A stretch of 64,000 nt of DNA from an uncultured virus (IMG/VR IMGVR_UViG_3300045969_000082) (IMGVR_UViG_3300045969_000082), one strand, 5' to 3'. Shown: positions 1 to 64,000, counted from the first letter of the stretch. Notes: generated from the letters alone by a model not told the origin. Numbers and translations: made by a program.

Positions 1-897
1 ATGAGCGCAGGCAAGCCGAAGTTCCGCGATCCGATCAAGCCGGTCCGCATCGAGGTCGCGGGCAAGAAGCGGCGTTTCGACATCGACGATCCCGACCTGC
101 CGGGCTGGGTCGAGGACAAGGAGCTTTCCGCCGGCGGCTACCCCTATGACAAGCGCATGAAGCGCGACGATTACGAAGAGACGCTGGAGCGCTTCCAGAT
201 CGAGCTGGTGAAGCTGCAATACTGGCTGCAGGCCACCGGCGAGCGGGTGATGGTGGTGTTCGAGGGCCGCGACGCTGCCGGCAAGGGCGGCACCATCTTC
301 GTCACGCGGCAATATATGAACCCGCGCACCGCGCGCAACGTCGCCCTGCCCAAGCCCACCGAGACCGAGCGCGGGCAATGGTATTTCCAGCGCTACGTCG
401 CCCATTTCCCCACCGCCGGCGAGTTCGTCACCTTCGACCGCTCATGGTACAACCGCGCCGGCGTCGAGCCGGTGATGGGCTTCTGCACTCGCCAAGAGCA
501 CGAGCTCTTCCTCGAACAGGCGCCGCATTTCGAGAAGGGCGTCGTCGCCGACGGCATCAGGCTGTTCAAGTTCTGGCTCGCCATCGGCCAGGAGACGCAG
601 CTGAAGCGGTTTCACGACCGGCGGCACGACCCCCTGAAGACGTGGAAATTCTCGCCGATGGACATTGCCGGCATCGAGAAATGGGACGACTACACCAAGG
701 CGCGCGACCTGATGCTGGAGCGAACCCATAGCGAGCACGCGCCGTGGACGGTCATTCTCGCCAACGACAAAAGGCGGGCGCGGCTGGCCGCCATCCGCCG
801 GCTGCTCCTGTCGATCCCCTATGAGGGGCGCGACATGGACGTCATCGGCGAGGAGGACGGCAAAGTCATCTCCACGCCGACGGAGGCCATTCGCTGA
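1..897 (+). CDS. ppk2: Polyphosphate kinase 2
   Basis: Walker [36 protein letters not shown] and ANDKRRARL motifs of PPK2. Confidence 0.95.
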
Positions 898-967
898 AGG
901 GCCCAAGCCCTTGAATAATAAATAACAACACCCATATTGATGAAATAACGATATGGAGTGCGAATAT

Positions 968-1123
968 ATGTCGAAGCCGGAGCCGCAGAAACAGGAAAGC
1001 AAAGCCGAACGCACGGATCGCATCGCCCGCGAGATCATCTCGTCGGATCGCAGCTCGCGGGACCGCAAGACTGCCCGCCTGCGCGAGATGCGGCTGAGAG
1101 CCGAGCGCGTGGTCGGCGCGTAA
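968..1123 (+). CDS. Small basic protein (51 aa, KTARLREMRL type)
   Basis: Hand-translated MSKPEPQKQESKAERTDRIAREIISSDRSSRDRKTARLREMRLRAERVVGA; GGAG upstream; below ORF-track cutoff. Confidence 0.6.
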   Translation: MSKPEPQKQESKAERTDRIAREIISSDRSSRDRKTARLREMRLRAERVVGA

Positions 1124-1203
1124 TTCCGTTTTCGACCGCCTTCGACCAGGAGGTCTTGTGGCGAGGGCTTGTATCCCGGCCCTGCCCTCCCTATATCAAC
1201 CCC

Positions 1204-1362
1204 ATGCGCTTCCCGGAGCTACGGATGTACTAGCACGGTGAAGCATCGTGGTCGGCCCCTTCTCGGCCGGCCCTATCCCCGGTCCCGATCAGCCCTGCCG
1301 CCGCTCCGCCCTCACGGGCGTCGAGCGGGCTGGCGGCGGCGCTCGGGGCCGGGGGCATTTTT
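1204..1362 (+). promoter_or_regulatory. Putative leader peptide (MRFPELRMY) plus long GC hairpin with U-tract, attenuator-like
   Basis: uORF 1204-1233; CCCCGGTCCCGA (1277) pairs with TCGGGGCCGGGG (1343-1354), followed by TTTTT. Confidence 0.45.
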
Positions 1363-1455
1363 CCAGACAGCTTCCGGACGCACAGCAGGCGTAGCCGCTT
1401 CTTGCCGCTTCATGCCATGTATGATTATTTTCCCGCGCGGTCGGGAGAGGCATAG

Positions 1456-2070
1456 ATGGCGCGGCGCGGCGATGAACTGTTCAATCCGGCGACACGGACC
1501 CGGATCGTGTTTCTGTCGGTTCCGGCCGACAATGGCGGGCGCGAACTGACTGTCGACTGGTTCGTTCCGCCGGGCGAGACGCTGCCGGCCGCCGCCCACT
1601 ACCATGCCGGGCCGCCGGGCGAGGTGGCGGAGCGGTTCGAGGTCATTGCAGGAACCGCCTCGCTGAAGGTCGGCGGCAGGACGGTGAAGCTGACCGCGCC
1701 CGACGGCGTCGACATCGGCTTCAACCAGTTGCACACGCATCCGGCCAATACCGGCGACAGCGAGCTTCACGTCAGGCAGATCGGCCTGCGCGAGACGCCG
1801 GAACCGGAGATGTTCGACCGGATCGAGCGTTTCTTCGAGACGCTGATCGCGCTGTCGCAGCAGGGCAAGGCCAACCGGAAGGGCGACATCACCAACCCGC
1901 TTCAGGCGGCGCTGACCGTCAACGACCTGCTTCTCGATCCCACCTTCCTGCCGGCCGCGCCGAAAGGGTTTCAGCGATTCGTCTTCGCGTCGGTTGCGGC
2001 GCTGGCAAGGCGGCTCGGCTATCGCGCCTATCACAGCCCCTCCCTCTCGCCGGGGCAGGAACCGTTATAG
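1456..2070 (+). CDS. Cupin-domain protein
   Basis: HYH...ERFEVIAG and H-T-H-P-A-N cupin motifs; GGGAGAGG RBS. Confidence 0.75.
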   Translation: MARRGDELFNPATRTRIVFLSVPADNGGRELTVDWFVPPGETLPAAAHYHAGPPGEVAERFEVIAGTASLKVGGRTVKLTAPDGVDIGFNQLHTHPANTGDSELHVRQIGLRETPEPEMFDRIERFFETLIALSQQGKANRKGDITNPLQAALTVNDLLLDPTFLPAAPKGFQRFVFASVAALARRLGYRAYHSPSLSPGQEPL

Positions 2071-2132
2071 TTTTGACACTACGCGCGCCGTAATCGAAAA
2101 GTCATCTATATTTCAACATCTTATCACGGAAT

Positions 2133-2200
2133 CGGGCCGCACCTAACGGGGTAGCAAGGCCCATTGGTTTGATTGAGGTATTTCCTGCGCGGGCCGCACC
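2133..2200. repeat. 11-bp direct repeat CGGGCCGCACC, putative integrase arm-type sites near att
   Basis: Copies at 2133-2143 and 2190-2200 in a relatively AT-rich gap at the host/phage transition. Confidence 0.45.
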
Positions 2201-2479
2201 CTACCGCCCTCCCCTCGCCCGCTCATAAGCGTTCGCACTCGGCCTCAGGTTGGCATACATCGCCCGGCACTGATCGTAGACATAGGGTGAGTCGAGCTTG
2301 GCGCAGCCCTTCCGCTGGGCAATCTCTTTCAGCAAGATCGTCAGCGGCCTGTCCCCGCCAGCAGCCAGCATTGCAGCCTTGTCGAATTGCGCCCGCATCC
2401 CACACTTGTCGCAAGCGACGATGACCTTCGCTTCCGGGTAGGAGGATAGAGCCGCCGATCCTTTGAACTCGTTGGGCAT
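2201..2479 (-). CDS. Small phage Zn-ribbon protein
   Basis: MPNEFKG start; CDKC plus two later Cys; typical prophage-end gene. Confidence 0.6.
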   Translation of the reverse strand: MPNEFKGSAALSSYPEAKVIVACDKCGMRAQFDKAAMLAAGGDRPLTILLKEIAQRKGCAKLDSPYVYDQCRAMYANLRPSANAYERARGGR

Positions 2480-2510
2480 GTAGGCAGGATAGCGCCGGGC
2501 CTGAAGAGAG

Positions 2511-2540
2511 AAAAGCCCCGCCACCTTTCGGCAGCGGGGC
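2511..2540 (-). terminator. Intrinsic terminator
   Basis: AAAAGCCCCG...CGGGGC hairpin with U-tract on the minus strand. Confidence 0.55.
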
Positions 2541-2869
2541 GCTTGTAACTGAGGTGGAAAGGCGGCAGGATCAGAAGGAATAGGAGCGCGTGAAGGCGAC
2601 GGGCCACAGCCAAAGGAGGCTAACCTATGAAGCTCCACCAACGCGGCGTCGATCTTCTCCTCAACATTCAGGATGCGATGCAGCATCCAGAGGCGCTTTC
2701 TGCCAAGGATGTCCGCGACCTCCTGGCGGAGATGGATGATGGTTCCGGCGGGGTTTCTTCTTGCACAAGGGAACCTTTACCGAAATGAGCGGTTACCGAA
2801 ATGGCGATATCCTTCGCCTCTCCGGGTAGAATAGTCCGGAAGCGCCGGCGCGGCGCAGAAAGACACCCC

Positions 2870-2983
2870 ATGAAATATGTCCAACGAGTAAAAATGCCTC
2901 CTCTGTTCTGGACTGTGGGCGGGGCAGCCCTCGTAGCTATAATATATTTCGCCTGGCTGATCGGAAGCCATATGACATGGTAA
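2870..2983 (+). CDS. Small single-TM peptide (moron)
   Basis: MKYVQRVKMPPLFWTVGGAALVAIIYFAWLIG; terminator follows. Confidence 0.4.
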   Translation: MKYVQRVKMPPLFWTVGGAALVAIIYFAWLIGSHMTW

Positions 2984-3020
2984 CCTAAAGGACAGGCATT
3001 GCCCCCTTGTAACGCGATGG

Positions 3021-3046
3021 CCCCGCCCAAACTGGCGGGGTTTTTT
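3021..3046 (+). terminator. Intrinsic terminator
   Basis: CCCCGCC-CAAACT-GGCGGGG-TTTTTT. Confidence 0.75.
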
Positions 3047-3162
3047 CATGATTCGCTTATCCGGTGACAATGGCGTATACTGCGATATCGGCAGTTTCTG
3101 ACAAGGGCACTGCCGGGTGAGGGCCTTGGAATCCTTAGCCCCAACAGAGAAAGGAGGACGCC

Positions 3163-3453
3163 ATGTCCTCCATCCACCAGCAGCATCTTACTCCAGCGAA
3201 CATGACAATGATCGAGACGGCGCTTGCACGGGTCCGGGCGCTGTACAACCTGAAACCGGGCTCCGATGAGGAACTCCACGTCGCCGCCGTCATGGTCGGC
3301 GAGTTCCAGATCGGCAATGCGACCGAGACCGGCCTGTACAATGTCTTCCTCGGGCCAACAGATACGGCCATGCATTTCCGACGAAAGCAGCAGATGCGCC
3401 TGGCTCTCCAGCGATGGGAAGATGAAGGCGGAGCAACGCTGTTGGCGGCATAG
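3163..3453 (+). CDS. Hypothetical moron protein
   Basis: Strong AAGGAGG RBS; 96-aa ORF opposite the lysis genes. Confidence 0.65.
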   Translation: MSSIHQQHLTPANMTMIETALARVRALYNLKPGSDEELHVAAVMVGEFQIGNATETGLYNVFLGPTDTAMHFRRKQQMRLALQRWEDEGGATLLAA

Positions 3454-3466
3454 CCCGGCGACATAC

Positions 3467-3793
3467 TCAACCTCCCGTCAGCAGCGCCCACAGTTTCTTG
3501 CCGAACGTCGCCAACAACCCGCCAAAGGACGCCGCCGCGAAGCTGATGAGCATGATCGCGCCGACGCCGCGCTCACGCCAGCGCGAGAACTCGGCAACCG
3601 GCTCCTCGACCTTTTCAAGCCGCTTGTCGATGCCGTCCACCTTGGTCTCGGTCGCCTCTACCTTGCGGTCGAGTTGATCCAGCTTTTCATACTGTACCTT
3701 TCGCGCCTGCGCGGCCTTCTCTTGCTCGGCAATGATGAGGTCGAGCTTGCCCTCGATCCTGCCGATGGCCCTGTCCTGGCTCGCGTCGCTCAT
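3467..3793 (-). CDS. Coiled-coil plus C-terminal TM lysis protein (DUF1515-like holin/antiholin candidate)
   Basis: AIGRIEGKLD coiled coil, terminal TM helix, end of lysis cassette. Confidence 0.6.
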   Translation of the reverse strand: MSDASQDRAIGRIEGKLDLIIAEQEKAAQARKVQYEKLDQLDRKVEATETKVDGIDKRLEKVEEPVAEFSRWRERGVGAIMLISFAAASFGGLLATFGKKLWALLTGG

Positions 3794-3975
3794 TTCCAGC
3801 ACCCCCGCTTGGTTCCGAACGTGTTGTGCGCCGCGACCTGTTCGGCAAAGGGCCGATCCTGCGCGATGACAAAGGCGCGCGTCTCAGCCGAGGGCGTCAG
3901 CTTGCGCCAGCCGTCGCACTCACTGGCAGGAACCGTCTGCGAACACCCCGTCAAGAGCAACGCAAAGAGAGGCAT
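3790..3975 (-). CDS. o-spanin (Rz1-like lipoprotein)
   Basis: Lipobox LLTGC; overlaps the i-spanin in another frame; C-terminal Cys. Confidence 0.7.
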   Translation of the reverse strand: MPLFALLLTGCSQTVPASECDGWRKLTPSAETRAFVIAQDRPFAEQVAAHNTFGTKRGCWK

Positions 3976-4168
3976 CGTCCAGATTGCGGATCTCATCATC
4001 GGTCGTGTTCCTTTCGCGCAAGATTTCGACGGAGCGGTTGAGGATGGCCGTTCGCTCGGTCGTGCGGCCGGCCTGATAAGCGGAGTTGACCGCCCATGTG
4101 GCGATGAGGGCAGCGGCAACGATGCCGATCATTGCAGCGCCGGTGCGGGAGAAGAGGAAGCTGATCAT
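3920..4168 (-). CDS. i-spanin (Rz-like)
   Basis: N-terminal TM, helical periplasmic part, C-terminal Cys pair. Confidence 0.65.
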   Translation of the reverse strand: MISFLFSRTGAAMIGIVAAALIATWAVNSAYQAGRTTERTAILNRSVEILRERNTTDDEIRNLDDASLCVALDGVFADGSCQ

Positions 4169-4377
4169 GACAGCAACGCCCAAGCCAGCCACGCGATGAC
4201 CGACAGAAGAAGCGCGACGAGGTAGCCGCCTATTTCCATCAGCGCGCCGCCCGCATCGGGGAACATGCTGCCCTGTAAAGGCCGCATGCGGACGCCGAAC
4301 AGTCTCCACGCAAGGAGAATGGCGACAGTGAAGATGGCCGGTGCGAGCCACCAGCCGAGGGAAACTGTGAAAGTCAT
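4165..4377 (-). CDS. Two-TM protein, holin candidate
   Basis: Two hydrophobic helices; translationally coupled to the endolysin. Confidence 0.5.
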   Translation of the reverse strand: MTFTVSLGWWLAPAIFTVAILLAWRLFGVRMRPLQGSMFPDAGGALMEIGGYLVALLLSVIAWLAWALLS

Positions 4378-5183
4378 CACGCCAGCCCTTCCCTGATCTC
4401 CTTCACGGCACCGACGATCTGCCGGCGCAGAAGCAGAATGATGAGCAGCATCACGACGAGCACCGCGCCGCCGGCAAGAACCGCCTGCCAGTCCATGCCG
4501 GCGAGCCAGCCGAGGCCGAGGCCGCCCGAGCCGACAAGGCCGGTGAGCCACGACCAGCGGGAGGACTTGCTTTCGACCTCCTGCTCGACGGCCGGCGGCA
4601 CGACAGGCTTTTCAACGGAGACCGGCACTTCCTTGACCGGCTGCCCCTCGGCATGCCGTTTGCGGACATGGGCCAGCACCGCCCTCACCTGCGCCGGCGT
4701 TGCCGCCGACCGCTGGCCGCTGTAATAGCCGCCACCATCGGGCTTCGGCAGGCTCGCCCATTCTTGAGCCAGGTTGAGCATCAGCGTGTCCTCGCTCAGC
4801 CGGCCGGCCAGATATTTGTCGATACCGCGCTGGCCCAAGAGAAAGCACGCCATGCGGTCCTGCATGTCGGCGTCGAACTTCTCCGCGCCCGTCAGGTTCA
4901 AGGTCTTGCGGATCGAACGCAGCGTCGTGCGAACGATCTGGTATCGGCCCACGGCCGAGCTGTTCCAGACATTCTCCTTGTGCTGGAGCATCCGCGTCTG
5001 GAGCGCATCGATCTGGGTGAGCGTCATCGAGACCAGATCGACCGGGCCGCCGGTCAGCCGGCCATAGGCCAAGGTCTCGTCATAGCCGCGACCCTTGTCG
5101 GTTCCTTCCGTCAGGCCGATCAGGTCAAGGAGCGGGCGATACACATAATAGCGGTCGCCCGCGCGGTTCTGCGCGTTCGTCAT
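4377..5183 (-). CDS. Endolysin, lambda-R-like lysozyme fold with C-terminal TM helices
   Basis: LLDLIGLTEG, SSAVGRYQI, QDRMA and EWASLP motifs. Confidence 0.85.
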   Translation of the reverse strand: MTNAQNRAGDRYYVYRPLLDLIGLTEGTDKGRGYDETLAYGRLTGGPVDLVSMTLTQIDALQTRMLQHKENVWNSSAVGRYQIVRTTLRSIRKTLNLTGAEKFDADMQDRMACFLLGQRGIDKYLAGRLSEDTLMLNLAQEWASLPKPDGGGYYSGQRSAATPAQVRAVLAHVRKRHAEGQPVKEVPVSVEKPVVPPAVEQEVESKSSRWSWLTGLVGSGGLGLGWLAGMDWQAVLAGGAVLVVMLLIILLLRRQIVGAVKEIREGLA

Positions 5184-5530
5184 AGCTGGTCTCCAGTTCT
5201 GGTGATGTGCGAAGGCCGCGTTGCCCGGCGGCAGGGTTTATGCTGAATAGCCCGAGGCGCGGCTTCCAAGGGCCGGCATGATCGTCTCAGGCCCTTCACC
5301 TATGATCATGCACCGCCGGGATATCTCCCCCCTGCGGTCGCCGTCCTTGGGTGGCCCAAAGCCATGCGCGAGGCGCAGCTTGCCCCCGGTCAGGTCTGGG
5401 CTATGATCGCCAGCGGTGAAGCTTTATCCCCTCACCATGCCGGCGCGCCGTACCCATGCCCCCCTATCGATCGGCGCGCCGGCGCTTCCTGATTCTCTCG
5501 GGCGGCCGTCCAAGCGGAAGGGAGTACGTT

Positions 5531-5977
5531 ATGACGCTCAAGATCTATCTCTCAGGCGAGATTCACACCGACTGGCGCAACCAGATCATCAAGGGTGCGA
5601 GCGATCTGGATATCAGTTTTTCCAGTCCGGTGACCGATCACGAGGCGAGTGACGATTGCGGCGTCGCGATCCTGGGCGCTGAGGACAGCAAGTTCTGGCA
5701 CGACCGCAAGGGCGCGCAGATCAACGCAATTCGCACCCGCCGCGGCATTGCCGAAGCCGATGTCGTGGTTGTCCGCTTCGGGGAGCAGTACAAGCAGTGG
5801 AATGCAGCTTTCGATGCGGGCGTTGCGTCAGCTTTGGGGAAATCGCTGATCGTGCTGCACGGGCCGGAACACCAGCACGCACTTAAAGAGATCGATGCTG
5901 CCGCCCTCGCGGTTGCGGAACATCCCGAACAGGTCGTCCAGATTCTGCGCTATGTTTTGACCGGCGCTCTCCCATAG
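5531..5977 (+). CDS. YtoQ-family nucleoside 2-deoxyribosyltransferase-like protein
   Basis: IYLSGEIHTDWR, RFGEQYKQWNAAFDAG and HALKEID motifs. Confidence 0.8.
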   Translation: MTLKIYLSGEIHTDWRNQIIKGASDLDISFSSPVTDHEASDDCGVAILGAEDSKFWHDRKGAQINAIRTRRGIAEADVVVVRFGEQYKQWNAAFDAGVASALGKSLIVLHGPEHQHALKEIDAAALAVAEHPEQVVQILRYVLTGALP

Positions 5978-6041
5978 CGCTGGCCGCTCCTATGAGCGGC
6001 TGGTTTGCTGGATGTTAGGGAGTTGCCCGCAAGCTCGCGGG

Positions 6042-6206
6042 ATGAGCGATAACGTCTACAAGTTCCGGCGGGTCAAATGGGGCGACCCGGTCAAGCTCAA
6101 GGTGCTGGCCGAGGATATTCGTGCCAAGCCCCGTGTTCCCATCTACTTCGCCCTGATCGTGGCCGGCGTCTTCGCTGCTGCGTTCGCCATTACGTTCTAT
6201 TCGTGA
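6042..6206 (+). CDS. Small membrane protein
   Basis: MSDNVYKFRR then a C-terminal TM helix. Confidence 0.45.
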   Translation: MSDNVYKFRRVKWGDPVKLKVLAEDIRAKPRVPIYFALIVAGVFAAAFAITFYS

Positions 6207-6269
6207 CGGATTCGACAGGCCCCTGGTCGCGTGCTTCTATGCAGGCGGGAGAAATGGGGAGGGGGTCAG

Positions 6270-6899
6270 TTGCCACGGATAAAGCAGGGCCGACAGCAGC
6301 TAGAATACCATTTAGCTGAACAGATCGAATTTCTGAAAGCATCCGCCGAATCGTTTGATCGAGGGTTCGTAGGTGAAGCCAAAAGAATGGCGGCCTCGCT
6401 GAGAATCCTTCTTCATCAAACTGCGCGGTCAGATTCTTTGCTTGGGCTTTTGGGGATCCGGCAGCAGCCTTTTGTCGATGCCTGCTTCGAGTACGATCCG
6501 GAGAACCTGGCGGCAACTCACGGCTTGGTCGGCGTCATGGCGGATGGCACGGGAGCTAGATTCTACGCGGCACTCGATGACCATCCGCACATCAACAATC
6601 ATCTCCCATTCAGCAAGTGGTGGGAGAAAGTTGTCATCGCGGACTATACAAAACGCACTATTACCCGCCGTCAACTCGTACTCTTCGTCTCCAATCAAGA
6701 CGGCGGGGCCCATGTAGACGAGAAACTTGATAGAATATATTATGAACTAAAGAACAATCAAATACTTGGATATACATACAAAAATTCGTCAGGCGATAGC
6801 TCATACATCTCAGACCCTCAGATGCATTCATTAAGGCAGATTACTCATGAGGTTTTGAAAACACTTGTTCCAGAGTACGAGAAGCGTCCATCGTATTAG
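6270..6899 (+). CDS. Low-GC moron protein of unknown function
   Basis: Long ORF, AT-richer 3' half, NQDGGAHVD motif; TTG start inferred from GGGGAGG. Confidence 0.7.
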   Translation: MPRIKQGRQQLEYHLAEQIEFLKASAESFDRGFVGEAKRMAASLRILLHQTARSDSLLGLLGIRQQPFVDACFEYDPENLAATHGLVGVMADGTGARFYAALDDHPHINNHLPFSKWWEKVVIADYTKRTITRRQLVLFVSNQDGGAHVDEKLDRIYYELKNNQILGYTYKNSSGDSSYISDPQMHSLRQITHEVLKTLVPEYEKRPSY

Positions 6900-6947
6900 T
6901 ATGATTTGTTGCTTCTCAGGCGCGACTATCCGTTTTTGATCCTACGA

Positions 6948-7124
6948 TTATGCCTCACGAACAAACTGTTCGATCAATTTCAGCCGCTCCCGTCCGAAAT
7001 CCGCTCCGGTCGAGGTTTCCCACCAACCTTCAGGGTGGTCGGTTTCGGTGTGATCTATGCCGTTCAGTATGGCCCGCAGTTTCTCCAGCAGCGCCTCTTT
7101 GTCGGCATCGGGTATATTAGCCAT
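6948..7124 (-). CDS. Hypothetical small phage protein
   Basis: MANIPDADKE..., GWWETSTGADFG. Confidence 0.5.
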   Translation of the reverse strand: MANIPDADKEALLEKLRAILNGIDHTETDHPEGWWETSTGADFGRERLKLIEQFVREA

Positions 7125-7171
7125 CGCCTTGCCCACCCCTCACCAGATGTGCCAGCGGGCTCACCGGCCCC

Positions 7172-7411
7172 TCACCCCCGCGGGTCCGGCACGTCGCCAC
7201 GCTCGCCTCGATCTGGGCGTTGCGCCTCATAGTCATCGCAAGCGGCGATGAAGGCTGCGAGCAGGTTCTCTCTCGCGGCGGCGCGGAAGGAAACTCTCGG
7301 CGCAACTCCGATCAGTTCGCCGTGCCACGGCTTTTCGGCTTCGTCGTCCTCGTCAGGTGAGAATGAGCAAGTCGCCTCATAATCCTTGAACGTCAGCACG
7401 AATGTGTCCAT
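7172..7411 (-). CDS. HicB-like antitoxin N-terminal domain (orphan)
   Basis: FKDYEA...WHGELIG...VSF...LLAAF..ACDDY matches the HicB N-domain pattern; coupled to the tail fibre stop. Confidence 0.55.
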   Translation of the reverse strand: MDTFVLTFKDYEATCSFSPDEDDEAEKPWHGELIGVAPRVSFRAAARENLLAAFIAACDDYEAQRPDRGERGDVPDPRG

Positions 7412-10400
7412 CAGTCGTCTTCTCCCGGTATGTCCATTTGCCACGCGATCAGATCGACAAGTTCCTGCGGCGTCGGCGCCCACGGCCCGAACGCGAGGTG
7501 ATAGAAGTCGAAGTGGCTGTTGAGCCCGCCGCTCACCGCCCCGCCCAGCGAGACCATGGGGCGATCGCTGGAGGTCAGGCCCGGCGTCTGCCAGATCGGC
7601 GCGACGGAAACGAGATCGCCGTCCTTGTAGAGCCGCGCGTGGCCGGCCTGATAATCAACGATCGCGGTGAGGACGAACTTCTCGGATATCTCGAAATCGG
7701 CCGCCAGCACCTGCAACGAATCGGCGTTGAGGCGGCGGCCGCCGAGGTGCGGCTGGAGCGTCTGGTTGTAGAGCCCGAGCAGCAATCGTGCTGAGGTCGA
7801 CGTCTCCGTGATCGATGTCACAAAGAAACCGTTCGTCGAGGCGAGATTGACGGTCTCGTGCGGCAGCACGACGATCGACGCGAACGCCTGACCCACCGAC
7901 GCCATGATGTCGCGCTGGCTTTCGGGGAACAGATAGAGCCGGTCGGAGCCGTTGAACTCCAGCCACTCGGCCGTGCCGCTCGCGCGATAGGTCGGGTTGG
8001 GCGCGGCGAACGTGTTGGAGAAGCGGTTGATGTCGGCATGATCGTACATCATCTCGACAGTCTGGCCGGGGGCCGTCACAGGGATGCCGCCGGCGACCTG
8101 CCGAAGCAGTTTGCTGGCTGTCGGGCGGTAGGAGCCGCCCGACCGCGCGACGAAGAGATTGGCGGGATCGAAGCCCGGCGTCGGCGACGGCACGGCGACG
8201 ATCGTCACCGGGTCGGTATAGGCGGTGGTCTCGCCGGCGGCGTTGGTGAGCGTCACTGCGCAGCGGATGACGCTGCCGTTCGACGCTCCGGCATAGCTGG
8301 GTCCGGTCTCGTTCTCGATGTCCTGCCAGCCGCCACTGTCGATCTGCCACTGCCGGCTCAATGCCCCGAGCGGAGAGCCCGTCCACCCGCCTTCCGAGCA
8401 CCACAACGACCGGCCGGAAAACGGCTCGCCGATGATCTTCGGCAATACGGCGTTGACCGGCGGCGAAGGTGGCGGAATGTGGCCCTGCCGTATTGTGTCG
8501 TCGAGAGCCCACGCACCGTGCCGGCCGGCGTCGCGCCATTCTTCGGGGCCGAAATCGATGCCGTATTTATGCTCGAACACCATCACGAGGTAGGGCGTGC
8601 CGAACTGCCGTGCGGCATAGGACATGGTGTAGGCGGAGGTGAAGGTCGGATACAACTGATCAACGTCATGGTGAGCGGCGAAGTTCGATAGGAACGGCTG
8701 GCGCGCAGTCTCGGCCGAGATGTCGGCGCGATACCAGAAGCCCATGCCGCCCGTCGCGCGCCAGCCATGAAAGTCCAGCGCCACGTCCACCTGCGGCGGC
8801 AGGTCGATGGCGAACGCGTCCTGATAGATCGTACGAAGCTCGCTGTCGTCGTTCGGGTCCGGATCGTACCAGATGCGATTGCAGTCACTGTCGGTCTCGA
8901 CATCGACGCGGGTCTCGCCGGCGTGAAGCCCCTGCGCGTTGACGCGCGGATAGACGAAGAAGGTGCAGTCGCGGCGCAGGCGCTGCGCCCGCGCCGAGAC
9001 GCCGAGGATCGTCTCCACGAAGCCCTCGAACATGTAGTGGCCGACGAACTCGTCCTGATGAATGCCGCTGGTGAGCAGCACCTTGCGCGGCCCGGTGCCG
9101 ACGCAGAAGGCGTGGCTGTCGATGTCCGGCACGCTGCGTCCGTTGGTGCAGACGCGCGCCGAGACGGTGCCGATCCGGTAGCCGTCGATCGCCGAAGGCG
9201 TCGGCCGCGTCAGCGGATGGCCCAGCCACTCTTTGATCTTGTCGTCATACCGCTCGACGGTGTAGCGCGGCGCGGTGGCGAGATAGATGGTGTCGCTGGC
9301 GAACGGCGCGTCATTCGACAGTTCGAAGCGGTTGTTCGGCGTGTCGAAATCCTCATTGTCAAACCGATACCATGGGCCCTTGGGGTCCACCGCCCAGCAG
9401 ATGCGCCACTGGCTGTAGTTGTAGTTGCCGGGCGACCGCCGCAGGAGGAAGATTGTCGGGCTCTTGCCCGCAACGCCGCGCAACCGCGCCATGAAGGTGC
9501 GCCGGCCCCATCCGGGCGTAGTGATCGGTTCGCGCTCGGCGAGATACACCCAGCTCTGATCGCCCGCGATGGCCGACGAAGGATCATAATCGCCGCCGTC
9601 GAAGTCCCGATCCAGCGTCACATCGCCGAAAGAGACGAACTCTGGCAAATCGTCGCGATGCACGAACTTCTGACCCGGCGTCGCATCGGACAGGTAGTAA
9701 TAGTCATGCGCCTGCCGCTGTTCCGGCGACAGCGCGGTGGCCTCGGCGACAGTAAGCCTGCGCGGAACGACGATGTCGAATTCCTCGCGAAACACCTTCG
9801 CCGCGATGACGCGGTCGGTCTCAATCGACCCTGCACCCGAACCGCCGGCACCGCCCGCCGCCTCCAGATCGGCGACGCGCCCCACCAGCCCGGCGATCTC
9901 GGAGGAAAGCCGCTCCTTCGGCAGGCACAGAAAAACCATCGGATCGGTCATGTAGATGCGAGACGCCTCGGCCGTCGCATCCTTGACGTGGATGACCCGC
10001 CCGCACCGCGCGGTCGCAGGCGCGATGCCGACCCGCGCCGAGCAGGGCACCTCGCCGGCACTGGCGCCGGAGCGCACGCCAAGCTCGACAGGATCGCCCA
10101 CCGGCACAGTACCGGCCGGGTCGGAATACCATTGCCATGCTGCCGACATCGACACCGCCGTTGACCCGGCATACCAGCCCAGACGCGTGCTCACCCAATA
10201 TTCCTGCCCAGCCTCCACCGGCGTCGGCGCATGCGTCACCTCGATTCTCGCCGTCGATAGTTCGGTGGCGAGCAGATACTCGGCGACGCGGGTGGCGTTG
10301 GCTACGCCCCGCGCGATGCTGCCGCCGACCGTCGAATACAGAGAAATGCTCGTGCAGTTCGGGTCAGGATGCAGGTTCGGCCCCAGCAACCCGCGCCCGA

Positions 10401-11181
10401 GCGCCGGGCTGATAACGGCGCGAGCCTGAAGCTCCGACGACCCGACGCTGCTGAGCGAGGCAAGTGCGCCAAGCATGTCGATCGTGACGTCTTCCCGCCA
10501 TGTCGACCAGACGCCGGCCGCATCCCGCGACCTTCGCCATGCGCGCGGCGCTGTGGACGAGTGCAGATAGGCAAGCTGCGTCGCGCGCGGCGGGTTGGCC
10601 TGGAGATGCAGCAGCATCAGATTGCCAGACGAGATCGGCGTGCCAATCGTCGCGCCGACCGTGCCGGAAGCACGATAGAAGCCGATCCGGTCGATGACAT
10701 CCCAATCGAGCGCCGTCTCTGCGTTTTTAAGCAGGATGGCGTTGGTCACGGCCTCCGGATCAATATCTGCCGTCCCGACCGTATCCTTCCCCGCCAACGC
10801 GCCGTCGGCAGTCACCAGATCGCCCACGCGCGTCCAGCCTGCCGGTGATGCCGACCAGCGATACTCGCCCTTGTTCGGCACGGTCTCGCTCGTCACCGGA
10901 TCGGTATGCGTGCCTTCCCCGGCCGTCACTCTGCCGGGCTGGAGCTCGACCGTGCCAGCCTCGCCAGACAGCACCGCCCAGCTTTCAGCCACGCGATAGC
11001 CTTGGCCGGCTGCCTCGATGCGGTCGGAGAGTTCATCGATGACTGTCGTGTCAGCCTTGCCGTCGATCTCGCGGACCATTTCCTCGGCCAGCAGGAGCGC
11101 ATCGCCCATGGCTGCGCCCCGAGGCCGGCCCTGCGCGTCAGTGGGCGCATAAACATCAGCGGGCGTCTTAGTGTACGGCAT
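7411..11181 (-). CDS. Multidomain tail fibre/spike with M14 metallocarboxypeptidase domain
   Basis: Position after tail tip; knob-like repeat (GFYR...WSTWRE); IHQDE, VNAQG..NR, LDFHG; Ig-like and LamG-like C-terminus. Confidence 0.8.
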   Translation of the reverse strand: MPYTKTPADVYAPTDAQGRPRGAAMGDALLLAEEMVREIDGKADTTVIDELSDRIEAAGQGYRVAESWAVLSGEAGTVELQPGRVTAGEGTHTDPVTSETVPNKGEYRWSASPAGWTRVGDLVTADGALAGKDTVGTADIDPEAVTNAILLKNAETALDWDVIDRIGFYRASGTVGATIGTPISSGNLMLLHLQANPPRATQLAYLHSSTAPRAWRRSRDAAGVWSTWREDVTIDMLGALASLSSVGSSELQARAVISPALGRGLLGPNLHPDPNCTSISLYSTVGGSIARGVANATRVAEYLLATELSTARIEVTHAPTPVEAGQEYWVSTRLGWYAGSTAVSMSAAWQWYSDPAGTVPVGDPVELGVRSGASAGEVPCSARVGIAPATARCGRVIHVKDATAEASRIYMTDPMVFLCLPKERLSSEIAGLVGRVADLEAAGGAGGSGAGSIETDRVIAAKVFREEFDIVVPRRLTVAEATALSPEQRQAHDYYYLSDATPGQKFVHRDDLPEFVSFGDVTLDRDFDGGDYDPSSAIAGDQSWVYLAEREPITTPGWGRRTFMARLRGVAGKSPTIFLLRRSPGNYNYSQWRICWAVDPKGPWYRFDNEDFDTPNNRFELSNDAPFASDTIYLATAPRYTVERYDDKIKEWLGHPLTRPTPSAIDGYRIGTVSARVCTNGRSVPDIDSHAFCVGTGPRKVLLTSGIHQDEFVGHYMFEGFVETILGVSARAQRLRRDCTFFVYPRVNAQGLHAGETRVDVETDSDCNRIWYDPDPNDDSELRTIYQDAFAIDLPPQVDVALDFHGWRATGGMGFWYRADISAETARQPFLSNFAAHHDVDQLYPTFTSAYTMSYAARQFGTPYLVMVFEHKYGIDFGPEEWRDAGRHGAWALDDTIRQGHIPPPSPPVNAVLPKIIGEPFSGRSLWCSEGGWTGSPLGALSRQWQIDSGGWQDIENETGPSYAGASNGSVIRCAVTLTNAAGETTAYTDPVTIVAVPSPTPGFDPANLFVARSGGSYRPTASKLLRQVAGGIPVTAPGQTVEMMYDHADINRFSNTFAAPNPTYRASGTAEWLEFNGSDRLYLFPESQRDIMASVGQAFASIVVLPHETVNLASTNGFFVTSITETSTSARLLLGLYNQTLQPHLGGRRLNADSLQVLAADFEISEKFVLTAIVDYQAGHARLYKDGDLVSVAPIWQTPGLTSSDRPMVSLGGAVSGGLNSHFDFYHLAFGPWAPTPQELVDLIAWQMDIPGEDD

Positions 11182-11267
11182 TGATACATCTCCAGATGCA
11201 AAGCGTCAGCCGTCGTCGCCTCGCGAGGATCGACGGGCCGTTTCCAGATTTTCGAAGGTGCAGGCTG

Positions 11268-13481
11268 CTAGCCGGCGGGCGGCGGTGTCAGCGTGATAAT
11301 GTTGGACGAGGCGCTTTCGGTGCCGTCAGACGCGAGCGATATCGCCCGCACGTCGGTCTGTGTGCCGCCTATAACGACAGGATATTCATCAGTGACGTGA
11401 TGCGGCCGGGCGCTCTCGGCCGCGACATCTATCCACGGGCCAACGCCCATGATCGTATAGTCGCGCTTCTGGATTTTTGTCGCGACCACATTCAGGCTAT
11501 CGCCCGTGACGGCGAAGAAGGTGTTTTCGGGTTCCGGAGCTGGCTCCAGCACCGGCGCCACGGGTGCGGTGTTGTCGATCGCTACCGGCCGAACCGAGAG
11601 CGACTCCGACCAATAGGAGCCTTCCTCGTCGCTGTTGAAGAACCGGACCCGAAAGTCAGCGTCGAGACCTTCGTAGTCGGCCGGCGCGTAGGCGAGCCAT
11701 GTGTTCGTCGGGATGGGATTGGGAAAGCCGGGTTCAATCACCCGTTCTTCCGTCATCGACGCCCATGGCAGAGGATTGCCGTCCGAGAACGTCCGCCTCG
11801 TCGCCTCGGCCACCGTGCCGCCGGTCACGCCGGTGAACCTGATCCTGATTTCTCGCGTGGTGTCGGGATACTCGACCTGAACGTACTCGACTGGCGCGGC
11901 AGGGGTGTCGAGGTCGCTTTCGTATTCGAACGCCGGCAGAACAGGCGGAGGCATGGCTTCCATCGTCGCCGGGTTCCACTCCACCTGAAGCTCTGCCGGA
12001 ACCACCGTCACGGGAATCTCGCAGGTGCAATCTGCCTGGTCGGTTCTGACCGGACCTTTCCGGCATTTCAGGCTGACCGGCGCGCCATCCTCGCCGACAT
12101 CAGGCACCTGAATGGTGACAACCCGCTTGCCCCATGTCGCAAGCCCGGCCATCGTCGTTTTGATGAGGCCGCTTTCAGCGCGCGCCTCGTAGAACATCCG
12201 TCGAGCGATGCGTGATGCCTGATGGACGTTGTCGCAGAACGGCAACCGGACACGCCGCTCCTGATCACCATAGACGTCAATGTCGTGAGCCACCCTCGCC
12301 CACCCGACGCCGCTCAGATCGCCCTCGGCAATCTCGTACATCCGTTCAGGCGCGAAATATTCAAGCGTGCAGACGTTAGGCCGCTTCGCCCCCTCGGGCC
12401 CGGCGGAAAGGTCGTGGTCGATATAGGGCGAGGCGATGCCGTCCTGCTCGCGGCTCCACGGCATGACGAGTTCGGTCGCCGGGTCGTCTTCCAGCCATGC
12501 GAAGGTGTATTTGCCGTCCTCGGTCTCGCGCAGTTCCAGCCCGGCCGAGTCCAGCATTTCGAGCACGATGTCCGTGGTGAGCGGACCTTCCCATCCGCCG
12601 GAGAGAGTGCAGCGCGGCGCAGTTCCGCCGACGACCGGCACAAGCGTATCGGCCTCGTCGGCACGCGCGGCGATGTCGGCCCAATCGAGCATGGCGCTAG
12701 ACCAGCCCGGAAGGCGGCTGATCCAGTGCGCGCACCACAAGACGCCGTTGCGCGTCCACGCGGTCTCGTCGGTGCGAGGGTCGTAGGCGCGTCCAACGCG
12801 GGCCAGTATCTTGACCGGCTTCACGCCCCCGGTCAGCAGCCGAGGGAAGCGCGGACTCCCTGTCCCCGGATTGATGAATGTCAGCAGCGTCTGGCCGATA
12901 CCGGCGACGCGGTGATCATCGGTCCACAAGGTCGGGAAATCGGCCTTGAGCTGCGGCCACGCGGTTTCCGAGCCATCACCCGGCTTGGTGCGCAGATAGA
13001 GGTTCGATCCGCCGGTTCTGGCGAAGGGCGGGCTCGAAACGGCCCCGTCCTCCTCGACCGTGATCGAGCGGCCATCGTAGAAATATTCTTCCACCGCATC
13101 GATCGGCCCGAAGCAGTGCAGAACCAGCCGCTGAATGTTGTAGCCGGCCGTGTTACCGAAACCGATCTTGCCCTCCATCATCACGCGACCGAAGGCGTAG
13201 CGTCCGTGTCCTTCGGCGCCCTTGCTCGTGTTCTTCAAGGTATTGGGATTGGCGGCCGGTTGGCGCGCCAGCGCATAGCTGGCAGCCTGTAATCCGATGT
13301 ACGCGCCCGCAAGCGCGATATTACCCAGGAAGGCAGCGCTCACGGTAGGTAGCAGCGGGCCAAGCCCAAGCGACAGAAACCCACCAATGATAATGCTACC
13401 AATCGACACGGGATCGGCATAGGCATGCGCTGTCATAGCCAGCAGCGAGGCGCTGGCCATTATCACCGTCTTCAATTTCAT
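11268..13481 (-). CDS. Tail tip/hub (host-specificity J-like) protein
   Basis: YAFGRV, YDPRTDETAWTRN motifs; position after tail assembly genes. Confidence 0.8.
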   Translation of the reverse strand: MKLKTVIMASASLLAMTAHAYADPVSIGSIIIGGFLSLGLGPLLPTVSAAFLGNIALAGAYIGLQAASYALARQPAANPNTLKNTSKGAEGHGRYAFGRVMMEGKIGFGNTAGYNIQRLVLHCFGPIDAVEEYFYDGRSITVEEDGAVSSPPFARTGGSNLYLRTKPGDGSETAWPQLKADFPTLWTDDHRVAGIGQTLLTFINPGTGSPRFPRLLTGGVKPVKILARVGRAYDPRTDETAWTRNGVLWCAHWISRLPGWSSAMLDWADIAARADEADTLVPVVGGTAPRCTLSGGWEGPLTTDIVLEMLDSAGLELRETEDGKYTFAWLEDDPATELVMPWSREQDGIASPYIDHDLSAGPEGAKRPNVCTLEYFAPERMYEIAEGDLSGVGWARVAHDIDVYGDQERRVRLPFCDNVHQASRIARRMFYEARAESGLIKTTMAGLATWGKRVVTIQVPDVGEDGAPVSLKCRKGPVRTDQADCTCEIPVTVVPAELQVEWNPATMEAMPPPVLPAFEYESDLDTPAAPVEYVQVEYPDTTREIRIRFTGVTGGTVAEATRRTFSDGNPLPWASMTEERVIEPGFPNPIPTNTWLAYAPADYEGLDADFRVRFFNSDEEGSYWSESLSVRPVAIDNTAPVAPVLEPAPEPENTFFAVTGDSLNVVATKIQKRDYTIMGVGPWIDVAAESARPHHVTDEYPVVIGGTQTDVRAISLASDGTESASSNIITLTPPPAG

Positions 13482-13483
13482 GG

Positions 13484-13945
13484 CTAGACCTGCCAGACCT
13501 TCAGAAGCAGAGGGATTTCCAGGACCTCGCCATCGACGCGCCGCAGGGTACTGCTCGGCACATGATGGACGCGAACGCCCATCTCGGCCCGGCGCATGAT
13601 GACTTGGCCCGGAAGAAAGATGCCGCCGACCGGTCCATGAACGGTCTGGATGATACCGACATCGCCGATCTCTGGCCCGCCAACGCGCATCTTCAGGCCG
13701 AGTTGAGCCGCGACGTGGTTCCAGATGTTGACGAGACCGCCCCACGCCTCGATCTGCTCATGCGCCTCTTCCTTGGTGGAATAGTCGGGCCAATCGAACG
13801 TCTTGCCCGTCGCCTCGGATACCCAGCGGGCAGGCAGCATCGAGCAGTCATCGACGCCCCACTCACACGGCTTGCCCTTCAACTCCTCGGCAACGGCGCG
13901 CAGCCGATCCCCTCGCTCCCGGACTTCCTTCGCCGTCAGACTCAT
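13484..13945 (-). CDS. Tail assembly protein, NlpC/P60-like
   Basis: EWGVDDCSM and GDVG motifs. Confidence 0.7.
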   Translation of the reverse strand: MSLTAKEVRERGDRLRAVAEELKGKPCEWGVDDCSMLPARWVSEATGKTFDWPDYSTKEEAHEQIEAWGGLVNIWNHVAAQLGLKMRVGGPEIGDVGIIQTVHGPVGGIFLPGQVIMRRAEMGVRVHHVPSSTLRRVDGEVLEIPLLLKVWQV

Positions 13946-14520
13946 GGCTTGTAGACCTCGACGATGTCGGCCGAGATGTAGTCGAGGCCTTTGTCGCCCG
14001 GATACCGCTGGCGCTGTCCCGTAGGCGACCACATCGAGCCCATAGTCGGGAAGTTCAGCCCCTCGAACTCCCCGATGATTTTGAGCGAAATCGCCCGCAC
14101 GACAGGGCCGTTGATAACGAGTCGGGGCGCGGTCAGACGCCCCTGCATCATCCTGCGAAACATGACGACAGGCTCGCCGGTCTCGGCGTCGAAGGTCGCG
14201 AAGTAGAGATCGCAGGCGCTGCCCTCGATGGCGTGGCGGTCATCCCAGATCGATTTCAGGAACTCGCGGTTCGCCCCGGACATGACGACATCGACGGCGG
14301 GCGCCTGCCCGAAATACGACTCCTCCACCGCACCAAAGCCGACGAGCTGGCCGCCGAACGGGTCGGATACCCCTTCCCATTCTTGGCCGCCGGCCTCGAC
14401 CGGCCCCATCCCGGTATGCAGCCGGCGTTCCCCCGAAGGAAAGTCGACATGCGCGAACCACGCAGGCTGGATATAGAGGCGAGATAACGCCTCGAAATCA
14501 GCAGGTGCAAACGTTGTCAT
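13942..14520 (-). CDS. Minor tail protein (gpL/DUF2163-like)
   Basis: QRQRYPGDKGLDY motif; position. Confidence 0.7.
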   Translation of the reverse strand: MTTFAPADFEALSRLYIQPAWFAHVDFPSGERRLHTGMGPVEAGGQEWEGVSDPFGGQLVGFGAVEESYFGQAPAVDVVMSGANREFLKSIWDDRHAIEGSACDLYFATFDAETGEPVVMFRRMMQGRLTAPRLVINGPVVRAISLKIIGEFEGLNFPTMGSMWSPTGQRQRYPGDKGLDYISADIVEVYKP

Positions 14521-14564
14521 TTCGGACGCCCTTGCATAGCATGCGGCGGCATGGGAGGCACCTC

Positions 14565-14951
14565 ATGCGGTATATTGTTCTGCTTGCGGTCGGGCTGCTC
14601 GGCGGGTGCGCTCAGACCCCCGGCACTGGTACCGGCGCTATAATCGGGCCCTTGCCGGCGGCTGGGATCGTCCAGACTTCGGCGGACAGCGCCAAGATTC
14701 AAATCGTCGATGTTCCGCCGCCAGGCTCCGTTGAGATAGGCACAGTCGAGGGCCTGTCATGTCGTAACAGCGCGCTCGATCCCGCGCCGACCGAAGAGAA
14801 AGCCAATGCCCAGATTCGGGAGAAGGCCATGGCAATGGGAGCGACAGGCGCTGCTCGTATCCGCTATGAACGTGGCGGCACCAGCTTCGTCACCAATTGC
14901 TGGTCTACGGTCAAGGCAACCGGCATCGCTTTTCGTCATCCAGCGAACTGA
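14565..14951 (+). CDS. RcsF/YbjQ-like lipoprotein moron
   Basis: Lipobox LGGC, Pro/Gly linker, GTVEGLSC...KAMAMGATG...C...ATGIA; GGGAGG RBS; antisense to tail operon. Confidence 0.7.
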   Translation: MRYIVLLAVGLLGGCAQTPGTGTGAIIGPLPAAGIVQTSADSAKIQIVDVPPPGSVEIGTVEGLSCRNSALDPAPTEEKANAQIREKAMAMGATGAARIRYERGGTSFVTNCWSTVKATGIAFRHPAN

Positions 14952-15661
14952 CGCCTGACATACGGATCGATCACCTCGACGAGATCGACCGAGAACTCGT
15001 CGGTGACGGCAAGCCCTCGCCGCGGCGGCAAGACGCCCGGCCGTGGTCGCATGACGATGACCGGATGCAGAGTAGCGAAATCATCTGTCGTCAGTGCTTT
15101 GCGCAGGCACGGCCAGATCCGATACCAACCATCGCCGCGCTCCTCGGTCACCGTATAAAGGCCGAAGTGTAACGGGTAGAACCCGAACCACGAGCCGAGT
15201 GGCAGGCGATGCCCCCAATGTTCGTCCGCCAGTCGGATAAGGTGCGAGCCGTATGCCGCCGGTGCCGCGATCTTGACCGTCGGCGCCGTCGGTTCCCACC
15301 CCTTCCCGTTCGACCACGGCTTTCCGTTCGACCAGTTGACGTCCTTCAGCCCCCGCCAGCCGAGGCGTGCGGGGACATCAAGGCCGGCATCACGCGGCGA
15401 GATCATGTCCGGGTCGAACACAGGCAGCCGGAAGGCATTGGCCCCGCCATGGACGCCGATCATCCGACCTCGCTGCGTCAGCGCACCAAGCCCAGCCTTA
15501 TGATTGAACTCGACATTGAGCGCGACGACATCCCCAACACCCGCATAGACCTGTTCCGAACCGTCCTGCGCTGTGTTCGACCCCGAGTTTCGGGCCATCG
15601 GCCCTGAGATCGGCGTAAGGGCCGTGATGCCCGCATCGCTGAGAGAGATCAGGCGTGCCAT
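14936..15661 (-). CDS. Distal tail protein-like
   Basis: Directly after tape measure; GGANAFRLPVFD and WSNG repeats. Confidence 0.65.
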   Translation of the reverse strand: MARLISLSDAGITALTPISGPMARNSGSNTAQDGSEQVYAGVGDVVALNVEFNHKAGLGALTQRGRMIGVHGGANAFRLPVFDPDMISPRDAGLDVPARLGWRGLKDVNWSNGKPWSNGKGWEPTAPTVKIAAPAAYGSHLIRLADEHWGHRLPLGSWFGFYPLHFGLYTVTEERGDGWYRIWPCLRKALTTDDFATLHPVIVMRPRPGVLPPRRGLAVTDEFSVDLVEVIDPYVRRQFAG

Positions 15662-18600
15662 CAGACCCCGCCTCCGGGTGAGATTGTACGCGTGCGCCGG
15701 GTGCGGCCCGTGTCCATGGCCCCGAGTGCCATTGAGGGGACGGCGCGCGCCACCTGCGCGCCCATCTTCGCGCTCGAACTATCCGCGATCCCGTGCACAA
15801 CGCCCCCATCATCGACGAAGACGCCGCGGACGAGGATTTCCTGAACGTAGTCGCGCTCCTTCATCCGAGACGCAGATGCCGAAAGCGCGCTGATTGTGCG
15901 GTCGGTCTGGCCGCTGGTCAGTACGGTCTCGTGCTTTTTGACGAGTGCCATCATCTCGTCGTGCTTGGCGCGAGGGGCGCCGATGTTGCCGCCGCCGTGG
16001 AAGACGCCAGCGAAGGGAGCGCCGGTCGGGAATTGGACGACATTGCCGGTTTTCCCGACCGTGCCGCCGCCGTGGAAGGAGACCCCCAAGAGGCCGCCCA
16101 TGAGGCTCTGGAAGATACCGCCGCCGAACAGCCCCTTCCCGCCGCCAGCGACATTCAAGCTGTTCATCAGCTTCAGGACGACCGGAATCAGGTCGAGGAG
16201 CGCATCTTTCCAATCCTTCGAGCCGTCAATAAGCCCGCGCAGCAGATCGCCGGCTGAAGCCGCTGCATCCTTCCATGCCTCTTGGCTTTCTTTCGCTTCC
16301 TTGAGGGCCATGGCCTCTGCCACGTGGGCATCGACCTTTTCGTGAATCAGCCGGATTTGCTCTTCCGAAATGCCGGCGTTCTGCCAGTCCTGATCGCCTT
16401 TGCGGCGTGCTTCTTCCCTCGCTTGCTTTAGCGCCTCCTGCTCGAGCTTCAGCGCCTCTTGTCGACGAAGTTGCTCGGCGTAGGACAGATTGAGAGCGTT
16501 TCGCTCCTCAATGAGCGCCTGCGTGCGATCCTGAAGCGCTTGCAGCATATTATCGAAGCGGTCATCGGCGGTTTTGCGCGGGGCCGGCGTCTTCTTCGGC
16601 GTCTTGAAGCTCTCGCGCTGGGCAATGTTGGCGAGTGCTACGTCCCTTATGGAACTCTCCGGCAGATACGCCTCGCGACGCTCCAGTTCCTTGCGGACCC
16701 GGCTCATCTCGTCGGCGAGTTCCTTTTCGGCCTTTGTCATCGAGGCCAAACGCATGGCCTGGCGCTCATATGCCTCGCCTCGCGTCTGCATGTCGCCAAG
16801 CGCCTTCATCGAGGCGTCTTCGGCGGCGCGGACCTCGCCGTAGTTGATGCGGATATTGACTACGGTGCCGTCGAGGCGAGCCAGATCGTTCTCCAGCCGG
16901 CGCGCGGCCTCGCTGCCTGCATCGAGAAGCGGGGCGATCTCGTCGAGCGTGGCAAGCAGCGGATCAAGGTCTTTGTGCCGATTGGCGATCTGCTGAAGTT
17001 CTTCGCGGAACTCCTGTGTGAACCCGCCGGCCTCTCGGACAGCCTCGATGATCTCTAGAAACCGCTCGAAATCGGCCAGTTGCGTCGTCATCGCCTCCGG
17101 CACATTGAGCCCGGCGCGCTCAAGGGACGCGATAGAATCCGACAGGCGGAGAATGTCGCCGCTCACCTCTTTGATGATCGCGTCGAAATTGTTGAGCTTG
17201 CCGGTCAGCCGATCCCACAAGTTCCCGTGTTGGATACGGTCGAGTTCGACATTGACCTTCGCAAGCTCTTCGCGGAGCCTCGTCGTGTTCCCGGTCTTGA
17301 TCGCCTCGTCGATCTCGCCCGCCTTGTTCTTGGCATCCTCGGCAAGGAGGCCCGCGTCCCGGAGACCCTGTATCCAGTCTGCGGTCGCGGCGTCGGCGTT
17401 CGACATCGCGCTGCCGATCATGGCTACTGAGCCAAGAATAGCGAGGAGCGCCGCGCCGGGGGCGCCGCCTACCAGCCCGAGAAGGAACCCACCTGTACGC
17501 TGCGCGGCGCTCAACGCCACAGCGCGAGCTGTCGCTCTTGATGCCGCAGCCCCGTACTGCTCGGTGGCTGCTGTTAGGGCTTTCTGAGAAGCTGCGTTCG
17601 CGAGGTTGGCCTTGTAGAGCGCCTGCGAAGCCCTGTGTCGGGTCTTTTCGGTGGCAACGCCCTGGGTGACGGTGTTGTAGTACGCCTTCGCGCTGGCGAG
17701 CCTTGTGGCGTTCGCGGCAGCCTCGGCTTGAGCGGCTTTCAATGACTCCTGTGCCGCAAGCTTGGACTGAGCGCGTGCCTTCGCCGTTTCTGTCGTAACC
17801 GCCCGGATGCCGCCTGCAATGGAAGACATCGCCCGGCCGCCGAGGGCAGAGACCATTGCGATGCCGAGAAGCGACAGCGCGGTCGCCACGTCTCCAACGT
17901 TCTCGGCCAACATGTTGAGCGTGCCAACGATAATCAGCGACGCAGCATCCGCCTGCTTGGAATCCATCGCGTACTTGGTGACGGCGTTACCGACGCGCGT
18001 CCAAGCCTGCTCGATGGTAGAGGTCGTCTTCGCGAAGGCCGCATCGATCTCATCCGATGCCCCGATGATGGCTCTCGTGACGACATCCGCGGTCAACTGG
18101 CCGGCATGCGCCATCTCGCGCAGCTTGCCGATGGTGACGCCGAGATGCTTTGCCATGCCCTGAAGCAAAACAGGGGCGTTCTCAGCCACCGACCGGAACT
18201 CGTCGCCGCTGAAGCGGTTGGACGCGATGCCCTGCGAAAGCTGGACGGCGCCGCCCCACGCCTCGGCCGTGGTCGCTCCACCGACGGCGAACGCCTTCTG
18301 CACCGTCTCCGTCATCCGAAGCAGGTCTTTCTGCTTCATGTTCAGGTGCTCGACCGCGCGTGCGGTGCGGGCGTAGATCGTCACGGTGCCGTCGAAAGAC
18401 GATCGGGACCGCTGGGCGACTTCATAGAGCGCCTGCTGGGTATCCTTCAGGTCGTTGGCGTCGGTTGTGACTGTGCGAAGCTGGTTGCTGAGACGGTGGG
18501 CACCATCCACGGTTCGGATCATGCCTGCCGCAATAGCCGCTGGGAATAGACCGCCCACGGCGACGCCAGCCGCAAGAGCGACACCTTGAAGCTGATTGAT

Positions 18601-18837
18601 CGCCGTTCCGGCGCGCAGGGCACTGAGCGTGAGACTCGTCATACCCCGCGTGTTGATGTTGCCCATCGAGCGGTTGAGCCCGCCAATAGAGCGGTCGATA
18701 CCGGCAACGCTGCGGGAGACGGACGCGCCAGTGCGATCAACGGCGCCCGCGAACGCATTGAGCCCAGCCATGCCCGGCCCAAGCTGCGTCGAAAGCAGAA
18801 CATTGATCGAGCCGACGCGGGCCGCGGTGGAGACCAT
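15661..18837 (-). CDS. Tape measure protein
   Basis: 1058 aa Ala-rich helical; QLSQGIAS...GDEFRSVAENAP tape-measure domain; FHGGG C-terminus. Confidence 0.95.
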   Translation of the reverse strand: MVSTAARVGSINVLLSTQLGPGMAGLNAFAGAVDRTGASVSRSVAGIDRSIGGLNRSMGNINTRGMTSLTLSALRAGTAINQLQGVALAAGVAVGGLFPAAIAAGMIRTVDGAHRLSNQLRTVTTDANDLKDTQQALYEVAQRSRSSFDGTVTIYARTARAVEHLNMKQKDLLRMTETVQKAFAVGGATTAEAWGGAVQLSQGIASNRFSGDEFRSVAENAPVLLQGMAKHLGVTIGKLREMAHAGQLTADVVTRAIIGASDEIDAAFAKTTSTIEQAWTRVGNAVTKYAMDSKQADAASLIIVGTLNMLAENVGDVATALSLLGIAMVSALGGRAMSSIAGGIRAVTTETAKARAQSKLAAQESLKAAQAEAAANATRLASAKAYYNTVTQGVATEKTRHRASQALYKANLANAASQKALTAATEQYGAAASRATARAVALSAAQRTGGFLLGLVGGAPGAALLAILGSVAMIGSAMSNADAATADWIQGLRDAGLLAEDAKNKAGEIDEAIKTGNTTRLREELAKVNVELDRIQHGNLWDRLTGKLNNFDAIIKEVSGDILRLSDSIASLERAGLNVPEAMTTQLADFERFLEIIEAVREAGGFTQEFREELQQIANRHKDLDPLLATLDEIAPLLDAGSEAARRLENDLARLDGTVVNIRINYGEVRAAEDASMKALGDMQTRGEAYERQAMRLASMTKAEKELADEMSRVRKELERREAYLPESSIRDVALANIAQRESFKTPKKTPAPRKTADDRFDNMLQALQDRTQALIEERNALNLSYAEQLRRQEALKLEQEALKQAREEARRKGDQDWQNAGISEEQIRLIHEKVDAHVAEAMALKEAKESQEAWKDAAASAGDLLRGLIDGSKDWKDALLDLIPVVLKLMNSLNVAGGGKGLFGGGIFQSLMGGLLGVSFHGGGTVGKTGNVVQFPTGAPFAGVFHGGGNIGAPRAKHDEMMALVKKHETVLTSGQTDRTISALSASASRMKERDYVQEILVRGVFVDDGGVVHGIADSSSAKMGAQVARAVPSMALGAMDTGRTRRTRTISPGGGV

Positions 18838-18840
18838 GGG

Positions 18841-19134
18841 CTACGTGCTTTCTGCGGATGGAGCAGACCGGATGCGCTCAACAACCTCGCGAAACGAGGG
18901 CGGCTTGTTCTCGCGGGTCAGCTTTTCCAGTTTGGGGATCGTCTTCGCTCGTTGGAGCTTGGCGTTGAGCCAGGCGACGGTGATCGCCTGCTTGAAATCC
19001 TGGGCCTCTTTCTCCGATCTCGCCTTGGCGATGCGGAAAATCTCGTGAGGCGTCAGTTCCCAGACGGTGGTTGGGTCGAGGCCATATGTGTCAGCAGCTT
19101 GAAGAGCCCGCTCGACAACGCTTCGTCGAAAGGG
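18841..19134 (-). CDS. Tail assembly chaperone -1 frameshift extension (gpT-like)
   Basis: VWELTPHEI motif; reached through slippery C CCT TTC at 19134-19128. Confidence 0.75.
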   Translation of the reverse strand, partial: PFRRSVVERALQAADTYGLDPTTVWELTPHEIFRIAKARSEKEAQDFKQAITVAWLNAKLQRAKTIPKLEKLTRENKPPSFREVVERIRSAPSAEST

Positions 19135-19565
19135 ACACCATTCTCTTCCGCCGCCTCCTTGGCTCGCTTCAGGTTCTCGGCATCCTGCTTCTTGCGAGCC
19201 TCGACGGCCTCCTCGACAAGCTGGGCGTGTGTCTTGCCGAGCCACGACTTCGAGATCGCGTCCATGATCGGCTGGTATACGCAGGCGAGATCGAAATCCT
19301 CGCGCTGGGTGAGGTCGTGGAAGAACTCCTCGTCGTCGCCGACCTTCTCGACCTCGCCCTTGCTGTTCCGCTTGCGCAGGCCGATGGCGAGAATCTTCGT
19401 CAGATCAGGGAAAGCGCGATCAACGCACGCCTGCTCCATGTCGTTGAAAAAGTCCCGGCCGTACTCCGCCTCCAAGGCGGCAATGTCGGCCAGGGTGAAG
19501 GCGATGAAGTAGCCCTTCCCGATTTCAGGGATGGCTACTTCGCCTTTGAGAGGATTCACGGCCAC
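19053..19565 (-). CDS. Tail assembly chaperone (gpG-like)
   Basis: VNPLKGEV...FTLADIAALE; between tail tube and tape measure. Confidence 0.8.
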   Translation of the reverse strand: MAVNPLKGEVAIPEIGKGYFIAFTLADIAALEAEYGRDFFNDMEQACVDRAFPDLTKILAIGLRKRNSKGEVEKVGDDEEFFHDLTQREDFDLACVYQPIMDAISKSWLGKTHAQLVEEAVEARKKQDAENLKRAKEAAEENGVPFDEALSSGLFKLLTHMASTQPPSGN

Positions 19566-19573
19566 AGATCACC

Positions 19574-20014
19574 TCACGGGATCGGCGTGTAGGTGTCGGC
19601 GCCGGTCTTCTTCAGCGTCACCGTCATCTGCATCACGCCCTGAACCGGGAACGAGCGGGTGACGCCCATTACGAGGGCCGAGAAGTTGTAGGTTTCCGTC
19701 TCGCCGGGAGCGACGATCTGGAAATCCAGCACTTCGCCGATCTTGCCGCGCAGTCCTGTGGCACGGTTATGCGTCGCGTGGCCGGGCAGATAGTTGACCG
19801 GGAAGCTGATCTCGGCGCCGTCCTTGAGCCCAGCGATGTACTCGCGGCGACTATTGGGCGACTGATGGTTCGTGACCTCGACGAGTTCGATGGTGTCACC
19901 ATCCTCGAAATCGCCAACCTCGCCGATCTCGACAAAGCTCTGCGGGCTCCCGCCGTCGCCCATTCGCAACTTGGTGCCGTAGCCAAGCTGCGCCTCACTG
20001 TTCGGATTTGCCAT
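19574..20014 (-). CDS. Major tail tube protein
   Basis: GYGTKL...EVTNHQSP...REYIAGLKDG. Confidence 0.9.
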   Translation of the reverse strand: MANPNSEAQLGYGTKLRMGDGGSPQSFVEIGEVGDFEDGDTIELVEVTNHQSPNSRREYIAGLKDGAEISFPVNYLPGHATHNRATGLRGKIGEVLDFQIVAPGETETYNFSALVMGVTRSFPVQGVMQMTVTLKKTGADTYTPIP

Positions 20015-20031
20015 GTTCCTGTCCTTTCACG

Positions 20032-20056
20032 AAAAAGCCCGGCGCGATGGCCGGGC
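20032..20056 (-). terminator. Intrinsic terminator-like hairpin
   Basis: AAAAAGCCCGGC...GCCGGGC. Confidence 0.6.
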
Positions 20057-20081
20057 GTCGGGCTTCCGATTGCTGGGGATG

Positions 20082-20477
20082 TCAGTCCGCCAAACCTTCC
20101 TCGTCGGCGTACTTGACCTGCTTGCACTGGTGGACTTTGGCGTCCTGCTCCTTGAACGTCGTCGCGAGGCACTTCGGACATTCCCACATCGGCTTGCCCG
20201 CCCACCGCTTCTCGATCATGCCGCCTACACCGGGCACGTCGGCCGCGGTGAGGCGCTTCTTCTTCTCCGGCTCCGGCATGTCCTTCGGCTTCACGGCCGG
20301 CGTGGATCGGCGACGCTTGGGCCTCTCCTCGGCTGGCGCAAAGGCGTCCGCGATCGTTTCCGTAACCTGCGCCATTTTCTCCGGGGACATTCCCATCGCG
20401 TCGGCAGCCTTCATGGTGCGCTCGAACACCTCGAACTTCTCCGGCAGCGCGGAGACGGGCTTGTCGTCCTCGGTCAT
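20082..20477 (-). CDS. Hypothetical protein with C-terminal Zn-finger-like motif
   Basis: CPKC...HQC; coupled to tail terminator gene. Confidence 0.6.
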   Translation of the reverse strand: MTEDDKPVSALPEKFEVFERTMKAADAMGMSPEKMAQVTETIADAFAPAEERPKRRRSTPAVKPKDMPEPEKKKRLTAADVPGVGGMIEKRWAGKPMWECPKCLATTFKEQDAKVHQCKQVKYADEEGLAD

Positions 20478-20869
20478 GTCGTTCTCCGATAGTAGGCGGT
20501 GTACTCGCTGATATGGCGGAAGACGTTGGGGCCGGGCTCGAAGTCAGCAGCGGTGTTGAACCTCTCTGATAATTGCACCCAGCAACCGCTCAGCGTCCCG
20601 GTCCAGTTCTCCAGCGCCGCGACGACGGCATCTCCAAGCGGCAAGGCTGTCTCGGCGTTTGCGCAGCGGCACGTCACCCGAATGTGCGCATCCAGAAGGC
20701 CGACCGGCCCTTGGTGGGTGTAATCCTGCCCCTCTTCGACCAACTCCAACAGGATGTGAGGGTGAAGCGAATTTTGCGCCACCACGGCGACATGTATGCC
20801 GCCTTTCAGCTTCGTCGCGACCGCCGGCGCCGCCAGAAGCCGCGCCTTGTAGGCCGCGAGGATCATCAT
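20474..20869 (-). CDS. Tail completion/terminator protein (DUF3168-like)
   Basis: ARLLAAPAVA motif; size and position. Confidence 0.75.
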   Translation of the reverse strand: MMILAAYKARLLAAPAVATKLKGGIHVAVVAQNSLHPHILLELVEEGQDYTHQGPVGLLDAHIRVTCRCANAETALPLGDAVVAALENWTGTLSGCWVQLSERFNTAADFEPGPNVFRHISEYTAYYRRTT

Positions 20870-20870
20870 G

Positions 20871-21317
20871 TCATTTGCCCCGGTAGGCTACTGCGCGGGC
20901 ATGCTGCATGATGCCCTTGCCGAGTTCATCGACCATGATCTTGACGGCCTGATCATCGTGCGCTTCAAATGCCGGCGTCAGGAATGGTTTGGCCCGCGCG
21001 CCGGGGTGCATCCGCCCGCGCTTAGGTTGCCAGTGGGGCGCAGTTCCGAATTCGACGAGTGCAGATATTCCAATGCCCCTACCCGACGCCGCGATAACCC
21101 ACTGACTGAGCGACGTCGTGCCTCGCAGCTTCCGGATGACGAGGGACCGGCTCAAAACCCCGCGCTTGTAGCTCTTGTTCTTGCGCAGGTTGGCCTTGGC
21201 TGCGCGCAGGATCGGCGCCATCGCTTTCCGAGACGCTTTACCAACGACTCCCTGCGGCAGTCGGGCGAGCTTGCGGATGGCAGCGGCCGTCTGTCGGTGC
21301 CCTGTGACTTTCGACAT
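20871..21317 (-). CDS. HK97 gp10-family tail component
   Basis: GVLSRSL, VEFGT, AKPFLTPAF motifs. Confidence 0.85.
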   Translation of the reverse strand: MSKVTGHRQTAAAIRKLARLPQGVVGKASRKAMAPILRAAKANLRKNKSYKRGVLSRSLVIRKLRGTTSLSQWVIAASGRGIGISALVEFGTAPHWQPKRGRMHPGARAKPFLTPAFEAHDDQAVKIMVDELGKGIMQHARAVAYRGK

Positions 21318-22120
21318 TACATCGCTGTCCTGACGACTTCCCACGCCTCGCCAGACGTGATTTCCTGCAAAGTCCATTGCGTCCACGCCATGCGGCGGAA
21401 CCATTCATTCCGATCCGGCGTCACAAGCGCCTGGCTGACGTGATGCGAGGTGACATCCCAAGCCATCGCACCCTCATCGACCGTGATCGCCGGGATGCCC
21501 GCCAGAACCGCATCGACGGTCGCATTCGAGTTGTAGGCGATGACGCATGCCGCCTCGGACAGATCGCGCTCCAGCGTTCCCTTGGAAACCATGTACGACG
21601 GCACCGGAAACTGCTGCCCTCGCCGCACTGCTTCTGGATGTGGCCGGAACCGCACATCGACGCCCATGCGGTCCAGTTCATCGATCGTGTCCTTCAGCCA
21701 TTCGAGATAGTTGACCGTCAGGAGAGACTGGTCGCCGAGCACCTGCCCAGCGATCAGGTGATAGCCGTCGAACCGTTCCCATTCTTTCGCGAGGCCGCCG
21801 TGGCTGGACCAGAACCGCTGGCCCTCATCTTGAGGCTCTGGGAACCGGGCGCGGTTGTTGAGGCCATCCCAGCCCAGCGATGTCCAAATTCCCATACGAT
21901 CGCCGATATACCCGCGTTCCATGACGAGGATCGGCTTATCGAACCCAGCCTCGCGCAGCCGGCGCCCTACCCGCCATCCCCAGATCACAGCAAGGTCTGC
22001 GCCGGCCTCTGGCATGTTCGAGAACGTCGATGTGTGAACGCCATGGCGCTGGAAACCGTGGAGCATTGCGCTTGCATGCCCGCTCATTCCGCGCGGCGAG
22101 TGATAAACGGCTGCCCTCAT
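21317..22120 (-). CDS. KpsS/KpsC-like glycosyltransferase
   Basis: MERGY, QVLGD (QxxxD), RPHP, NSNATVDAVLAGIP, QWTLQEI motifs. Confidence 0.7.
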   Translation of the reverse strand: MRAAVYHSPRGMSGHASAMLHGFQRHGVHTSTFSNMPEAGADLAVIWGWRVGRRLREAGFDKPILVMERGYIGDRMGIWTSLGWDGLNNRARFPEPQDEGQRFWSSHGGLAKEWERFDGYHLIAGQVLGDQSLLTVNYLEWLKDTIDELDRMGVDVRFRPHPEAVRRGQQFPVPSYMVSKGTLERDLSEAACVIAYNSNATVDAVLAGIPAITVDEGAMAWDVTSHHVSQALVTPDRNEWFRRMAWTQWTLQEITSGEAWEVVRTAM

Positions 22121-22689
22121 TTGAAGATGACACCGATGCCCATCGTTGAACCTTCGCCGACAAGCTCGACGTGCTCGTGCTCAACCTTCAGTTCTGCCCA
22201 GAGGTGCGGCACCTCGACAGCATTGCCGTGGACCTTTTCGGCCTCGCCATGCCCCACGATGTCGTGGAACGCGATCAGCGGGGCGAACCGGGCATAGTTC
22301 TCCCAATCCGCCTTGACGCCGGCATAGCGATGATCGCCGTCGATCAGCGCCGCGTCGTATGGCCCCTCGACCATGACAAGCTGACGGATGCCGGCCGACC
22401 TGCTGTCGCCGAAGATGCAGCGGGCATCGTAACCGCGGCCGCGCAGGTCAGCGCAGGCTGCCTCCAGATGCTTCCGGCTTTTGTCTGTGCCCCACATCCC
22501 GCCCGGAAGATCGACGGCGACGCCCTTCGACCCCTCCGGCAGCGCCATCATGATCTCGAAGAACGTGTCGCCGTGCCGGGCGCCGATCTCCAGATACCGC
22601 GTCACCTGCCGGGCGCGAAGAAGGTCGATGAACGAGCGCAACTCGAACTCGTTCTGGCTGGCCCGGCGGCCGGATCGTGTCTCAAGCAA
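22117..22689 (-). CDS. Class I SAM-dependent methyltransferase (Methyltransf_24-like)
   Basis: YLEIGARHG, GDS, LIDGDHRY..VKADW, IAFHDI. Confidence 0.85.
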   Translation of the reverse strand: MLETRSGRRASQNEFELRSFIDLLRARQVTRYLEIGARHGDTFFEIMMALPEGSKGVAVDLPGGMWGTDKSRKHLEAACADLRGRGYDARCIFGDSRSAGIRQLVMVEGPYDAALIDGDHRYAGVKADWENYARFAPLIAFHDIVGHGEAEKVHGNAVEVPHLWAELKVEHEHVELVGEGSTMGIGVIFK

Positions 22690-23293
22690 GATGTTGCTCC
22701 AGATTGCAGGCTGGCAGCCATGTGATCGTCGAGGTCGGCGAAGCGTTCAGAACCTCCACGCCCAGCCCGCCCAGCGCGTCGGTCAGGGTGCGGAAGTGCC
22801 GTCGCCACGTTTCAGTATCGGAGCACATATCCATCCGGCCTTGGTGGAGGCCGAACCAGTGATCCCGCGCGCCGCCGTCCGAGAAGTCCATTCCCACGAT
22901 GATGATCGTCTTCGCACCCAACTGCGCCGCGACATGCACCGCCTGATAGCCCGAGTTCGAACCGTGGCGAACATTGCCGGGCACCGGGTCGAAACCGTCG
23001 GGGCCGGTATCGTTGAGGTTCTGGACGTCGTACCGCCCGAGAGGGTTCCTCGATATCTTGATGCGCCGGAACGCCGAGAGACCGTGGTGGTGATCCCACC
23101 ATTTGGCGTCCGACGACAAAAGTATATCTGCGAACCAGCACGGATAGACTGCATCCGAAACGGCGATCACGCGGCACCGGCCGAGCGCATGTGCGATGCC
23201 AATCGTGCGAACCTGCGCCAGCGTCAGCGACGGCCCGCCAGCGACGACAACCGCAGTCTCGCCCTCCCATACCCTTCCCGGTGCGAACAGCAT
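22682..23293 (-). CDS. Maf/CstII/MptE-like transferase
   Basis: VVVAGGPSL, NSGYQAVHVAAQLGAKTIIIVGMDF, VLNAS motifs. Confidence 0.7.
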   Translation of the reverse strand: MLFAPGRVWEGETAVVVAGGPSLTLAQVRTIGIAHALGRCRVIAVSDAVYPCWFADILLSSDAKWWDHHHGLSAFRRIKISRNPLGRYDVQNLNDTGPDGFDPVPGNVRHGSNSGYQAVHVAAQLGAKTIIIVGMDFSDGGARDHWFGLHQGRMDMCSDTETWRRHFRTLTDALGGLGVEVLNASPTSTITWLPACNLEQHLA

Positions 23294-23295
23294 GG

Positions 23296-23694
23296 CTACT
23301 GCGGAACGTTCGGGTCCAGATCGCCGTAGCGCAGCGGGTTGAGGTTGGCCTGGATCATCACGTCGTCCATGCCGTCGAGATTGGGCATCACCGCAAGGAT
23401 GTCGAAGACCAGCGAATCCGCGCGGATGCCGTGTGGCCCGTAGTCGTGGGTGTCGTTGAAGACGATGCGTTGCGTCTCGTTGATGCCCTCAAGCTCAAGG
23501 AAATCGCCGCGCAGGGTGTGCGACACGACACTCTGAAGCTCGTCGCCTTTGAACACCTCTCTCCCGCGATTGGGCTGGATGCTCATCCAGACCTGCCGAT
23601 ATTCCGCCCATGTCACGATGTCGTTCAGCGGGCCGGGGATCGTGACCTTGTGCTGGATCAGGACGAGGTTGGGCGCCTTGCTGGACGGAAACAT
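23296..23694 (-). CDS. Head closure protein (SPP1 gp16-like)
   Basis: VWMSIQPNRGRE motif; position. Confidence 0.75.
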   Translation of the reverse strand: MFPSSKAPNLVLIQHKVTIPGPLNDIVTWAEYRQVWMSIQPNRGREVFKGDELQSVVSHTLRGDFLELEGINETQRIVFNDTHDYGPHGIRADSLVFDILAVMPNLDGMDDVMIQANLNPLRYGDLDPNVPQ

Positions 23695-24275
23695 CACCAC
23701 CCACCGTTCAGATCAGTGCCGTTCGGGACGCGAAGCTCCTTCGTAAGCTGGTCCACCCCGAATGAAATCTTCTTCTCGACCTGCATTATCCGGGGTTCTT
23801 GATAGGTCGCGGCGCGCGACTCGACCCACGATGCTGCCAGCAGGTATGACGCTTGACGAAGCGCGGCCGGAACTTTCTCGGGATCATCTGCCCCGACGAC
23901 GTATTCGATCTCCATCGTGCCGGCTTGCTCGACCAACCCGGTGTCGATCGTCGGGAGCATCCGGTCGATGCGGACACGATCGTCAGGATCAGAAAGAACC
24001 TGCTCAGTTCCGCCTGTGACAGCATATTTGACCGACGTGATCGACTTCAGCGGCGGGCGAGGAAGCTGGACGGACGGGAGGATGCGGCGCAGACGCAGCA
24101 CATAGGTCTGCTCCATGAGCGAGAGGTTCGTCCGCTTCTCGACATACTCATCGGCCGCGCGAATCCAGAACTCGATCAGATCGTCCTCCGACCCGTGCCT
24201 GATCCGTTTCCCCGCCTTCACGAGGTCGACGCTGATCGAGGTCTTTGTGGCCGGCGTTTTCAGCGTCAGATCCAT
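23694..24275 (-). CDS. Head-tail connector/adaptor
   Basis: EDDLI...LMEQT...LPRPPL...VPAALRQA. Confidence 0.85.
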   Translation of the reverse strand: MDLTLKTPATKTSISVDLVKAGKRIRHGSEDDLIEFWIRAADEYVEKRTNLSLMEQTYVLRLRRILPSVQLPRPPLKSITSVKYAVTGGTEQVLSDPDDRVRIDRMLPTIDTGLVEQAGTMEIEYVVGADDPEKVPAALRQASYLLAASWVESRAATYQEPRIMQVEKKISFGVDQLTKELRVPNGTDLNGGW

Positions 24276-24331
24276 TTCGACCTCGATCCAGATAGTCGCC
24301 CTGTCGGATCATGCGATCCGAATAGCGTGCG

Positions 24332-24796
24332 TTACGCCCCGGCATCGGCCTGCGGAGCCTCTGCCTCGCCATCGGCCGGCGCAGTCGCGGCTTCGAGAGC
24401 CTTTTCGATCTCAGCGGCCAGACGCGCGGCACCCCAGCGGGAGTCGGCGTCCTTGCCGGTCAACTCCTTGAACTCGGCGCGGAGGCTGTCGGTGGCCGAG
24501 CCGGGAAGAACCCGTTGATCGTCGGGAAGGCTGCCGCCCTTCTTGCCGTCGCTGTCGTGATCGAGCGGATCACGCTGCGGCGTGAACTTGCGGGAGGTCA
24601 TTTCCGGGCCTCCCTGCGCCCCGGCATCGGCCTGCGGAGCGGTCTGGCCGGGCAGCACAGCCATACCCTTCTTCACGAGCGCCTTGGCGATCTCGGGAAG
24701 GAAGCCGGCCTTTTCGCCCGCGACATTCGAGCCGTAAGGCTGCGCAAGCGTCACGACGACCACGCCATTCTTGTTCGGAGCGAACGGGTTGCTCAT
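24332..24796 (-). CDS. Capsid-adjacent accessory protein
   Basis: DPLDHDSDGKKGGS motif and HeH-like LRAEFKELTGK...RW; duplicated APQADAGA. Confidence 0.65.
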   Translation of the reverse strand: MSNPFAPNKNGVVVVTLAQPYGSNVAGEKAGFLPEIAKALVKKGMAVLPGQTAPQADAGAQGGPEMTSRKFTPQRDPLDHDSDGKKGGSLPDDQRVLPGSATDSLRAEFKELTGKDADSRWGAARLAAEIEKALEAATAPADGEAEAPQADAGA

Positions 24797-24862
24797 GTTC
24801 TTCGTCCTTGTTTCGGGGAGAGGCGGGCGGCACGGATGCCGCCCGCTGTCATCTCGTCAGGC

Positions 24863-26179
24863 TCAGGCCGGCGGATTGTCGTACCAGTCGAGGCCGGTGA
24901 TGTTCACCACGGCGCCGGGATGACGGACATCCGCGTCGTGGTGCATGATCGCGCGAACCAGCGTAACGTTGCGCTGGAAGGCCGAGTACATCACGCCGCC
25001 GACCTTGTAGGACGCCTCTTCGGAGACGCGGAAGGACAGCCCGGTCGCCTCACCGAACAGCACATGGCTGAAGTCGATGAGGTGGATGTCGGTTTCGTCG
25101 CCGCCGGTGCCGAGGTTCGCCGGCATCATCGTAGTCTCGTAGACCGGCTTGCTGCGCAGGCGCGGGCCGCTGCCTTCACCGGGGCCGTAGTTGACCTCGG
25201 GATAGACACGGTTTCCGTTGCCGTCGCGGAGGCCGGAGAGCCAGATGCGGGTGCGCGGGTGCATGATCCATGCGGCGCGACGTCCGTGAATCTTGCGATT
25301 GCGCATTTCGGTCTCAGCCTTGGCCAGGGTGGCCTCGACGCGCTGGATCGTCTCGATCGGCGTACCGCCAACGCCCCAGCCCGCGAAGGACGGAACGCCA
25401 GCGATGCGGGTGATGCCGAGCGGACGGTTGGACTGGCCGTCGCCACGAAGCAGGGCAAGGTCCATGTTCTCGCCCAGCGCACCGCGGATGTCGTCCTCAA
25501 TGAACGACTGCATGTCGCCGACCGACCACGAGAGCAGTTCGTTCGATGCAGGCACGAGAACCGACAGGCGCTTGGCCTGGAGGTTCACATCCCGGAACGT
25601 CTGCTGCTCGACGCCGATGTCCGACGCTTCCGCCCCGTAGCCACCGACCACGCCGCTGTCGCCGGCGGGAATGGTGAAGTTGCCATTGGGCAGACGGATG
25701 CGGCGAGGATTGCCAGCCAGGAATGCCGAGTCTTCCCGGAGGATTTCGATGATCTCGCTGGCGAGCGGCGTCGGAACGGCGTAGCCGCCGTCGGCCGGAG
25801 TGGTCGACACCAGCTCCTTGACGAAAGTGCCATAGCCGTTCTTCTCCAACTCCTCGTGGGGAGTGGAGCGGTTCTGGTGAGCCTTGATGATCGACGTCAG
25901 CGCGAGGCCCAGCTTTTCGACCGGCTTGAGCTTGCGCTCGACGGCCGCCGGAACGGTGCTGGTTTCGGTCTCATCGACAGGCTGCGCCGCCGCCTTCACC
26001 GCATTCTCGGCGCGCTCGGCCAGCGCGATCTTGGCATTGATGCCATCGATCTCGTCCAGCGCCTTCTGGAGCGCGTCGGTGTCTTCCTGCGTAGCGCCGT
26101 CGGCGAACGCCTTGGTCTGGAGGTCGCTCAGGCCCTTGGTCTTATCCGCGAGAGCCTTGCGAAGTTCGGCGAGAGTCAT
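24863..26179 (-). CDS. Major capsid protein, HK97 fold
   Basis: N-terminal coiled-coil delta domain, DGGYAVP, SNELL, GDG..PLGI. Confidence 0.95.
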   Translation of the reverse strand: MTLAELRKALADKTKGLSDLQTKAFADGATQEDTDALQKALDEIDGINAKIALAERAENAVKAAAQPVDETETSTVPAAVERKLKPVEKLGLALTSIIKAHQNRSTPHEELEKNGYGTFVKELVSTTPADGGYAVPTPLASEIIEILREDSAFLAGNPRRIRLPNGNFTIPAGDSGVVGGYGAEASDIGVEQQTFRDVNLQAKRLSVLVPASNELLSWSVGDMQSFIEDDIRGALGENMDLALLRGDGQSNRPLGITRIAGVPSFAGWGVGGTPIETIQRVEATLAKAETEMRNRKIHGRRAAWIMHPRTRIWLSGLRDGNGNRVYPEVNYGPGEGSGPRLRSKPVYETTMMPANLGTGGDETDIHLIDFSHVLFGEATGLSFRVSEEASYKVGGVMYSAFQRNVTLVRAIMHHDADVRHPGAVVNITGLDWYDNPPA

Positions 26180-26199
26180 ATCTCGGTCCTTTCTTCATG

Positions 26200-26224
26200 A
26201 AAAAACCCGCCTCAGTGGGCGGGT
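26200..26224 (-). terminator. Intrinsic terminator-like hairpin
   Basis: AAAAAACCCGCC...GGCGGG. Confidence 0.6.
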
Positions 26225-26269
26225 CGGATGGTGATCCTCGCGGATCGTGGATCGGGTCGCCCCGATGGC

Positions 26270-27304
26270 TTACGCGGCCTCGACGGCCGCGATCTTGGCA
26301 AGACGCTCTTTCAGCGCCTTCTGGACTTCGGGGTCGGCAGGGACCGGAGCGGGTTCCGGCTCGGGCTCGGACGCCTTAAACAGGCCGCGGATGCCCTCGA
26401 CGAGCTTCGTCAGCGCACCCTTCCGCTCGGGCTCGTTGATCTCCTGCACCTTCGGCTCGAAATCCTTCAGGAACTCCTCGACGTTGAGTTCCAGTTCCTG
26501 CACGACAGGATCGACCTCGGGCTCGGCCGGCTCGGCGGATAGCTCGACAGTGCCGGCGACGACGGCATCAGCCGCCTTCTCCATGCGCTCGGCAATCTTT
26601 TCCAGACGGTCGAGCGACTTCTCGTCGAGTTCGATTTTCGTGGTGAGGATGGAGGTCTTGTCGCCGGTGGCGTCCTTGTGCGCGGCCTCAAGTTCCGAGC
26701 GCGGGACGATCAGGCCGGCCGCCGTTCGGGTATAGGTGTCCAGCACCTCTTCGAGGAAATCCTTGGCGAGCATGTTGCCCTCCTTGATCGACCGCGCCAA
26801 TGCCGCAGGATTGCTGGGAACAGCAACGATCGAGCATTCGTACATTTCCCATTCGAGGATGTCGTAGGCCCAGGTCGGCTCGCCCTTGTCGTCGAGCTTC
26901 CGCTCCAGCTTCGTCGGCATGAAGCCGATCGAGGCCGCGCGCAGAATGCCCTGCTCCAGAAGGCCGTAGGCCATGTCGATATGCGGCGCCGTGCCCTCGG
27001 CGGCGAGTGTCGCCCTGCCCTCGATCCGCTTCGGCTTCTTCTGGACATCAGACCAGTTGCCGAGGATGAGATCGCTGCGATGGTTGAGCAGGCAGATCGG
27101 GTTGCTTTCGAACCGGGTCAGATCGGCGCCCTTGGCGCGAACCGTGTCACCGTAGCTGTCGGTGGTCTCGTCGGTCATGACGAAAACAGCCGACCGCGTG
27201 CCGCCGTCGAAAGATTTCGGCATTTTGGCAGCGCGGTAGACGATGCCGTCGTTCACGCTCAGCGAGCGCTTCGACAAGTACTCGTCGATCGAGATATTCA
27301 GCAT
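26270..27304 (-). CDS. HK97-family prohead protease
   Basis: DSYGD, LLNH, ASIGF, ECSIVAVPSNP. Confidence 0.93.
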   Translation of the reverse strand: MLNISIDEYLSKRSLSVNDGIVYRAAKMPKSFDGGTRSAVFVMTDETTDSYGDTVRAKGADLTRFESNPICLLNHRSDLILGNWSDVQKKPKRIEGRATLAAEGTAPHIDMAYGLLEQGILRAASIGFMPTKLERKLDDKGEPTWAYDILEWEMYECSIVAVPSNPAALARSIKEGNMLAKDFLEEVLDTYTRTAAGLIVPRSELEAAHKDATGDKTSILTTKIELDEKSLDRLEKIAERMEKAADAVVAGTVELSAEPAEPEVDPVVQELELNVEEFLKDFEPKVQEINEPERKGALTKLVEGIRGLFKASEPEPEPAPVPADPEVQKALKERLAKIAAVEAA

Positions 27305-27314
27305 CGCTGCCTCC

Positions 27315-28685
27315 TCAGTTCTTTACGAGAGAGAGGACCGGCGCCTTGGCCTTGTCCTTGTCGTCGGTCTTCTCGGTATCCTCTTCGCCGGGCGCATTGC
27401 CGCCGGCTTTCAGGATCACCTCGTTGTTGGTGTCGGTCATCACGAAGTTGCCGCTGAATAGGTAAACCTCACCGGCATCGCCGATCGTATTGAAGCCCAG
27501 CTCGTCGAGCGCCTGGTTCTTCGTTATGAGCCCGGTCTTCCACTGGTCGTTGATGACCTTCTGGCGCTGCTCAGGATCGGCGGCATATGCCTGATCCTTG
27601 TCGAACATGATGAAATACTCATCCTGCTCGTCCTCGGTCAGCAGGACCGGATGCAGCGCCTCGGTAATCGCATCGAAGATCGGGACCAACGAATCCGTGA
27701 CATAGGCCCGCTCATAGGGCGTCACGTTGTCGTATTTGACACCGTCGAACAGGTAGACCTTGTGCGGCGGGACACCGTAGTAGCGGCAAACGTCGGTAAA
27801 GACCGCGTTGTTCGCCTTCAGAAACTCGGCATCGGCGGCCGTCTGGCTCATCTTCTCGACCTTGGGCGACTGGCCGCTGATGCCCTGCCCTTCAAGGATG
27901 AACGGGACGCCCTTCTCGCGCGCCTTCTTGGCTTGCGCCTGCAAGTCCTTATTGAGCCGCTGCCACTGTTCGTCGGTCAGGCCGTCAGGGAACGTCAGCG
28001 CCAGGATCGGCATGCCGCCGTTGCTGAACAGATCGCTCTGGAACTTCTGCATGTTCGAGATGAGGTCGAACGCGCCCTTGGCAACAGCACTTGTCGCGAT
28101 CGGGTCGATCCCGTTCATCGAGCGCAGACGGATATGCGCCATCTGGTCGTCGAGAAGGCCGCCGGCCGCCCAGCCATACTGAGCCTGCGCGTGCTGGCCG
28201 TTGGCAGTGACATCGTAGACGTAACGTCGCTGCTTGGGCTCGACGCGCACCGACACGTCGGTATGCGGGATGCCCTGAATCTCCATCAACTCGCCAGTGC
28301 GCTTGCGGCGCGCGGCCACGTAATACTGCGACGCCGTCACGAGATGTGCCGTCGCAATCCGCAGGAACTCCTTCACACCATAGTAGCGACTGGTTCGGCC
28401 GGCGAGCATTGCTGCGACGCGGTGCTCATTCGGCTCGACGATCTCGGCGCCACCATTCTTGCGGCGATAGAGATATGCCGGTGTCTTCGCTACGTCTCTC
28501 GAAAGGACATCGATGCACTTCAGACTGATCGCGAGCCGCAGCATCGCCGAGCGCGAGCCCGCAGCGACGTAGCCCATGCTGAAGAGATCGCCCATGTTGG
28601 TCGTGGTCCAGAGGTGGCTGTCATCGGCGCCGAACGCGCGGACGGCCACCGGAGCACGCTCAGTTATGTCCTTGGTTTCGGTCAT
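27315..28685 (-). CDS. Portal protein, HK97 family
   Basis: CIDVLSRDVA, FSNGGMP, YYGVPPHKV. Confidence 0.93.
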   Translation of the reverse strand: MTETKDITERAPVAVRAFGADDSHLWTTTNMGDLFSMGYVAAGSRSAMLRLAISLKCIDVLSRDVAKTPAYLYRRKNGGAEIVEPNEHRVAAMLAGRTSRYYGVKEFLRIATAHLVTASQYYVAARRKRTGELMEIQGIPHTDVSVRVEPKQRRYVYDVTANGQHAQAQYGWAAGGLLDDQMAHIRLRSMNGIDPIATSAVAKGAFDLISNMQKFQSDLFSNGGMPILALTFPDGLTDEQWQRLNKDLQAQAKKAREKGVPFILEGQGISGQSPKVEKMSQTAADAEFLKANNAVFTDVCRYYGVPPHKVYLFDGVKYDNVTPYERAYVTDSLVPIFDAITEALHPVLLTEDEQDEYFIMFDKDQAYAADPEQRQKVINDQWKTGLITKNQALDELGFNTIGDAGEVYLFSGNFVMTDTNNEVILKAGGNAPGEEDTEKTDDKDKAKAPVLSLVKN

Positions 28686-29488
28686 AGCAGGTGCGTCCGT
28701 TTGGCGTGCTTCTGGATGTTTTTGATCTTTTCGAGCGGGCGAAGATTGGTAAGAGCCCAAGCCGCCTTGAACTCGGGATCATCGAAGCCGGTGTAGGAAA
28801 AGCTGGCGAGCGGAACGATGTGGTCGAGATGCCAGAACGTGCCGAAGTTCTGCCAAGTCATCCCCCTCGTAAACTGGCGCTCGATGTGCCGGCAAAGATC
28901 CTGCTTTGTGTATCCGAATGCGGTCTGCCAGCTTTCGTTCTTGTAGCCGATGGCGGCGGCATCACCATCTCTTCCAGATCGGAGTCTGAGCGCTTCTCGG
29001 ACCCGGTTTCCCACCGAATGAGCAAACCGCTGCTCCGGGCTCCGCTTCTCGCGCGATCGTCGAGAAATTTCTCTGGTTTTGTCACGATTAGCGGCCCGCC
29101 ACGCGCGCTCCAACTTCTTCTCGTGATCACCATAACGCTCTCGGCGCTCCGCATTGATGCGGTCACGATTCCGGCTCAGATACCGACGTTTGGATTGCGC
29201 GCGTTTTTCTGGATCGCGGTGATAGGCAATTCTGGCCTTCCGCGCGTGGCATTCGCGACAATAGGATTCCAGTCCATCGGGTCGTCCGTTCTTTGGGCTG
29301 AAGAACTCGATCGTTCTTGGGTTCTCTGTGTCGCATTGTGAACACGATTTATCCCCACGGAGCTGATAGCTCCTTCGAGGCGTTGGATCGCCGTACTTGC
29401 GCCAGTTTTTCCAGTGCGCGCCACACCACCCACGCCCCTTCGCGGGCTTGCTACAACCATCAAATTTGCATACTGATTTGTCAGCCAC
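28682..29488 (-). CDS. HNH homing endonuclease inserted between terL and portal
   Basis: C..C..C..H Zn motifs; WHLDHIVP...NLRPL...NIQK. Confidence 0.85.
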   Translation of the reverse strand: MADKSVCKFDGCSKPAKGRGWCGAHWKNWRKYGDPTPRRSYQLRGDKSCSQCDTENPRTIEFFSPKNGRPDGLESYCRECHARKARIAYHRDPEKRAQSKRRYLSRNRDRINAERRERYGDHEKKLERAWRAANRDKTREISRRSREKRSPEQRFAHSVGNRVREALRLRSGRDGDAAAIGYKNESWQTAFGYTKQDLCRHIERQFTRGMTWQNFGTFWHLDHIVPLASFSYTGFDDPEFKAAWALTNLRPLEKIKNIQKHAKRTHLL

Positions 29489-29580
29489 TCAACACCTCAT
29501 CCGTGTTGGCTTGGTTAGGGCCGACGCGGTGTTACCAGCACCAAATCGGCCCGCTTAAATTACCCTATCCTACTGACTTT

Positions 29581-31380
29581 TCAATCAATATCGACCATGC
29601 GCAAGCCTCTTTCCGCCATGGGATTCGGCCGCTTGGTTTTCAGAGGATCGACCTGCTCGAGATAACAAGCGTGCGCCATGCACATCCCGTCAAAGCCGTC
29701 GATCTTCATGTTGCTGTGCTCGGAGACCTTCTTCGGCAGGATCAGTTCCGCCGTGTTCTGTCCGCCGATCGTGTTCTCGACATTCCAGGCCAGCACCGGG
29801 TTGCCGTTGTGGGCCAGCCCCTTTGTCTTCCCGACCGCGCGGGCCGTGATGTCCTTGCATGGCTCGGAGTAGTTCGGCGCGTTCTTGCGGAACGCCACCA
29901 CCGGCTTCCCCTGCTTCGTGAGGCTGCCCATAAGGGCGTTGGCCTCGCGGTCGTCGATCGCGATGAGTTCGACCTCGGCAATGTCGCAAAGGTCAATTAA
30001 GTCCTTCTCGATCTCGACGTAGGTGTGGAACGAGCCCGGCGTGAACGTCAGAAAGCCCTGCTCGTGCCAATGCTCGTAGATGTCGCGGACCTCATCGTCC
30101 TCGCGCCATGGCCCATGCTCGGGCACATAATGCTTGGCGAAGAACGCCACCCTACCATCTGGTAGCTCGAACTCGGCCACCCAGCAGACCATGTCGTTGC
30201 GGGTGGCAAGATCGACGCCAACCCAGCACTTTTCGCCCGCGAACTGGAAAAGCTTCAGCTTCTCGTCCTTGCAGGCATCCCATTGGTCGCGGCCGATCAG
30301 CCGGCTTTCACCAAGGCCCCAGACATTGAACCGCGTCCGCAGCGTCTCGTTCTTGTTTCGCGGATTGGTGTAGATCTCCTCGACTTCCTGGAGCACCTTC
30401 CGCTTCGGTGTCGAGATGCCGAAATTCGGGTTCGCCTTGCGGATCACGCGCTCGCTGCGCCAGTTCCCGAAATCCGTCGGGTCGATCGTCCAGATCGCGG
30501 CGAAAAGCTCCGGCCGTAACCGCTTGCCTTCCAGAACCTCGATCGCGATGTTGCGCTCATCCCAGCCGACGCCGAAAGCGTTGTAGCCCGCCGACCCGAT
30601 CTTGAGAAACAGGCTCTCTGGGCGAGCACCTTGCGACGACTTCATCACATTGTAGATCGCCGCCGGCAGCGAGTGGAACTCGTCCGCGACAACCACTTTG
30701 GGGTCGTGGCCGTCCTGCTTTTTCCCAGACGATGACAGGATCGTCGCGTAGCTTTCGGTCTCGGCGACGTCTATCCGCTCCGTCAGGCACCGGATGCCGT
30801 AATGCTCCTTCAGCGGCGGGTTATATTCTACCATCTTGGACATCGGCTCCAGCACCTTCTGCGCCAGCGCCGCCGTCGGAGCGATGATGTAGAGATCGTC
30901 GCCAATGTGGGCGTTTGGACCAAGCTCGTAGAGCGAGAGACCGGCAGCGAGAAGGGATTTTCCCTGCTTGCGAGTAATCTCCAAGATTGCATCGGTGACG
31001 ACGCGGTCGCCGGTATCCGACCAGCGGAAGCCGTAGATCGCGATGATGACCCAGATTTGCCAGGCTTCAAGCCGGATCGGCGTCTTCGCCAGTACGCCCT
31101 TCACATGGACCTGCGTCTCGATGAACGCGCACGGCTCGATGGCGTGTTCGTCGGACCAGTAGATGTCGCCGTTGCCCTTCTTGGCCTCGGCGTACATCCG
31201 CAGGAATCGCTGGGCCGCGAGGATAAGAAGGCGGCAGGCCGGGATCTTCTCGTCCGCGATCAGTTCGGCATAGGCAACGCCAATGGCGACGTAGTCGGGA
31301 TACTCCTTCCCTTCGATCTTAACCGTGGCGCCGCTGTCGAGTTCGTCTCGCGAACCCGAATGCTGCGTAAGGATTGCCAC
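29581..31380 (-). CDS. terL: Terminase large subunit
   Basis: TRKQGKS Walker A, VVADEFH Walker B, GVDLA and KIDG nuclease motifs; start uncertain (31380 or 31416). Confidence 0.95.
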   Translation of the reverse strand: MAILTQHSGSRDELDSGATVKIEGKEYPDYVAIGVAYAELIADEKIPACRLLILAAQRFLRMYAEAKKGNGDIYWSDEHAIEPCAFIETQVHVKGVLAKTPIRLEAWQIWVIIAIYGFRWSDTGDRVVTDAILEITRKQGKSLLAAGLSLYELGPNAHIGDDLYIIAPTAALAQKVLEPMSKMVEYNPPLKEHYGIRCLTERIDVAETESYATILSSSGKKQDGHDPKVVVADEFHSLPAAIYNVMKSSQGARPESLFLKIGSAGYNAFGVGWDERNIAIEVLEGKRLRPELFAAIWTIDPTDFGNWRSERVIRKANPNFGISTPKRKVLQEVEEIYTNPRNKNETLRTRFNVWGLGESRLIGRDQWDACKDEKLKLFQFAGEKCWVGVDLATRNDMVCWVAEFELPDGRVAFFAKHYVPEHGPWREDDEVRDIYEHWHEQGFLTFTPGSFHTYVEIEKDLIDLCDIAEVELIAIDDREANALMGSLTKQGKPVVAFRKNAPNYSEPCKDITARAVGKTKGLAHNGNPVLAWNVENTIGGQNTAELILPKKVSEHSNMKIDGFDGMCMAHACYLEQVDPLKTKRPNPMAERGLRMVDID

Positions 31381-31714
31381 CTTTCCCTTCCTGCCCGACG
31401 ATCGTTTGCTCCGCATCGAGGCGTTCCAACTTCATCATGGCCGCGCGCTTCGCTTCCATCGCTTGCCGTGTCGGGCGCTTCCCCTTGCCGATGGCGTAGG
31501 CAATGTCGTCTGTCGCGATGGCAAGCATCTCGACGTATTCGCGGGTTTTCAGCGTGAGGAGACCGGACTTGATGAGCGTCCGGCACCATTCGTCGTAGAC
31601 CTTGCGGCCGGCGGCCAAGAGCGGGATGTTCGGTTCCGGCAACTCCTTGAACGAGGTCAGGAAATGGACCTCTCCGGCGCTACTCGGCGTCTGCTGCTGT
31701 TCCTTGGTCTTCAT
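31319..31714 (-). CDS. terS: Terminase small subunit (P27-like)
   Basis: Directly upstream of terL; P..L...GRKVYDE pattern. Confidence 0.7.
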   Translation of the reverse strand: MKTKEQQQTPSSAGEVHFLTSFKELPEPNIPLLAAGRKVYDEWCRTLIKSGLLTLKTREYVEMLAIATDDIAYAIGKGKRPTRQAMEAKRAAMMKLERLDAEQTIVGQEGKGGNPYAAFGFARRTRQRRHG

Positions 31715-32147
31715 CGAACAGCTCCGCCAGCGGCCCGCGCTTCAGGATGGCGAACTGCGATGGTCTTGTCTCCGGATGCCGGCACCATTGCGGGAGAAGG
31801 CTGATCGCGCCAATCTTGCGGGCGTATCCCTCCATCTTGGCTTTCCATCCCTTGTGATGCACCCGGCAGAGCGCCTGAAGATTAGTCCATTCCAGCCGCA
31901 GATCGGGCTCGTCCTGCACGGGAACGATGTGGTCGACATCATCGGCCAGGCAGAGATAACCGCGCCGCCGGCACTCCTCGCACTGCCGCTTCACGCTCTG
32001 CATGTAGGCGTGGCGCAGCTTCTCCCAATCGGCGTCGTATCCCCTGCTCTGCCGGCTGCCGCGGTACTTTTCGCCCTTCCTGACACGTTCGCCGTCTTTG
32101 GCGCCGAGCTTCGGGGCGGTCTGGCGGCGAAAGGACGGGATAGTCAT
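31680..32147 (-). CDS. Packaging HNH endonuclease (HK97 gp74-like)
   Basis: RGYDADW...CEEC...VDHIVP...NLQALC..HH. Confidence 0.88.
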   Translation of the reverse strand: MTIPSFRRQTAPKLGAKDGERVRKGEKYRGSRQSRGYDADWEKLRHAYMQSVKRQCEECRRRGYLCLADDVDHIVPVQDEPDLRLEWTNLQALCRVHHKGWKAKMEGYARKIGAISLLPQWCRHPETRPSQFAILKRGPLAELFDEDQGTAADAE

Positions 32148-32194
32148 TGACTACTGCCGCATCAAAGTGTTCGTTCGCTTAAAGGGGGTGGTGC

Positions 32195-32725
32195 ATGCCA
32201 AGCTTAAAAGATTTCGTCGAAGCGATGAGCACGTCGTGGCCTGTGGCGCTCGCGATCTTTCTAGGGTCTTCAGCAACACTCATCGGCGAGGCGTATGGGA
32301 TTGAATATCTCGCCACACTTCCAAACTGGCTTCTGGGGACCGCCTTTCTTCTTGCAGTGTTCTCTGGCGCCGTACTCGCAGTGTCCCTGCTCAGGTCGGT
32401 CCTTAGCCAAATTGCGCGCCCGTTCCGAATTAGACGCATACGGAAATGGAAGGCGCAACATATCGAGAAACTTCAGCGTATGCCGACTCAAGAAATCCAC
32501 GTTCTGGCATGGGTGGCCGCTCAGAACACTCAGGTCTTCCTAGCACCGCTCAACGACGCAGCCCTCGAACCCTTGATTGCCAAGGGATATGTGGAGATCG
32601 TACCTGGCCACCATTCAGTCCTCGATTGGCCCCACCGAATACCCGATCATGTCTGGGACTTCATGATCAATGAGGTGGCTGGTTGGCCTAACAAAGATCA
32701 GATAGTTCGACCCTTCCGCTATTAG
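32195..32725 (+). CDS. SieB-like superinfection exclusion membrane protein (moron)
   Basis: Two N-terminal TMs then LQRM..QEIHVL...LIAKGYV...VWDFM; opposite strand. Confidence 0.55.
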   Translation: MPSLKDFVEAMSTSWPVALAIFLGSSATLIGEAYGIEYLATLPNWLLGTAFLLAVFSGAVLAVSLLRSVLSQIARPFRIRRIRKWKAQHIEKLQRMPTQEIHVLAWVAAQNTQVFLAPLNDAALEPLIAKGYVEIVPGHHSVLDWPHRIPDHVWDFMINEVAGWPNKDQIVRPFRY

Positions 32726-32958
32726 ATAGTCAACTGCCCGAAAATCTCCTCGCCGAGCCCGCGCTTTACGGCAACCGCCTCAGCATCCTTCAGCGACGCC
32801 GCGATGATATTCCCGCCGAGCGTCTTGCCGCCGGCCTTGAACTTCGTCCCGAACACCACTCCGCGCTCGGCCAGCAGTTTCACCTGCACAGGCGTCATGC
32901 CGTCGATCTCGTCGATGACGATGCCGTTCTCAGCCTTGGCGGAGCGAAATCGGAACAT
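32722..32958 (-). CDS. Hypothetical phage protein
   Basis: ORF in late-operon orientation with phage-like codon use. Confidence 0.55.
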   Translation of the reverse strand: MFRFRSAKAENGIVIDEIDGMTPVQVKLLAERGVVFGTKFKAGGKTLGGNIIAASLKDAEAVAVKRGLGEEIFGQLTI

Positions 32959-33368
32959 CTGAAAATCTCCGGCGCCGCCGCTTGCCCCAGCCACAATGAA
33001 CCGCCGAAGCGGCCGCCCCGCGCTGAAGCGGTTCCTAGCCGTGAGCGAACAGCCTTTGGTGCCCTGTCAGCCGGTATCGCAGGGAGGAGAACGCGGGACG
33101 ATGTGGATTGTTGGGGTCCGGGCGCGCAAGCCCATCACGCCGCAGAGGATGCGCAGAAAATCCTGATTGTCAACTGAGATTGATGGATGCCGCCGAAGTC
33201 ATCAGCATCAATGATTGTTAAGTATTTGATTTATTTTATACATTTATCGTTCACAGTCGCTATGAACGATACTGAGAATACTTTCAGGCAATGTGAACGA
33301 TCACTGCCTCTTGCAACGCTTCAGAATCAGGGGCCATACATCGAACGGGGAAATACCGGGAGGGCGCC

Positions 33369-34592
33369 ATGGCAAACGAGCCAATCATCGACGTGGATCT
33401 GGGGCAGCACAACGGAACGTTGAAATTCTTTTCAACCCAAGAAATCCACGATTTCACACAAAATGAGCAGAATTTTTGGTCTTGGCTTAATTCAAGCCCT
33501 GTAAATCGACAAATCAAGCAGCCCTGGAATGTTATCTCTCAACATATTTCGCAGATCCAAAACCAACTTCCCGGCTTTGGGGATGGATCCGATGAGGGTA
33601 ATCGCGGGTTGATGCAAGACCATCTCCGTCGAGCCTTCCAGAACACGAGGATACCATTGTCTACGTCGCCGGTCGGCGAATTTGTATCGCAATTAAAGGA
33701 CGAGTCCCCAACGGTAGCTGCCGCCGCACTCGCTTCATGGATGAACACCGGCGGCCTCGACATTGGTAACTTCGAACACACCAAGGGCGTCATGCTAATG
33801 GCGGCGTTCGATGCAGGGATCAGCAGAAAGACGCCCGCCGCGGTGAAGCGATCGCTGGAAGGGATCCAGAAGCAACTCCAGACAGCGAAGGCGAAGACAG
33901 AGAAGGAAACCAGAGATCAGCGCGACGTCTTCAAGAATGAATTGACCCGCCAGCGGAAATCCGTTGCCAGATCCCTTCGACAAGGGAGACGATTGCTGAC
34001 TGCCTTCCGGTCTTCCAAGGATGCACAAGTCAACCAGTCCCTTTCACACCTCGGCGAGCAGGCGATGGCATCGATTGCCAGCATCCAGGAAACCGAGAAT
34101 CTGTATCGCGAGCACATGCGACTGAAAGGGCCGGTTGAGTATTGGTCGCAGAAGGCCGAGGCTCACCGCACGAAAACACTAACCTACCGCAATTTCTTGG
34201 TAGGTTTCTCAGTATTGGCGAGCCTTGCCCTCGTGGGGAGTCTCTATTGGATCGCAGGCCATGCAATCGAGATTGCGACGACTGACAAGCCGCCAGCAGT
34301 CTACCTAGTCCTCGTCACGCTGGGCGTGGTGCTCACCACAATCGTTTTCTGGGCCGCACGCATCCTGACGCGTTTGTTCCTGAGCGAACACCATCTCGCA
34401 ATCGATGCTGAGGAACGGTCGATAATGGCCCAGACATACCTAGCGCTCACGGCGGAAGGTCAGGCAACAGAGCAGGAACGGGCCATCGTTCTCGGGTCGC
34501 TCTTCCGCCCGACGGCGGACGGGATTGTGAAGGATGACGCGGCACCGGATTTATCGCCGGCCGCCCTGCTGTCACGGCTTGGAGCGCGATAG
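33369..34592 (+). CDS. Coiled-coil plus 2-TM protein (DUF6161-like moron)
   Basis: PVEYW, EHHLAIDAEER...YLAL, LFRPTADGIVKDD; lower GC; AT-rich upstream region. Confidence 0.75.
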   Translation: MANEPIIDVDLGQHNGTLKFFSTQEIHDFTQNEQNFWSWLNSSPVNRQIKQPWNVISQHISQIQNQLPGFGDGSDEGNRGLMQDHLRRAFQNTRIPLSTSPVGEFVSQLKDESPTVAAAALASWMNTGGLDIGNFEHTKGVMLMAAFDAGISRKTPAAVKRSLEGIQKQLQTAKAKTEKETRDQRDVFKNELTRQRKSVARSLRQGRRLLTAFRSSKDAQVNQSLSHLGEQAMASIASIQETENLYREHMRLKGPVEYWSQKAEAHRTKTLTYRNFLVGFSVLASLALVGSLYWIAGHAIEIATTDKPPAVYLVLVTLGVVLTTIVFWAARILTRLFLSEHHLAIDAEERSIMAQTYLALTAEGQATEQERAIVLGSLFRPTADGIVKDDAAPDLSPAALLSRLGAR

Positions 34593-34844
34593 ATATCGCC
34601 CCTTCTCTTCGACCAGCGCGCCGAACTCAGCAAAGGACATTCCCGAGAAGGCGAGGACCATCGCTATCCGCTCCGTAGAGGGCCAGCGGCAGCGCCCATC
34701 CTTGACTCGCTTCGAGGGGTTGAACGCGGTCGAGTCGCCACCGCTCAGGATCGACAGGCGCGATGTTGAAACGCCCTGCCGAGCCGCGATCTCGTCTATC
34801 GCCGCCCAGATTGCGGCGTGGTTCCGTTGTAGATCGTCGTTCAT
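34572..34844 (-). CDS. HTH regulator, N-domain of alphaproteobacterial HTH-S24 family without peptidase
   Basis: IWAAIDEIA...DSTAFNPSKR...RWPSTE motif. Confidence 0.7.
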   Translation of the reverse strand: MNDDLQRNHAAIWAAIDEIAARQGVSTSRLSILSGGDSTAFNPSKRVKDGRCRWPSTERIAMVLAFSGMSFAEFGALVEEKGRYLSRSKP

Positions 34845-35530
34845 CGCCCCTCCCCGATCTGGTCGATATTGCCCAAGATCGGACGGAAGGTATAGGCGGC
34901 GACCCACGGGTTTGCCTCCCAGCCATGGCCGCGCGCCGCATTGAGGCTGTCCCACAGCGCTTCAAATTCGGATAGTGCTGTTCTCGTGTCGTCGCACGCA
35001 GTGCCGGCTGAGCCGGTCCAAGGCTGCACTGCTCCTTCGGCCAGCGCATCCGCCTCGCTGATTTCCCGCAACCGCTGTACGCGGACATCGGTGACGATCA
35101 GGGTGATGCGGCTTGCCCAGCGGGGCAGGAACATCGCCGGGCGGAGTTTGCCCTTCAGGCCGATCTCGGCATAGCTCCGGGCGGTGGCGGCATGTTCGAT
35201 ATCTGCATCGCGCGGGATGTCTCTCGGCGGCGTCCTATCGAGGCTGCGGGCCGCATGCCATGCCTCGCGGACATAGAGGCGGTCGCCGACGGCATACGGT
35301 GCTTTCCAATCGCCGGTCGCGAACTGATAGGCCGGCCTGTCGGTGTGGACCACCCATACCCAGCCACGCCCCCCACGTTTCTCGACGCGGACAGGCTCAT
35401 GATGCTGCGCAAGTTTCGGTTGCGGATTGATGACCCGCCGCGTCTGCGTCTTGCCGGTGCCGGGCTGCTCGATCTCGCGCAGGATAGCGCGGACCATTGG
35501 GGCGGAGAAAAGGATGGGAAGATCACGCAT
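34841..35530 (-). CDS. ASCH/PUA-like phage protein
   Basis: PILFSAPMVRAIL...KTQTRR...GDRLYVRE...PRWASRITL...WEANPWV. Confidence 0.8.
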   Translation of the reverse strand: MRDLPILFSAPMVRAILREIEQPGTGKTQTRRVINPQPKLAQHHEPVRVEKRGGRGWVWVVHTDRPAYQFATGDWKAPYAVGDRLYVREAWHAARSLDRTPPRDIPRDADIEHAATARSYAEIGLKGKLRPAMFLPRWASRITLIVTDVRVQRLREISEADALAEGAVQPWTGSAGTACDDTRTALSEFEALWDSLNAARGHGWEANPWVAAYTFRPILGNIDQIGEGR

Positions 35531-35744
35531 TGCCCGCCACCTCCCCGATTTCGTCGTCATCATCGTCACCGTCATCAACGTCGTAATGATCGTCGATGAA
35601 ATCCGCGAGTTGCAGCGCGCCTCCGGCCGGGACCGGGCAGATGCATATCAGCAGGCCGTTCAGATCGAACGCTCGCAGCCAGAGCGTGCCCTGCGTGTCG
35701 ACCGTGTAGGCGATGGCGCCGGCTACCAGTGGTGTGCGGATCAT
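35523..35744 (-). CDS. Hypothetical protein, acidic C-terminus
   Basis: AAGGAG RBS; coupled stop/start. Confidence 0.5.
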   Translation of the reverse strand: MIRTPLVAGAIAYTVDTQGTLWLRAFDLNGLLICICPVPAGGALQLADFIDDHYDVDDGDDDDDEIGEVAGNA

Positions 35745-35877
35745 GCCGGCTCCTTCAGGACTTTGATCTTGCTGATGATGCCCGTGCGGCGCTCCTTGGC
35801 GATCTCGCGCGCCTGGGCCGGTGTCTCGGCATCGACGTCGAGCGTGGTGCCATCGGTGTAGTGCAGTCTGAATTGCG

Positions 35878-36324
35878 TCAAAGCAGGTCCTCCAGATCAA
35901 GCTGGCCTCCGCGGTTTCTGCGCGTGCGAGCAGCGTTTCGTGCGTGATGTTTGGCGTCGAGGCGCAGGTGATGGCGCTGGCAGAGGTGCGCCAGGTTGCT
36001 ATCCTCGTTGCGGGTTTCGTCGTGATCGAGGTGCGCGACGGTGAGAACAATCTTCAGCACCTTCTGCGCGCCGAACTCCGACGTGCAGCGCATCTGCCCC
36101 ATGCGAAGCCCTGTTTCAGCATCAAATACCTCACAGGTCTCCAGCACCATGTATGCGTCTCGGCCGCGATAGGTGCCGCGGGCGATCATCGTCATATGCG
36201 GGGCGCCGCAGGTCTCGCATTTCCAGCCCGAGCGCTCGCCGATCCTCTTGCGGATCGCGCGCCACTCCGGCGATTTGATCGAGCCGCCGGGATAGAGGTG
36301 CTGACGTTCGGGCCGGATCGGCAC
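35878..36324 (-). CDS. HNH-like protein
   Basis: MPIRPE...CETC...IVLTVAHLDH...NLAHLCQRHH. Confidence 0.8.
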   Translation of the reverse strand: MPIRPERQHLYPGGSIKSPEWRAIRKRIGERSGWKCETCGAPHMTMIARGTYRGRDAYMVLETCEVFDAETGLRMGQMRCTSEFGAQKVLKIVLTVAHLDHDETRNEDSNLAHLCQRHHLRLDAKHHARNAARTRRNRGGQLDLEDLL

Positions 36325-36490
36325 TACGTCCTCGCCGCAAAACCAGTGAGCCGTCCGAGCGCCCGCAGGATGTTGCAGGTCTGGGCTTCGTCGAACGTCG
36401 TGAACACCGAACCTTCGCCGCTTCTGATGACTGCTCGTCCTTTGATGATCTCGCCTGTGAGGCGGCTGTGAAGTTCAGACTGGTCAGCCA

Positions 36491-36871
36491 TCACGCCTCC
36501 TCGTCGCTGCCGACCTTGCCGTCGAGCGGCGCGGGCGGAGGTTCGACAGGATCAGGATCGGCGGCCTTCTGGACGAGGACCGTCACCTCTTTCGCCGGCC
36601 AGATCAGGTATGTTCCATCGTCGGCCTTCACCCAGAGCTTGTCGGCGTCGCTGGCGATAACTTTGGCTTCAGCGCCGTTCGTCCAGCGGACACGCTCGCC
36701 GACGTCGATCCGTGGCGCGATGAGCGTGACGTGCTCAAGCTTCACCCAGAGCGCGGAGTGGTGGCCTTCGACATCGACAAACACGCGGCCGCTGTCTTCA
36801 TCAGGCCGGCAGTCGTGGCGGACCTTGCCGGTCAGGCCGACGACATCGCCGGTGCGGAGGAGCGCGGTCAT
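36491..36871 (-). CDS. Hypothetical protein (tandem SH3/KOW-like)
   Basis: GDVV...VGERVRW beta-rich repeats; coupled to ACP gene. Confidence 0.55.
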
Positions 36872-37128
36872 GACACCCTCCCGCGCACGATCTTGATGGC
36901 GTCGCCGACGGTGATCGCTGCGTCGGCCTCATCGTCGGGAATCTCGATCCCGAACTCCTCCTCCAGCGCCATGACAACGCAGACGGTATCGAGGCTGTCC
37001 GCATCGAGGTCGTCGATGATGGACGCGGTGTCGACTACCTTGTCGGGCTCCACGCAGAGCGTGTCGGCGATACGGGACCGAACCCGCTTCGCGATATCGT
37101 CCTTCTCAGTCATTTCAGGCTTCTCCAT
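36868..37128 (-). CDS. Phage-encoded acyl carrier protein homologue
   Basis: [11 protein letters not shown]...[11 protein letters not shown]...TVGDAI with DSL phosphopantetheine site. Confidence 0.9.
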
Positions 37129-37273
37129 TGGGGTTGAGGGTTAGGCGGCGCGACTTTTCATGCATCGCAATCCATGCGGTCTTGAAACTGCCGGCGGGCG
37201 ACATCAGATCAAAGCAAGCCGCAGTGAACTGGCGGCTTAACCGTTGGAATCGTTTGTCAAACGAGAGGGAGCT

Positions 37274-37573
37274 ATGAATACCGGAGACTTCGCGAAGCCC
37301 GTCTACCTGAAGGACGGAAAGTACCTGATCCGCGAGATTTCCAATGTCATCGACGCGATCGAGTTCCTTGAGGAATGGCCCGAAAAGAGCCGGGACGTCC
37401 TCCACGAGGCGGCGCTTCGAACCTGCATCATGGCCCATGACGGCCTGAAGCCGATCAAGGTCGCGCGAGACGCCATCCGGGCTTTCGGTAAGAAGAAGGG
37501 CATCCTTGAGAAGGAACCTGCGGTGAAGCCGTGGATGATCAAGCCCACGTCTGGCGGCCAAGCTACAGCGTAG
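37274..37573 (+). CDS. DUF982-family protein
   Basis: FAKPV...DAIEFLEEWP...ARDAIRAF...GIL. Confidence 0.75.
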   Translation: MNTGDFAKPVYLKDGKYLIREISNVIDAIEFLEEWPEKSRDVLHEAALRTCIMAHDGLKPIKVARDAIRAFGKKKGILEKEPAVKPWMIKPTSGGQATA

Positions 37574-37599
37574 TGTTTTGACGGCGCTGGGGTGGTCGA

Positions 37600-38283
37600 T
37601 CATGCGGCCATCTCCAGCGCATATCCGCCCCATTGCTCGGCGGCCGCAGCCATCATGCCGGGGAAGGATCGACTGCGAAGACGCGCTCGCTCAGGACCGG
37701 GCGTCATTCGGTGAACCCGGTTCCACCGCTTCCACTCGTCGCCGCCGCGCTCCGGCTCCGAAAGCAGATTGGTCGCAACCAGCGGACGAAGCCCGCGCAA
37801 GTACCAGCCCGTCGCTTTGTATTCGGGATGGCCGAACCAGAACGGCTGCACCATTTGGGGCTTAGGAAGATCGGCCGGCATCCGTGCCCGCGCCAGATCG
37901 TTCATCTCCGGGTTTTCGATGGCGACACGCTCGATCGGCGCTTTCCAGCAAGCTGTGAAGATCGAGACGCCTTCCTCAAACTCGGCCTTCATGCTTTCCC
38001 ATGTGCGCCCGGCCGGAAGCTTCTTCGGAGGCGTCCAGTTGCCCGGCCCGCTCATCCAGCGCCGGCCAGACCTGCAAAGGCGTGTGCAAGGCGGGTGAAG
38101 CACTGCGAGCAGATCCCAGCCGTCGTTCAGGATGCCGTCGCGGACGTCGCAGATGATGTGCCGGTTGCTGCCATCCTCGGCCGGGAGAATGTCGCAGGAC
38201 CAGACGTCGTGGCCGAGATCGGCGAAGGCGCGGCGCGCGATGCCGGATGTTTCGCAGGCGATGAGAACTCGGAGGGCGCTCAT
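37600..38283 (-). CDS. Compact C5 DNA cytosine methyltransferase-like protein
   Basis: VLIACETSG, SCDI, HPPC and IENP motifs. Confidence 0.75.
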   Translation of the reverse strand: MSALRVLIACETSGIARRAFADLGHDVWSCDILPAEDGSNRHIICDVRDGILNDGWDLLAVLHPPCTRLCRSGRRWMSGPGNWTPPKKLPAGRTWESMKAEFEEGVSIFTACWKAPIERVAIENPEMNDLARARMPADLPKPQMVQPFWFGHPEYKATGWYLRGLRPLVATNLLSEPERGGDEWKRWNRVHRMTPGPERARLRSRSFPGMMAAAAEQWGGYALEMAA

Positions 38284-38810
38284 GCCGCACCGCTCGGTGT
38301 CGATAGTGCTGACACAACATCCCAGCCGCGGCGAATGCGGCTCCTGACCGCGCTGCGATCGATGCCGAAATGCCGGCACCACCCGGTCATCGTCTTCGTG
38401 ACGCCGTCGATCGTGATCTTGCGGCAGATGCCGTGATTCTCGTTCTGCTCCTGCGGCGTAGCCCAGCGGACGTTCCCCACCTCGTAGTGGCCGTTCGTAT
38501 CAATGCGATCGAGTGTGTGTTCCGGCGTTGGCGCGAAACCGATGTCGTCGAAGAACTCCTCGAAGCTCTTGAAGCGGAACTTGATGCCCCGGCCGCCGTA
38601 CCACTTGTAGGAGTGCTCCTTCTTCGAGGTGCAGCGCGCACGGGCTGAATAGTAGGCGCGGTACTCTTTGGTGCCGGCCATATGGTGCGTCACCTTGCTG
38701 TTCCGCTTCGGATCGGCGCGACCGTTTCGTCGGCGCTTGGGCCGCCTGCCGTATTTCACGTCGAGGAGCCGCGTGTCGGTCATAGCGAGAACGCGAAGAT
38801 GCCCAGCCAT
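38280..38810 (-). CDS. HNH endonuclease
   Basis: YGGRGIK...TLDRIDTNGHYEVGNVRWAT...QN. Confidence 0.85.
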   Translation of the reverse strand: MAGHLRVLAMTDTRLLDVKYGRRPKRRRNGRADPKRNSKVTHHMAGTKEYRAYYSARARCTSKKEHSYKWYGGRGIKFRFKSFEEFFDDIGFAPTPEHTLDRIDTNGHYEVGNVRWATPQEQNENHGICRKITIDGVTKTMTGWCRHFGIDRSAVRSRIRRGWDVVSALSTPSGAA

Positions 38811-39049
38811 CACGCCACCTCCCAAGGGAAGACCGCCTCGCCCTGCCTCGGGTAGAGAACCCGACACGCCAATCGGATCGCTGGAGGAGCCCCTTCGCGC
38901 TGGTAATTGCTGACCGATGCCTTGCTGATCCCCAGCGCCTTCGCAGCCGCGGCGCCGGTGTATCCCATGAGTTCGAGCCACGCCTTGAACTCGGTCGCAG
39001 ACATGTCGCGGCCCCCGTTCACGACACTCGATTTCACTCGCTGGTTCAT
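38810..39049 (-). CDS. Cro-like HTH protein
   Basis: FKAWLELMG...AAAKALGISKASVSNY. Confidence 0.7.
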   Translation of the reverse strand: MNQRVKSSVVNGGRDMSATEFKAWLELMGYTGAAAAKALGISKASVSNYQREGAPPAIRLACRVLYPRQGEAVFPWEVA

Positions 39050-39383
39050 TTGCGGAATGTTCTCTCGCTATAGGGCATTTTCGTTCATCTGCTGAACACA
39101 CGTATACGCATTGCACACGAATATCAATACGTGTCGTAGCGATAATCTCAACGATGCCCCCGCACCCACCCCGCCGACCAGAAGGGTGTTTTCTGGATTG
39201 GAGAATAAATCTCTCGCCGCGCCGGTCCTGAGCTAACTGCCTGTTTTTTAACCGCGAATGGGGTAGGGGTTCATCATAGAGGGTCTGATGGTCGAGCTGC
39301 TGGCGTCACTTGGCACGCGGCTTGCTTTCGCGTGCGCCCGTGCTGTTATCGGCCTTGCTGGCGGCAACTTTTCTTCATCAATT

Positions 39384-39426
39384 AATACATTTCGTATTGC
39401 ATCATCCGGCGAGTCGTGCTTCTATT
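39384..39426 (+). promoter_or_regulatory. Putative promoter with overlapping operator
   Basis: AATAC-ATTTC-GTATT (39384-39398) overlaps TTGCAT -35; same palindrome at cI/cro and 57958-57996. Confidence 0.65.
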
Positions 39427-39535
39427 CGTTCAGGCAATGGTGCCGACGGGGACTGAGCAAGGCGAGTGTGCCGACGGTCTCTGAACTACCCAGGCAGACA
39501 GGCAATTGTGCCTACCGATAGAGGAACCCCAATTC

Positions 39536-39775
39536 ATGCAGCCCGCAGCTTTCGCTACCTACTTCGACACCTGGGCCGGCCCTATCACCGCCGCGCTGGT
39601 TCCATTCCGCACGAAGCGCAAGGGCGTGACGGTCACGCGCTACCGCTGGCAGGCCGCCAATGGGCAGGCCGTGGGCGGCTTCGCCTCGCCCTTCATGACC
39701 GTTGAGGGGGCGCTGCGCGCCATCGAGCGTCACGCCTGCTTTGCGGGCGGCGTGAAGGCGGAGGCGCAGGCATGA
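39536..39775 (+). CDS. Hypothetical early protein
   Basis: GAGGA RBS preceded by AATTGT hairpin. Confidence 0.6.
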   Translation: MQPAAFATYFDTWAGPITAALVPFRTKRKGVTVTRYRWQAANGQAVGGFASPFMTVEGALRAIERHACFAGGVKAEAQA

Positions 39776-39918
39776 CCATGCGTGTCACCGTCACCGTTCA
39801 CAACGCCGGCCCGCATACCATTTGGGCAAAGCTGGCCGCACTGCTTGGCCGTGAGCCGACCAATGCAGAAGCGGCGGAGGAAGTCCGGCGCATCCTGCGC
39901 GAAGCAAGGGAGGGATGA
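39772..39918 (+). CDS. Hypothetical small protein
   Basis: ATGA-coupled at both ends; LLGREPTNAEAAEEVRRIL. Confidence 0.55.
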   Translation: MTMRVTVTVHNAGPHTIWAKLAALLGREPTNAEAAEEVRRILREAREG

Positions 39919-40163
39919 ACATGTTGCAAGTCTGGGCCTATCCCGACCGCGCCGACGTGACGCGCTATGGCGTGTTCGCCCGGTTCAGCGACTTCGGCGG
40001 CACCGACGTCAGCTATTACTTTCACCGCCTCGGCGATGACGGGCGCATCATCGAATACGAGAACGGCGGGCGCTGCCTCGACGTGGTGTCCGGCGCGCGC
40101 CTCAAGACCGCCAAGCGCGTCGGCGCCATCGCCCCCGGCGACGCCTTCACCACCCCCGCCTAG
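39915..40163 (+). CDS. Hypothetical protein
   Basis: GGGAGG RBS; coupled. Confidence 0.65.
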   Translation: MNMLQVWAYPDRADVTRYGVFARFSDFGGTDVSYYFHRLGDDGRIIEYENGGRCLDVVSGARLKTAKRVGAIAPGDAFTTPA

Positions 40164-40251
40164 CGCCTTGCGTAACCGGCGCGCGCCGCCGGTTATCTGG
40201 CCGCTAGACCGCCAAAGGGCAATCGTGCCCGCCTATCGAAGGAGTCGACCT

Positions 40252-40380
40252 ATGAAGACCGATATTCACGCCACCCGCCGCGACACGTTCGCCAACCGGC
40301 CGGAAGGCCGAGTCCGTCGCGATGAACGCCGCAACGCGCGCACCGCAAAGCAGGCTTTCGCCTTTATGGCGTCGGTGTAG
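40252..40380 (+). CDS. Small Arg-rich protein
   Basis: AAGGAG RBS with AATCGT hairpin; RVRRDERRNARTAK. Confidence 0.55.
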   Translation: MKTDIHATRRDTFANRPEGRVRRDERRNARTAKQAFAFMASV

Positions 40381-40393
40381 GGAGGTGAGCAAT

Positions 40394-40699
40394 ATGGCTT
40401 GGGAAATCGAATCCCGAGGCATCAAGGATGAGATGCTGAAAGAACCTGGCCCGAATGGCCGCTGGCTGTTCCGTATTCAGGAAATGCCCGGCCTTGGCCG
40501 CGACGCCGTGCCTATCCGGCATACCATCATGGCCGCGCCCGACATGCTGGCGGCGCTGAAGCAGGCCGAGTCCGACCAAATGGCATATGTCGACCGGCTC
40601 TATCGCGACGGGCCTCGCATGGCCGGGAGCCTTGCGGAAGCGCGCGCACGCCTTGCGGCAACTCGTGCCGCCATCGCGAAAGCCGAGGGCGCGGCCTAA
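40394..40699 (+). CDS. Hypothetical phage protein (AAPDML...AAIAKAEG family)
   Basis: GGAGGT RBS; common phage C-terminal motif. Confidence 0.7.
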   Translation: MAWEIESRGIKDEMLKEPGPNGRWLFRIQEMPGLGRDAVPIRHTIMAAPDMLAALKQAESDQMAYVDRLYRDGPRMAGSLAEARARLAATRAAIAKAEGAA

Positions 40700-40783
40700 C
40701 CCGCCGCGCCTGCCCCTACCCCTGAAACCGCTCTGCCCGCGCTTCAAGCGCCACGGCGAAGCTATGCCCGAAAGGTCAAAACG

Positions 40784-42121
40784 ATGATTTCTTACACCGC
40801 CACCTATTCGCCCGAAGACAACAAATTGCGCCTTTATGCGTCGTCGCGCCTTGATGCCGAGACTTACCAGCGCGTCAAGGCCGCCGGCTTCGTATGGGCT
40901 CCCAAGCAAGAGCTATTCGTTGCGCCGAAATGGACGCCTGGCCGGGAGGATTTTCTTGTTGAGTTGGCCGGCGAAATCGAGCCGGAAGAGATGACGCTTG
41001 CCGAGCGAGCGCAGGCCAAGGCTGAACGCCTCGACAATCTCGCCCACAAGCGCCACCGGGAGGCCAACGCCTTTCAGCGAGCCGCGCAACAGCTTTCCGA
41101 AGGGTTCAGCGGCGGGCAGCCGATTCTCGTCGGCCATCACTCCGAGCGCAAGGCGATGAAGACGAAAGAGCGCATGGACGCTGCGCAGGAAAAGGCAATC
41201 AAGGCCGCGAAACTGGCTGATTACTGGCTCTATCGCGCCGATGGTGTTGAAGCCCATGCGAACTATAAGAATGATCCGCGCACCCGCGCCCGGCGCATTA
41301 AGACGTTGCTGGCCGAGCTGCGCGACCTGCAAGGCAATCTCAACAACTGCCATGCCGCGCTAGCGTTTTGGGGTCGTGTCACCGATGACGAGACAATCAT
41401 CAAAGCCGCAAGTTATGGCAAGTTCACCAAGTTCGGCGACCACGGCGCACTGGAACGCGGCGAGAAGACGCCGCAAGGTCTACGCGCTGAACGGATCGAA
41501 GCTTATCAGCGCGCCCTTGATTCCGGATATTATGAACGCTGGATTTCCCATATTCTGAATCGCCTTTCGTATGAGCGCGAATTGCTCGGCAACGTGCCGC
41601 GCCACGAAGGCGAGTTGCGGGAAACAGCGATTCAGATGTTCGCCCGCGAGCATGGCGCGGAGAAGCCGAAGGCGACGGCAACAGATTTCGGCTTTGTGCT
41701 GGAATCGCCCGTCCCGCTTCCCGCTCATATCGGCCAAGGCAAGACGCTGGAACTTTCGCCGGACGAATGGCGCGATCTCATGCGGGATTGCGGCTATTCC
41801 ATCCCTGACGTGAAGCGCAACGAAAAGGTGGCGATCGTCAACGTCAAGGCCGGCGCCATCATGGTCAACCGTTTCGGCAAGCAACAGGCAATTCCCGTTG
41901 TCGAGATGACCAAGGCCGAATACGGCAAGATTTACGCCGAGCAACGCGGCACCTTCACAAGCGCAGACGGCACGTTCCGCGTGAAGGTCTGCCCGAATCC
42001 GAGAACTGACGTTCCCCGCTATATGGCGGGATGGTGCGCGGTTTTCCTCACGGATTCGAAGGTTCACCCGACGCCGGATAGCGATTGCATTCTGGCTGAA
42101 ATGCCGGAGGCCGCAGCATGA
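40784..42121 (+). CDS. DUF3560-like protein
   Basis: ATYSPEDNKLRLYA...WAPKQ...GQPILVGHHSERKA. Confidence 0.8.
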   Translation: MISYTATYSPEDNKLRLYASSRLDAETYQRVKAAGFVWAPKQELFVAPKWTPGREDFLVELAGEIEPEEMTLAERAQAKAERLDNLAHKRHREANAFQRAAQQLSEGFSGGQPILVGHHSERKAMKTKERMDAAQEKAIKAAKLADYWLYRADGVEAHANYKNDPRTRARRIKTLLAELRDLQGNLNNCHAALAFWGRVTDDETIIKAASYGKFTKFGDHGALERGEKTPQGLRAERIEAYQRALDSGYYERWISHILNRLSYERELLGNVPRHEGELRETAIQMFAREHGAEKPKATATDFGFVLESPVPLPAHIGQGKTLELSPDEWRDLMRDCGYSIPDVKRNEKVAIVNVKAGAIMVNRFGKQQAIPVVEMTKAEYGKIYAEQRGTFTSADGTFRVKVCPNPRTDVPRYMAGWCAVFLTDSKVHPTPDSDCILAEMPEAAA

Positions 42122-42723
42122 GCCGCCCCGCGCATTTCAACCGGCCCGACAAGCCCTTGTTTCTGGACAGGCAGCGCCGTGAACGCTTCGGCGATCTGGA
42201 GAAGGTCGAGCTTGTCGAGCCCGTCATGGTCGACCGCGCCACGGAATGCCACGTCACGCCCGGCGACGTCGCGGCCCGCATGGTTGACTATCTCGGCCCG
42301 CAAGGCGACTGGTTGACCTTGGAGCCTAGCGCCGGGACCGGGCAGCTTTCCCGCGCGCTGTTGGCGGCCGGGCATAGCCGATACGAGCTTGTCCAGGTCG
42401 AGCGCCACATAAAGCTTGCGGCCGGGCTTCACGGCTTCGGATCGGTCGTCAATCGCTGCTTTCTGGAATGGGCCGGCGAAGTCGTGGGAAAGGTGGAGTT
42501 CCCGCGGGTCATCATGAACCCGCCATTTAGCGACGTGCGAAAGCATGTCGCGGCGGCGCTATCCCTAATGGGGCGGGGCGGGCACGCCGAGCCGGCGACT
42601 CTCGTCGCCTTGGTGCCGATCACGTTTCAGCACGACGACGCGGAGACGCTGGAAACCCTCCCGCCTGACACGTTCGCAACGGCGAAAGTCCACACCAAGA
42701 TAATCCGGATCGAACGCCGATGA
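42118..42723 (+). CDS. Amino (N6-adenine-type) methyltransferase
   Basis: LEPSAGTG motif I before IMNPPF motif IV; ATGA-coupled to the DUF3560 gene. Confidence 0.8.
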   Translation: MSRPAHFNRPDKPLFLDRQRRERFGDLEKVELVEPVMVDRATECHVTPGDVAARMVDYLGPQGDWLTLEPSAGTGQLSRALLAAGHSRYELVQVERHIKLAAGLHGFGSVVNRCFLEWAGEVVGKVEFPRVIMNPPFSDVRKHVAAALSLMGRGGHAEPATLVALVPITFQHDDAETLETLPPDTFATAKVHTKIIRIERR

Positions 42724-42863
42724 TCCGCGCCATTCTCTCCGAGCTCGCCGCGGCGAGCTGGCGCGACTGGCTCGCCTGCTTGGCCGAGTTCGCCGGAATG
42801 GCCGTCATTGTCGCGTCAATCGCCCTGATCTGCGTCGGGCTCGCGCCCGATCTGAACCCATAG
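42720..42863 (+). CDS. Small TM protein
   Basis: Coupled; hydrophobic C-terminus. Confidence 0.4.
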   Translation: MIRAILSELAAASWRDWLACLAEFAGMAVIVASIALICVGLAPDLNP

Positions 42864-42877
42864 GAGGATTCAGACCA

Positions 42878-43084
42878 ATGTCATTCTCATTCAAAACACA
42901 ACAGGCGGTTGTGCCCTATCGCCTGTGGCTTGGCGCTGGCGGCGTTCGCTACCTGCTGCACGGCCAATCGACGCCCGGACACAATAACGGCGTTCCGGTC
43001 AAATCTGTATCGGAAGCCAAAAGGATTGCGGCCGCTTGGCGTGAAAGCGGTATCCGCGCGCCTTATGATCCGCTCGACGCCTAG
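42878..43084 (+). CDS. Hypothetical protein
   Basis: AGGAGG RBS. Confidence 0.6.
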   Translation: MSFSFKTQQAVVPYRLWLGAGGVRYLLHGQSTPGHNNGVPVKSVSEAKRIAAAWRESGIRAPYDPLDA

Positions 43085-43177
43085 CAGGATTCCAGCCTTC
43101 ACGGCCGCCGTTGGTGGCCGTGCGGGGTGCAATCGCACCGCCTGGCAATCGTGCCAACCAACAGAAGGAGTCCAACC

Positions 43178-43594
43178 ATGACGGCAGTTTTCAAGGATTC
43201 GGACGGCGACTTTCTGCCCGTGCCGCGCGCCCGCTCTATGGCCGCGATTAAGCGCGCCAGCATGACGGCAACACGCGCCCGCCTGAAATCGAGGTCCATA
43301 TCGGCCAAGGAACACGCCGCCCTGCGCGCCTATCAGTACGCATTGGCAATGACCGGCAACGAATGCCCGCACTCGATTTCGCTGCGTCGTGAGGCTATTC
43401 GCTGCGTGACATTCGACCTAAATTCCGAAGGCCGCAGCGTCCCGCGCAATGTCTATCTAGGAGGCGCGATTCCGTTCGAGATTCCGAATTGGGATTTCGT
43501 GCCGGAGGAGCCGCGCTTGATTGTGGATCGCCCCGCGTATCGCGCGCCGTCGCATTTCTATTCATCCGCCTCAGCTTTGCAGATGGCCGCCTAG
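43178..43594 (+). CDS. Hypothetical protein
   Basis: AAGGAG RBS with AATCGT hairpin. Confidence 0.65.
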   Translation: MTAVFKDSDGDFLPVPRARSMAAIKRASMTATRARLKSRSISAKEHAALRAYQYALAMTGNECPHSISLRREAIRCVTFDLNSEGRSVPRNVYLGGAIPFEIPNWDFVPEEPRLIVDRPAYRAPSHFYSSASALQMAA

Positions 43595-43697
43595 CAGCCT
43601 CACCAGCGGGCGCGGGCTGATCTGCGCCCCCCTACACCAGAAACAACGCCAGCGCCCGCCACAGGCCGCGCTTGGCTGAACAGGAAAGGATTCCGAG

Positions 43698-44102
43698 ATG
43701 AAGACCTATTCTGTCCTGATCGCATGGAACGACAGCGACGACGAAGAAGGCGATTACGGGGCGACTGTGCGCGCCGCCGACCGTGACGAAGCCGAGTCCA
43801 AGGTTCGCGTATTGATGGCCGTTGACGATCAATTCGCAGACGACGGGCCGCGCGAGTATGGCCGCCTGCTCGATTGCACGGAAGGCGCAATGTGGAAGGC
43901 TGCCGATCTGGAGGCCGCATTGCGCGACATGCGCGTCGCCTATGGCCGCCTGCATGACTTCCTGTCCGACGCCATCGAAGGCGGAAGGCTCAAGGAAAGC
44001 GACCTGCCCGACGATTATCTGGCGATCGTCACCCAACTGGAAACCTGCGCCGCTGCCGATCACAAGGCGAAAGCGATCATCGCTGAAATCGACGCGCTCT
44101 AA
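43698..44102 (+). CDS. Acidic hypothetical protein
   Basis: AAAGGA RBS; D/E-rich. Confidence 0.7.
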   Translation: MKTYSVLIAWNDSDDEEGDYGATVRAADRDEAESKVRVLMAVDDQFADDGPREYGRLLDCTEGAMWKAADLEAALRDMRVAYGRLHDFLSDAIEGGRLKESDLPDDYLAIVTQLETCAAADHKAKAIIAEIDAL

Positions 44103-44143
44103 CCGTCATCCGCCAATCGTGGCGACCATAAAGGAGAACCCCA

Positions 44144-44629
44144 ATGACCGAACGCAATTTCGACGCCATCGCCTTTTTGTTCGATCTGGTTCAGCCTATG
44201 CTGACCGAGTTCGATGATTATCGGATCGACGGCGCGCTGAAGGCCGCCAAGGAGCAGCACGCCGCCGCCCTAACGGATTCAGCGATGTTCGACCTGCTTT
44301 GCGAGAGCTTCGACGCATGGAACGGCGAGGAGGTTTCCGTGAAGGAAGAACACGCCGACCTGATCGAGAAGTCAGAAGCATTCATCAATGCCGCACGGCC
44401 ACGCTTCTCCGCACCAATCTGCATGGAAGACCTGATAGAGAAGGATGCCGCCGACCGCGCTGCCGATCCCGTCAAGGCTGCGCTGCTCGACTGCATCGGC
44501 GCGCTGTCGGCCAGCATGGATCAAATTCATCAGATGCGCGGCATGTTTGATGATGCAGACGGCACGATTCAGGACGCGCTAGACGCCGCCGAGGATGCGC
44601 AGGCGAAGGCCCGCGAGGCGCTGGCCTGA
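44144..44629 (+). CDS. Acidic helical hypothetical protein
   Basis: AAGGAG RBS with AATCGT hairpin; D/E-rich. Confidence 0.7.
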   Translation: MTERNFDAIAFLFDLVQPMLTEFDDYRIDGALKAAKEQHAAALTDSAMFDLLCESFDAWNGEEVSVKEEHADLIEKSEAFINAARPRFSAPICMEDLIEKDAADRAADPVKAALLDCIGALSASMDQIHQMRGMFDDADGTIQDALDAAEDAQAKAREALA

Positions 44630-44805
44630 TGCGCGCTGTGCTCAAATATGTTCCAGCCCACGGGTTGCTTGTCACACTTTCCGAAGATGGGAAGCCCGAA
44701 CGTTCGCGGCTCATCATCAAAGCTGAGCTTGGGAAGGACGTCGGATTGGCGAAGTCCGCAGCTTTCGCCGCCCTTGCCCTTGCTGGCTATTCGGTGGGCG
44801 GCTGA
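44629..44805 (+). CDS. Hypothetical small protein
   Basis: TGATG coupling. Confidence 0.45.
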   Translation: MRAVLKYVPAHGLLVTLSEDGKPERSRLIIKAELGKDVGLAKSAAFAALALAGYSVGG

Positions 44806-44807
44806 CC

Positions 44808-45113
44808 ATGACGCGCATATTCGATATGCTGCGGTCGCCTATGGGGGACCGAATGCGCAGATACCGCTACATCAAGATGACGCCGGCCGAGATTTCGGCA
44901 GCGCTCCAACGCACCGGCCTGACCGTCGGCCAGTTCTCGCGGATCATCGGCGCCAGATACAACGGCCCGGACGATTCCACGGTCCAGAAATGGCTGGATG
45001 GCAAGCAGGATGCCCCGACCTATCTCCCGGCCCTGTTCGCGCTCCTTGCCCTTCCTGGGGGCGTAGAGACGGCACGTGAGGCGGCCGAGCGCTATATCGA
45101 GGAGGATTCCTGA
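44808..45113 (+). CDS. XRE-like HTH protein
   Basis: MTPAEISAAL...GLTVGQFSRIIG...TVQKWLDG. Confidence 0.7.
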   Translation: MTRIFDMLRSPMGDRMRRYRYIKMTPAEISAALQRTGLTVGQFSRIIGARYNGPDDSTVQKWLDGKQDAPTYLPALFALLALPGGVETAREAAERYIEEDS

Positions 45114-45289
45114 TGGCACGCCCGAAGCTTGGCGCGAGCGAAACCGAGCGGCTGCACGTCAAGATCACCGCTGATGAGGTGCGTGCCATAGAGGATTGGC
45201 GATACGAGAATCGCGTGCCGTCTCGATCCGAGGCCGTTCGCCGCCTTATCCAGATCGGTCTTGAAACCAGCAAGGGGGAGGATTCCTGA
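45113..45289 (+). CDS. Ribbon-helix-helix protein
   Basis: Hand-translated MARPKLGASETERLHVKI...IEDWRYENRVPSRSEAVRRLIQIGL. Confidence 0.75.
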   Translation: MARPKLGASETERLHVKITADEVRAIEDWRYENRVPSRSEAVRRLIQIGLETSKGEDS

Positions 45290-45645
45290 TGGCACGCGGC
45301 TGGAAAGGAAACGCGCTCGGACTCCAGAAATGGGAGGTCGAGTGCGCCCACAAGGCCAGGCTCGACGCAACCGAAGCCGTGGCGCACCTGATGCGGCAGG
45401 GGAAGACGTTCAACGACGCAAAAGCCGAGATCGTGAAGCGCGCCCGGTCGGTCTACAAGTTCAGCCGGCCGGAGCTTTACGAGGGATATTTGCGCTGTGT
45501 CAGCGATGTGCAGTTCTCCGACATGCCGCGCGACATCTTCCGCAAGATCGAGGACGATTTCCGGGCGTCGATCGAGAAGCAGCGCGGGAAGCCGTTCAAC
45601 TGGCTGGATCGGATTCTCTGGCGCGCGTTCGGAGTGACATTCTGA
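45289..45645 (+). CDS. Hypothetical protein
   Basis: GGAGG RBS; coupled. Confidence 0.65.
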   Translation: MARGWKGNALGLQKWEVECAHKARLDATEAVAHLMRQGKTFNDAKAEIVKRARSVYKFSRPELYEGYLRCVSDVQFSDMPRDIFRKIEDDFRASIEKQRGKPFNWLDRILWRAFGVTF

Positions 45646-46112
45646 TGGGAACCATTGACTGGATTGAAGTTGCCAAAATCGCCCTTCCGTTTTTCGGCGG
45701 TTTGGGCGGTGTGTGGCTCGGATCCTTGCTAACTCTCAGGCGCTTCAAATCGGAGCGCATAATTGAGCGTCAAATCGCGGCAATAGCCGATGTGGGGCAG
45801 GCGCTTTCCGAAATGGACCGGGTGATTTTCATGTGGATTCGAGAACTCACCCGCGAGGCAGAATATCCAAAGGAATATTCCGATGATCTCGAAGCGCGCT
45901 ACAAAGCCGCGCGCAGGCAGTTTGAAACGACATCAGCGGTTGCCTCACTTCTACTGCCTAAACATGTAAACGAGGCGTTGGTCGCGATGGACCGACAACT
46001 GAACGTCGGACGAGGCGTCGACCAGTTCGATAGCTTGTCCGCCGATGGGATCAAGATTCAAGAAACCCTAGACGTGTTGGTTGCGTATAGCCAGAAGCAT
46101 TTTCGTGGCTGA
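45645..46112 (+). CDS. N-terminally membrane-anchored protein, lower GC
   Basis: IALPFFGGLGGVWLGSLL TM then helical domain. Confidence 0.65.
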   Translation: MGTIDWIEVAKIALPFFGGLGGVWLGSLLTLRRFKSERIIERQIAAIADVGQALSEMDRVIFMWIRELTREAEYPKEYSDDLEARYKAARRQFETTSAVASLLLPKHVNEALVAMDRQLNVGRGVDQFDSLSADGIKIQETLDVLVAYSQKHFRG

Positions 46113-46121
46113 TGGCATGAT

Positions 46122-46913
46122 CTAGCCTGGCGTCTGATCCATCTTGAACGCCAGCGCGGATTCCGTGAGCCTGCGCGCCGTGAACCAGTCGGCCGCCGCC
46201 GGCCACCGCCGCACGATTTCCTCCTCGGTCATCTCCGCGCGCGGGTGATGCCGATCCAAGCTCCAAGCCGCGAAGTCGAGCGCAAGGCGAATGGATTCCA
46301 TCACGCGCTGCTCATTCTTCGGCTTGAGCCCAAGCCATGGGAATTCGTTACGGCAGATGATCGCTCGCAGAAGCACCATGCAAGCTGGTGGAATATCTCC
46401 CTCAAGCTGCGCCACGATCTCGATGCAGCGGAATTTGCTCACCCCGATATGGCGCGGCCCAAATGATCCGCCCGGCGTCGCCTCGAAGTCCGGGCTGCGC
46501 AGCGGCGTTAGTTCGGCCTTCTCAAATATCTCGGCCAGTCTGGTCGCCGTCGTAATCCGCCCCCTGCCCTCCGCCCATGCGATCTCCATGGCCTTGTCGG
46601 TACGGATTCCCTCTATCCTTGAATTCAGATGGCCTTTGAGCACAAGCCATTGCATCGCGTCAGCGGCGTTGTTGCGGCGGATATCGCGCCGGCCGTCGCC
46701 GTACCGCTCGATCTCGACAGGGCGGCCGTCGATCACCACCGGCGCGGATTCCGCCTGCGGCTTGCGGCCCTTCTTCACTGCTTTCGGCTTGGGTTCTTCG
46801 CGCGACAGATGGCGCTCGACCATGGCGTAGAACCTTACCCGCGCCTCGTCGGCAGGGATTCCGCTGACATGGCCGGGCATGGCCGAACAAAGCGATTGCC
46901 ACGGGACGCGCAT
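46122..46913 (-). CDS. Hypothetical protein at end of replication operon (late-regulator position)
   Basis: Last gene of the leftward cro operon; function from position only. Confidence 0.55.
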   Translation of the reverse strand: MRVPWQSLCSAMPGHVSGIPADEARVRFYAMVERHLSREEPKPKAVKKGRKPQAESAPVVIDGRPVEIERYGDGRRDIRRNNAADAMQWLVLKGHLNSRIEGIRTDKAMEIAWAEGRGRITTATRLAEIFEKAELTPLRSPDFEATPGGSFGPRHIGVSKFRCIEIVAQLEGDIPPACMVLLRAIICRNEFPWLGLKPKNEQRVMESIRLALDFAAWSLDRHHPRAEMTEEEIVRRWPAAADWFTARRLTESALAFKMDQTPG

Positions 46914-47200
46914 CACGATTCCTTCGCCACGTAGAATTCATCCGGCAGGCCCGGCTGATTATGGTTGCGGTCGAGCCGATGCGCCTTGAGCCGGTCAAGA
47001 AACCGCTGGCGCACCGCCACGGGCATCTCGGCCTTGCGATAGGGCAACTGGCTCACGACCCAGCGCACGGTGCTGTCGGTCATCGGGACGCTGTAGAGGC
47101 GCATGACGACGGCGATCCGGGCATGAGAAAGCCCGTGCAGGTGCAACACCTCAATCATAAAGCGATGTCTCGACGTGTATTTCGGAGGGCGTCCGCGCAT
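46913..47200 (-). CDS. Small HTH-like protein
   Basis: GRPPKY...GLSHARIA...STVRWVV. Confidence 0.55.
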   Translation of the reverse strand: MRGRPPKYTSRHRFMIEVLHLHGLSHARIAVVMRLYSVPMTDSTVRWVVSQLPYRKAEMPVAVRQRFLDRLKAHRLDRNHNQPGLPDEFYVAKES

Positions 47201-47373
47201 CAGGATTCCACCTCGGCCCGCTCATGCGTGGTGATCCGATGCCCGCACGCTTTGCAGACGCGGCGACGACGGATGCTGCCGGGCGCGAGCCGCGTTTCGG
47301 ACGTGCGAAACTCGCCGTGTCCGCACTTCGGGCAATGCAATCCGTTCTGGGCGGATGTGCCGATGGTACTCAT
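47200..47373 (-). CDS. NrdR-like Zn-ribbon-only protein
   Basis: CPKCGH...SETR...IRRRRVCKACGHRITTHE. Confidence 0.75.
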   Translation of the reverse strand: MSTIGTSAQNGLHCPKCGHGEFRTSETRLAPGSIRRRRVCKACGHRITTHERAEVES

Positions 47374-47741
47374 CCCCGCCTCCGCTTCTTGCGCTCGACC
47401 ACTACCTGCTTGCCGCGCTTGGCGAACACGATCTCGGCCGGCTTGTCGCCGAACACGCGCGCCTTCTCGGCCGCCGCGGATTCCTCCTTCTGCTTCCGCC
47501 ACTCCTCGATGCCGAGAATATCCGCCTCGACCTCCTCGACGTGCTCGACGCGGATTCGGTTGTTCAGGATTTCCTTCACCCGATCCTTTGCAACGCGGAT
47601 GGCTTCCGTCGCGGATTCGCAGAGCACCGGGCGCTTGTCCTTGAAGACCTGGCGCCACTCATCACCATCGAACAGGCGGTAAAGCGGCCGATACTTGCCG
47701 CCGATCGCCATCGAGCCGAATTCTGGGAGGAAATCGCGCAT
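47370..47741 (-). CDS. Hypothetical protein
   Basis: Coupled to dnaB-like stop. Confidence 0.65.
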   Translation of the reverse strand: MRDFLPEFGSMAIGGKYRPLYRLFDGDEWRQVFKDKRPVLCESATEAIRVAKDRVKEILNNRIRVEHVEEVEADILGIEEWRKQKEESAAAEKARVFGDKPAEIVFAKRGKQVVVERKKRRRG

Positions 47742-49201
47742 CAGAAGCCCTCCAAGGATTCTTGCTCAACCGGCGCGCGGTCAGATTTGTAACGGGTTAG
47801 GCGGGCCTCGAAGATGAGCCGCTGGCGGACGTGAGGTGATCCGAACCGAACTTTCACCGCGCCGATCTCTGCGATGTCGACTCCATCGTTCCGCACCGCC
47901 GACGGAAAAGCCTTCTCGATCTTCTTCCAATCCGAGTCGCTACTGGCGATCGCCTTCCTCTCCTCGAGGAATTTCAGGAAGCGATAGAGGTAGAAGATCG
48001 CATCGAACGGCGTCTTCGCAGGATCCCCGCCAAACAGGTCCATCGAGATCGGCCGCGGATTGTCGCGCTTCATGCCGAAGCTGTTGCGCTGGTTGAGCAC
48101 AAGCCATGCGGCATCCGTCATTTCGGCTCCGGCCTTCAGGATTTGTCCGATACCCTTGGCCTTGGTGCCCTCGTCAGCCCGACGATCTTCGGGCTTCACC
48201 ACGCCGATGTGGTCAACCACCACGAACGGCACCTTGTCGTTGCCGCGCCGTTTCACGAAGGTCCGCGCCAGCCCGACGAGTTGCGGCGCTGATTGATCGG
48301 TGCATTTGATGACCTCGAACGGGACCGAGCCGATCCAGCGGGCGAAGCTCATGCAAGTCTCGAACTCCTTCTCCGACAGCAGCTTTGCGTCCCGCTGCCG
48401 ACGAGCCTCGATCTCGTTCTCCTGCGCCACCATCTGACGGATCACCTGATCCGACGATTGGTCAAAGGAGAGGAAGCAGACCGGATGCCCCTTCTTCAGG
48501 GCATGCAGGATCAACTGGATTGTAAGGGAGGTCTTGCCCTCGCCCGACGAAGACAGCAGCCCGTAGAGGTTTCCCGCCTCGAAGCATGGTTCCGAAATCA
48601 CCTCAGCGATTTCGTCGAGAGCGATAGGCACGCCCCTGACTTCGCCTCGCTGGTAGGACATCGACAGGCTGTCGAGGTAGGACTGCCCGGCGTTCTTGAT
48701 CGGCGAGGATTTCAGCGCATCGGCGCGGATCGCAGCCATGCGCTCCTCGATCGGCTCGAACGCCTTCAGCGGATTCTCGCCCGGCGCGAGGTTGAAGTAG
48801 GTGTCGACGCCATCCTGAAGCGCGCCGATTGCTTGCCGCGCGACCCACGCATCGAAAATCGCTGCGGCATAATCCGGCGCATTCACCACCGTCACCGCAT
48901 GCGTGCAGAGATGGGCGAGATAGCCAGAAACCGTCGCCTCCTGCCCCTCGATCTTCAGACCTTCGACCTTGGCAGGCAGGCTGTTCTTCAGCGTCACCGG
49001 GTTTGCGCCGCGGCCGTTCGCAAGTGACTGGCCGATCACCTCATAGACGCGCTGGTGCAGCGGTTCGTAGAAGTGCTGCGGTTCCAGCAGACGGTTCACC
49101 ACATCGAAAGCGGCGTTATTCAGGAGGATCGCGCCGAGAAGCGCCTGTTCCGCGGGAACGTTCTCGGGAACGGCACGGACGGATGGATCGTGCGCGTTCA
49201 T
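47741..49201 (-). CDS. DnaB-like replicative helicase
   Basis: AEQALLGAILLNN N-domain, SSSGEGKTS Walker A, VVVDHIG, LNQRN. Confidence 0.92.
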   Translation of the reverse strand: MNAHDPSVRAVPENVPAEQALLGAILLNNAAFDVVNRLLEPQHFYEPLHQRVYEVIGQSLANGRGANPVTLKNSLPAKVEGLKIEGQEATVSGYLAHLCTHAVTVVNAPDYAAAIFDAWVARQAIGALQDGVDTYFNLAPGENPLKAFEPIEERMAAIRADALKSSPIKNAGQSYLDSLSMSYQRGEVRGVPIALDEIAEVISEPCFEAGNLYGLLSSSGEGKTSLTIQLILHALKKGHPVCFLSFDQSSDQVIRQMVAQENEIEARRQRDAKLLSEKEFETCMSFARWIGSVPFEVIKCTDQSAPQLVGLARTFVKRRGNDKVPFVVVDHIGVVKPEDRRADEGTKAKGIGQILKAGAEMTDAAWLVLNQRNSFGMKRDNPRPISMDLFGGDPAKTPFDAIFYLYRFLKFLEERKAIASSDSDWKKIEKAFPSAVRNDGVDIAEIGAVKVRFGSPHVRQRLIFEARLTRYKSDRAPVEQESLEGF

Positions 49202-49746
49202 GCCACCACTCCCGCCGCCATCAGGCGGAACTGGTCGCACTTCTTCGCCGTCCAGTAGGCGATAATGCAGGCGTCGCGAGCGTCTTGGTTGGTGGCGACG
49301 ATCTTCAACCGCTCACACATTTGCTTCGCGCGCTCCTTCGACGAGCCCTTGATGTCCTTGTCGATCACCGACAGCCACGACTGCGGCCTCACCTCGACGC
49401 AGGGTATGTTTTGGCCGGTGACGCAGATCTGCGCCGCGCCGGCGAGCCGGTTGAGCTGCATCACCGTGCCGGGATTGATTGTGGAGACTTCCTCCTCCTC
49501 GCCGAACATCGTCTTCGACTTCTTGGTGAAGGTCGGAACGATCGAAAGAGGCGCTTCGATGGCACAGAAATCCGGCCGATGCTCGCGGATCAGCTTTGGC
49601 AGCTTCCTTCGCATGTCGGCCACCTTCTCGAAGGCGTTATCCCCGATGAACTGGAGAGCGCCAGAAAGCATCGACGACGGGTCGCGATCGGCATCCCAAA
49701 CCGCATATCCGCACTTCGTTGCCACGTCCAAGGCGAGGATCTTCAT
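49198..49746 (-). CDS. RuvC-like Holliday junction resolvase
   Basis: ILALDVAT, AIEAP, NQDARDA. Confidence 0.75.
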   Translation of the reverse strand: MKILALDVATKCGYAVWDADRDPSSMLSGALQFIGDNAFEKVADMRRKLPKLIREHRPDFCAIEAPLSIVPTFTKKSKTMFGEEEEVSTINPGTVMQLNRLAGAAQICVTGQNIPCVEVRPQSWLSVIDKDIKGSSKERAKQMCERLKIVATNQDARDACIIAYWTAKKCDQFRLMAAGVVA

Positions 49747-50036
49747 GGCTGCCCGCCTCCCCTGACGAGCCGATAGACCTCGCCAGTGCTGACGCCGCCG
49801 TCGATCGACATCCCGTGTCGGCGGAGGATTCGATCCAGCCGCATCACTTCGTTGCAGAACTCGACGTAGGCGATGACGGGCTGGTCCTTCGGGCTCGGGA
49901 ACCCGCACCAGTGGATGATCTTGTCCCGATGGCTCGGGCCGTTATCGCGCAGATATCGGTAGACCCGCAGCGCGCGGCCATAGACGTCGGCGCTGCGGAT
50001 TCCATCCTCTATCGACTTGTTGAGGCCGGCGGTCAT
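49743..50036 (-). CDS. Hypothetical wHTH-like protein
   Basis: Coupled ORF. Confidence 0.55.
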   Translation of the reverse strand: MTAGLNKSIEDGIRSADVYGRALRVYRYLRDNGPSHRDKIIHWCGFPSPKDQPVIAYVEFCNEVMRLDRILRRHGMSIDGGVSTGEVYRLVRGGGQP

Positions 50037-50770
50037 GCGATTGCCCTCGCTCCTGAAAACATATCCGGTCCAGCATGGGCGGCGCGCAGCCGCGCCACGG
50101 CCATGTCGAAGAACGGTTCGTGGATCTCGATGCCGATGAACTTCCTGCCGAGGCGCATGCAGGCGACTCCGGTGGTGCCACTGCCCATGAAAGGATCGAG
50201 CACCACCTGTCCCGGCGCCGAGGAGTTGCGGACGTATTCCTCCATCAGGGCGACCGGCTTTTCGGTCGGATGCCCCGCTTCCTTCTCTATGCCGCCGCGG
50301 AGAAGTTGCTTGGAGGACGGATCGTTTATCGTCTTCGCCCGGCCCTTCCAGAGATAGGCCGTGAACTCCAGGTTCTTCATGTACCAGCGGTTCGCCGTCG
50401 GCGTGACCTTGTCCCAGACCAGCACGTTGTGGAGGCCAAACCCGGCATCCGTGGCCGCATTGAGGATCGGCCGAAGGTTCTTGTCGTTCGACATCACGTA
50501 GCAGTCGGCGTCGTCGACGAGGACGTCATGAAGAGCCGCCATCATCTCAGGGAACGGTACAGTCGCCATGATGAGTTGACCGTCGTTTGCATAGTTGTGC
50601 GAGGCGAAGATGCCGGACATGGTCTTCGATGATTTCGAGACGCCGCCGGTGGTGAGCGCATACGGCACGTCGCTGACGACAAGGTCGACCTTCGGCAAAC
50701 CGGGCAGGATCGCCATGGCATCACCAAGGAGAAGGCGGCAATCGCCTACGATTTCCTCGCGGACGATCAT
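50033..50770 (-). CDS. Beta-class N6/N4 DNA methyltransferase
   Basis: SDVPY (motif IV variant), HPTEKP, VLDPFMGSGTT. Confidence 0.9.
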   Translation of the reverse strand: MIVREEIVGDCRLLLGDAMAILPGLPKVDLVVSDVPYALTTGGVSKSSKTMSGIFASHNYANDGQLIMATVPFPEMMAALHDVLVDDADCYVMSNDKNLRPILNAATDAGFGLHNVLVWDKVTPTANRWYMKNLEFTAYLWKGRAKTINDPSSKQLLRGGIEKEAGHPTEKPVALMEEYVRNSSAPGQVVLDPFMGSGTTGVACMRLGRKFIGIEIHEPFFDMAVARLRAAHAGPDMFSGARAIA

Positions 50771-51009
50771 CAAACCGCCCCCATGAACCACAGGAACGCG
50801 ACGATGGCCGCAGCCTCGATCACGACCAGAGACAGGATCGGGCGATACGAGAACGGCCGATCATGCCAACGCAGCGGCTCGTCGCGACCATCAATGCCTG
50901 GATCGTCAGGCTGGCGCGCCGGCCAGTGCGTATCGCCACGCGCCTTCTTCGCGGCCACGGCGGCATAGTAACTGCCGATGCCGTCCTTCTGCGGATCGTA
51001 CTCGCTCAT
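50770..51009 (-). CDS. Small membrane protein
   Basis: C-terminal TM; coupled. Confidence 0.5.
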   Translation of the reverse strand: MSEYDPQKDGIGSYYAAVAAKKARGDTHWPARQPDDPGIDGRDEPLRWHDRPFSYRPILSLVVIEAAAIVAFLWFMGAV

Positions 51010-51100
51010 CGCCCCAGAACCCAGCCGAGAACGAAGGCGAAAGCCACAACGACGAGGATGGCGACGAACTCGCCGTCAGCCGGTTGAGACAGCCACTCCA

Positions 51101-51454
51101 TCATGCCGCCCTCGCGCTTTTCTGGGCGAGGCTCCAGCCGACGCCCCAATGGGTGACTATCTCGATGCCTTGGCGAGCGAGCTTGCGACGCAGCTTGCAC
51201 AGCCAAACGTCTATGATCTTTGGATCGGGCTGGGCGGCTATGTGGCCGTAGAGAACCATCATCGCGGATTCGCGCGTCACCAGTTCTCGGGCGGCCATGT
51301 GCGCGTAGAGCCGGCGTTCGCGATCAGTCAGGCCCCACGACAACGGCGCGTTCTTCCCGCCCTCGACAAGCTGCTGCTTCAACTGCCGCACCTGCTCGCG
51401 GAGCGTTTCGTTCTCCACGCGGAGCCTGTGCTTTTCCATGTCTTCGACTGCCAT
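51101..51454 (-). CDS. CtrA-like winged-helix DNA-binding protein without receiver domain
   Basis: LT..E...LYG...PDPKIIDVWLCKLRRKL...IVTHWGVGW. Confidence 0.8.
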   Translation of the reverse strand: MAVEDMEKHRLRVENETLREQVRQLKQQLVEGGKNAPLSWGLTDRERRLYAHMAARELVTRESAMMVLYGHIAAQPDPKIIDVWLCKLRRKLARQGIEIVTHWGVGWSLAQKSARAA

Positions 51455-51508
51455 GACCCCATCCTTGATAATGGGAGCGCCTGTCGGCCGGCGCGCGCCA
51501 CGCTCGGA

Positions 51509-51898
51509 TTACTCGGCCGTCAGGATTTCCAGCGCCGCCTCGCAGGACGACACGATCTTCTGGTCGGCCTCGATGTCGCGCGCGGCCTGCGCTTTGGCCT
51601 CGGTTTCACGCTCGGCAAGATCGGCCAGCGCCGCCTCGTGCCGGGCCTTCTCTTCCTTCCGCGCCGCCGCGATGCTCGCCAGCGTCGCCTTCAGGCCCTT
51701 CTTGGTGTCGGAAATCCGCTGCTTGCGCTTGGTGATCGAGTGCCGGTGCGCCGCCGCGATCCGGTCCTGCTCGTTCTCGGGATCGGGCGCGACGTAGCGC
51801 GAGACCGTCGGCTTCTTCAGCGCGACCACGTTCATGTCGCGATCCAGTTCGGCGCCAAGGTCGCGCTCCAGATTGCGCAGTGCTTGTGCTGTGCTCAT
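51509..51898 (-). CDS. Coiled-coil hypothetical protein
   Basis: GGGAG RBS; helical. Confidence 0.65.
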   Translation of the reverse strand: MSTAQALRNLERDLGAELDRDMNVVALKKPTVSRYVAPDPENEQDRIAAAHRHSITKRKQRISDTKKGLKATLASIAAARKEEKARHEAALADLAERETEAKAQAARDIEADQKIVSSCEAALEILTAE

Positions 51899-51993
51899 GT
51901 TCAAACTCCCTTGATGGAGATGCCGGCCACGACGATGCGAACTCGGGCGCGCGGCCGGCGCTGGCGGAAAAATCTGGCGAGGCGGACGATCAT

Positions 51994-52536
51994 CTACTTG
52001 CTGCCGATCTCGCCCATCTTCTGAAGCATCTCCCGTCGACCGGGAGGCGGATCGCCCATGATCGAGGCGGTGACGTTTCGGACGGGCTGTGCCCGCGCAG
52101 CGGGGCGCTGTGCTGGCTGCGTGGTCTGCTTCTTATTCGGCGCGGTCTCGTCGGCCCACTTCGGCAGGACGATCTCGATCCAGCCCTCGTCGACGTTTTC
52201 CCATTGGCACCACAGCGCCGGCTCGGAACGGTTAACGAAAGCGTCCTGGTGCCCCATCTTCAGCGAGAACCAGACACCCTTAGCGGCCTTTTGTTGGGCG
52301 ATTGCCACCTGCCCGGCGCTGTTGTTCTTGCGAAGGCGCAGGAGACCGTGATGCTCGCCACTGCCGATCATGATCTCGATCTTGTCTCCGTCGGACCAGC
52401 CGAGCTTCTTCCCGACAGTTTCGCTGATCGAGAACGACATCTGGGCCGGAGACTTCGACGTCTGCCGGAGCGAGACCTTGATCCCGGTGCCGACCGACGC
52501 CGGCTTGATCTCGATATGCGCCTTCGCCCACGCCAT
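51994..52536 (-). CDS. Hypothetical phage protein
   Basis: C-terminal MGDPPPGR motif. Confidence 0.7.
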   Translation of the reverse strand: MAWAKAHIEIKPASVGTGIKVSLRQTSKSPAQMSFSISETVGKKLGWSDGDKIEIMIGSGEHHGLLRLRKNNSAGQVAIAQQKAAKGVWFSLKMGHQDAFVNRSEPALWCQWENVDEGWIEIVLPKWADETAPNKKQTTQPAQRPAARAQPVRNVTASIMGDPPPGRREMLQKMGEIGSK

Positions 52537-52540
52537 CGGA

Positions 52541-53101
52541 TCAATCCTCGTCCTCGTCGAAGACGTCGTCGTCAGCGTCGGACTTGATGAGTTCGTCGCC
52601 GGCGGGCTCCATGGACAGGATCAGTTCCCGTTCACGGGTCCCATCATGGAAAGCCGAAATCCAAGCCTGACCCTGCTCGCTGTCGACGGCGTAGGGGTTC
52701 TGGTCCATGCCCTGCCCCATAATGCCGACATACCGACCAAGCTCCTTGGCCTTCGCGGTGCTGTCGCGGCTCGGCGTCTCGACCCGGAACATATCGAGCT
52801 GCTTCTTCTCGATCGGCGTGCCCAGGATCATCAGGTACTCGGTGAGCGCCTTGAGGTACGCGACTTTCTCGTCGACCTTGCCGGACTTCTTGATCGCGAG
52901 CGCGTCTTTCGCGGCGGCGAGATGGATGCCCTTTGCCTCGACGTGCTTCAGGGTGTTCCGGTAGTTGCCGTTGGCGGTCTCGAACTCCGCCTTGGCGCGA
53001 GCGATCTTGCCAAGCTGAAGCGCGACGACCGCGTCCTCGGCCGGGCCGTTCTTCCTCAGTTCGACGACGTTGTCGTCCTTCTTCGCCTGTGCTTTCGCCA
53101 T
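52541..53101 (-). CDS. Hypothetical protein with RMF-like C-terminal motif
   Basis: G..G..G...NPY...QAWISAFHDG. Confidence 0.65.
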   Translation of the reverse strand: MAKAQAKKDDNVVELRKNGPAEDAVVALQLGKIARAKAEFETANGNYRNTLKHVEAKGIHLAAAKDALAIKKSGKVDEKVAYLKALTEYLMILGTPIEKKQLDMFRVETPSRDSTAKAKELGRYVGIMGQGMDQNPYAVDSEQGQAWISAFHDGTRERELILSMEPAGDELIKSDADDDVFDEDED

Positions 53102-53120
53102 TGTTGGCTCTCCTGTTGAG

Positions 53121-53315
53121 TTACGCGACCTCGACGACCATCACGTCGCCGTCGTCGAACTTGATCCGCATCAGTGTCTTGTCCTGTTGGAAGGCCGAGC
53201 GGAGTTGCCCGTCCTCATCCTCGTAGGCACACTGGTCACTGACGCCGACTTCCGTGATGGCCGCGCCTTTCCTGATCTTCCGGATCAGGTCGCGCTTGCC
53301 GGAGATTTTCGCCAT
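53121..53315 (-). CDS. Hypothetical protein
   Basis: GAGGAGG RBS. Confidence 0.65.
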   Translation of the reverse strand: MAKISGKRDLIRKIRKGAAITEVGVSDQCAYEDEDGQLRSAFQQDKTLMRIKFDDGDVMVVEVA

Positions 53316-53354
53316 TGTTGGCCTCCTCTGGCCGCTGGTTAGGATTTCAGGTGC

Positions 53355-53564
53355 TCACCGCCGCCAGTCGCGCGTGTTCCGCAGCGACAGCCACGGAAGC
53401 GCGATGGCGAAGATGATGAGAACGAGGGCGATCGGCCCCCAAATCGGCGCGAGAACCCACCACCACGACCAGTCGATGAAGCCGGTGAGCTTGAGCCCGA
53501 TGAAAAGGATGGCGAGCAGGCTCAGAAAGACGCTGCCGCCACCGGAGGAATTGGCGTTGCTCAT
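53355..53564 (-). CDS. Small two-TM phage membrane protein
   Basis: LKLTGFIDWSWWWVLAPIW. Confidence 0.75.
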   Translation of the reverse strand: MSNANSSGGGSVFLSLLAILFIGLKLTGFIDWSWWWVLAPIWGPIALVLIIFAIALPWLSLRNTRDWRR

Positions 53565-53567
53565 GGC

Positions 53568-53990
53568 CTACGCCTCCTCTCGCGGCGCAGCCGCCACCAC
53601 TCCTCGACCATCCGGGCCAAGGCTCGCATCAACCGCATCGGCATGGTTCCTGATCTGGAGGCGCTGGCGCTCGTACTCGTCAGCCTTGGCCTCGACGCGC
53701 TGGCACAATTCCTCGTAGGCCAGCATGAACGGGATCATCACGCTTCCCGCGACGGTCTTCATTTCCTTCCAGCGATCCCAGCACCGCTTGGCCTGAGACA
53801 CCGGAGCGCCGAGTTCGTCGGCAACGCGCTGGACAGCGGCGCCCATCGTGTCACCACGACCGCGGAATTGCGCCCGCGCAACGCACTCCATCCAGAACAC
53901 CGTCCGCTCGGGATCGGTCATTCCCTTCGTGTCACGAAGCGCGCGAAGGTCACGCGCTATGACGGATTCGTCATTCCTTCTGACGGACAT
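53568..53990 (-). CDS. Hypothetical protein (cII-like position)
   Basis: GAGGAG RBS; HTH-like segment. Confidence 0.55.
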   Translation of the reverse strand: MSVRRNDESVIARDLRALRDTKGMTDPERTVFWMECVARAQFRGRGDTMGAAVQRVADELGAPVSQAKRCWDRWKEMKTVAGSVMIPFMLAYEELCQRVEAKADEYERQRLQIRNHADAVDASLGPDGRGVVAAAPREEA

Positions 53991-54136
53991 GCTCGGCACT
54001 CCTCGATACGGTTCACGCATCGAGGAAGCGCGCCGGTCGCCGGAGCGCCGATCAGGGAAAGGAAGAACAGATGCAGCGCCGACGGAACCGCCAAGCTCAG
54101 ACCGGCATGCAACTGGATATGTTTGACACAGGATGC

Positions 54137-54331
54137 TCATTCCGAGCCCCCGACATGATGGACCGCCGAGAGTTCGCGCCTGATCCTCTGGATTTCGCTC
54201 AACTCATCCGACAGTTCCCGGCCCAGGTCCGTCAGATCCCTGAGCGTGAAAAGCAGGGTGATCATCACGTGACCGCCTCCGATCAGCCACACCGCAGAGA
54301 TCGACCACATGACGATGACTTCGAGGCTCAT
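54137..54331 (-). CDS. Small TM protein
   Basis: GGAGG RBS; N-terminal TM. Confidence 0.45.
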   Translation of the reverse strand: MSLEVIVMWSISAVWLIGGGHVMITLLFTLRDLTDLGRELSDELSEIQRIRRELSAVHHVGGSE

Positions 54332-54417
54332 GCCGCGCCTCCTGCTGGACGCCCCTTCGCTCCGGGAGCAGGATTGAGGTGCGAATCCAACCCGCCAGCC
54401 GAAGCGAAGGAGCGAAC

Positions 54418-54744
54418 ATGGAAAGAACGATGGAGGATTTGGAAGTCGACCTCAGGATCGCCAACGCAAGGGCCGAGGTCGCGATCGGGCTCGTGCGAAC
54501 ACTGGTCCGCGAGCTTTCCGGCATCGTATCGTGGAACGAGGACGACCTGTTCCGGTCCTACCTCGACAGCTTCGATGACGAAGACCCGGCCAGGGACTAT
54601 GCCTGCCTCGACTTCGTCCGCTTCCACGGCGGAGATGATGGCGTCAATCCCGGAGAGGCTTACGGCGCAGACCTCCAGCGACGCGAAGTGCTCGACCACA
54701 AGATCAGGAAGCAGATCAGGCAAGATCGCGCCTCCTCGATTTGA
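54418..54744 (+). CDS. Hypothetical moron protein
   Basis: AAGGAG RBS; opposite strand. Confidence 0.55.
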   Translation: MERTMEDLEVDLRIANARAEVAIGLVRTLVRELSGIVSWNEDDLFRSYLDSFDDEDPARDYACLDFVRFHGGDDGVNPGEAYGADLQRREVLDHKIRKQIRQDRASSI

Positions 54745-55075
54745 GGTGGTGCCCCATCCTGAAGGCGTAGCTGGACATTCCGGGTGGGCAGACGCGGCTA
54801 ATGGTGCGCGTGAGATTCTGACGCGCACGCGGTTCGCTTCTCCGAAAAAAGTCTCGAAGGAGCCGGGCATGCAGGGTGCGGCTCACCCGACCGCGCAACT
54901 CCACGTACTCGTTGTAGTCGATGGCGCCGCGCATCCACATCGAGCGCAGAGTCGCGCGCTCCTTCCTCACCGCAGCATAGAGCTTGGCATGCGCGTCCGT
55001 GCAGCGGGCCTCATCTTCCAGCCTCTGGAGGAACCCAGATGTGCGGAGAGCTTGATAGATTGGGTTGCGGATCAT
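54716..55075 (-). CDS. Hypothetical protein
   Basis: ATGA-coupled to cro. Confidence 0.5.
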   Translation of the reverse strand: MIRNPIYQALRTSGFLQRLEDEARCTDAHAKLYAAVRKERATLRSMWMRGAIDYNEYVELRGRVSRTLHARLLRDFFRRSEPRARQNLTRTISRVCPPGMSSYAFRMGHHLKSRRRDLA

Positions 55076-55326
55076 GCCGCGACACCTTCAGCAGCGCGGG
55101 CACGGGACGCTTCGTCCGGCGTCGGGACCGGGATGCCGTTCTCCTGTGCAATGCGGAGGATGTCGTGAGCATCGCGAGCCTTGAGGGCCTGATCCTTCAG
55201 CGCCTCCATCCGAAAGATGCGGACCTGATAGAGGAACAACCGCTTCGCGAACTCGCCCTGCGTTTCCCCGAGCGCTCGCCGGATGCACCAGAGCTGATTG
55301 CCGGTCAAGCTTGGGCCCGCACTCAT
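55072..55326 (-). CDS. Cro-like repressor
   Basis: IRRALGETQGEFAKRL HTH; AGGAG RBS; divergent from cI. Confidence 0.8.
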   Translation of the reverse strand: MSAGPSLTGNQLWCIRRALGETQGEFAKRLFLYQVRIFRMEALKDQALKARDAHDILRIAQENGIPVPTPDEASRARAAEGVAA

Positions 55327-55337
55327 GTATTGATCTC

Positions 55338-55397
55338 CTACAAATCGTATTAGACGAATACGCAAAGATTGCGCCCCATGTCAATACCAATCGTATT
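55338..55397. promoter_or_regulatory. OR-like operators and PR-like promoter
   Basis: CTAC-AAATC-GTAT (55338-55350), AATAC-CAATC-GTATT (55383-55397); TTGACA on minus strand at 55379-55384. Confidence 0.7.
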
Positions 55398-55422
55398 TGA
55401 AAATATGCGACGCTCGGCGACC

Positions 55423-56139
55423 ATGAAAAATGACGCGCCGAATCCCGACGAGAACAACCAGCACACCCGTCTTCGAGCCGCCCGTGAGAAGCTGAGGATT
55501 TCAGCCTCGGAAGCCGCACGCTCCATGGGGATGAACATCTCCACCTACACGCATCACGAGAACGGGACGCGGACCTATGGGGAGGAAGAGGCTCGGAAGT
55601 ACGCCAGGCGCCTGAAGACCACGCCGGAATATCTTCTGCTTGGCATTACCGGCGGTTCACCAAAGGGAATCGTCAAGGAAATCGACTCTCGGGCCGGCGC
55701 TGGCGGCGGCGGTGTCGTCGATCTCGTGAACGTCACAGATCAGAACGGGAATATAGTTTCGGCCGAGGTCATCAAGGATCACTGGCAGATACCCGAGTCG
55801 TTCCTTCGCGGCGAACTCCGGATGGAGGCGAACCGCGCCCTCATCATCGAGGTCTCCGGTGATTCCGGCTACGATCCGAGCAATCCGAACGCGCCAGGTT
55901 CCTTGATGCCGGGAGACCGGGTGATCGTCGATGCGAGAGATACGAAGCCTTCGCCGCCAGGGCCGTTCCTCGTCTACGACGGCGTCGGGTTCGTCGTGAA
56001 GCTTTGCGAGCCGGTCTTCGGATCTGATCCGCCGCGGATCAGACTGTCGAGCCGCAATCCGACCTATGAACCTTACGACGTGAGTGCTGAAGAAGGGCAC
56101 ATCGTCGGAAGGGTTCGAGGGCGAATCACGGCGATGTAG
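55423..56139 (+). CDS. cI: CI-like repressor (HTH plus S24 autopeptidase)
   Basis: RLRAAR...EAARSMG...YTHHENG; AGAG cleavage region; VSGDS, VVK, IVGRV. Confidence 0.9.
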   Translation: MKNDAPNPDENNQHTRLRAAREKLRISASEAARSMGMNISTYTHHENGTRTYGEEEARKYARRLKTTPEYLLLGITGGSPKGIVKEIDSRAGAGGGGVVDLVNVTDQNGNIVSAEVIKDHWQIPESFLRGELRMEANRALIIEVSGDSGYDPSNPNAPGSLMPGDRVIVDARDTKPSPPGPFLVYDGVGFVVKLCEPVFGSDPPRIRLSSRNPTYEPYDVSAEEGHIVGRVRGRITAM

Positions 56140-56165
56140 CCGTAACTGGGGGGGGGGGGACTCGC

Positions 56166-56492
56166 ATGACGAGGATAGTGGTCGAGACCAAAGTGAAGTT
56201 CACTGCTGCGGGAGGCATCGGGGCTTTGCTATTCGTCGCTGCGCCCGCCGTTTTGGCGTTCATGGCCCTGGACGATATCCGGTATGGATATGGAAGAATG
56301 ACAAGCTTCGCGGCGGCTGGCTACTTCATCTTCGCAGGCATAGCCGCTTCTCTTGGACTCGTGCTTCTTATGATTGGGCGGGAATACACCCACGAGGTGC
56401 AAATCCTGAAACCTGGTGAGACCGCGCCAAAGGATAATGTCCCACCTTTCGGCGGCACCGAAGCCGAACGACGCAACCTTGGCCTGAAGTGA
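56166..56492 (+). CDS. Two-TM membrane protein downstream of cI
   Basis: Two hydrophobic helices. Confidence 0.6.
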   Translation: MTRIVVETKVKFTAAGGIGALLFVAAPAVLAFMALDDIRYGYGRMTSFAAAGYFIFAGIAASLGLVLLMIGREYTHEVQILKPGETAPKDNVPPFGGTEAERRNLGLK

Positions 56493-56496
56493 CGCC

Positions 56497-56721
56497 ATGA
56501 CCCTCGACCAGCTCGAGACCGCCCTCCATGACATCCGCTGGACGCCAGACATTCTGGCCCGCGCGCTGGAGTGCGACGTCTCGCTCGTTCACGCATGGCT
56601 CGACGGAAATGCCGAGATCCCCATGAAGGTCGGCGTCTGGATCAAGGTCATCGCCGAGCACCATCAGGCTTTTGAGCAGACCAGGCCGAAGACGGTGAAG
56701 GGGAAGAAGTTTGTCACGTGA
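56497..56721 (+). CDS. Small HTH protein
   Basis: ILARALECDVSLVHAWLDG. Confidence 0.65.
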   Translation: MTLDQLETALHDIRWTPDILARALECDVSLVHAWLDGNAEIPMKVGVWIKVIAEHHQAFEQTRPKTVKGKKFVT

Positions 56722-56838
56722 AAGGAGAGAAAAATGATGTGCATGGGCGGGGAAAAGGACAGAGAGGACAACGACCCACCTCCTCCTCCGCAGGATTGGG
56801 ATAGCCGCAAGAGCGAAGACCAGTACGAGAAGCGCGAT

Positions 56839-57330
56839 TCACGCGAAAAGGGCAACTAGCCCCGCAAGAACCGCCGCCGCTGGCGTCCACATACCGACTT
56901 GGACAGCGGTATGGAGCGCCGCGGCAGTCTTCTCATTCAGATCACGATTGACATCCTGCTTCTGATGAAGCTCCGAGAGATAGGCGCCAACGGCCTTGTC
57001 GATCGTGACACGCTCATCCATTGCCCATAGCCAGAACTCCGCGCCTCGGCCAGGGAGATTGATCGTCGCCCGAGACATCGCTTTGGTGCAGAAGTAGGCG
57101 CCGATCGCCAACATCAACGCAGATGTCGACATAGACCAGCGCGAAAACTGAAGAAGTTCATCTGAACGAAAGAACCCGGCCGTAGCTGTCACGGCCGCAG
57201 CGACGCCGATGGTGACATATATCCGAAACACCGCCATCGCCTTCTGGTCGGTGAAGAGCACAAGGTTGACCAGAGCCTGATGACGCGCCCTTGCGTCGTC
57301 CAGTGCGATTTTGAGATCGTCGGGCTTCAT
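56839..57330 (-). CDS. Three-TM membrane protein (moron)
   Basis: DQKA then two TMs, soluble helix, terminal TM; GAGG RBS. Confidence 0.65.
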   Translation of the reverse strand: MKPDDLKIALDDARARHQALVNLVLFTDQKAMAVFRIYVTIGVAAAVTATAGFFRSDELLQFSRWSMSTSALMLAIGAYFCTKAMSRATINLPGRGAEFWLWAMDERVTIDKAVGAYLSELHQKQDVNRDLNEKTAAALHTAVQVGMWTPAAAVLAGLVALFA

Positions 57331-57835
57331 GGCTACCTCTCGCGTAGACGCCAAGTTCTGAAACGTCTCAGAATCTTGAACTTTGAATCTTCTATATCAA
57401 GAGCTTGATTCTGAGAGGTCTCAGAACCGCCTCTGTTCTCTATCCCGCAAGGGATAGGGGCTTAGGAAACGGCGCAGTACACCCTTGCACGCCGGAAGCG
57501 ATCCGACGCCAAGGGTACTGCATAGAGCCAAGGACAGAGCCTTGAGGTTCCCGTATGCATCCCCGCATCGCGCCATATGACGGCGCATAGCCCCTGCGGA
57601 TCATGGTCCGTTTCTATTGGCCGGGGTGGCCTCACGCGCCGGGTTCGGACTCCCGTGGTGGCATGCGCGCCCTTCTGGTTGTTTATCAACGGCTGACCAG
57701 CCAGCCCAGCGGTTCCCATCTTTCCACCGATTCCCTCCGGGCAGCATCCAAACCGCAAACCCACTCCCGAAGGAAACTGGCCTGAAAATCAACGTTTGGC
57801 TTGAGAAATCGAGTGGGACGCTATATGTTGTGCCC

Positions 57836-57916
57836 ACTGGATATTCCCGGTCGCCAAACCAGTTTCTCATCCAGTCATGCCCCGATCGCTTGCCGGCGAT
57901 GCGGGGCTTTCTTTTT
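57836..57916 (+). ncRNA. Putative ~80-nt antisense sRNA
   Basis: TTGAGA-17-TATGTT upstream; 5' stem ACTGGAT/ATCCAGT; terminator 57879-57907 plus U-tract. Confidence 0.55.
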
Positions 57917-57957
57917 GCGCCCGATCGGCCGCCCTCGTCAAGTATGCGTATCAATTT

Positions 57958-57998
57958 CATACTTTTCGTATTGACACAACAAATACGGCTCGTATTAT
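57958..57998 (+). promoter_or_regulatory. PL-like promoter with two operators
   Basis: TTGACA (57971) -16- TATTAT (57993); CATAC-TTTTC-GTATT and AATAC-GGCTC-GTATT overlap -35 and -10. Confidence 0.8.
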
Positions 57999-58485
57999 CG
58001 CCCTCGTTCACCCCAGCCACGAAGAAGCGCACCGCGCCGATCTGTCTGGGATCAATCGAGGAGCAAGAGATGCTTTCCGTCAGCACTGGAGGTCGAGATG
58101 TAAGCCGCAGCGCAGAGCGCGCGCCCTTTGGGCTGGATCAGTTCGATCGCCTGGCTGGAGGCGTAATTCCAGCCCCCAATTCTTCAAACCCCGACCCCCG
58201 AACCTTGGCTGGCGCCGACGGCCGCCGGAGCACACCAAGCCTGCTTGCTGTGGGGGCAAAAAGCGATGGCGCTAGTCCGCTGTCGTCGGTCGGGGCCGCT
58301 TCCGAGCGGAACGTGGGTGTCCACGAAAGCAGGCAAGCCGTCCCCTATTCCCATTCGCAGGTTCCGTCCCCCCGGCCTGCGGATAAGCCGGAGGCGGATA
58401 CTCTCCTCCCATCCGTCTCCGGCGCCTATTCCCCTTGGCAGGTCCAGCGCCCGCACCTTGAGCCTATGGCGAGGAGGGCGAGCGA

Positions 58486-60189
58486 ATGAGCGTCCGTGTC
58501 GTCAACGACTTCGTGCCCCATTGGGACAACAACCATGAGGGCTACCGCGCGATCTTCAATGCGGCGCTGACCGGCATCTGCGCGAACCCGAATTTCTTCG
58601 GCCCAATCCTTCAAGGAAGCCCAGAGGCGGCAGTCAATTTCGCCAATGAGGTCACGCTCGCTGCGATCTACGGCGACAAGTACGTGCCGTCCCACGAGCG
58701 CGATGGAGAAAAATCATGAACGCGATGGACATCACGCGCGACGGACTTGTCGCGGCCCTGACGCCTGCGCCGACGCTGGAAGAGCAGCTTGAGCGCGCCG
58801 AGCGCGACCTGGTCTGCGCCCAGATGATCGACTCGACGGCGAGGATGATCGCCGAGACCGAGGAGTGCGAGCGGCGTATCGGCTCGATCAAGCGCCAGAT
58901 CGCCGAGCGTGACGAGCGCGAGCATGTCGAGAACGCCGTTGCGGCGCTGGGTGATGACCATGCCCGCTAAGCATCAGCCCACGTTCTACCTCACCGAGGA
59001 AGCGGCGCAGAAGCGCATCACGCGCCTCGTCGAGCGGATCGCCAAGGAAGGCCGCGCCAGCGCCGACTACCGTCGCGTTCCGCCCAGCATCCGCAAGATG
59101 GTCGACGCCCTGATCGACGGCCGCTTGTTCTTCGCAGATCAGATGGAGGCGGCGTAGATGGCCTCGCTTCCGAAAATCGATCCAGAGTTCATCGTCATCT
59201 GCCAGTCGGCGTGGTGCAACGAGAGTGGGATCGGCATCCACTACGGCTGGAACGGCGAACGGTTCAACAACCGAAACGACGCCATCAAGCACGGCTGGGA
59301 AGTTCGCGGTTCCGACGACTTCAACATCGCGCAGACCTACGGTGACGACCTCATCTGGTTCGGCTGGATGGACCAGCGCATCGACGAGGATGAGGACACG
59401 ATGCGCGAGATCGCGGAAGCGGTTGGACTGACTTTCGATCCCCGCTGGTATCGCCTCGAACTGTCGAGGGCCGATGGGCGAGTGATCGGATTGCGCAGCG
59501 AGGCCCGGCCATGAACCGCCTCATCATCCAGGTCTTCCGCTGCGGCGAATGGCGGAACGTCACCACCATCCCGCTGGAGATCGGCCACAACAGCCGCGAC
59601 GCCGAAACCAAGTACGCCCGCGCCTATCGCGAGGCGATGCTGATGCTGTCGCGCTGGCGGGGATATTTCGACGAGCCGCTGCGCATTGCCGAGCCGACGA
59701 CTACCGGTGGGTATGTGGAGGCGCGGCCGTGAAGTCCGACCTCCATTGGCCCGACGCTGGCTGCTGCTGGCCCGGCTATCCCGGTGGCTGCGTTTGCCCG
59801 CCCGACGAAAAGGCCCTCAGGGCTTGGAAGCGTGGCGAGATCATCACTCCTATGAACGCCGACCAGCGCGAGTTCTGCCTAGCTGAAATCGGGCAGGTCG
59901 AGGGCTACACCCGCGCCGACCATGCCGAGGACAACGACGCTGACCTTGCAAGTGCTGTCCTCGATGCGTGGACCGCCTACGCGCGCGACAAGGGGCTGAT
60001 CTGATGCCCGACCTCGTCCAAACCGTCGCTCTGGCGATCTATGGCACATGGAGTCGCGAACGCGACCCGGCCCGCATTGAGGCCCGGTTCAAGCGCCTAC
60101 CCCAATCCACCCGAGAGAATTTCGAAGCTGAGGCGCGTGCCGCGATCCGCGTGTGCGAGGCCCATTTCACAGGAGCTTACGCAGCATGA
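58486..60189 (+). other. Run of seven coupled small early genes (58486-58719, 58716-58970, 58960-59157, 59158-59514, 59511-59732, 59729-60004, 60004-60189)
   Basis: Overlapping or abutting stop/start junctions and RBSs; no function recognised. Confidence 0.65.
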
Positions 60190-61250
60190 CGATGGAGCAG
60201 ATCGGCGGCATTGCCGCGAAACTCGTAGACCGCTGGGCTTGGTATCAGGCCGCGCTAAAAGACCCGGCGCAGATCGGCAACACGCTGAAAATCTACGACG
60301 GTGAGCCGCAGCAGGGATACTACCGCGTTCGCCCGAAGGATGGGCAATGGGAACCTGTCGCAATCTTCTACCCAGAGGATTCCGATCAGATCGTCGCCTA
60401 TCGCAACGGCAAGGAAGTCCGGGCCGACGATGTCTGGCTGTGGTGCTGCCGGAACCCGATCAGCTTCGACGCCTATGAGAAGGCGATGGCTGGCGGCGGG
60501 TTCGACGACGAGCCCGAGAAGGCGCCCGGCCTTGGGCACAACTCCGGTGAAGCCGATCCCTTCGACGCCCTGACGATGGAATACCTGGGCGAAAAGGAGA
60601 TGGCCGAGGAGTTCCTGAAGAAGCCGGTGAAGACCAAGGCCGACGCCGACCGCGCCGCGATTTGGGCCGACCGGCTGAAGAAGATCGCCTCCAAGGCCGT
60701 CGCCTTCCATAAAGTTGAGAAGCAGCCATTTCTCGACGGTGGCCGCGCCGTTGATGAGAAGTGGCGTGGCCTGAAGGAAGAGCCGGGCACGGTCGTCGAC
60801 GCGCTGCGCGCCCACGTCAAACCCTACTTCGCCGAACTGAAGCGGCAGGAGGAGGAGCGCCAGCGCATCGCTCGCGAAAAGGCCGAGCAGGAGCGCCGCG
60901 AGGCCGAGGAGAAGGCGCGCGCCGCCCGTGAGGCAGCGGCCAAGGCCGAGGAAGGCGATCTCGCCGCCGAGAAGGCCCGGCAGGAAGCCGAGGACGCCGC
61001 GCGCCGCGCCAAGGAAGCCGAGAAGGAAGCCGAGGCCCGTAAGGTCTCTGCCGGCCGCACAGGCGCCCGCATGGGGATGAAGACCGAGACGGTCTACGTC
61101 GTCACCGATTATCTCAAGGCCGCCACCGCCATGCTCGCGCTGGGCAATACCGATCTCAAGACGGAAATCGACCGGCTCGCCAAGCGTCTGATGAAGGCAG
61201 GCGTCCCGCTCGACGGTGTCGAGGCGCGTGACGAGGAGGTGGTCCGGTGA
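60186..61250 (+). CDS. Recombination-module coiled-coil protein
   Basis: PQQGYYR, GLGHNS, EKQPFLDGGRAVDEKW; upstream of RecT-like gene. Confidence 0.7.
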   Translation: MTMEQIGGIAAKLVDRWAWYQAALKDPAQIGNTLKIYDGEPQQGYYRVRPKDGQWEPVAIFYPEDSDQIVAYRNGKEVRADDVWLWCCRNPISFDAYEKAMAGGGFDDEPEKAPGLGHNSGEADPFDALTMEYLGEKEMAEEFLKKPVKTKADADRAAIWADRLKKIASKAVAFHKVEKQPFLDGGRAVDEKWRGLKEEPGTVVDALRAHVKPYFAELKRQEEERQRIAREKAEQERREAEEKARAAREAAAKAEEGDLAAEKARQEAEDAARRAKEAEKEAEARKVSAGRTGARMGMKTETVYVVTDYLKAATAMLALGNTDLKTEIDRLAKRLMKAGVPLDGVEARDEEVVR

Positions 61251-61441
61251 AGGTCGTCTCCGTCCTCTTTTCCAATTCACAGAACCGCTACGATTACTTG
61301 GACCCGTTCGGCGCGAAGGTTGGCGATGTCGTTGTCGTGCCGACGCGACGTGGCGATGCTGAGGTTGTCGTGGCCGAGGTCAAGGAATCGTCCGACCGCG
61401 CCACCGTCGAAATCCTTCGCATTGTGGAGAACCCCTTCTGA
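61247..61441 (+). CDS. Small beta-barrel (PSP1-like) protein
   Basis: YDY...KVGDVVVVPTRRG. Confidence 0.6.
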   Translation: MKVVSVLFSNSQNRYDYLDPFGAKVGDVVVVPTRRGDAEVVVAEVKESSDRATVEILRIVENPF

Positions 61442-61644
61442 TGGCGAAGTGGGAACGCGGCGGAGTCATCGAAGACGTCGACATGGCGCTCAGCATGATC
61501 GCCCGCGGCGACCCGATCTACGAGCGCCACAAGCTGCAAACCGCCGGATGGACGCAGAGTTGGCCCATCCGCCTCGTCATCAACGCGGTCAATCGCCGCC
61601 ACCTTTTCATCGCCCTTCCAACCGACAGGAACCCGCCGCAATGA
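61441..61644 (+). CDS. Hypothetical protein
   Basis: Coupled ORF. Confidence 0.55.
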   Translation: MAKWERGGVIEDVDMALSMIARGDPIYERHKLQTAGWTQSWPIRLVINAVNRRHLFIALPTDRNPPQ

Positions 61645-62597
61645 ACGCTGTCACAACGACCGATCACGAAGAAGCCCCTCGCCTTCCGTCGCTCCAGTCG
61701 GGCGGACAAGTCCGCGCCATCGTCCCGCAGGACTTCGACGGTGCATGGCGCATTGCCAATGCCGTCGCCAAGGCCGGAATGGCGCCGAAGGGGCTGGAGA
61801 CGCCCGAGAAGGCGATGGTCGCCATCATGCACGGCATGGAGGTCGGCATGACGCCGATGGCCGCGCTCCAGTCGATCGCTGTCGTCAATGGCAGACCGAC
61901 GATCTGGGGCGATGGTGCGATCGGCCTCGTCCGCAGTTCGGGCAAGCTGGAGTGGATCAAGGAGACGATCACCGGCGCCGACGACAGCATGGTCGCGACA
62001 TGCGAGGTCAAGCGCAAGGGCGACCCCGACCCGGTCAAGGCGACGTTCTCTGTGGCCGACGCCAAGAAGGCTGGGCTCTGGGGCAAGCAGGGGCCGTGGC
62101 AGCAGTATCCGAAGCGCATGCTCGCGATGCGTGCCCGCGCTTTCGTTCTGCGCGACACCTTCGCCGACATTTTGCGTGGCCTCGGCATTGCCGAGGAGGT
62201 CAGCGACTACCAGCCCATGCGCGACGTGACGCCGGCCGCGCCTGTGCCGCCCAAGCCGCCCGTTCCGCCGCAGGTCAGCGACGCGCGCGCCGAGCGCCAG
62301 AGCGAGGATCCCACCGCTCAGTCTGAGCAGCAGAACGACATCATCGACGCCGAGATCGTAGATCCCGACACCGGCGAGGTGACGGACGAGCAGCCGGCGG
62401 GCGCCGACGAGTTCGACGACACCGCCTTCTTCGAGAAGCTTGAAGAGGACATGGCCGTCGCCGCAGACGAAGCCTCGATCGAGGAAGTGTGGACGGAAGC
62501 TGACCCGATGGCTCGCTTCGAGAACGACGAGACCAGCCAGGCAATCGCGCTCGCCATCAAGAAGCGGGCTCTCAAGCGCGTCGGAGGCAAGAAGTGA
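61641..62597 (+). CDS. RecT-like single-strand annealing protein
   Basis: GMEVGMTPMAALQSIAVVNGRP...WQQYPKRML...LRDTFAD; acidic tail. Confidence 0.8.
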   Translation: MNAVTTTDHEEAPRLPSLQSGGQVRAIVPQDFDGAWRIANAVAKAGMAPKGLETPEKAMVAIMHGMEVGMTPMAALQSIAVVNGRPTIWGDGAIGLVRSSGKLEWIKETITGADDSMVATCEVKRKGDPDPVKATFSVADAKKAGLWGKQGPWQQYPKRMLAMRARAFVLRDTFADILRGLGIAEEVSDYQPMRDVTPAAPVPPKPPVPPQVSDARAERQSEDPTAQSEQQNDIIDAEIVDPDTGEVTDEQPAGADEFDDTAFFEKLEEDMAVAADEASIEEVWTEADPMARFENDETSQAIALAIKKRALKRVGGKK

Positions 62598-63451
62598 GCA
62601 GCAAGTCCGACGCCCCTGCCCTGCGCCTAGTTGTCGAACGTGGGCCGAAGCTGGTGCCGGCATCAGCTTTCGACGCCGAACGGCTGGATACGTTCAAGGT
62701 CGGCCGCGTGCTCCGGTTCACCCCGGTTGAGGAAGCCGACCGCAAGGACATTCGCCGCTGGTGGGCAATCCTGAATCGCGCGGTGAAAGACACCAAGACA
62801 CCGTGGCGCACGGCGACGCAGGCCAGCGAGGCGATCAAGCTCGCGCTCGGCATCGTCGAGTACGGCAAGACCGTCGGCGGCCAGTTCATGCAGTGGCCGA
62901 AATCGTTGAAGGAACTCGACGACGAGGAGTTGGCCGAGGCCGTCCGCGACATGGCAGCCCTGCTGCACAGGATGACCGGCGTCGATCCGCTCGAATGGAA
63001 CAGGGAATCGGCCGACGTCGGCCAAGATGAGGCAGAACAGCCGGAGCAGTCGGCCCCCGACGATACCGGCTCAGGCAGCAGCGGAGACGAAACGCCCCCC
63101 GCCCAAAACTCCGCTGCTGCCGATCAATCCGCGAGTGCGGCGGACCAAGAGGATGGCGCCGAGCCGGGCGGGGCCAGCGCAGGCGATGACACGCCATCCT
63201 CCGATCTCGACGGTGTGAAGCGAATGCTCATGGAAGAGTGCGCCGACAACATGCTGCGCGACGCCTTCTCCGAGCCAAAGGATCAGCAAGCAGAGAAAGT
63301 CGACAAGCTGGAGCGCATCTTCCTTGAGCCGCAGAACCTCGGATCTCACCCGCATTTCGTGAAGCTATGCGCCGAAACCGCACGCCGCATCATCGGCAAG
63401 CCACAAGAGCGTGGCCGTGCCCGTGAATACTTGATGGGAAAGATCGGCTGA
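62594..63451 (+). CDS. NinB/DUF1367-like protein with acidic linker
   Basis: RRWWAIL...IKLALG...PKSL; position. Confidence 0.55.
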   Translation: MSSKSDAPALRLVVERGPKLVPASAFDAERLDTFKVGRVLRFTPVEEADRKDIRRWWAILNRAVKDTKTPWRTATQASEAIKLALGIVEYGKTVGGQFMQWPKSLKELDDEELAEAVRDMAALLHRMTGVDPLEWNRESADVGQDEAEQPEQSAPDDTGSGSSGDETPPAQNSAAADQSASAADQEDGAEPGGASAGDDTPSSDLDGVKRMLMEECADNMLRDAFSEPKDQQAEKVDKLERIFLEPQNLGSHPHFVKLCAETARRIIGKPQERGRAREYLMGKIG

Positions 63452-63864
63452 TGGGGGTCATCTCCGAGAAACTGCGCCGCAGCGCCCGAGGCCAGGATTG
63501 CACATTCGAGATACCGAATGTCTGCAACCATGATCCTGACACGTCGGTCCTTTGCCACGCCCCAAGCGAGGTTAAGGGGATGGGGTCGAAAGGCCACGAC
63601 TACAACGCCGCAATCGGGTGCAGCGACTGTCACCGCGCACTCGACGAACACCGTCTTCCTCGGGAGGACGAGATGTTCTTCTGGCTCCGCGGGCTCCAGC
63701 GCACATGGGCTATCTGGGTCGCGAAGGGTTTGATCCTCCTCCCCGTCGATCCTGCCACAGCCAAGAAGCGCCCGAAGAAGCCGTCCTATTGGCCGTCGCG
63801 CCAGATCCAGTCGCGGAACACCCTGTCACGAAAGAGGAAGGAGCCTCGCGATGACGATGCTTGA
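63451..63864 (+). CDS. DUF1364/YbcO-like Zn nuclease
   Basis: LRRSARGQDC...VC...VLCH...KGMGSK...GCSDCH. Confidence 0.8.
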   Translation: MGVISEKLRRSARGQDCTFEIPNVCNHDPDTSVLCHAPSEVKGMGSKGHDYNAAIGCSDCHRALDEHRLPREDEMFFWLRGLQRTWAIWVAKGLILLPVDPATAKKRPKKPSYWPSRQIQSRNTLSRKRKEPRDDDA

Positions 63865-64000
63865 TCCTCGCGCCCTCGAAGCTCTCAAGAACAATCAGCG
63901 CCAGCTTGACATGGATGGCTGCGAAGTCGGCGTGTCCCGACAGGCGCTAAACGAGGCAATCTCCTACATCGGCCGACTGACCGCCGACCGCGATTTCTGG
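63851..64000 (+). CDS. Hypothetical protein, truncated by window end
   Basis: AAGGAG RBS; open to end. Confidence 0.55.
   Translation, partial: MTMLDPRALEALKNNQRQLDMDGCEVGVSRQALNEAISYIGRLTADRDFW

Follow-up and report, generated by a model that had tools for sequence, protein, structure and literature searches.

A hairpin with a conserved AATNGT loop precedes ribosome-binding sites in a phage accessory operon and recurs in many phage sequences

Introduction

Start-associated sequences (SAS) of Cluster K mycobacteriophages reportedly follow a 13-nt asymmetric consensus that contains the Shine-Dalgarno sequence (SD) and lies 3-8 nt from the start codon; extended forms (ESAS) are said to add inverted repeats upstream, and the function of both is thought to be translational. 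The gp43 operator of phage T4 forms a hairpin immediately upstream of the SD; its loop is specific, and initiation is blocked when a phage protein binds it. This operator is a single site serving one gene, whereas T4 RegA controls many early mRNAs through unstructured sites. In lambda-type nut sites, boxB is a pentaloop hairpin that accompanies boxA; each early operon has one, with no known link to an SD. PeSL cassettes of T4-type phages consist of an early promoter joined to a stem-loop.

SAS and ESAS are recorded for Cluster K mycobacteriophages in PMC3203893, PeSL cassettes of T4-type phages in PMC2839356 and PMC4122927, and T4 translational operators in the review PMC3014915. According to PMC13551039, the regulators Aca1 and Aca2 bind hairpins in the 5' UTR whose 3' end is about 20 nt from the start codon. 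Located directly 3' of the transcription start and sharing an operon with the regulator gene, these hairpins serve to repress translation. Hairpins of this kind additionally occur between genes of anti-defence operons, and motifs for Aca10 and Aca12 are predicted. For N4-like hairpin promoters, PMC9163698 gives a distance of 11-15 nt from the hairpin centre to the 5' ends, with LUZ7 early promoters starting at a G 13-14 nt from it. The loop has 3 nt in N4-like early promoters and 3-4 nt in LUZ7 middle promoters, whose stem has at least 6 bp.

Here we analyse a group of small hairpins in 64,000 nt of DNA from an uncultured virus (IMG/VR IMGVR_UViG_3300045969_000082), referred to as the window. 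The consensus of the family to which they belong is N-GGC-AAUNGU-GCC-N', a 4-5 bp stem with a fixed loop, 5-8 nt 5' of an SD. It resembles SAS as a short conserved element at a near-fixed distance before the starts of a subset of phage genes, but unlike the SAS consensus, the family is a separate hairpin with a fixed loop in front of an ordinary SD. Sequence, host group and architecture differ, and the family spans contigs of very different G+C content. Its position directly 5' of the SD recalls the gp43 operator, although neither that operator nor the RegA sites have its loop. The 19-22 nt between hairpin and ATG match the spacing of about 20 nt given for Aca motifs in PMC13551039. No Aca homologue was recognised in the window, however, and the Aca stem is conserved and read by an HTH protein, whereas in the family conservation falls on the loop and the stems differ. 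The aca2 leader of phage ZF40 has TTCG/CGAA stems and carries the start codon in the loop. In kind, the family may be likened to start-associated sequences and Aca-type leader hairpins.

Results

The preliminary description had listed five AATBGT-loop hairpins, and direct reading as well as a script located all of them on the + strand, including the promoter-proximal copy (Table 1). The spacing of 19-22 nt to an ATG behind an SD that it had claimed was likewise found for four copies, each of the four ATGs following a purine-rich SD (GAGGA or AAGGAG). A further hairpin, which had been listed beside them, is present directly 5' of copy 4 but does not belong to the family: it is a separate hairpin that gave no match on the + strand with our covariance model R1.

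Table 1. Positions of the hairpins and of the genes and operon around them in the window
Feature	Position	Strand	R1 match	Remarks
Hairpin copy 1, GGC-AATGGT-GCC	39433..39444	+	39426-39451, 19.5 bits	promoter-proximal; no SD/ATG directly behind
Hairpin copy 2, AGGC-AATTGT-GCCT	39500..39513	+	22.4 bits	ATG 39536 (79-aa ORF), gap 22 nt
Hairpin copy 3, GGGC-AATCGT-GCCC	40217..40230	+	27.4 bits, E 7e-5	ATG 40252, gap 21 nt
Hairpin copy 4, TGGC-AATCGT-GCCA	43143..43156	+	24.6 bits	ATG 43178 (138-aa ORF), gap 21 nt
Hairpin copy 5, CGCC-AATCGT-GGCG	44111..44124	+	21.2 bits	ATG 44144 (161-aa ORF), gap 19 nt
Separate hairpin, GGTGC-AATC-GCACC	43126..43139	+	none on + strand	directly 5' of copy 4; not a family member
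Accessory operon with the hairpins	39536..46112	+		co-directional; small ORFans and the genes below (ORF calls, Pfam, PHROGs)
42-aa Arg-rich peptide gene	40252..40380	+		candidate binder of the preliminary description
DUF3560 gene	40784-42121			in operon
Methyltransferase gene	42118-42723			in operon
HTH-like gene	44808-45113			operon end; weak PHROG regulator match, E 3e-4; no Pfam match
RHH-like gene	45113-45289			operon end; weak PHROG regulator match, E 9e-7; no Pfam match

R1 contains no SD or ATG columns and was built from 140 sequences, two of them from the window. It ranked the five copies first in the window, the next match scoring 16.1 bits and all others at most 12.3 bits; a look-alike at 37245-37256 (TGG/TTG, with G-U pairs only) was not detected by the model. 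On both strands of the window, AATNGT was enclosed by at least four Watson-Crick pairs five times, compared with a mean of 0.41 and a maximum of 3 in 300 dinucleotide shuffles. Four of these five hairpins cluster within 4.7 kb, and the fifth (7780-7793), antisense inside a 1256-aa ORF, is probably due to chance. The fold of copy 2 has a 5-bp stem and a tetraloop, and for the AATNGT loop in general an alternative drawing gives a 5-bp stem whose AUNG tetraloop is closed by A-U. In copy 5 the stem carries a G-C to C-G swap. The related phage L009 has the counterpart of copy 1 fused straight onto the first ribosome-binding site, where the window carries a 67-nt insertion that brings one extra hairpin; the equivalent of copy 3 likewise stands 5' of the peptide gene in L009.

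N-GGC-AATNGT-GCC-N' before an SD and ATG was also detected in relatives and in unrelated IMG/VR contigs. Within single arrays the stems change and stay complementary while C-AATNGT-G is kept (GCC/GGC, GATC/GATC, GTC/GAC, TCTC/GAGA), which supports the claim that structure plus loop are under selection. By a script test, 11 of the 13 hairpins of one array (L033) and six of the eight of another (L042) are followed by an SD and start. Across the 140 sequences the covariation score was 0.239, compared with 0.093 after shuffling (0/500 shuffles reached 0.239) and at most 0.128 with slid partners. The stem must be paired: in an unselected set, an SD and start followed 15 of 49 AATNGT occurrences with a stem of at least three pairs but only 31 of 1389 without one, in agreement with the proposed tie to gene starts. 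The swapped GCC/GGC stem is much rarer than GGC/GCC, by far the commonest, and was found at at least 23 ATG-linked sites versus 7 for the mismatched GCC/GCC. Because most copies share GGC/GCC, part of the 'stem' is conserved sequence. At the fifth pair no excess of pairing was seen (41 paired, 38.3 predicted from column frequencies).

Across contigs of 28-72% G+C, five of the six loop bases do not vary, and neither does the closing C-G. Loop sequence and orientation are specific. GGGC-AATNGT-GCCC followed by GGAG occurs in 76 IMG/VR stretches (69 unique, 50 with ATG), a permuted loop in nine (5 unique, one with ATG) and the reverse complement of the loop in 24 (18 unique, 6 with ATG). The variable loop base shared at most 0.15 bits of mutual information with any other column. 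Among 97 aligned sites, no column from -70 to -4 exceeded 0.16 bits, and hence no conserved upstream signal was detected. Sigma-70-like sites numbered two in 7.2 kb (1.8 expected), none of them at a hairpin; the transcription start of the operon is a guess from weak -35/-10 elements that are absent from the output of the consensus scan.

The hairpins lie in an accessory operon of anti-restriction type, probably an early one, of a siphovirus prophage. By a hand count in the window, with the first gene of the operon included, they precede four of the six genes with an upstream gap of at least 40 nt and none of the tightly packed genes; inside the operon, copies stand 8-90 nt 3' of upstream stop codons. 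The pair of DUF3560 and methyltransferase genes matches genes of conjugative plasmids. In the PDB, the HTH-like and RHH-like products gave a weak match to the MuB-N HTH as their sole match. Metatranscriptome contigs from four runs covered 34-50 kb evenly over both gene blocks, a pattern that shows neither expression nor transcript ends. One run contained a contig spanning 39022-45416, roughly the operon, which as a single run is no evidence.

In five whole phage records (36-107 kb), R1 gave 23 matches, all on one strand and within one region of 1-14 kb per record; an SD and start were recognised at 18 of them by a regular expression and at 22 by reading. The same model found 35 non-seed matches in five bacterial genomes, with just one clear start-linked case, from which it follows that hosts do not use the hairpin for their own genes. 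An uncontrolled pattern scan of bacterial genomes yielded 82 matches in many phyla, some before ordinary genes; the whole-genome R1 search argues that most of those at host genes are chance or inherited. No named phage matched the operon in blastn, and in a plasmid collection only its DUF3560 and methyltransferase part was matched, the motif being absent from the four plasmid loci examined. The covariance models of Rfam 15 gave no match at the hairpins with E up to 10. An osmY match from Rfam was rejected, as it aligns a different hairpin and SD and skips the motif. The literature searched contained no description of this loop. Since a hairpin stands before the ribosome-binding sites of several genes of the operon and recurs in many phage sequences, we regard it as a real gene-expression signal, apparently an undescribed one.

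Discussion

Our preferred reading, to which we tentatively assign a probability of about 0.4, is that the hairpin acts in the mRNA, where it would mark cistrons with translation starts of their own and be read by a loop-specific factor that sets ribosome access. The hairpins form a strand-specific start-associated family before the SDs of independently initiated cistrons in one operon, with one further copy at the predicted 5' end of the transcript. The mobile element would supply a putative RNA-binding factor specific for the loop, which would bind the hairpin in the mRNA next to the SD. As each cassette brings its own copy, changeable cargo genes would be switched together, and repression after an early burst is the favoured direction of the effect. 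The analysis shows that the hairpin exists, that it has to be paired, and that its orientation, its place before SD and ATG and its restriction to one region per phage are constant; we infer the direction of the effect, as well as reading in RNA instead of DNA and a protein as reader; the HTH-like and RHH-like genes at the end of the operon count for this reading beside the Aca precedent. Against it, nothing points to RNA specifically: at free stem positions G-U was no more frequent than A-C (13 vs 17; 6 vs 9). A fixed loop with varying stems is moreover the reverse of stem binding by an Aca2-type HTH, and the HTH and RHH assignments are weak. A loop kept over so wide a G+C range is also more in line with a conserved reader than with regulators that evolve fast. 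Searches for a reader protein covered 77 loci with flanks of up to 8 kb and found no family in more than nine of them, and a whole-record comparison of six carriers found only phage structural and replication genes in common.

Without any reader, the hairpin might serve as the header of a gene cassette, insulating the SD from upstream sequence and/or capping the 5' side of the cistron, and the block of about 30 nt formed by hairpin and SD might act as a short-homology junction for the exchange of accessory genes, its loop being kept by descent or copying. We consider this unlikely. In its favour, the downstream genes are very diverse (products of at least 30 aa from 108 hairpin-start pairs fall into 80 BLAST clusters), no PHROG was assigned to 56 of 72 downstream and 66 of 70 other array proteins, and relatives retain the hairpins despite differing gene content. 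The extra hairpin in the insertion relative to L009, the RecT-like and exonuclease genes of the phage and the searches of loci and carriers that found no reader point the same way. The PeSLs of T4-type phages offer a precedent, being regulatory cassettes that recur throughout regions of variable gene content and may help genes to be shuffled, but no conserved promoter accompanies the family hairpin. Insulation alone would be insufficient to hold the loop, since its sequence is fixed, together with the closing C-G, over the whole G+C range. Permuting the loop lowers the number of unique sites 14-fold (from 69 to 5), and the strictly kept orientation towards the SD speaks for read-out.

Read-out could also be the task of the host, with the 30S subunit or a host RNase recognising the loop. 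The hairpin would then be a portable translation enhancer or a processing or stability signal by which incoming elements express their cargo at once. The hairpin lies immediately upstream of the SD, at the site where structured leaders are docked by the 30S platform. No element-encoded protein is common to the carriers, the loop withstands wide differences in G+C, and the matches in many bacterial phyla include some before ordinary genes. That scan lacked a control, however, only about 1 in 35 non-seed R1 matches in bacterial genomes is start-linked, and in phages the hairpins keep to a single operon, with none at the structural genes, which are highly expressed. A host reader appears improbable.

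We attach similarly little weight to a hairpin acting in DNA, either as a hairpin-type promoter or as a hairpin read in non-template or single-stranded DNA, with transcripts starting near the SD. The missing preference of G-U over A-C would suit it, and so would the resemblance to N4-like promoters as a small G+C-rich hairpin at a fixed distance (13-15 nt) upstream of a G: GGAG begins 12-17 nt from the hairpin centre, compared with 13-14 nt for the start of LUZ7 early promoters (PMC9163698), and the middle promoters described there have loops of 3-4 nt. Carrier arrays also hold DUF932, DUF3560, SSB and ParB_N genes, which are typical of conjugative elements that enter as single strands. In contrast, the family loop has 6 nt, or 4 nt on a 5-bp stem, and not 3. 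Among the 68 window ORFs scanned, no virion or single-subunit RNA polymerase of the kind that N4-like promoters need was found, and no polymerase family is common to the carriers. The copies follow upstream stop codons in an operon that already has a promoter-like region, and this prophage injects double-stranded DNA.

A dimeric HTH or RHH regulator binding GGCA-N4-TGCC in double-stranded DNA, at the promoter and at internal sites, is very unlikely in our view. The dominance of the GGC/GCC stem, the copy at the predicted promoter or 5' end, the two regulator-like genes at the operon end and the binding of the RHH protein Aca14 to inverted repeats at promoters, described in PMC13551039, would agree with such an operator. 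A reader of two half-sites would not require co-variation, so the arms that change together within single arrays argue against it. The centre is asymmetric, the orientation to the gene and the distance to the SD are fixed, and internal operators before every cistron would have no obvious use.

The proposal of the preliminary description that the Arg-rich 42-aa peptide binds the hairpins as boxB-like antitermination sites appears highly improbable. Lambda boxB is likewise a small hairpin, conserved in its loop and variable in its stem, that is read by an Arg-rich peptide; one copy in the window lies just 3' of the predicted promoter, and in each of the four phages that encode the peptide its gene itself follows a hairpin. 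These are the window, L009, L042 and L048, with a weak match in L033; the peptide family comprises 13 clusters among 5.8 billion proteins, whereas the hairpin has a far broader distribution. Restricted to four related phages and missing from most carriers, the peptide did not hold up as a general binder, and in the PDB neither a relative of it nor a match to N was found. Antitermination fared no better: unlike the pentaloop and stem of about 5 bp of the lambda nut site, the AAUNGU loop has 6 nt, or is an A-U-closed AUNG, and is not GNRA-like. No boxA or boxA-like conserved flank was found 5' of the hairpin, an N-like Arg-rich protein is not encoded in every carrier, and the sites are placed gene by gene at SDs and not at promoters.

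Much of the anti-defence repertoire that is still unexplored resides in accessory operons of phages and conjugative elements, whose genes have to be produced fast and afterwards held back. Marked by a 14-nt signal, such genes would offer a sequence handle for finding cargo arrays in metagenomes; in the five whole phage records R1 pointed to one region each. If its reader is identified, the signal would also be a compact transferable control part. A bolder and rather unlikely extension is that mobile elements widely use the AAUNGU hairpin as a portable signal for the control of translation, with one conserved reader, possibly the host ribosome or a host RNase. Should this be true, any cargo gene behind a copy would follow one timetable of expression or silencing across widely differing hosts, and the hairpin would be a general 'expression socket' for anti-defence cargo with the reach of a riboswitch class.

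Pairing beyond the hairpin itself is not general. Between the 5' flank and the start region the mean best helix was 3.78, compared with 3.68 after shuffling, and an outer helix is confined to one subfamily and to copy 5, where GUCAU/AUGAC flanks are able to pair around the hairpin as well.

Hairpin copies in the window

Direct reading of the sequence, and a script, placed all six sequences of the preliminary description at their coordinates on the + strand. The ATGs at 39536, 40252, 43178 and 44144 were located, as described, 22, 21, 21 and 19 nt 3' of the four full hairpins, with a purine-rich Shine-Dalgarno sequence (SD) in between. GGTGC-AATC-GCACC (43126-43139), which had been listed with these copies, proved to be a separate hairpin. 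At least four Watson-Crick pairs around AATNGT were found in five hairpins of the window, compared with a mean of 0.41 and a maximum of 3 in 300 dinucleotide shuffles; one of the five (7780-7793) lies antisense within a 1256-aa ORF and is probably a chance occurrence. A look-alike at 37245-37256 pairs through G-U only and has no match to R1, our hairpin-only covariance model.

R1 comprises 26 positions without SD or ATG columns. In a search of the window, which contributed two of its 140 seed sequences, the five copies were the top matches (27.4-19.5 bits), followed by one match of 16.1 bits and others of at most 12.3 bits. On RNA folding, every copy formed a stem of 5 bp capped by an AUNG tetraloop, since the A that opens and the U that ends the AATNGT "loop" are able to pair. 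Around copy 5 (44105-44148), the flanks GUCAU and AUGAC are able to pair outside the hairpin and SD, enclosing the start codon. A similar covarying outer helix was seen in a subfamily of IMG/VR sites (e.g. L139, L150, L168, L273); across the whole site set no outer helix rose above controls (3.78 vs 3.68). Directly 3' of the stop codon of a 68-aa ORF there is a G+C-rich hairpin without T run (43101-43125). This hairpin and the SD region together matched Rfam osmY below threshold (17.3 bits; gathering score 46.9).

Features of the window, with coordinates and strand
Feature	Position	Strand	Remark
Terminase, portal, capsid, tape-measure and tail-fibre genes	7.4-32 kb	-	
HNH-endonuclease-type gene	31680-32147		
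HNH-endonuclease-type gene	35878-36324		
Acyl-carrier-protein-like (PP-binding) gene	36868-37128		between packaging genes and hairpin operon
DUF982 gene	37274-37573		between packaging genes and hairpin operon
HNH-endonuclease-type gene	38280-39116		divergent from hairpin operon
Hairpin copy 1	39433-39444	+	no SD/ATG behind
Hairpin operon (small ORFans, DUF3560 gene, methyltransferase)	39.5-46.1 kb	+	
Hairpin copy 2, full	39500-39513	+	sequence reading
Hairpin copy 3, full	40217-40230	+	sequence reading
DUF3560 + methyltransferase pair	40784-42723		
Hairpin copy 4, full	43143-43156	+	sequence reading
Hairpin copy 5, full	44111-44124	+	sequence reading
HTH-like gene, operon end	44808-45113	+	weak support
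RHH-like gene, operon end	45113-45289	+	weak support
DnaB, RuvC-like and methyltransferase genes	46-54 kb	-	
RecT-like and exonuclease genes	60-63 kb		
HNH-endonuclease-type gene	63451-63864		

Genomic context

Gene annotation identified the window as a siphovirus prophage, and its DNA is present in sequencing runs labelled ant metagenome. By manual count, six operon genes, including the first, are preceded by a gap of 40 nt or more. Four of these follow a hairpin; no gene that overlaps its neighbour or is packed tightly against it does. The DUF3560 and methyltransferase pair, here within a prophage operon, is found elsewhere on 191 conjugative or mobilisable plasmid records; many of the records are conjugative, with ArdC-like, SSB and ParB genes as neighbours. 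Copy 1 lies about 7 nt 3' of a weak -35/-10 (TTGCAT-17-TTCTAT) that a consensus promoter scan did not report. Compared with the related locus L009 (2551), which has a single copy fused directly to the first RBS, the window carries a 67-nt insertion (39445-39511) that separates the promoter-proximal hairpin from the first RBS and brings in a second copy.

Loop, orientation and pairing of the hairpin in other phages

Pattern counts over all of IMG/VR, with an ATG counted when it lay 4-10 nt after GGAG, revealed that loop sequence, orientation and pairing each matter, in agreement with the earlier proposal of selection on structure plus loop. Of the 18 unique reverse-orientation sites, at least two belong in sense orientation to a gene encoded on the opposite strand. 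GGC/GCC far outnumbers every other stem, which makes part of the "stem" a matter of conserved sequence.

Pattern counts in IMG/VR
Pattern	Stretches	Unique	With ATG
GGGC-AATNGT-GCCC + GGAG	76	69	50
Same stem, permuted loop TAANTG	9	5	1
Reverse complement of loop	24	18	6
GGC/GCC + AGGAG	at least 122	at least 106	at least 62
Swapped stem GCC/GGC	at least 121	at least 96	at least 23
Mismatched GCC/GCC (complete list)	65	56	7

An identical phage is present in three IMG/VR contigs, and in the relatives L009, L010 and L011 the motif precedes the SD and ATG of other genes. Pattern scans also detected hairpin arrays in the unrelated contigs L033, L042, L014 and L049. L033 holds 13 hairpins, 11 of them with SD and start codon by script test, on the stems GCC/GGC, GATC/GATC, GGTC/GACC, GGCC/GGCC and GGC/GCC; in L042 the proportion was 6/8, with TGGC/GCCA, GCC/GGC, GTC/GAC, TCTC/GAGA and other stems. 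The covariation score of 140 aligned sites, in most of which pairs 1-3 and often 4 were preset by the scan patterns, was 0.239 compared with 0.093 for shuffled sites; none of 500 shuffles reached this value, and slid partners gave at most 0.128. Past the fourth pair there was no excess of pairing (41 observed, 38.3 expected from column frequencies). The variable loop base was G in 86, C in 58, T in 53 and A in 16 of 213 sites, among which no covariation of this base with other columns was found. Two 24-codon ORFs, L074 7920-8032 and L089 5623-5734, each stand behind a hairpin (stems AGGC/GCCT and ACTGGC/GCCGGT) and presumably resemble pqqA.

Linkage to gene starts and confinement to mobile elements

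Among 1951 AATNGT in larger loci, none picked by a scan pattern, SD and start followed 15 of the 49 with a stem of at least three Watson-Crick pairs, compared with 31 of the 1389 without stem. R1 searches of five whole phage records (36-107 kb) returned 23 matches, per record on one strand and within a single region of 1-14 kb; these records were selected for holding arrays and have their own copies in R1. The informative part is the lack of matches elsewhere in them. SD and start lay behind 18 of the 23 matches by regular expression and 22 by reading, the last having SD and ATG about 40 nt off. In five whole bacterial genomes, each selected for a pattern match, R1 gave 45 matches with E up to 2, of which 40 were inspected (5 seeds and 35 others). 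Only one of the 35 non-seed matches was clearly start-linked and two were doubtful; most lay in apparent coding sequence. A pattern scan of bacterial genomes had 82 matches and no control, and its host-gene cases should not be given weight. The confinement in phage records and the result in bacterial genomes therefore show that the hairpin belongs to operons of mobile elements and is no start signal of bacteria in general. It is real, strand-specific and start-linked.

The cargo is diverse. Products of at least 30 aa from 108 hairpin-start pairs formed 80 BLAST clusters, the biggest of which had five members. A PHROG was lacking for 56 of the 72 proteins encoded downstream and for 66 of 70 further proteins of the arrays. 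Pfam matches in the arrays (DUF932, DUF3560 + MTase, DUF4942, DUF5983, SSB, ParB_N, DUF3268, beta-clamp, MoxR + VWA) form a set that we take to be typical of anti-restriction and establishment regions of conjugative elements.

Possible modes of action

With a probability of about 0.4, we favour an mRNA hairpin read by a putative loop-specific factor from the mobile element; such reading would control the translation of swappable cargo genes together. The window, G002, G003 and G006 (G005 for capsid genes) are records of related HK97-like siphoviruses with structural and replication genes in common, and no obvious RNA-binding candidate common to the window, G002, G003 and G006 was found. No protein family occurred in more than nine of 77 loci. 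A reader supplied by the host seems quite improbable to us, and an insulator or recombination junction that needs no reader, for which the swappable cargo and the insertion relative to L009 may be considered, is unlikely. The Arg-rich peptide (gene at 40252) had been put forward as a candidate binder, with a boxB-like site among the readings offered. Apart from a weak match, it occurs in four related phages only (13 clusters in the protein collection), no solved relative was found, and the hairpin lacks a defining feature of boxB; this explanation can hardly be upheld.

G-U and A-C were equally frequent at free stem positions, so the sequence alone is no proof of RNA reading. A DNA hairpin or promoter would also be compatible with this, and is a rather remote prospect. 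In 97 sites there was no promoter-like conservation upstream (columns -70 to -4 all at most 0.16 bits). A defining feature of N4-type hairpin promoters (PMC9163698) is absent. A duplex operator, to be weighed against the orientation control, is very unlikely.

The element has its closest working analogue in the hairpins that Aca1/Aca2 bind in the leaders of anti-CRISPR operons. Those hairpins begin at the TSS, finish some 20 nt short of the start codon, are found between genes as well and serve as binding sites for the HTH regulator of their own operon (PMC13551039). In Aca systems, however, conserved stems are read, and the leader of ZF40 itself differs from the window hairpin, which is thus not an Aca element. 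Nor does it belong to the other close analogue, the start-associated sequences (SAS) of Cluster K mycobacteriophages; SAS are reportedly of different sequence and contain the SD. A defining feature of PeSLs is missing as well. Rfam had no match at the hairpins, and literature searches brought up no description of the AATNGT loop.

A start-linked repeat different from the hairpin was observed in an establishment-type region of the Phaeobacter piscinae plasmid pP36_d (L301, 11930-24050), where four genes beside a DUF3560 gene each stand behind a cassette of about 50 nt, CCCCGCCCCGATTTTCGGCACCAAGACCGGAAGGGGCACACCACAAGGAGG.
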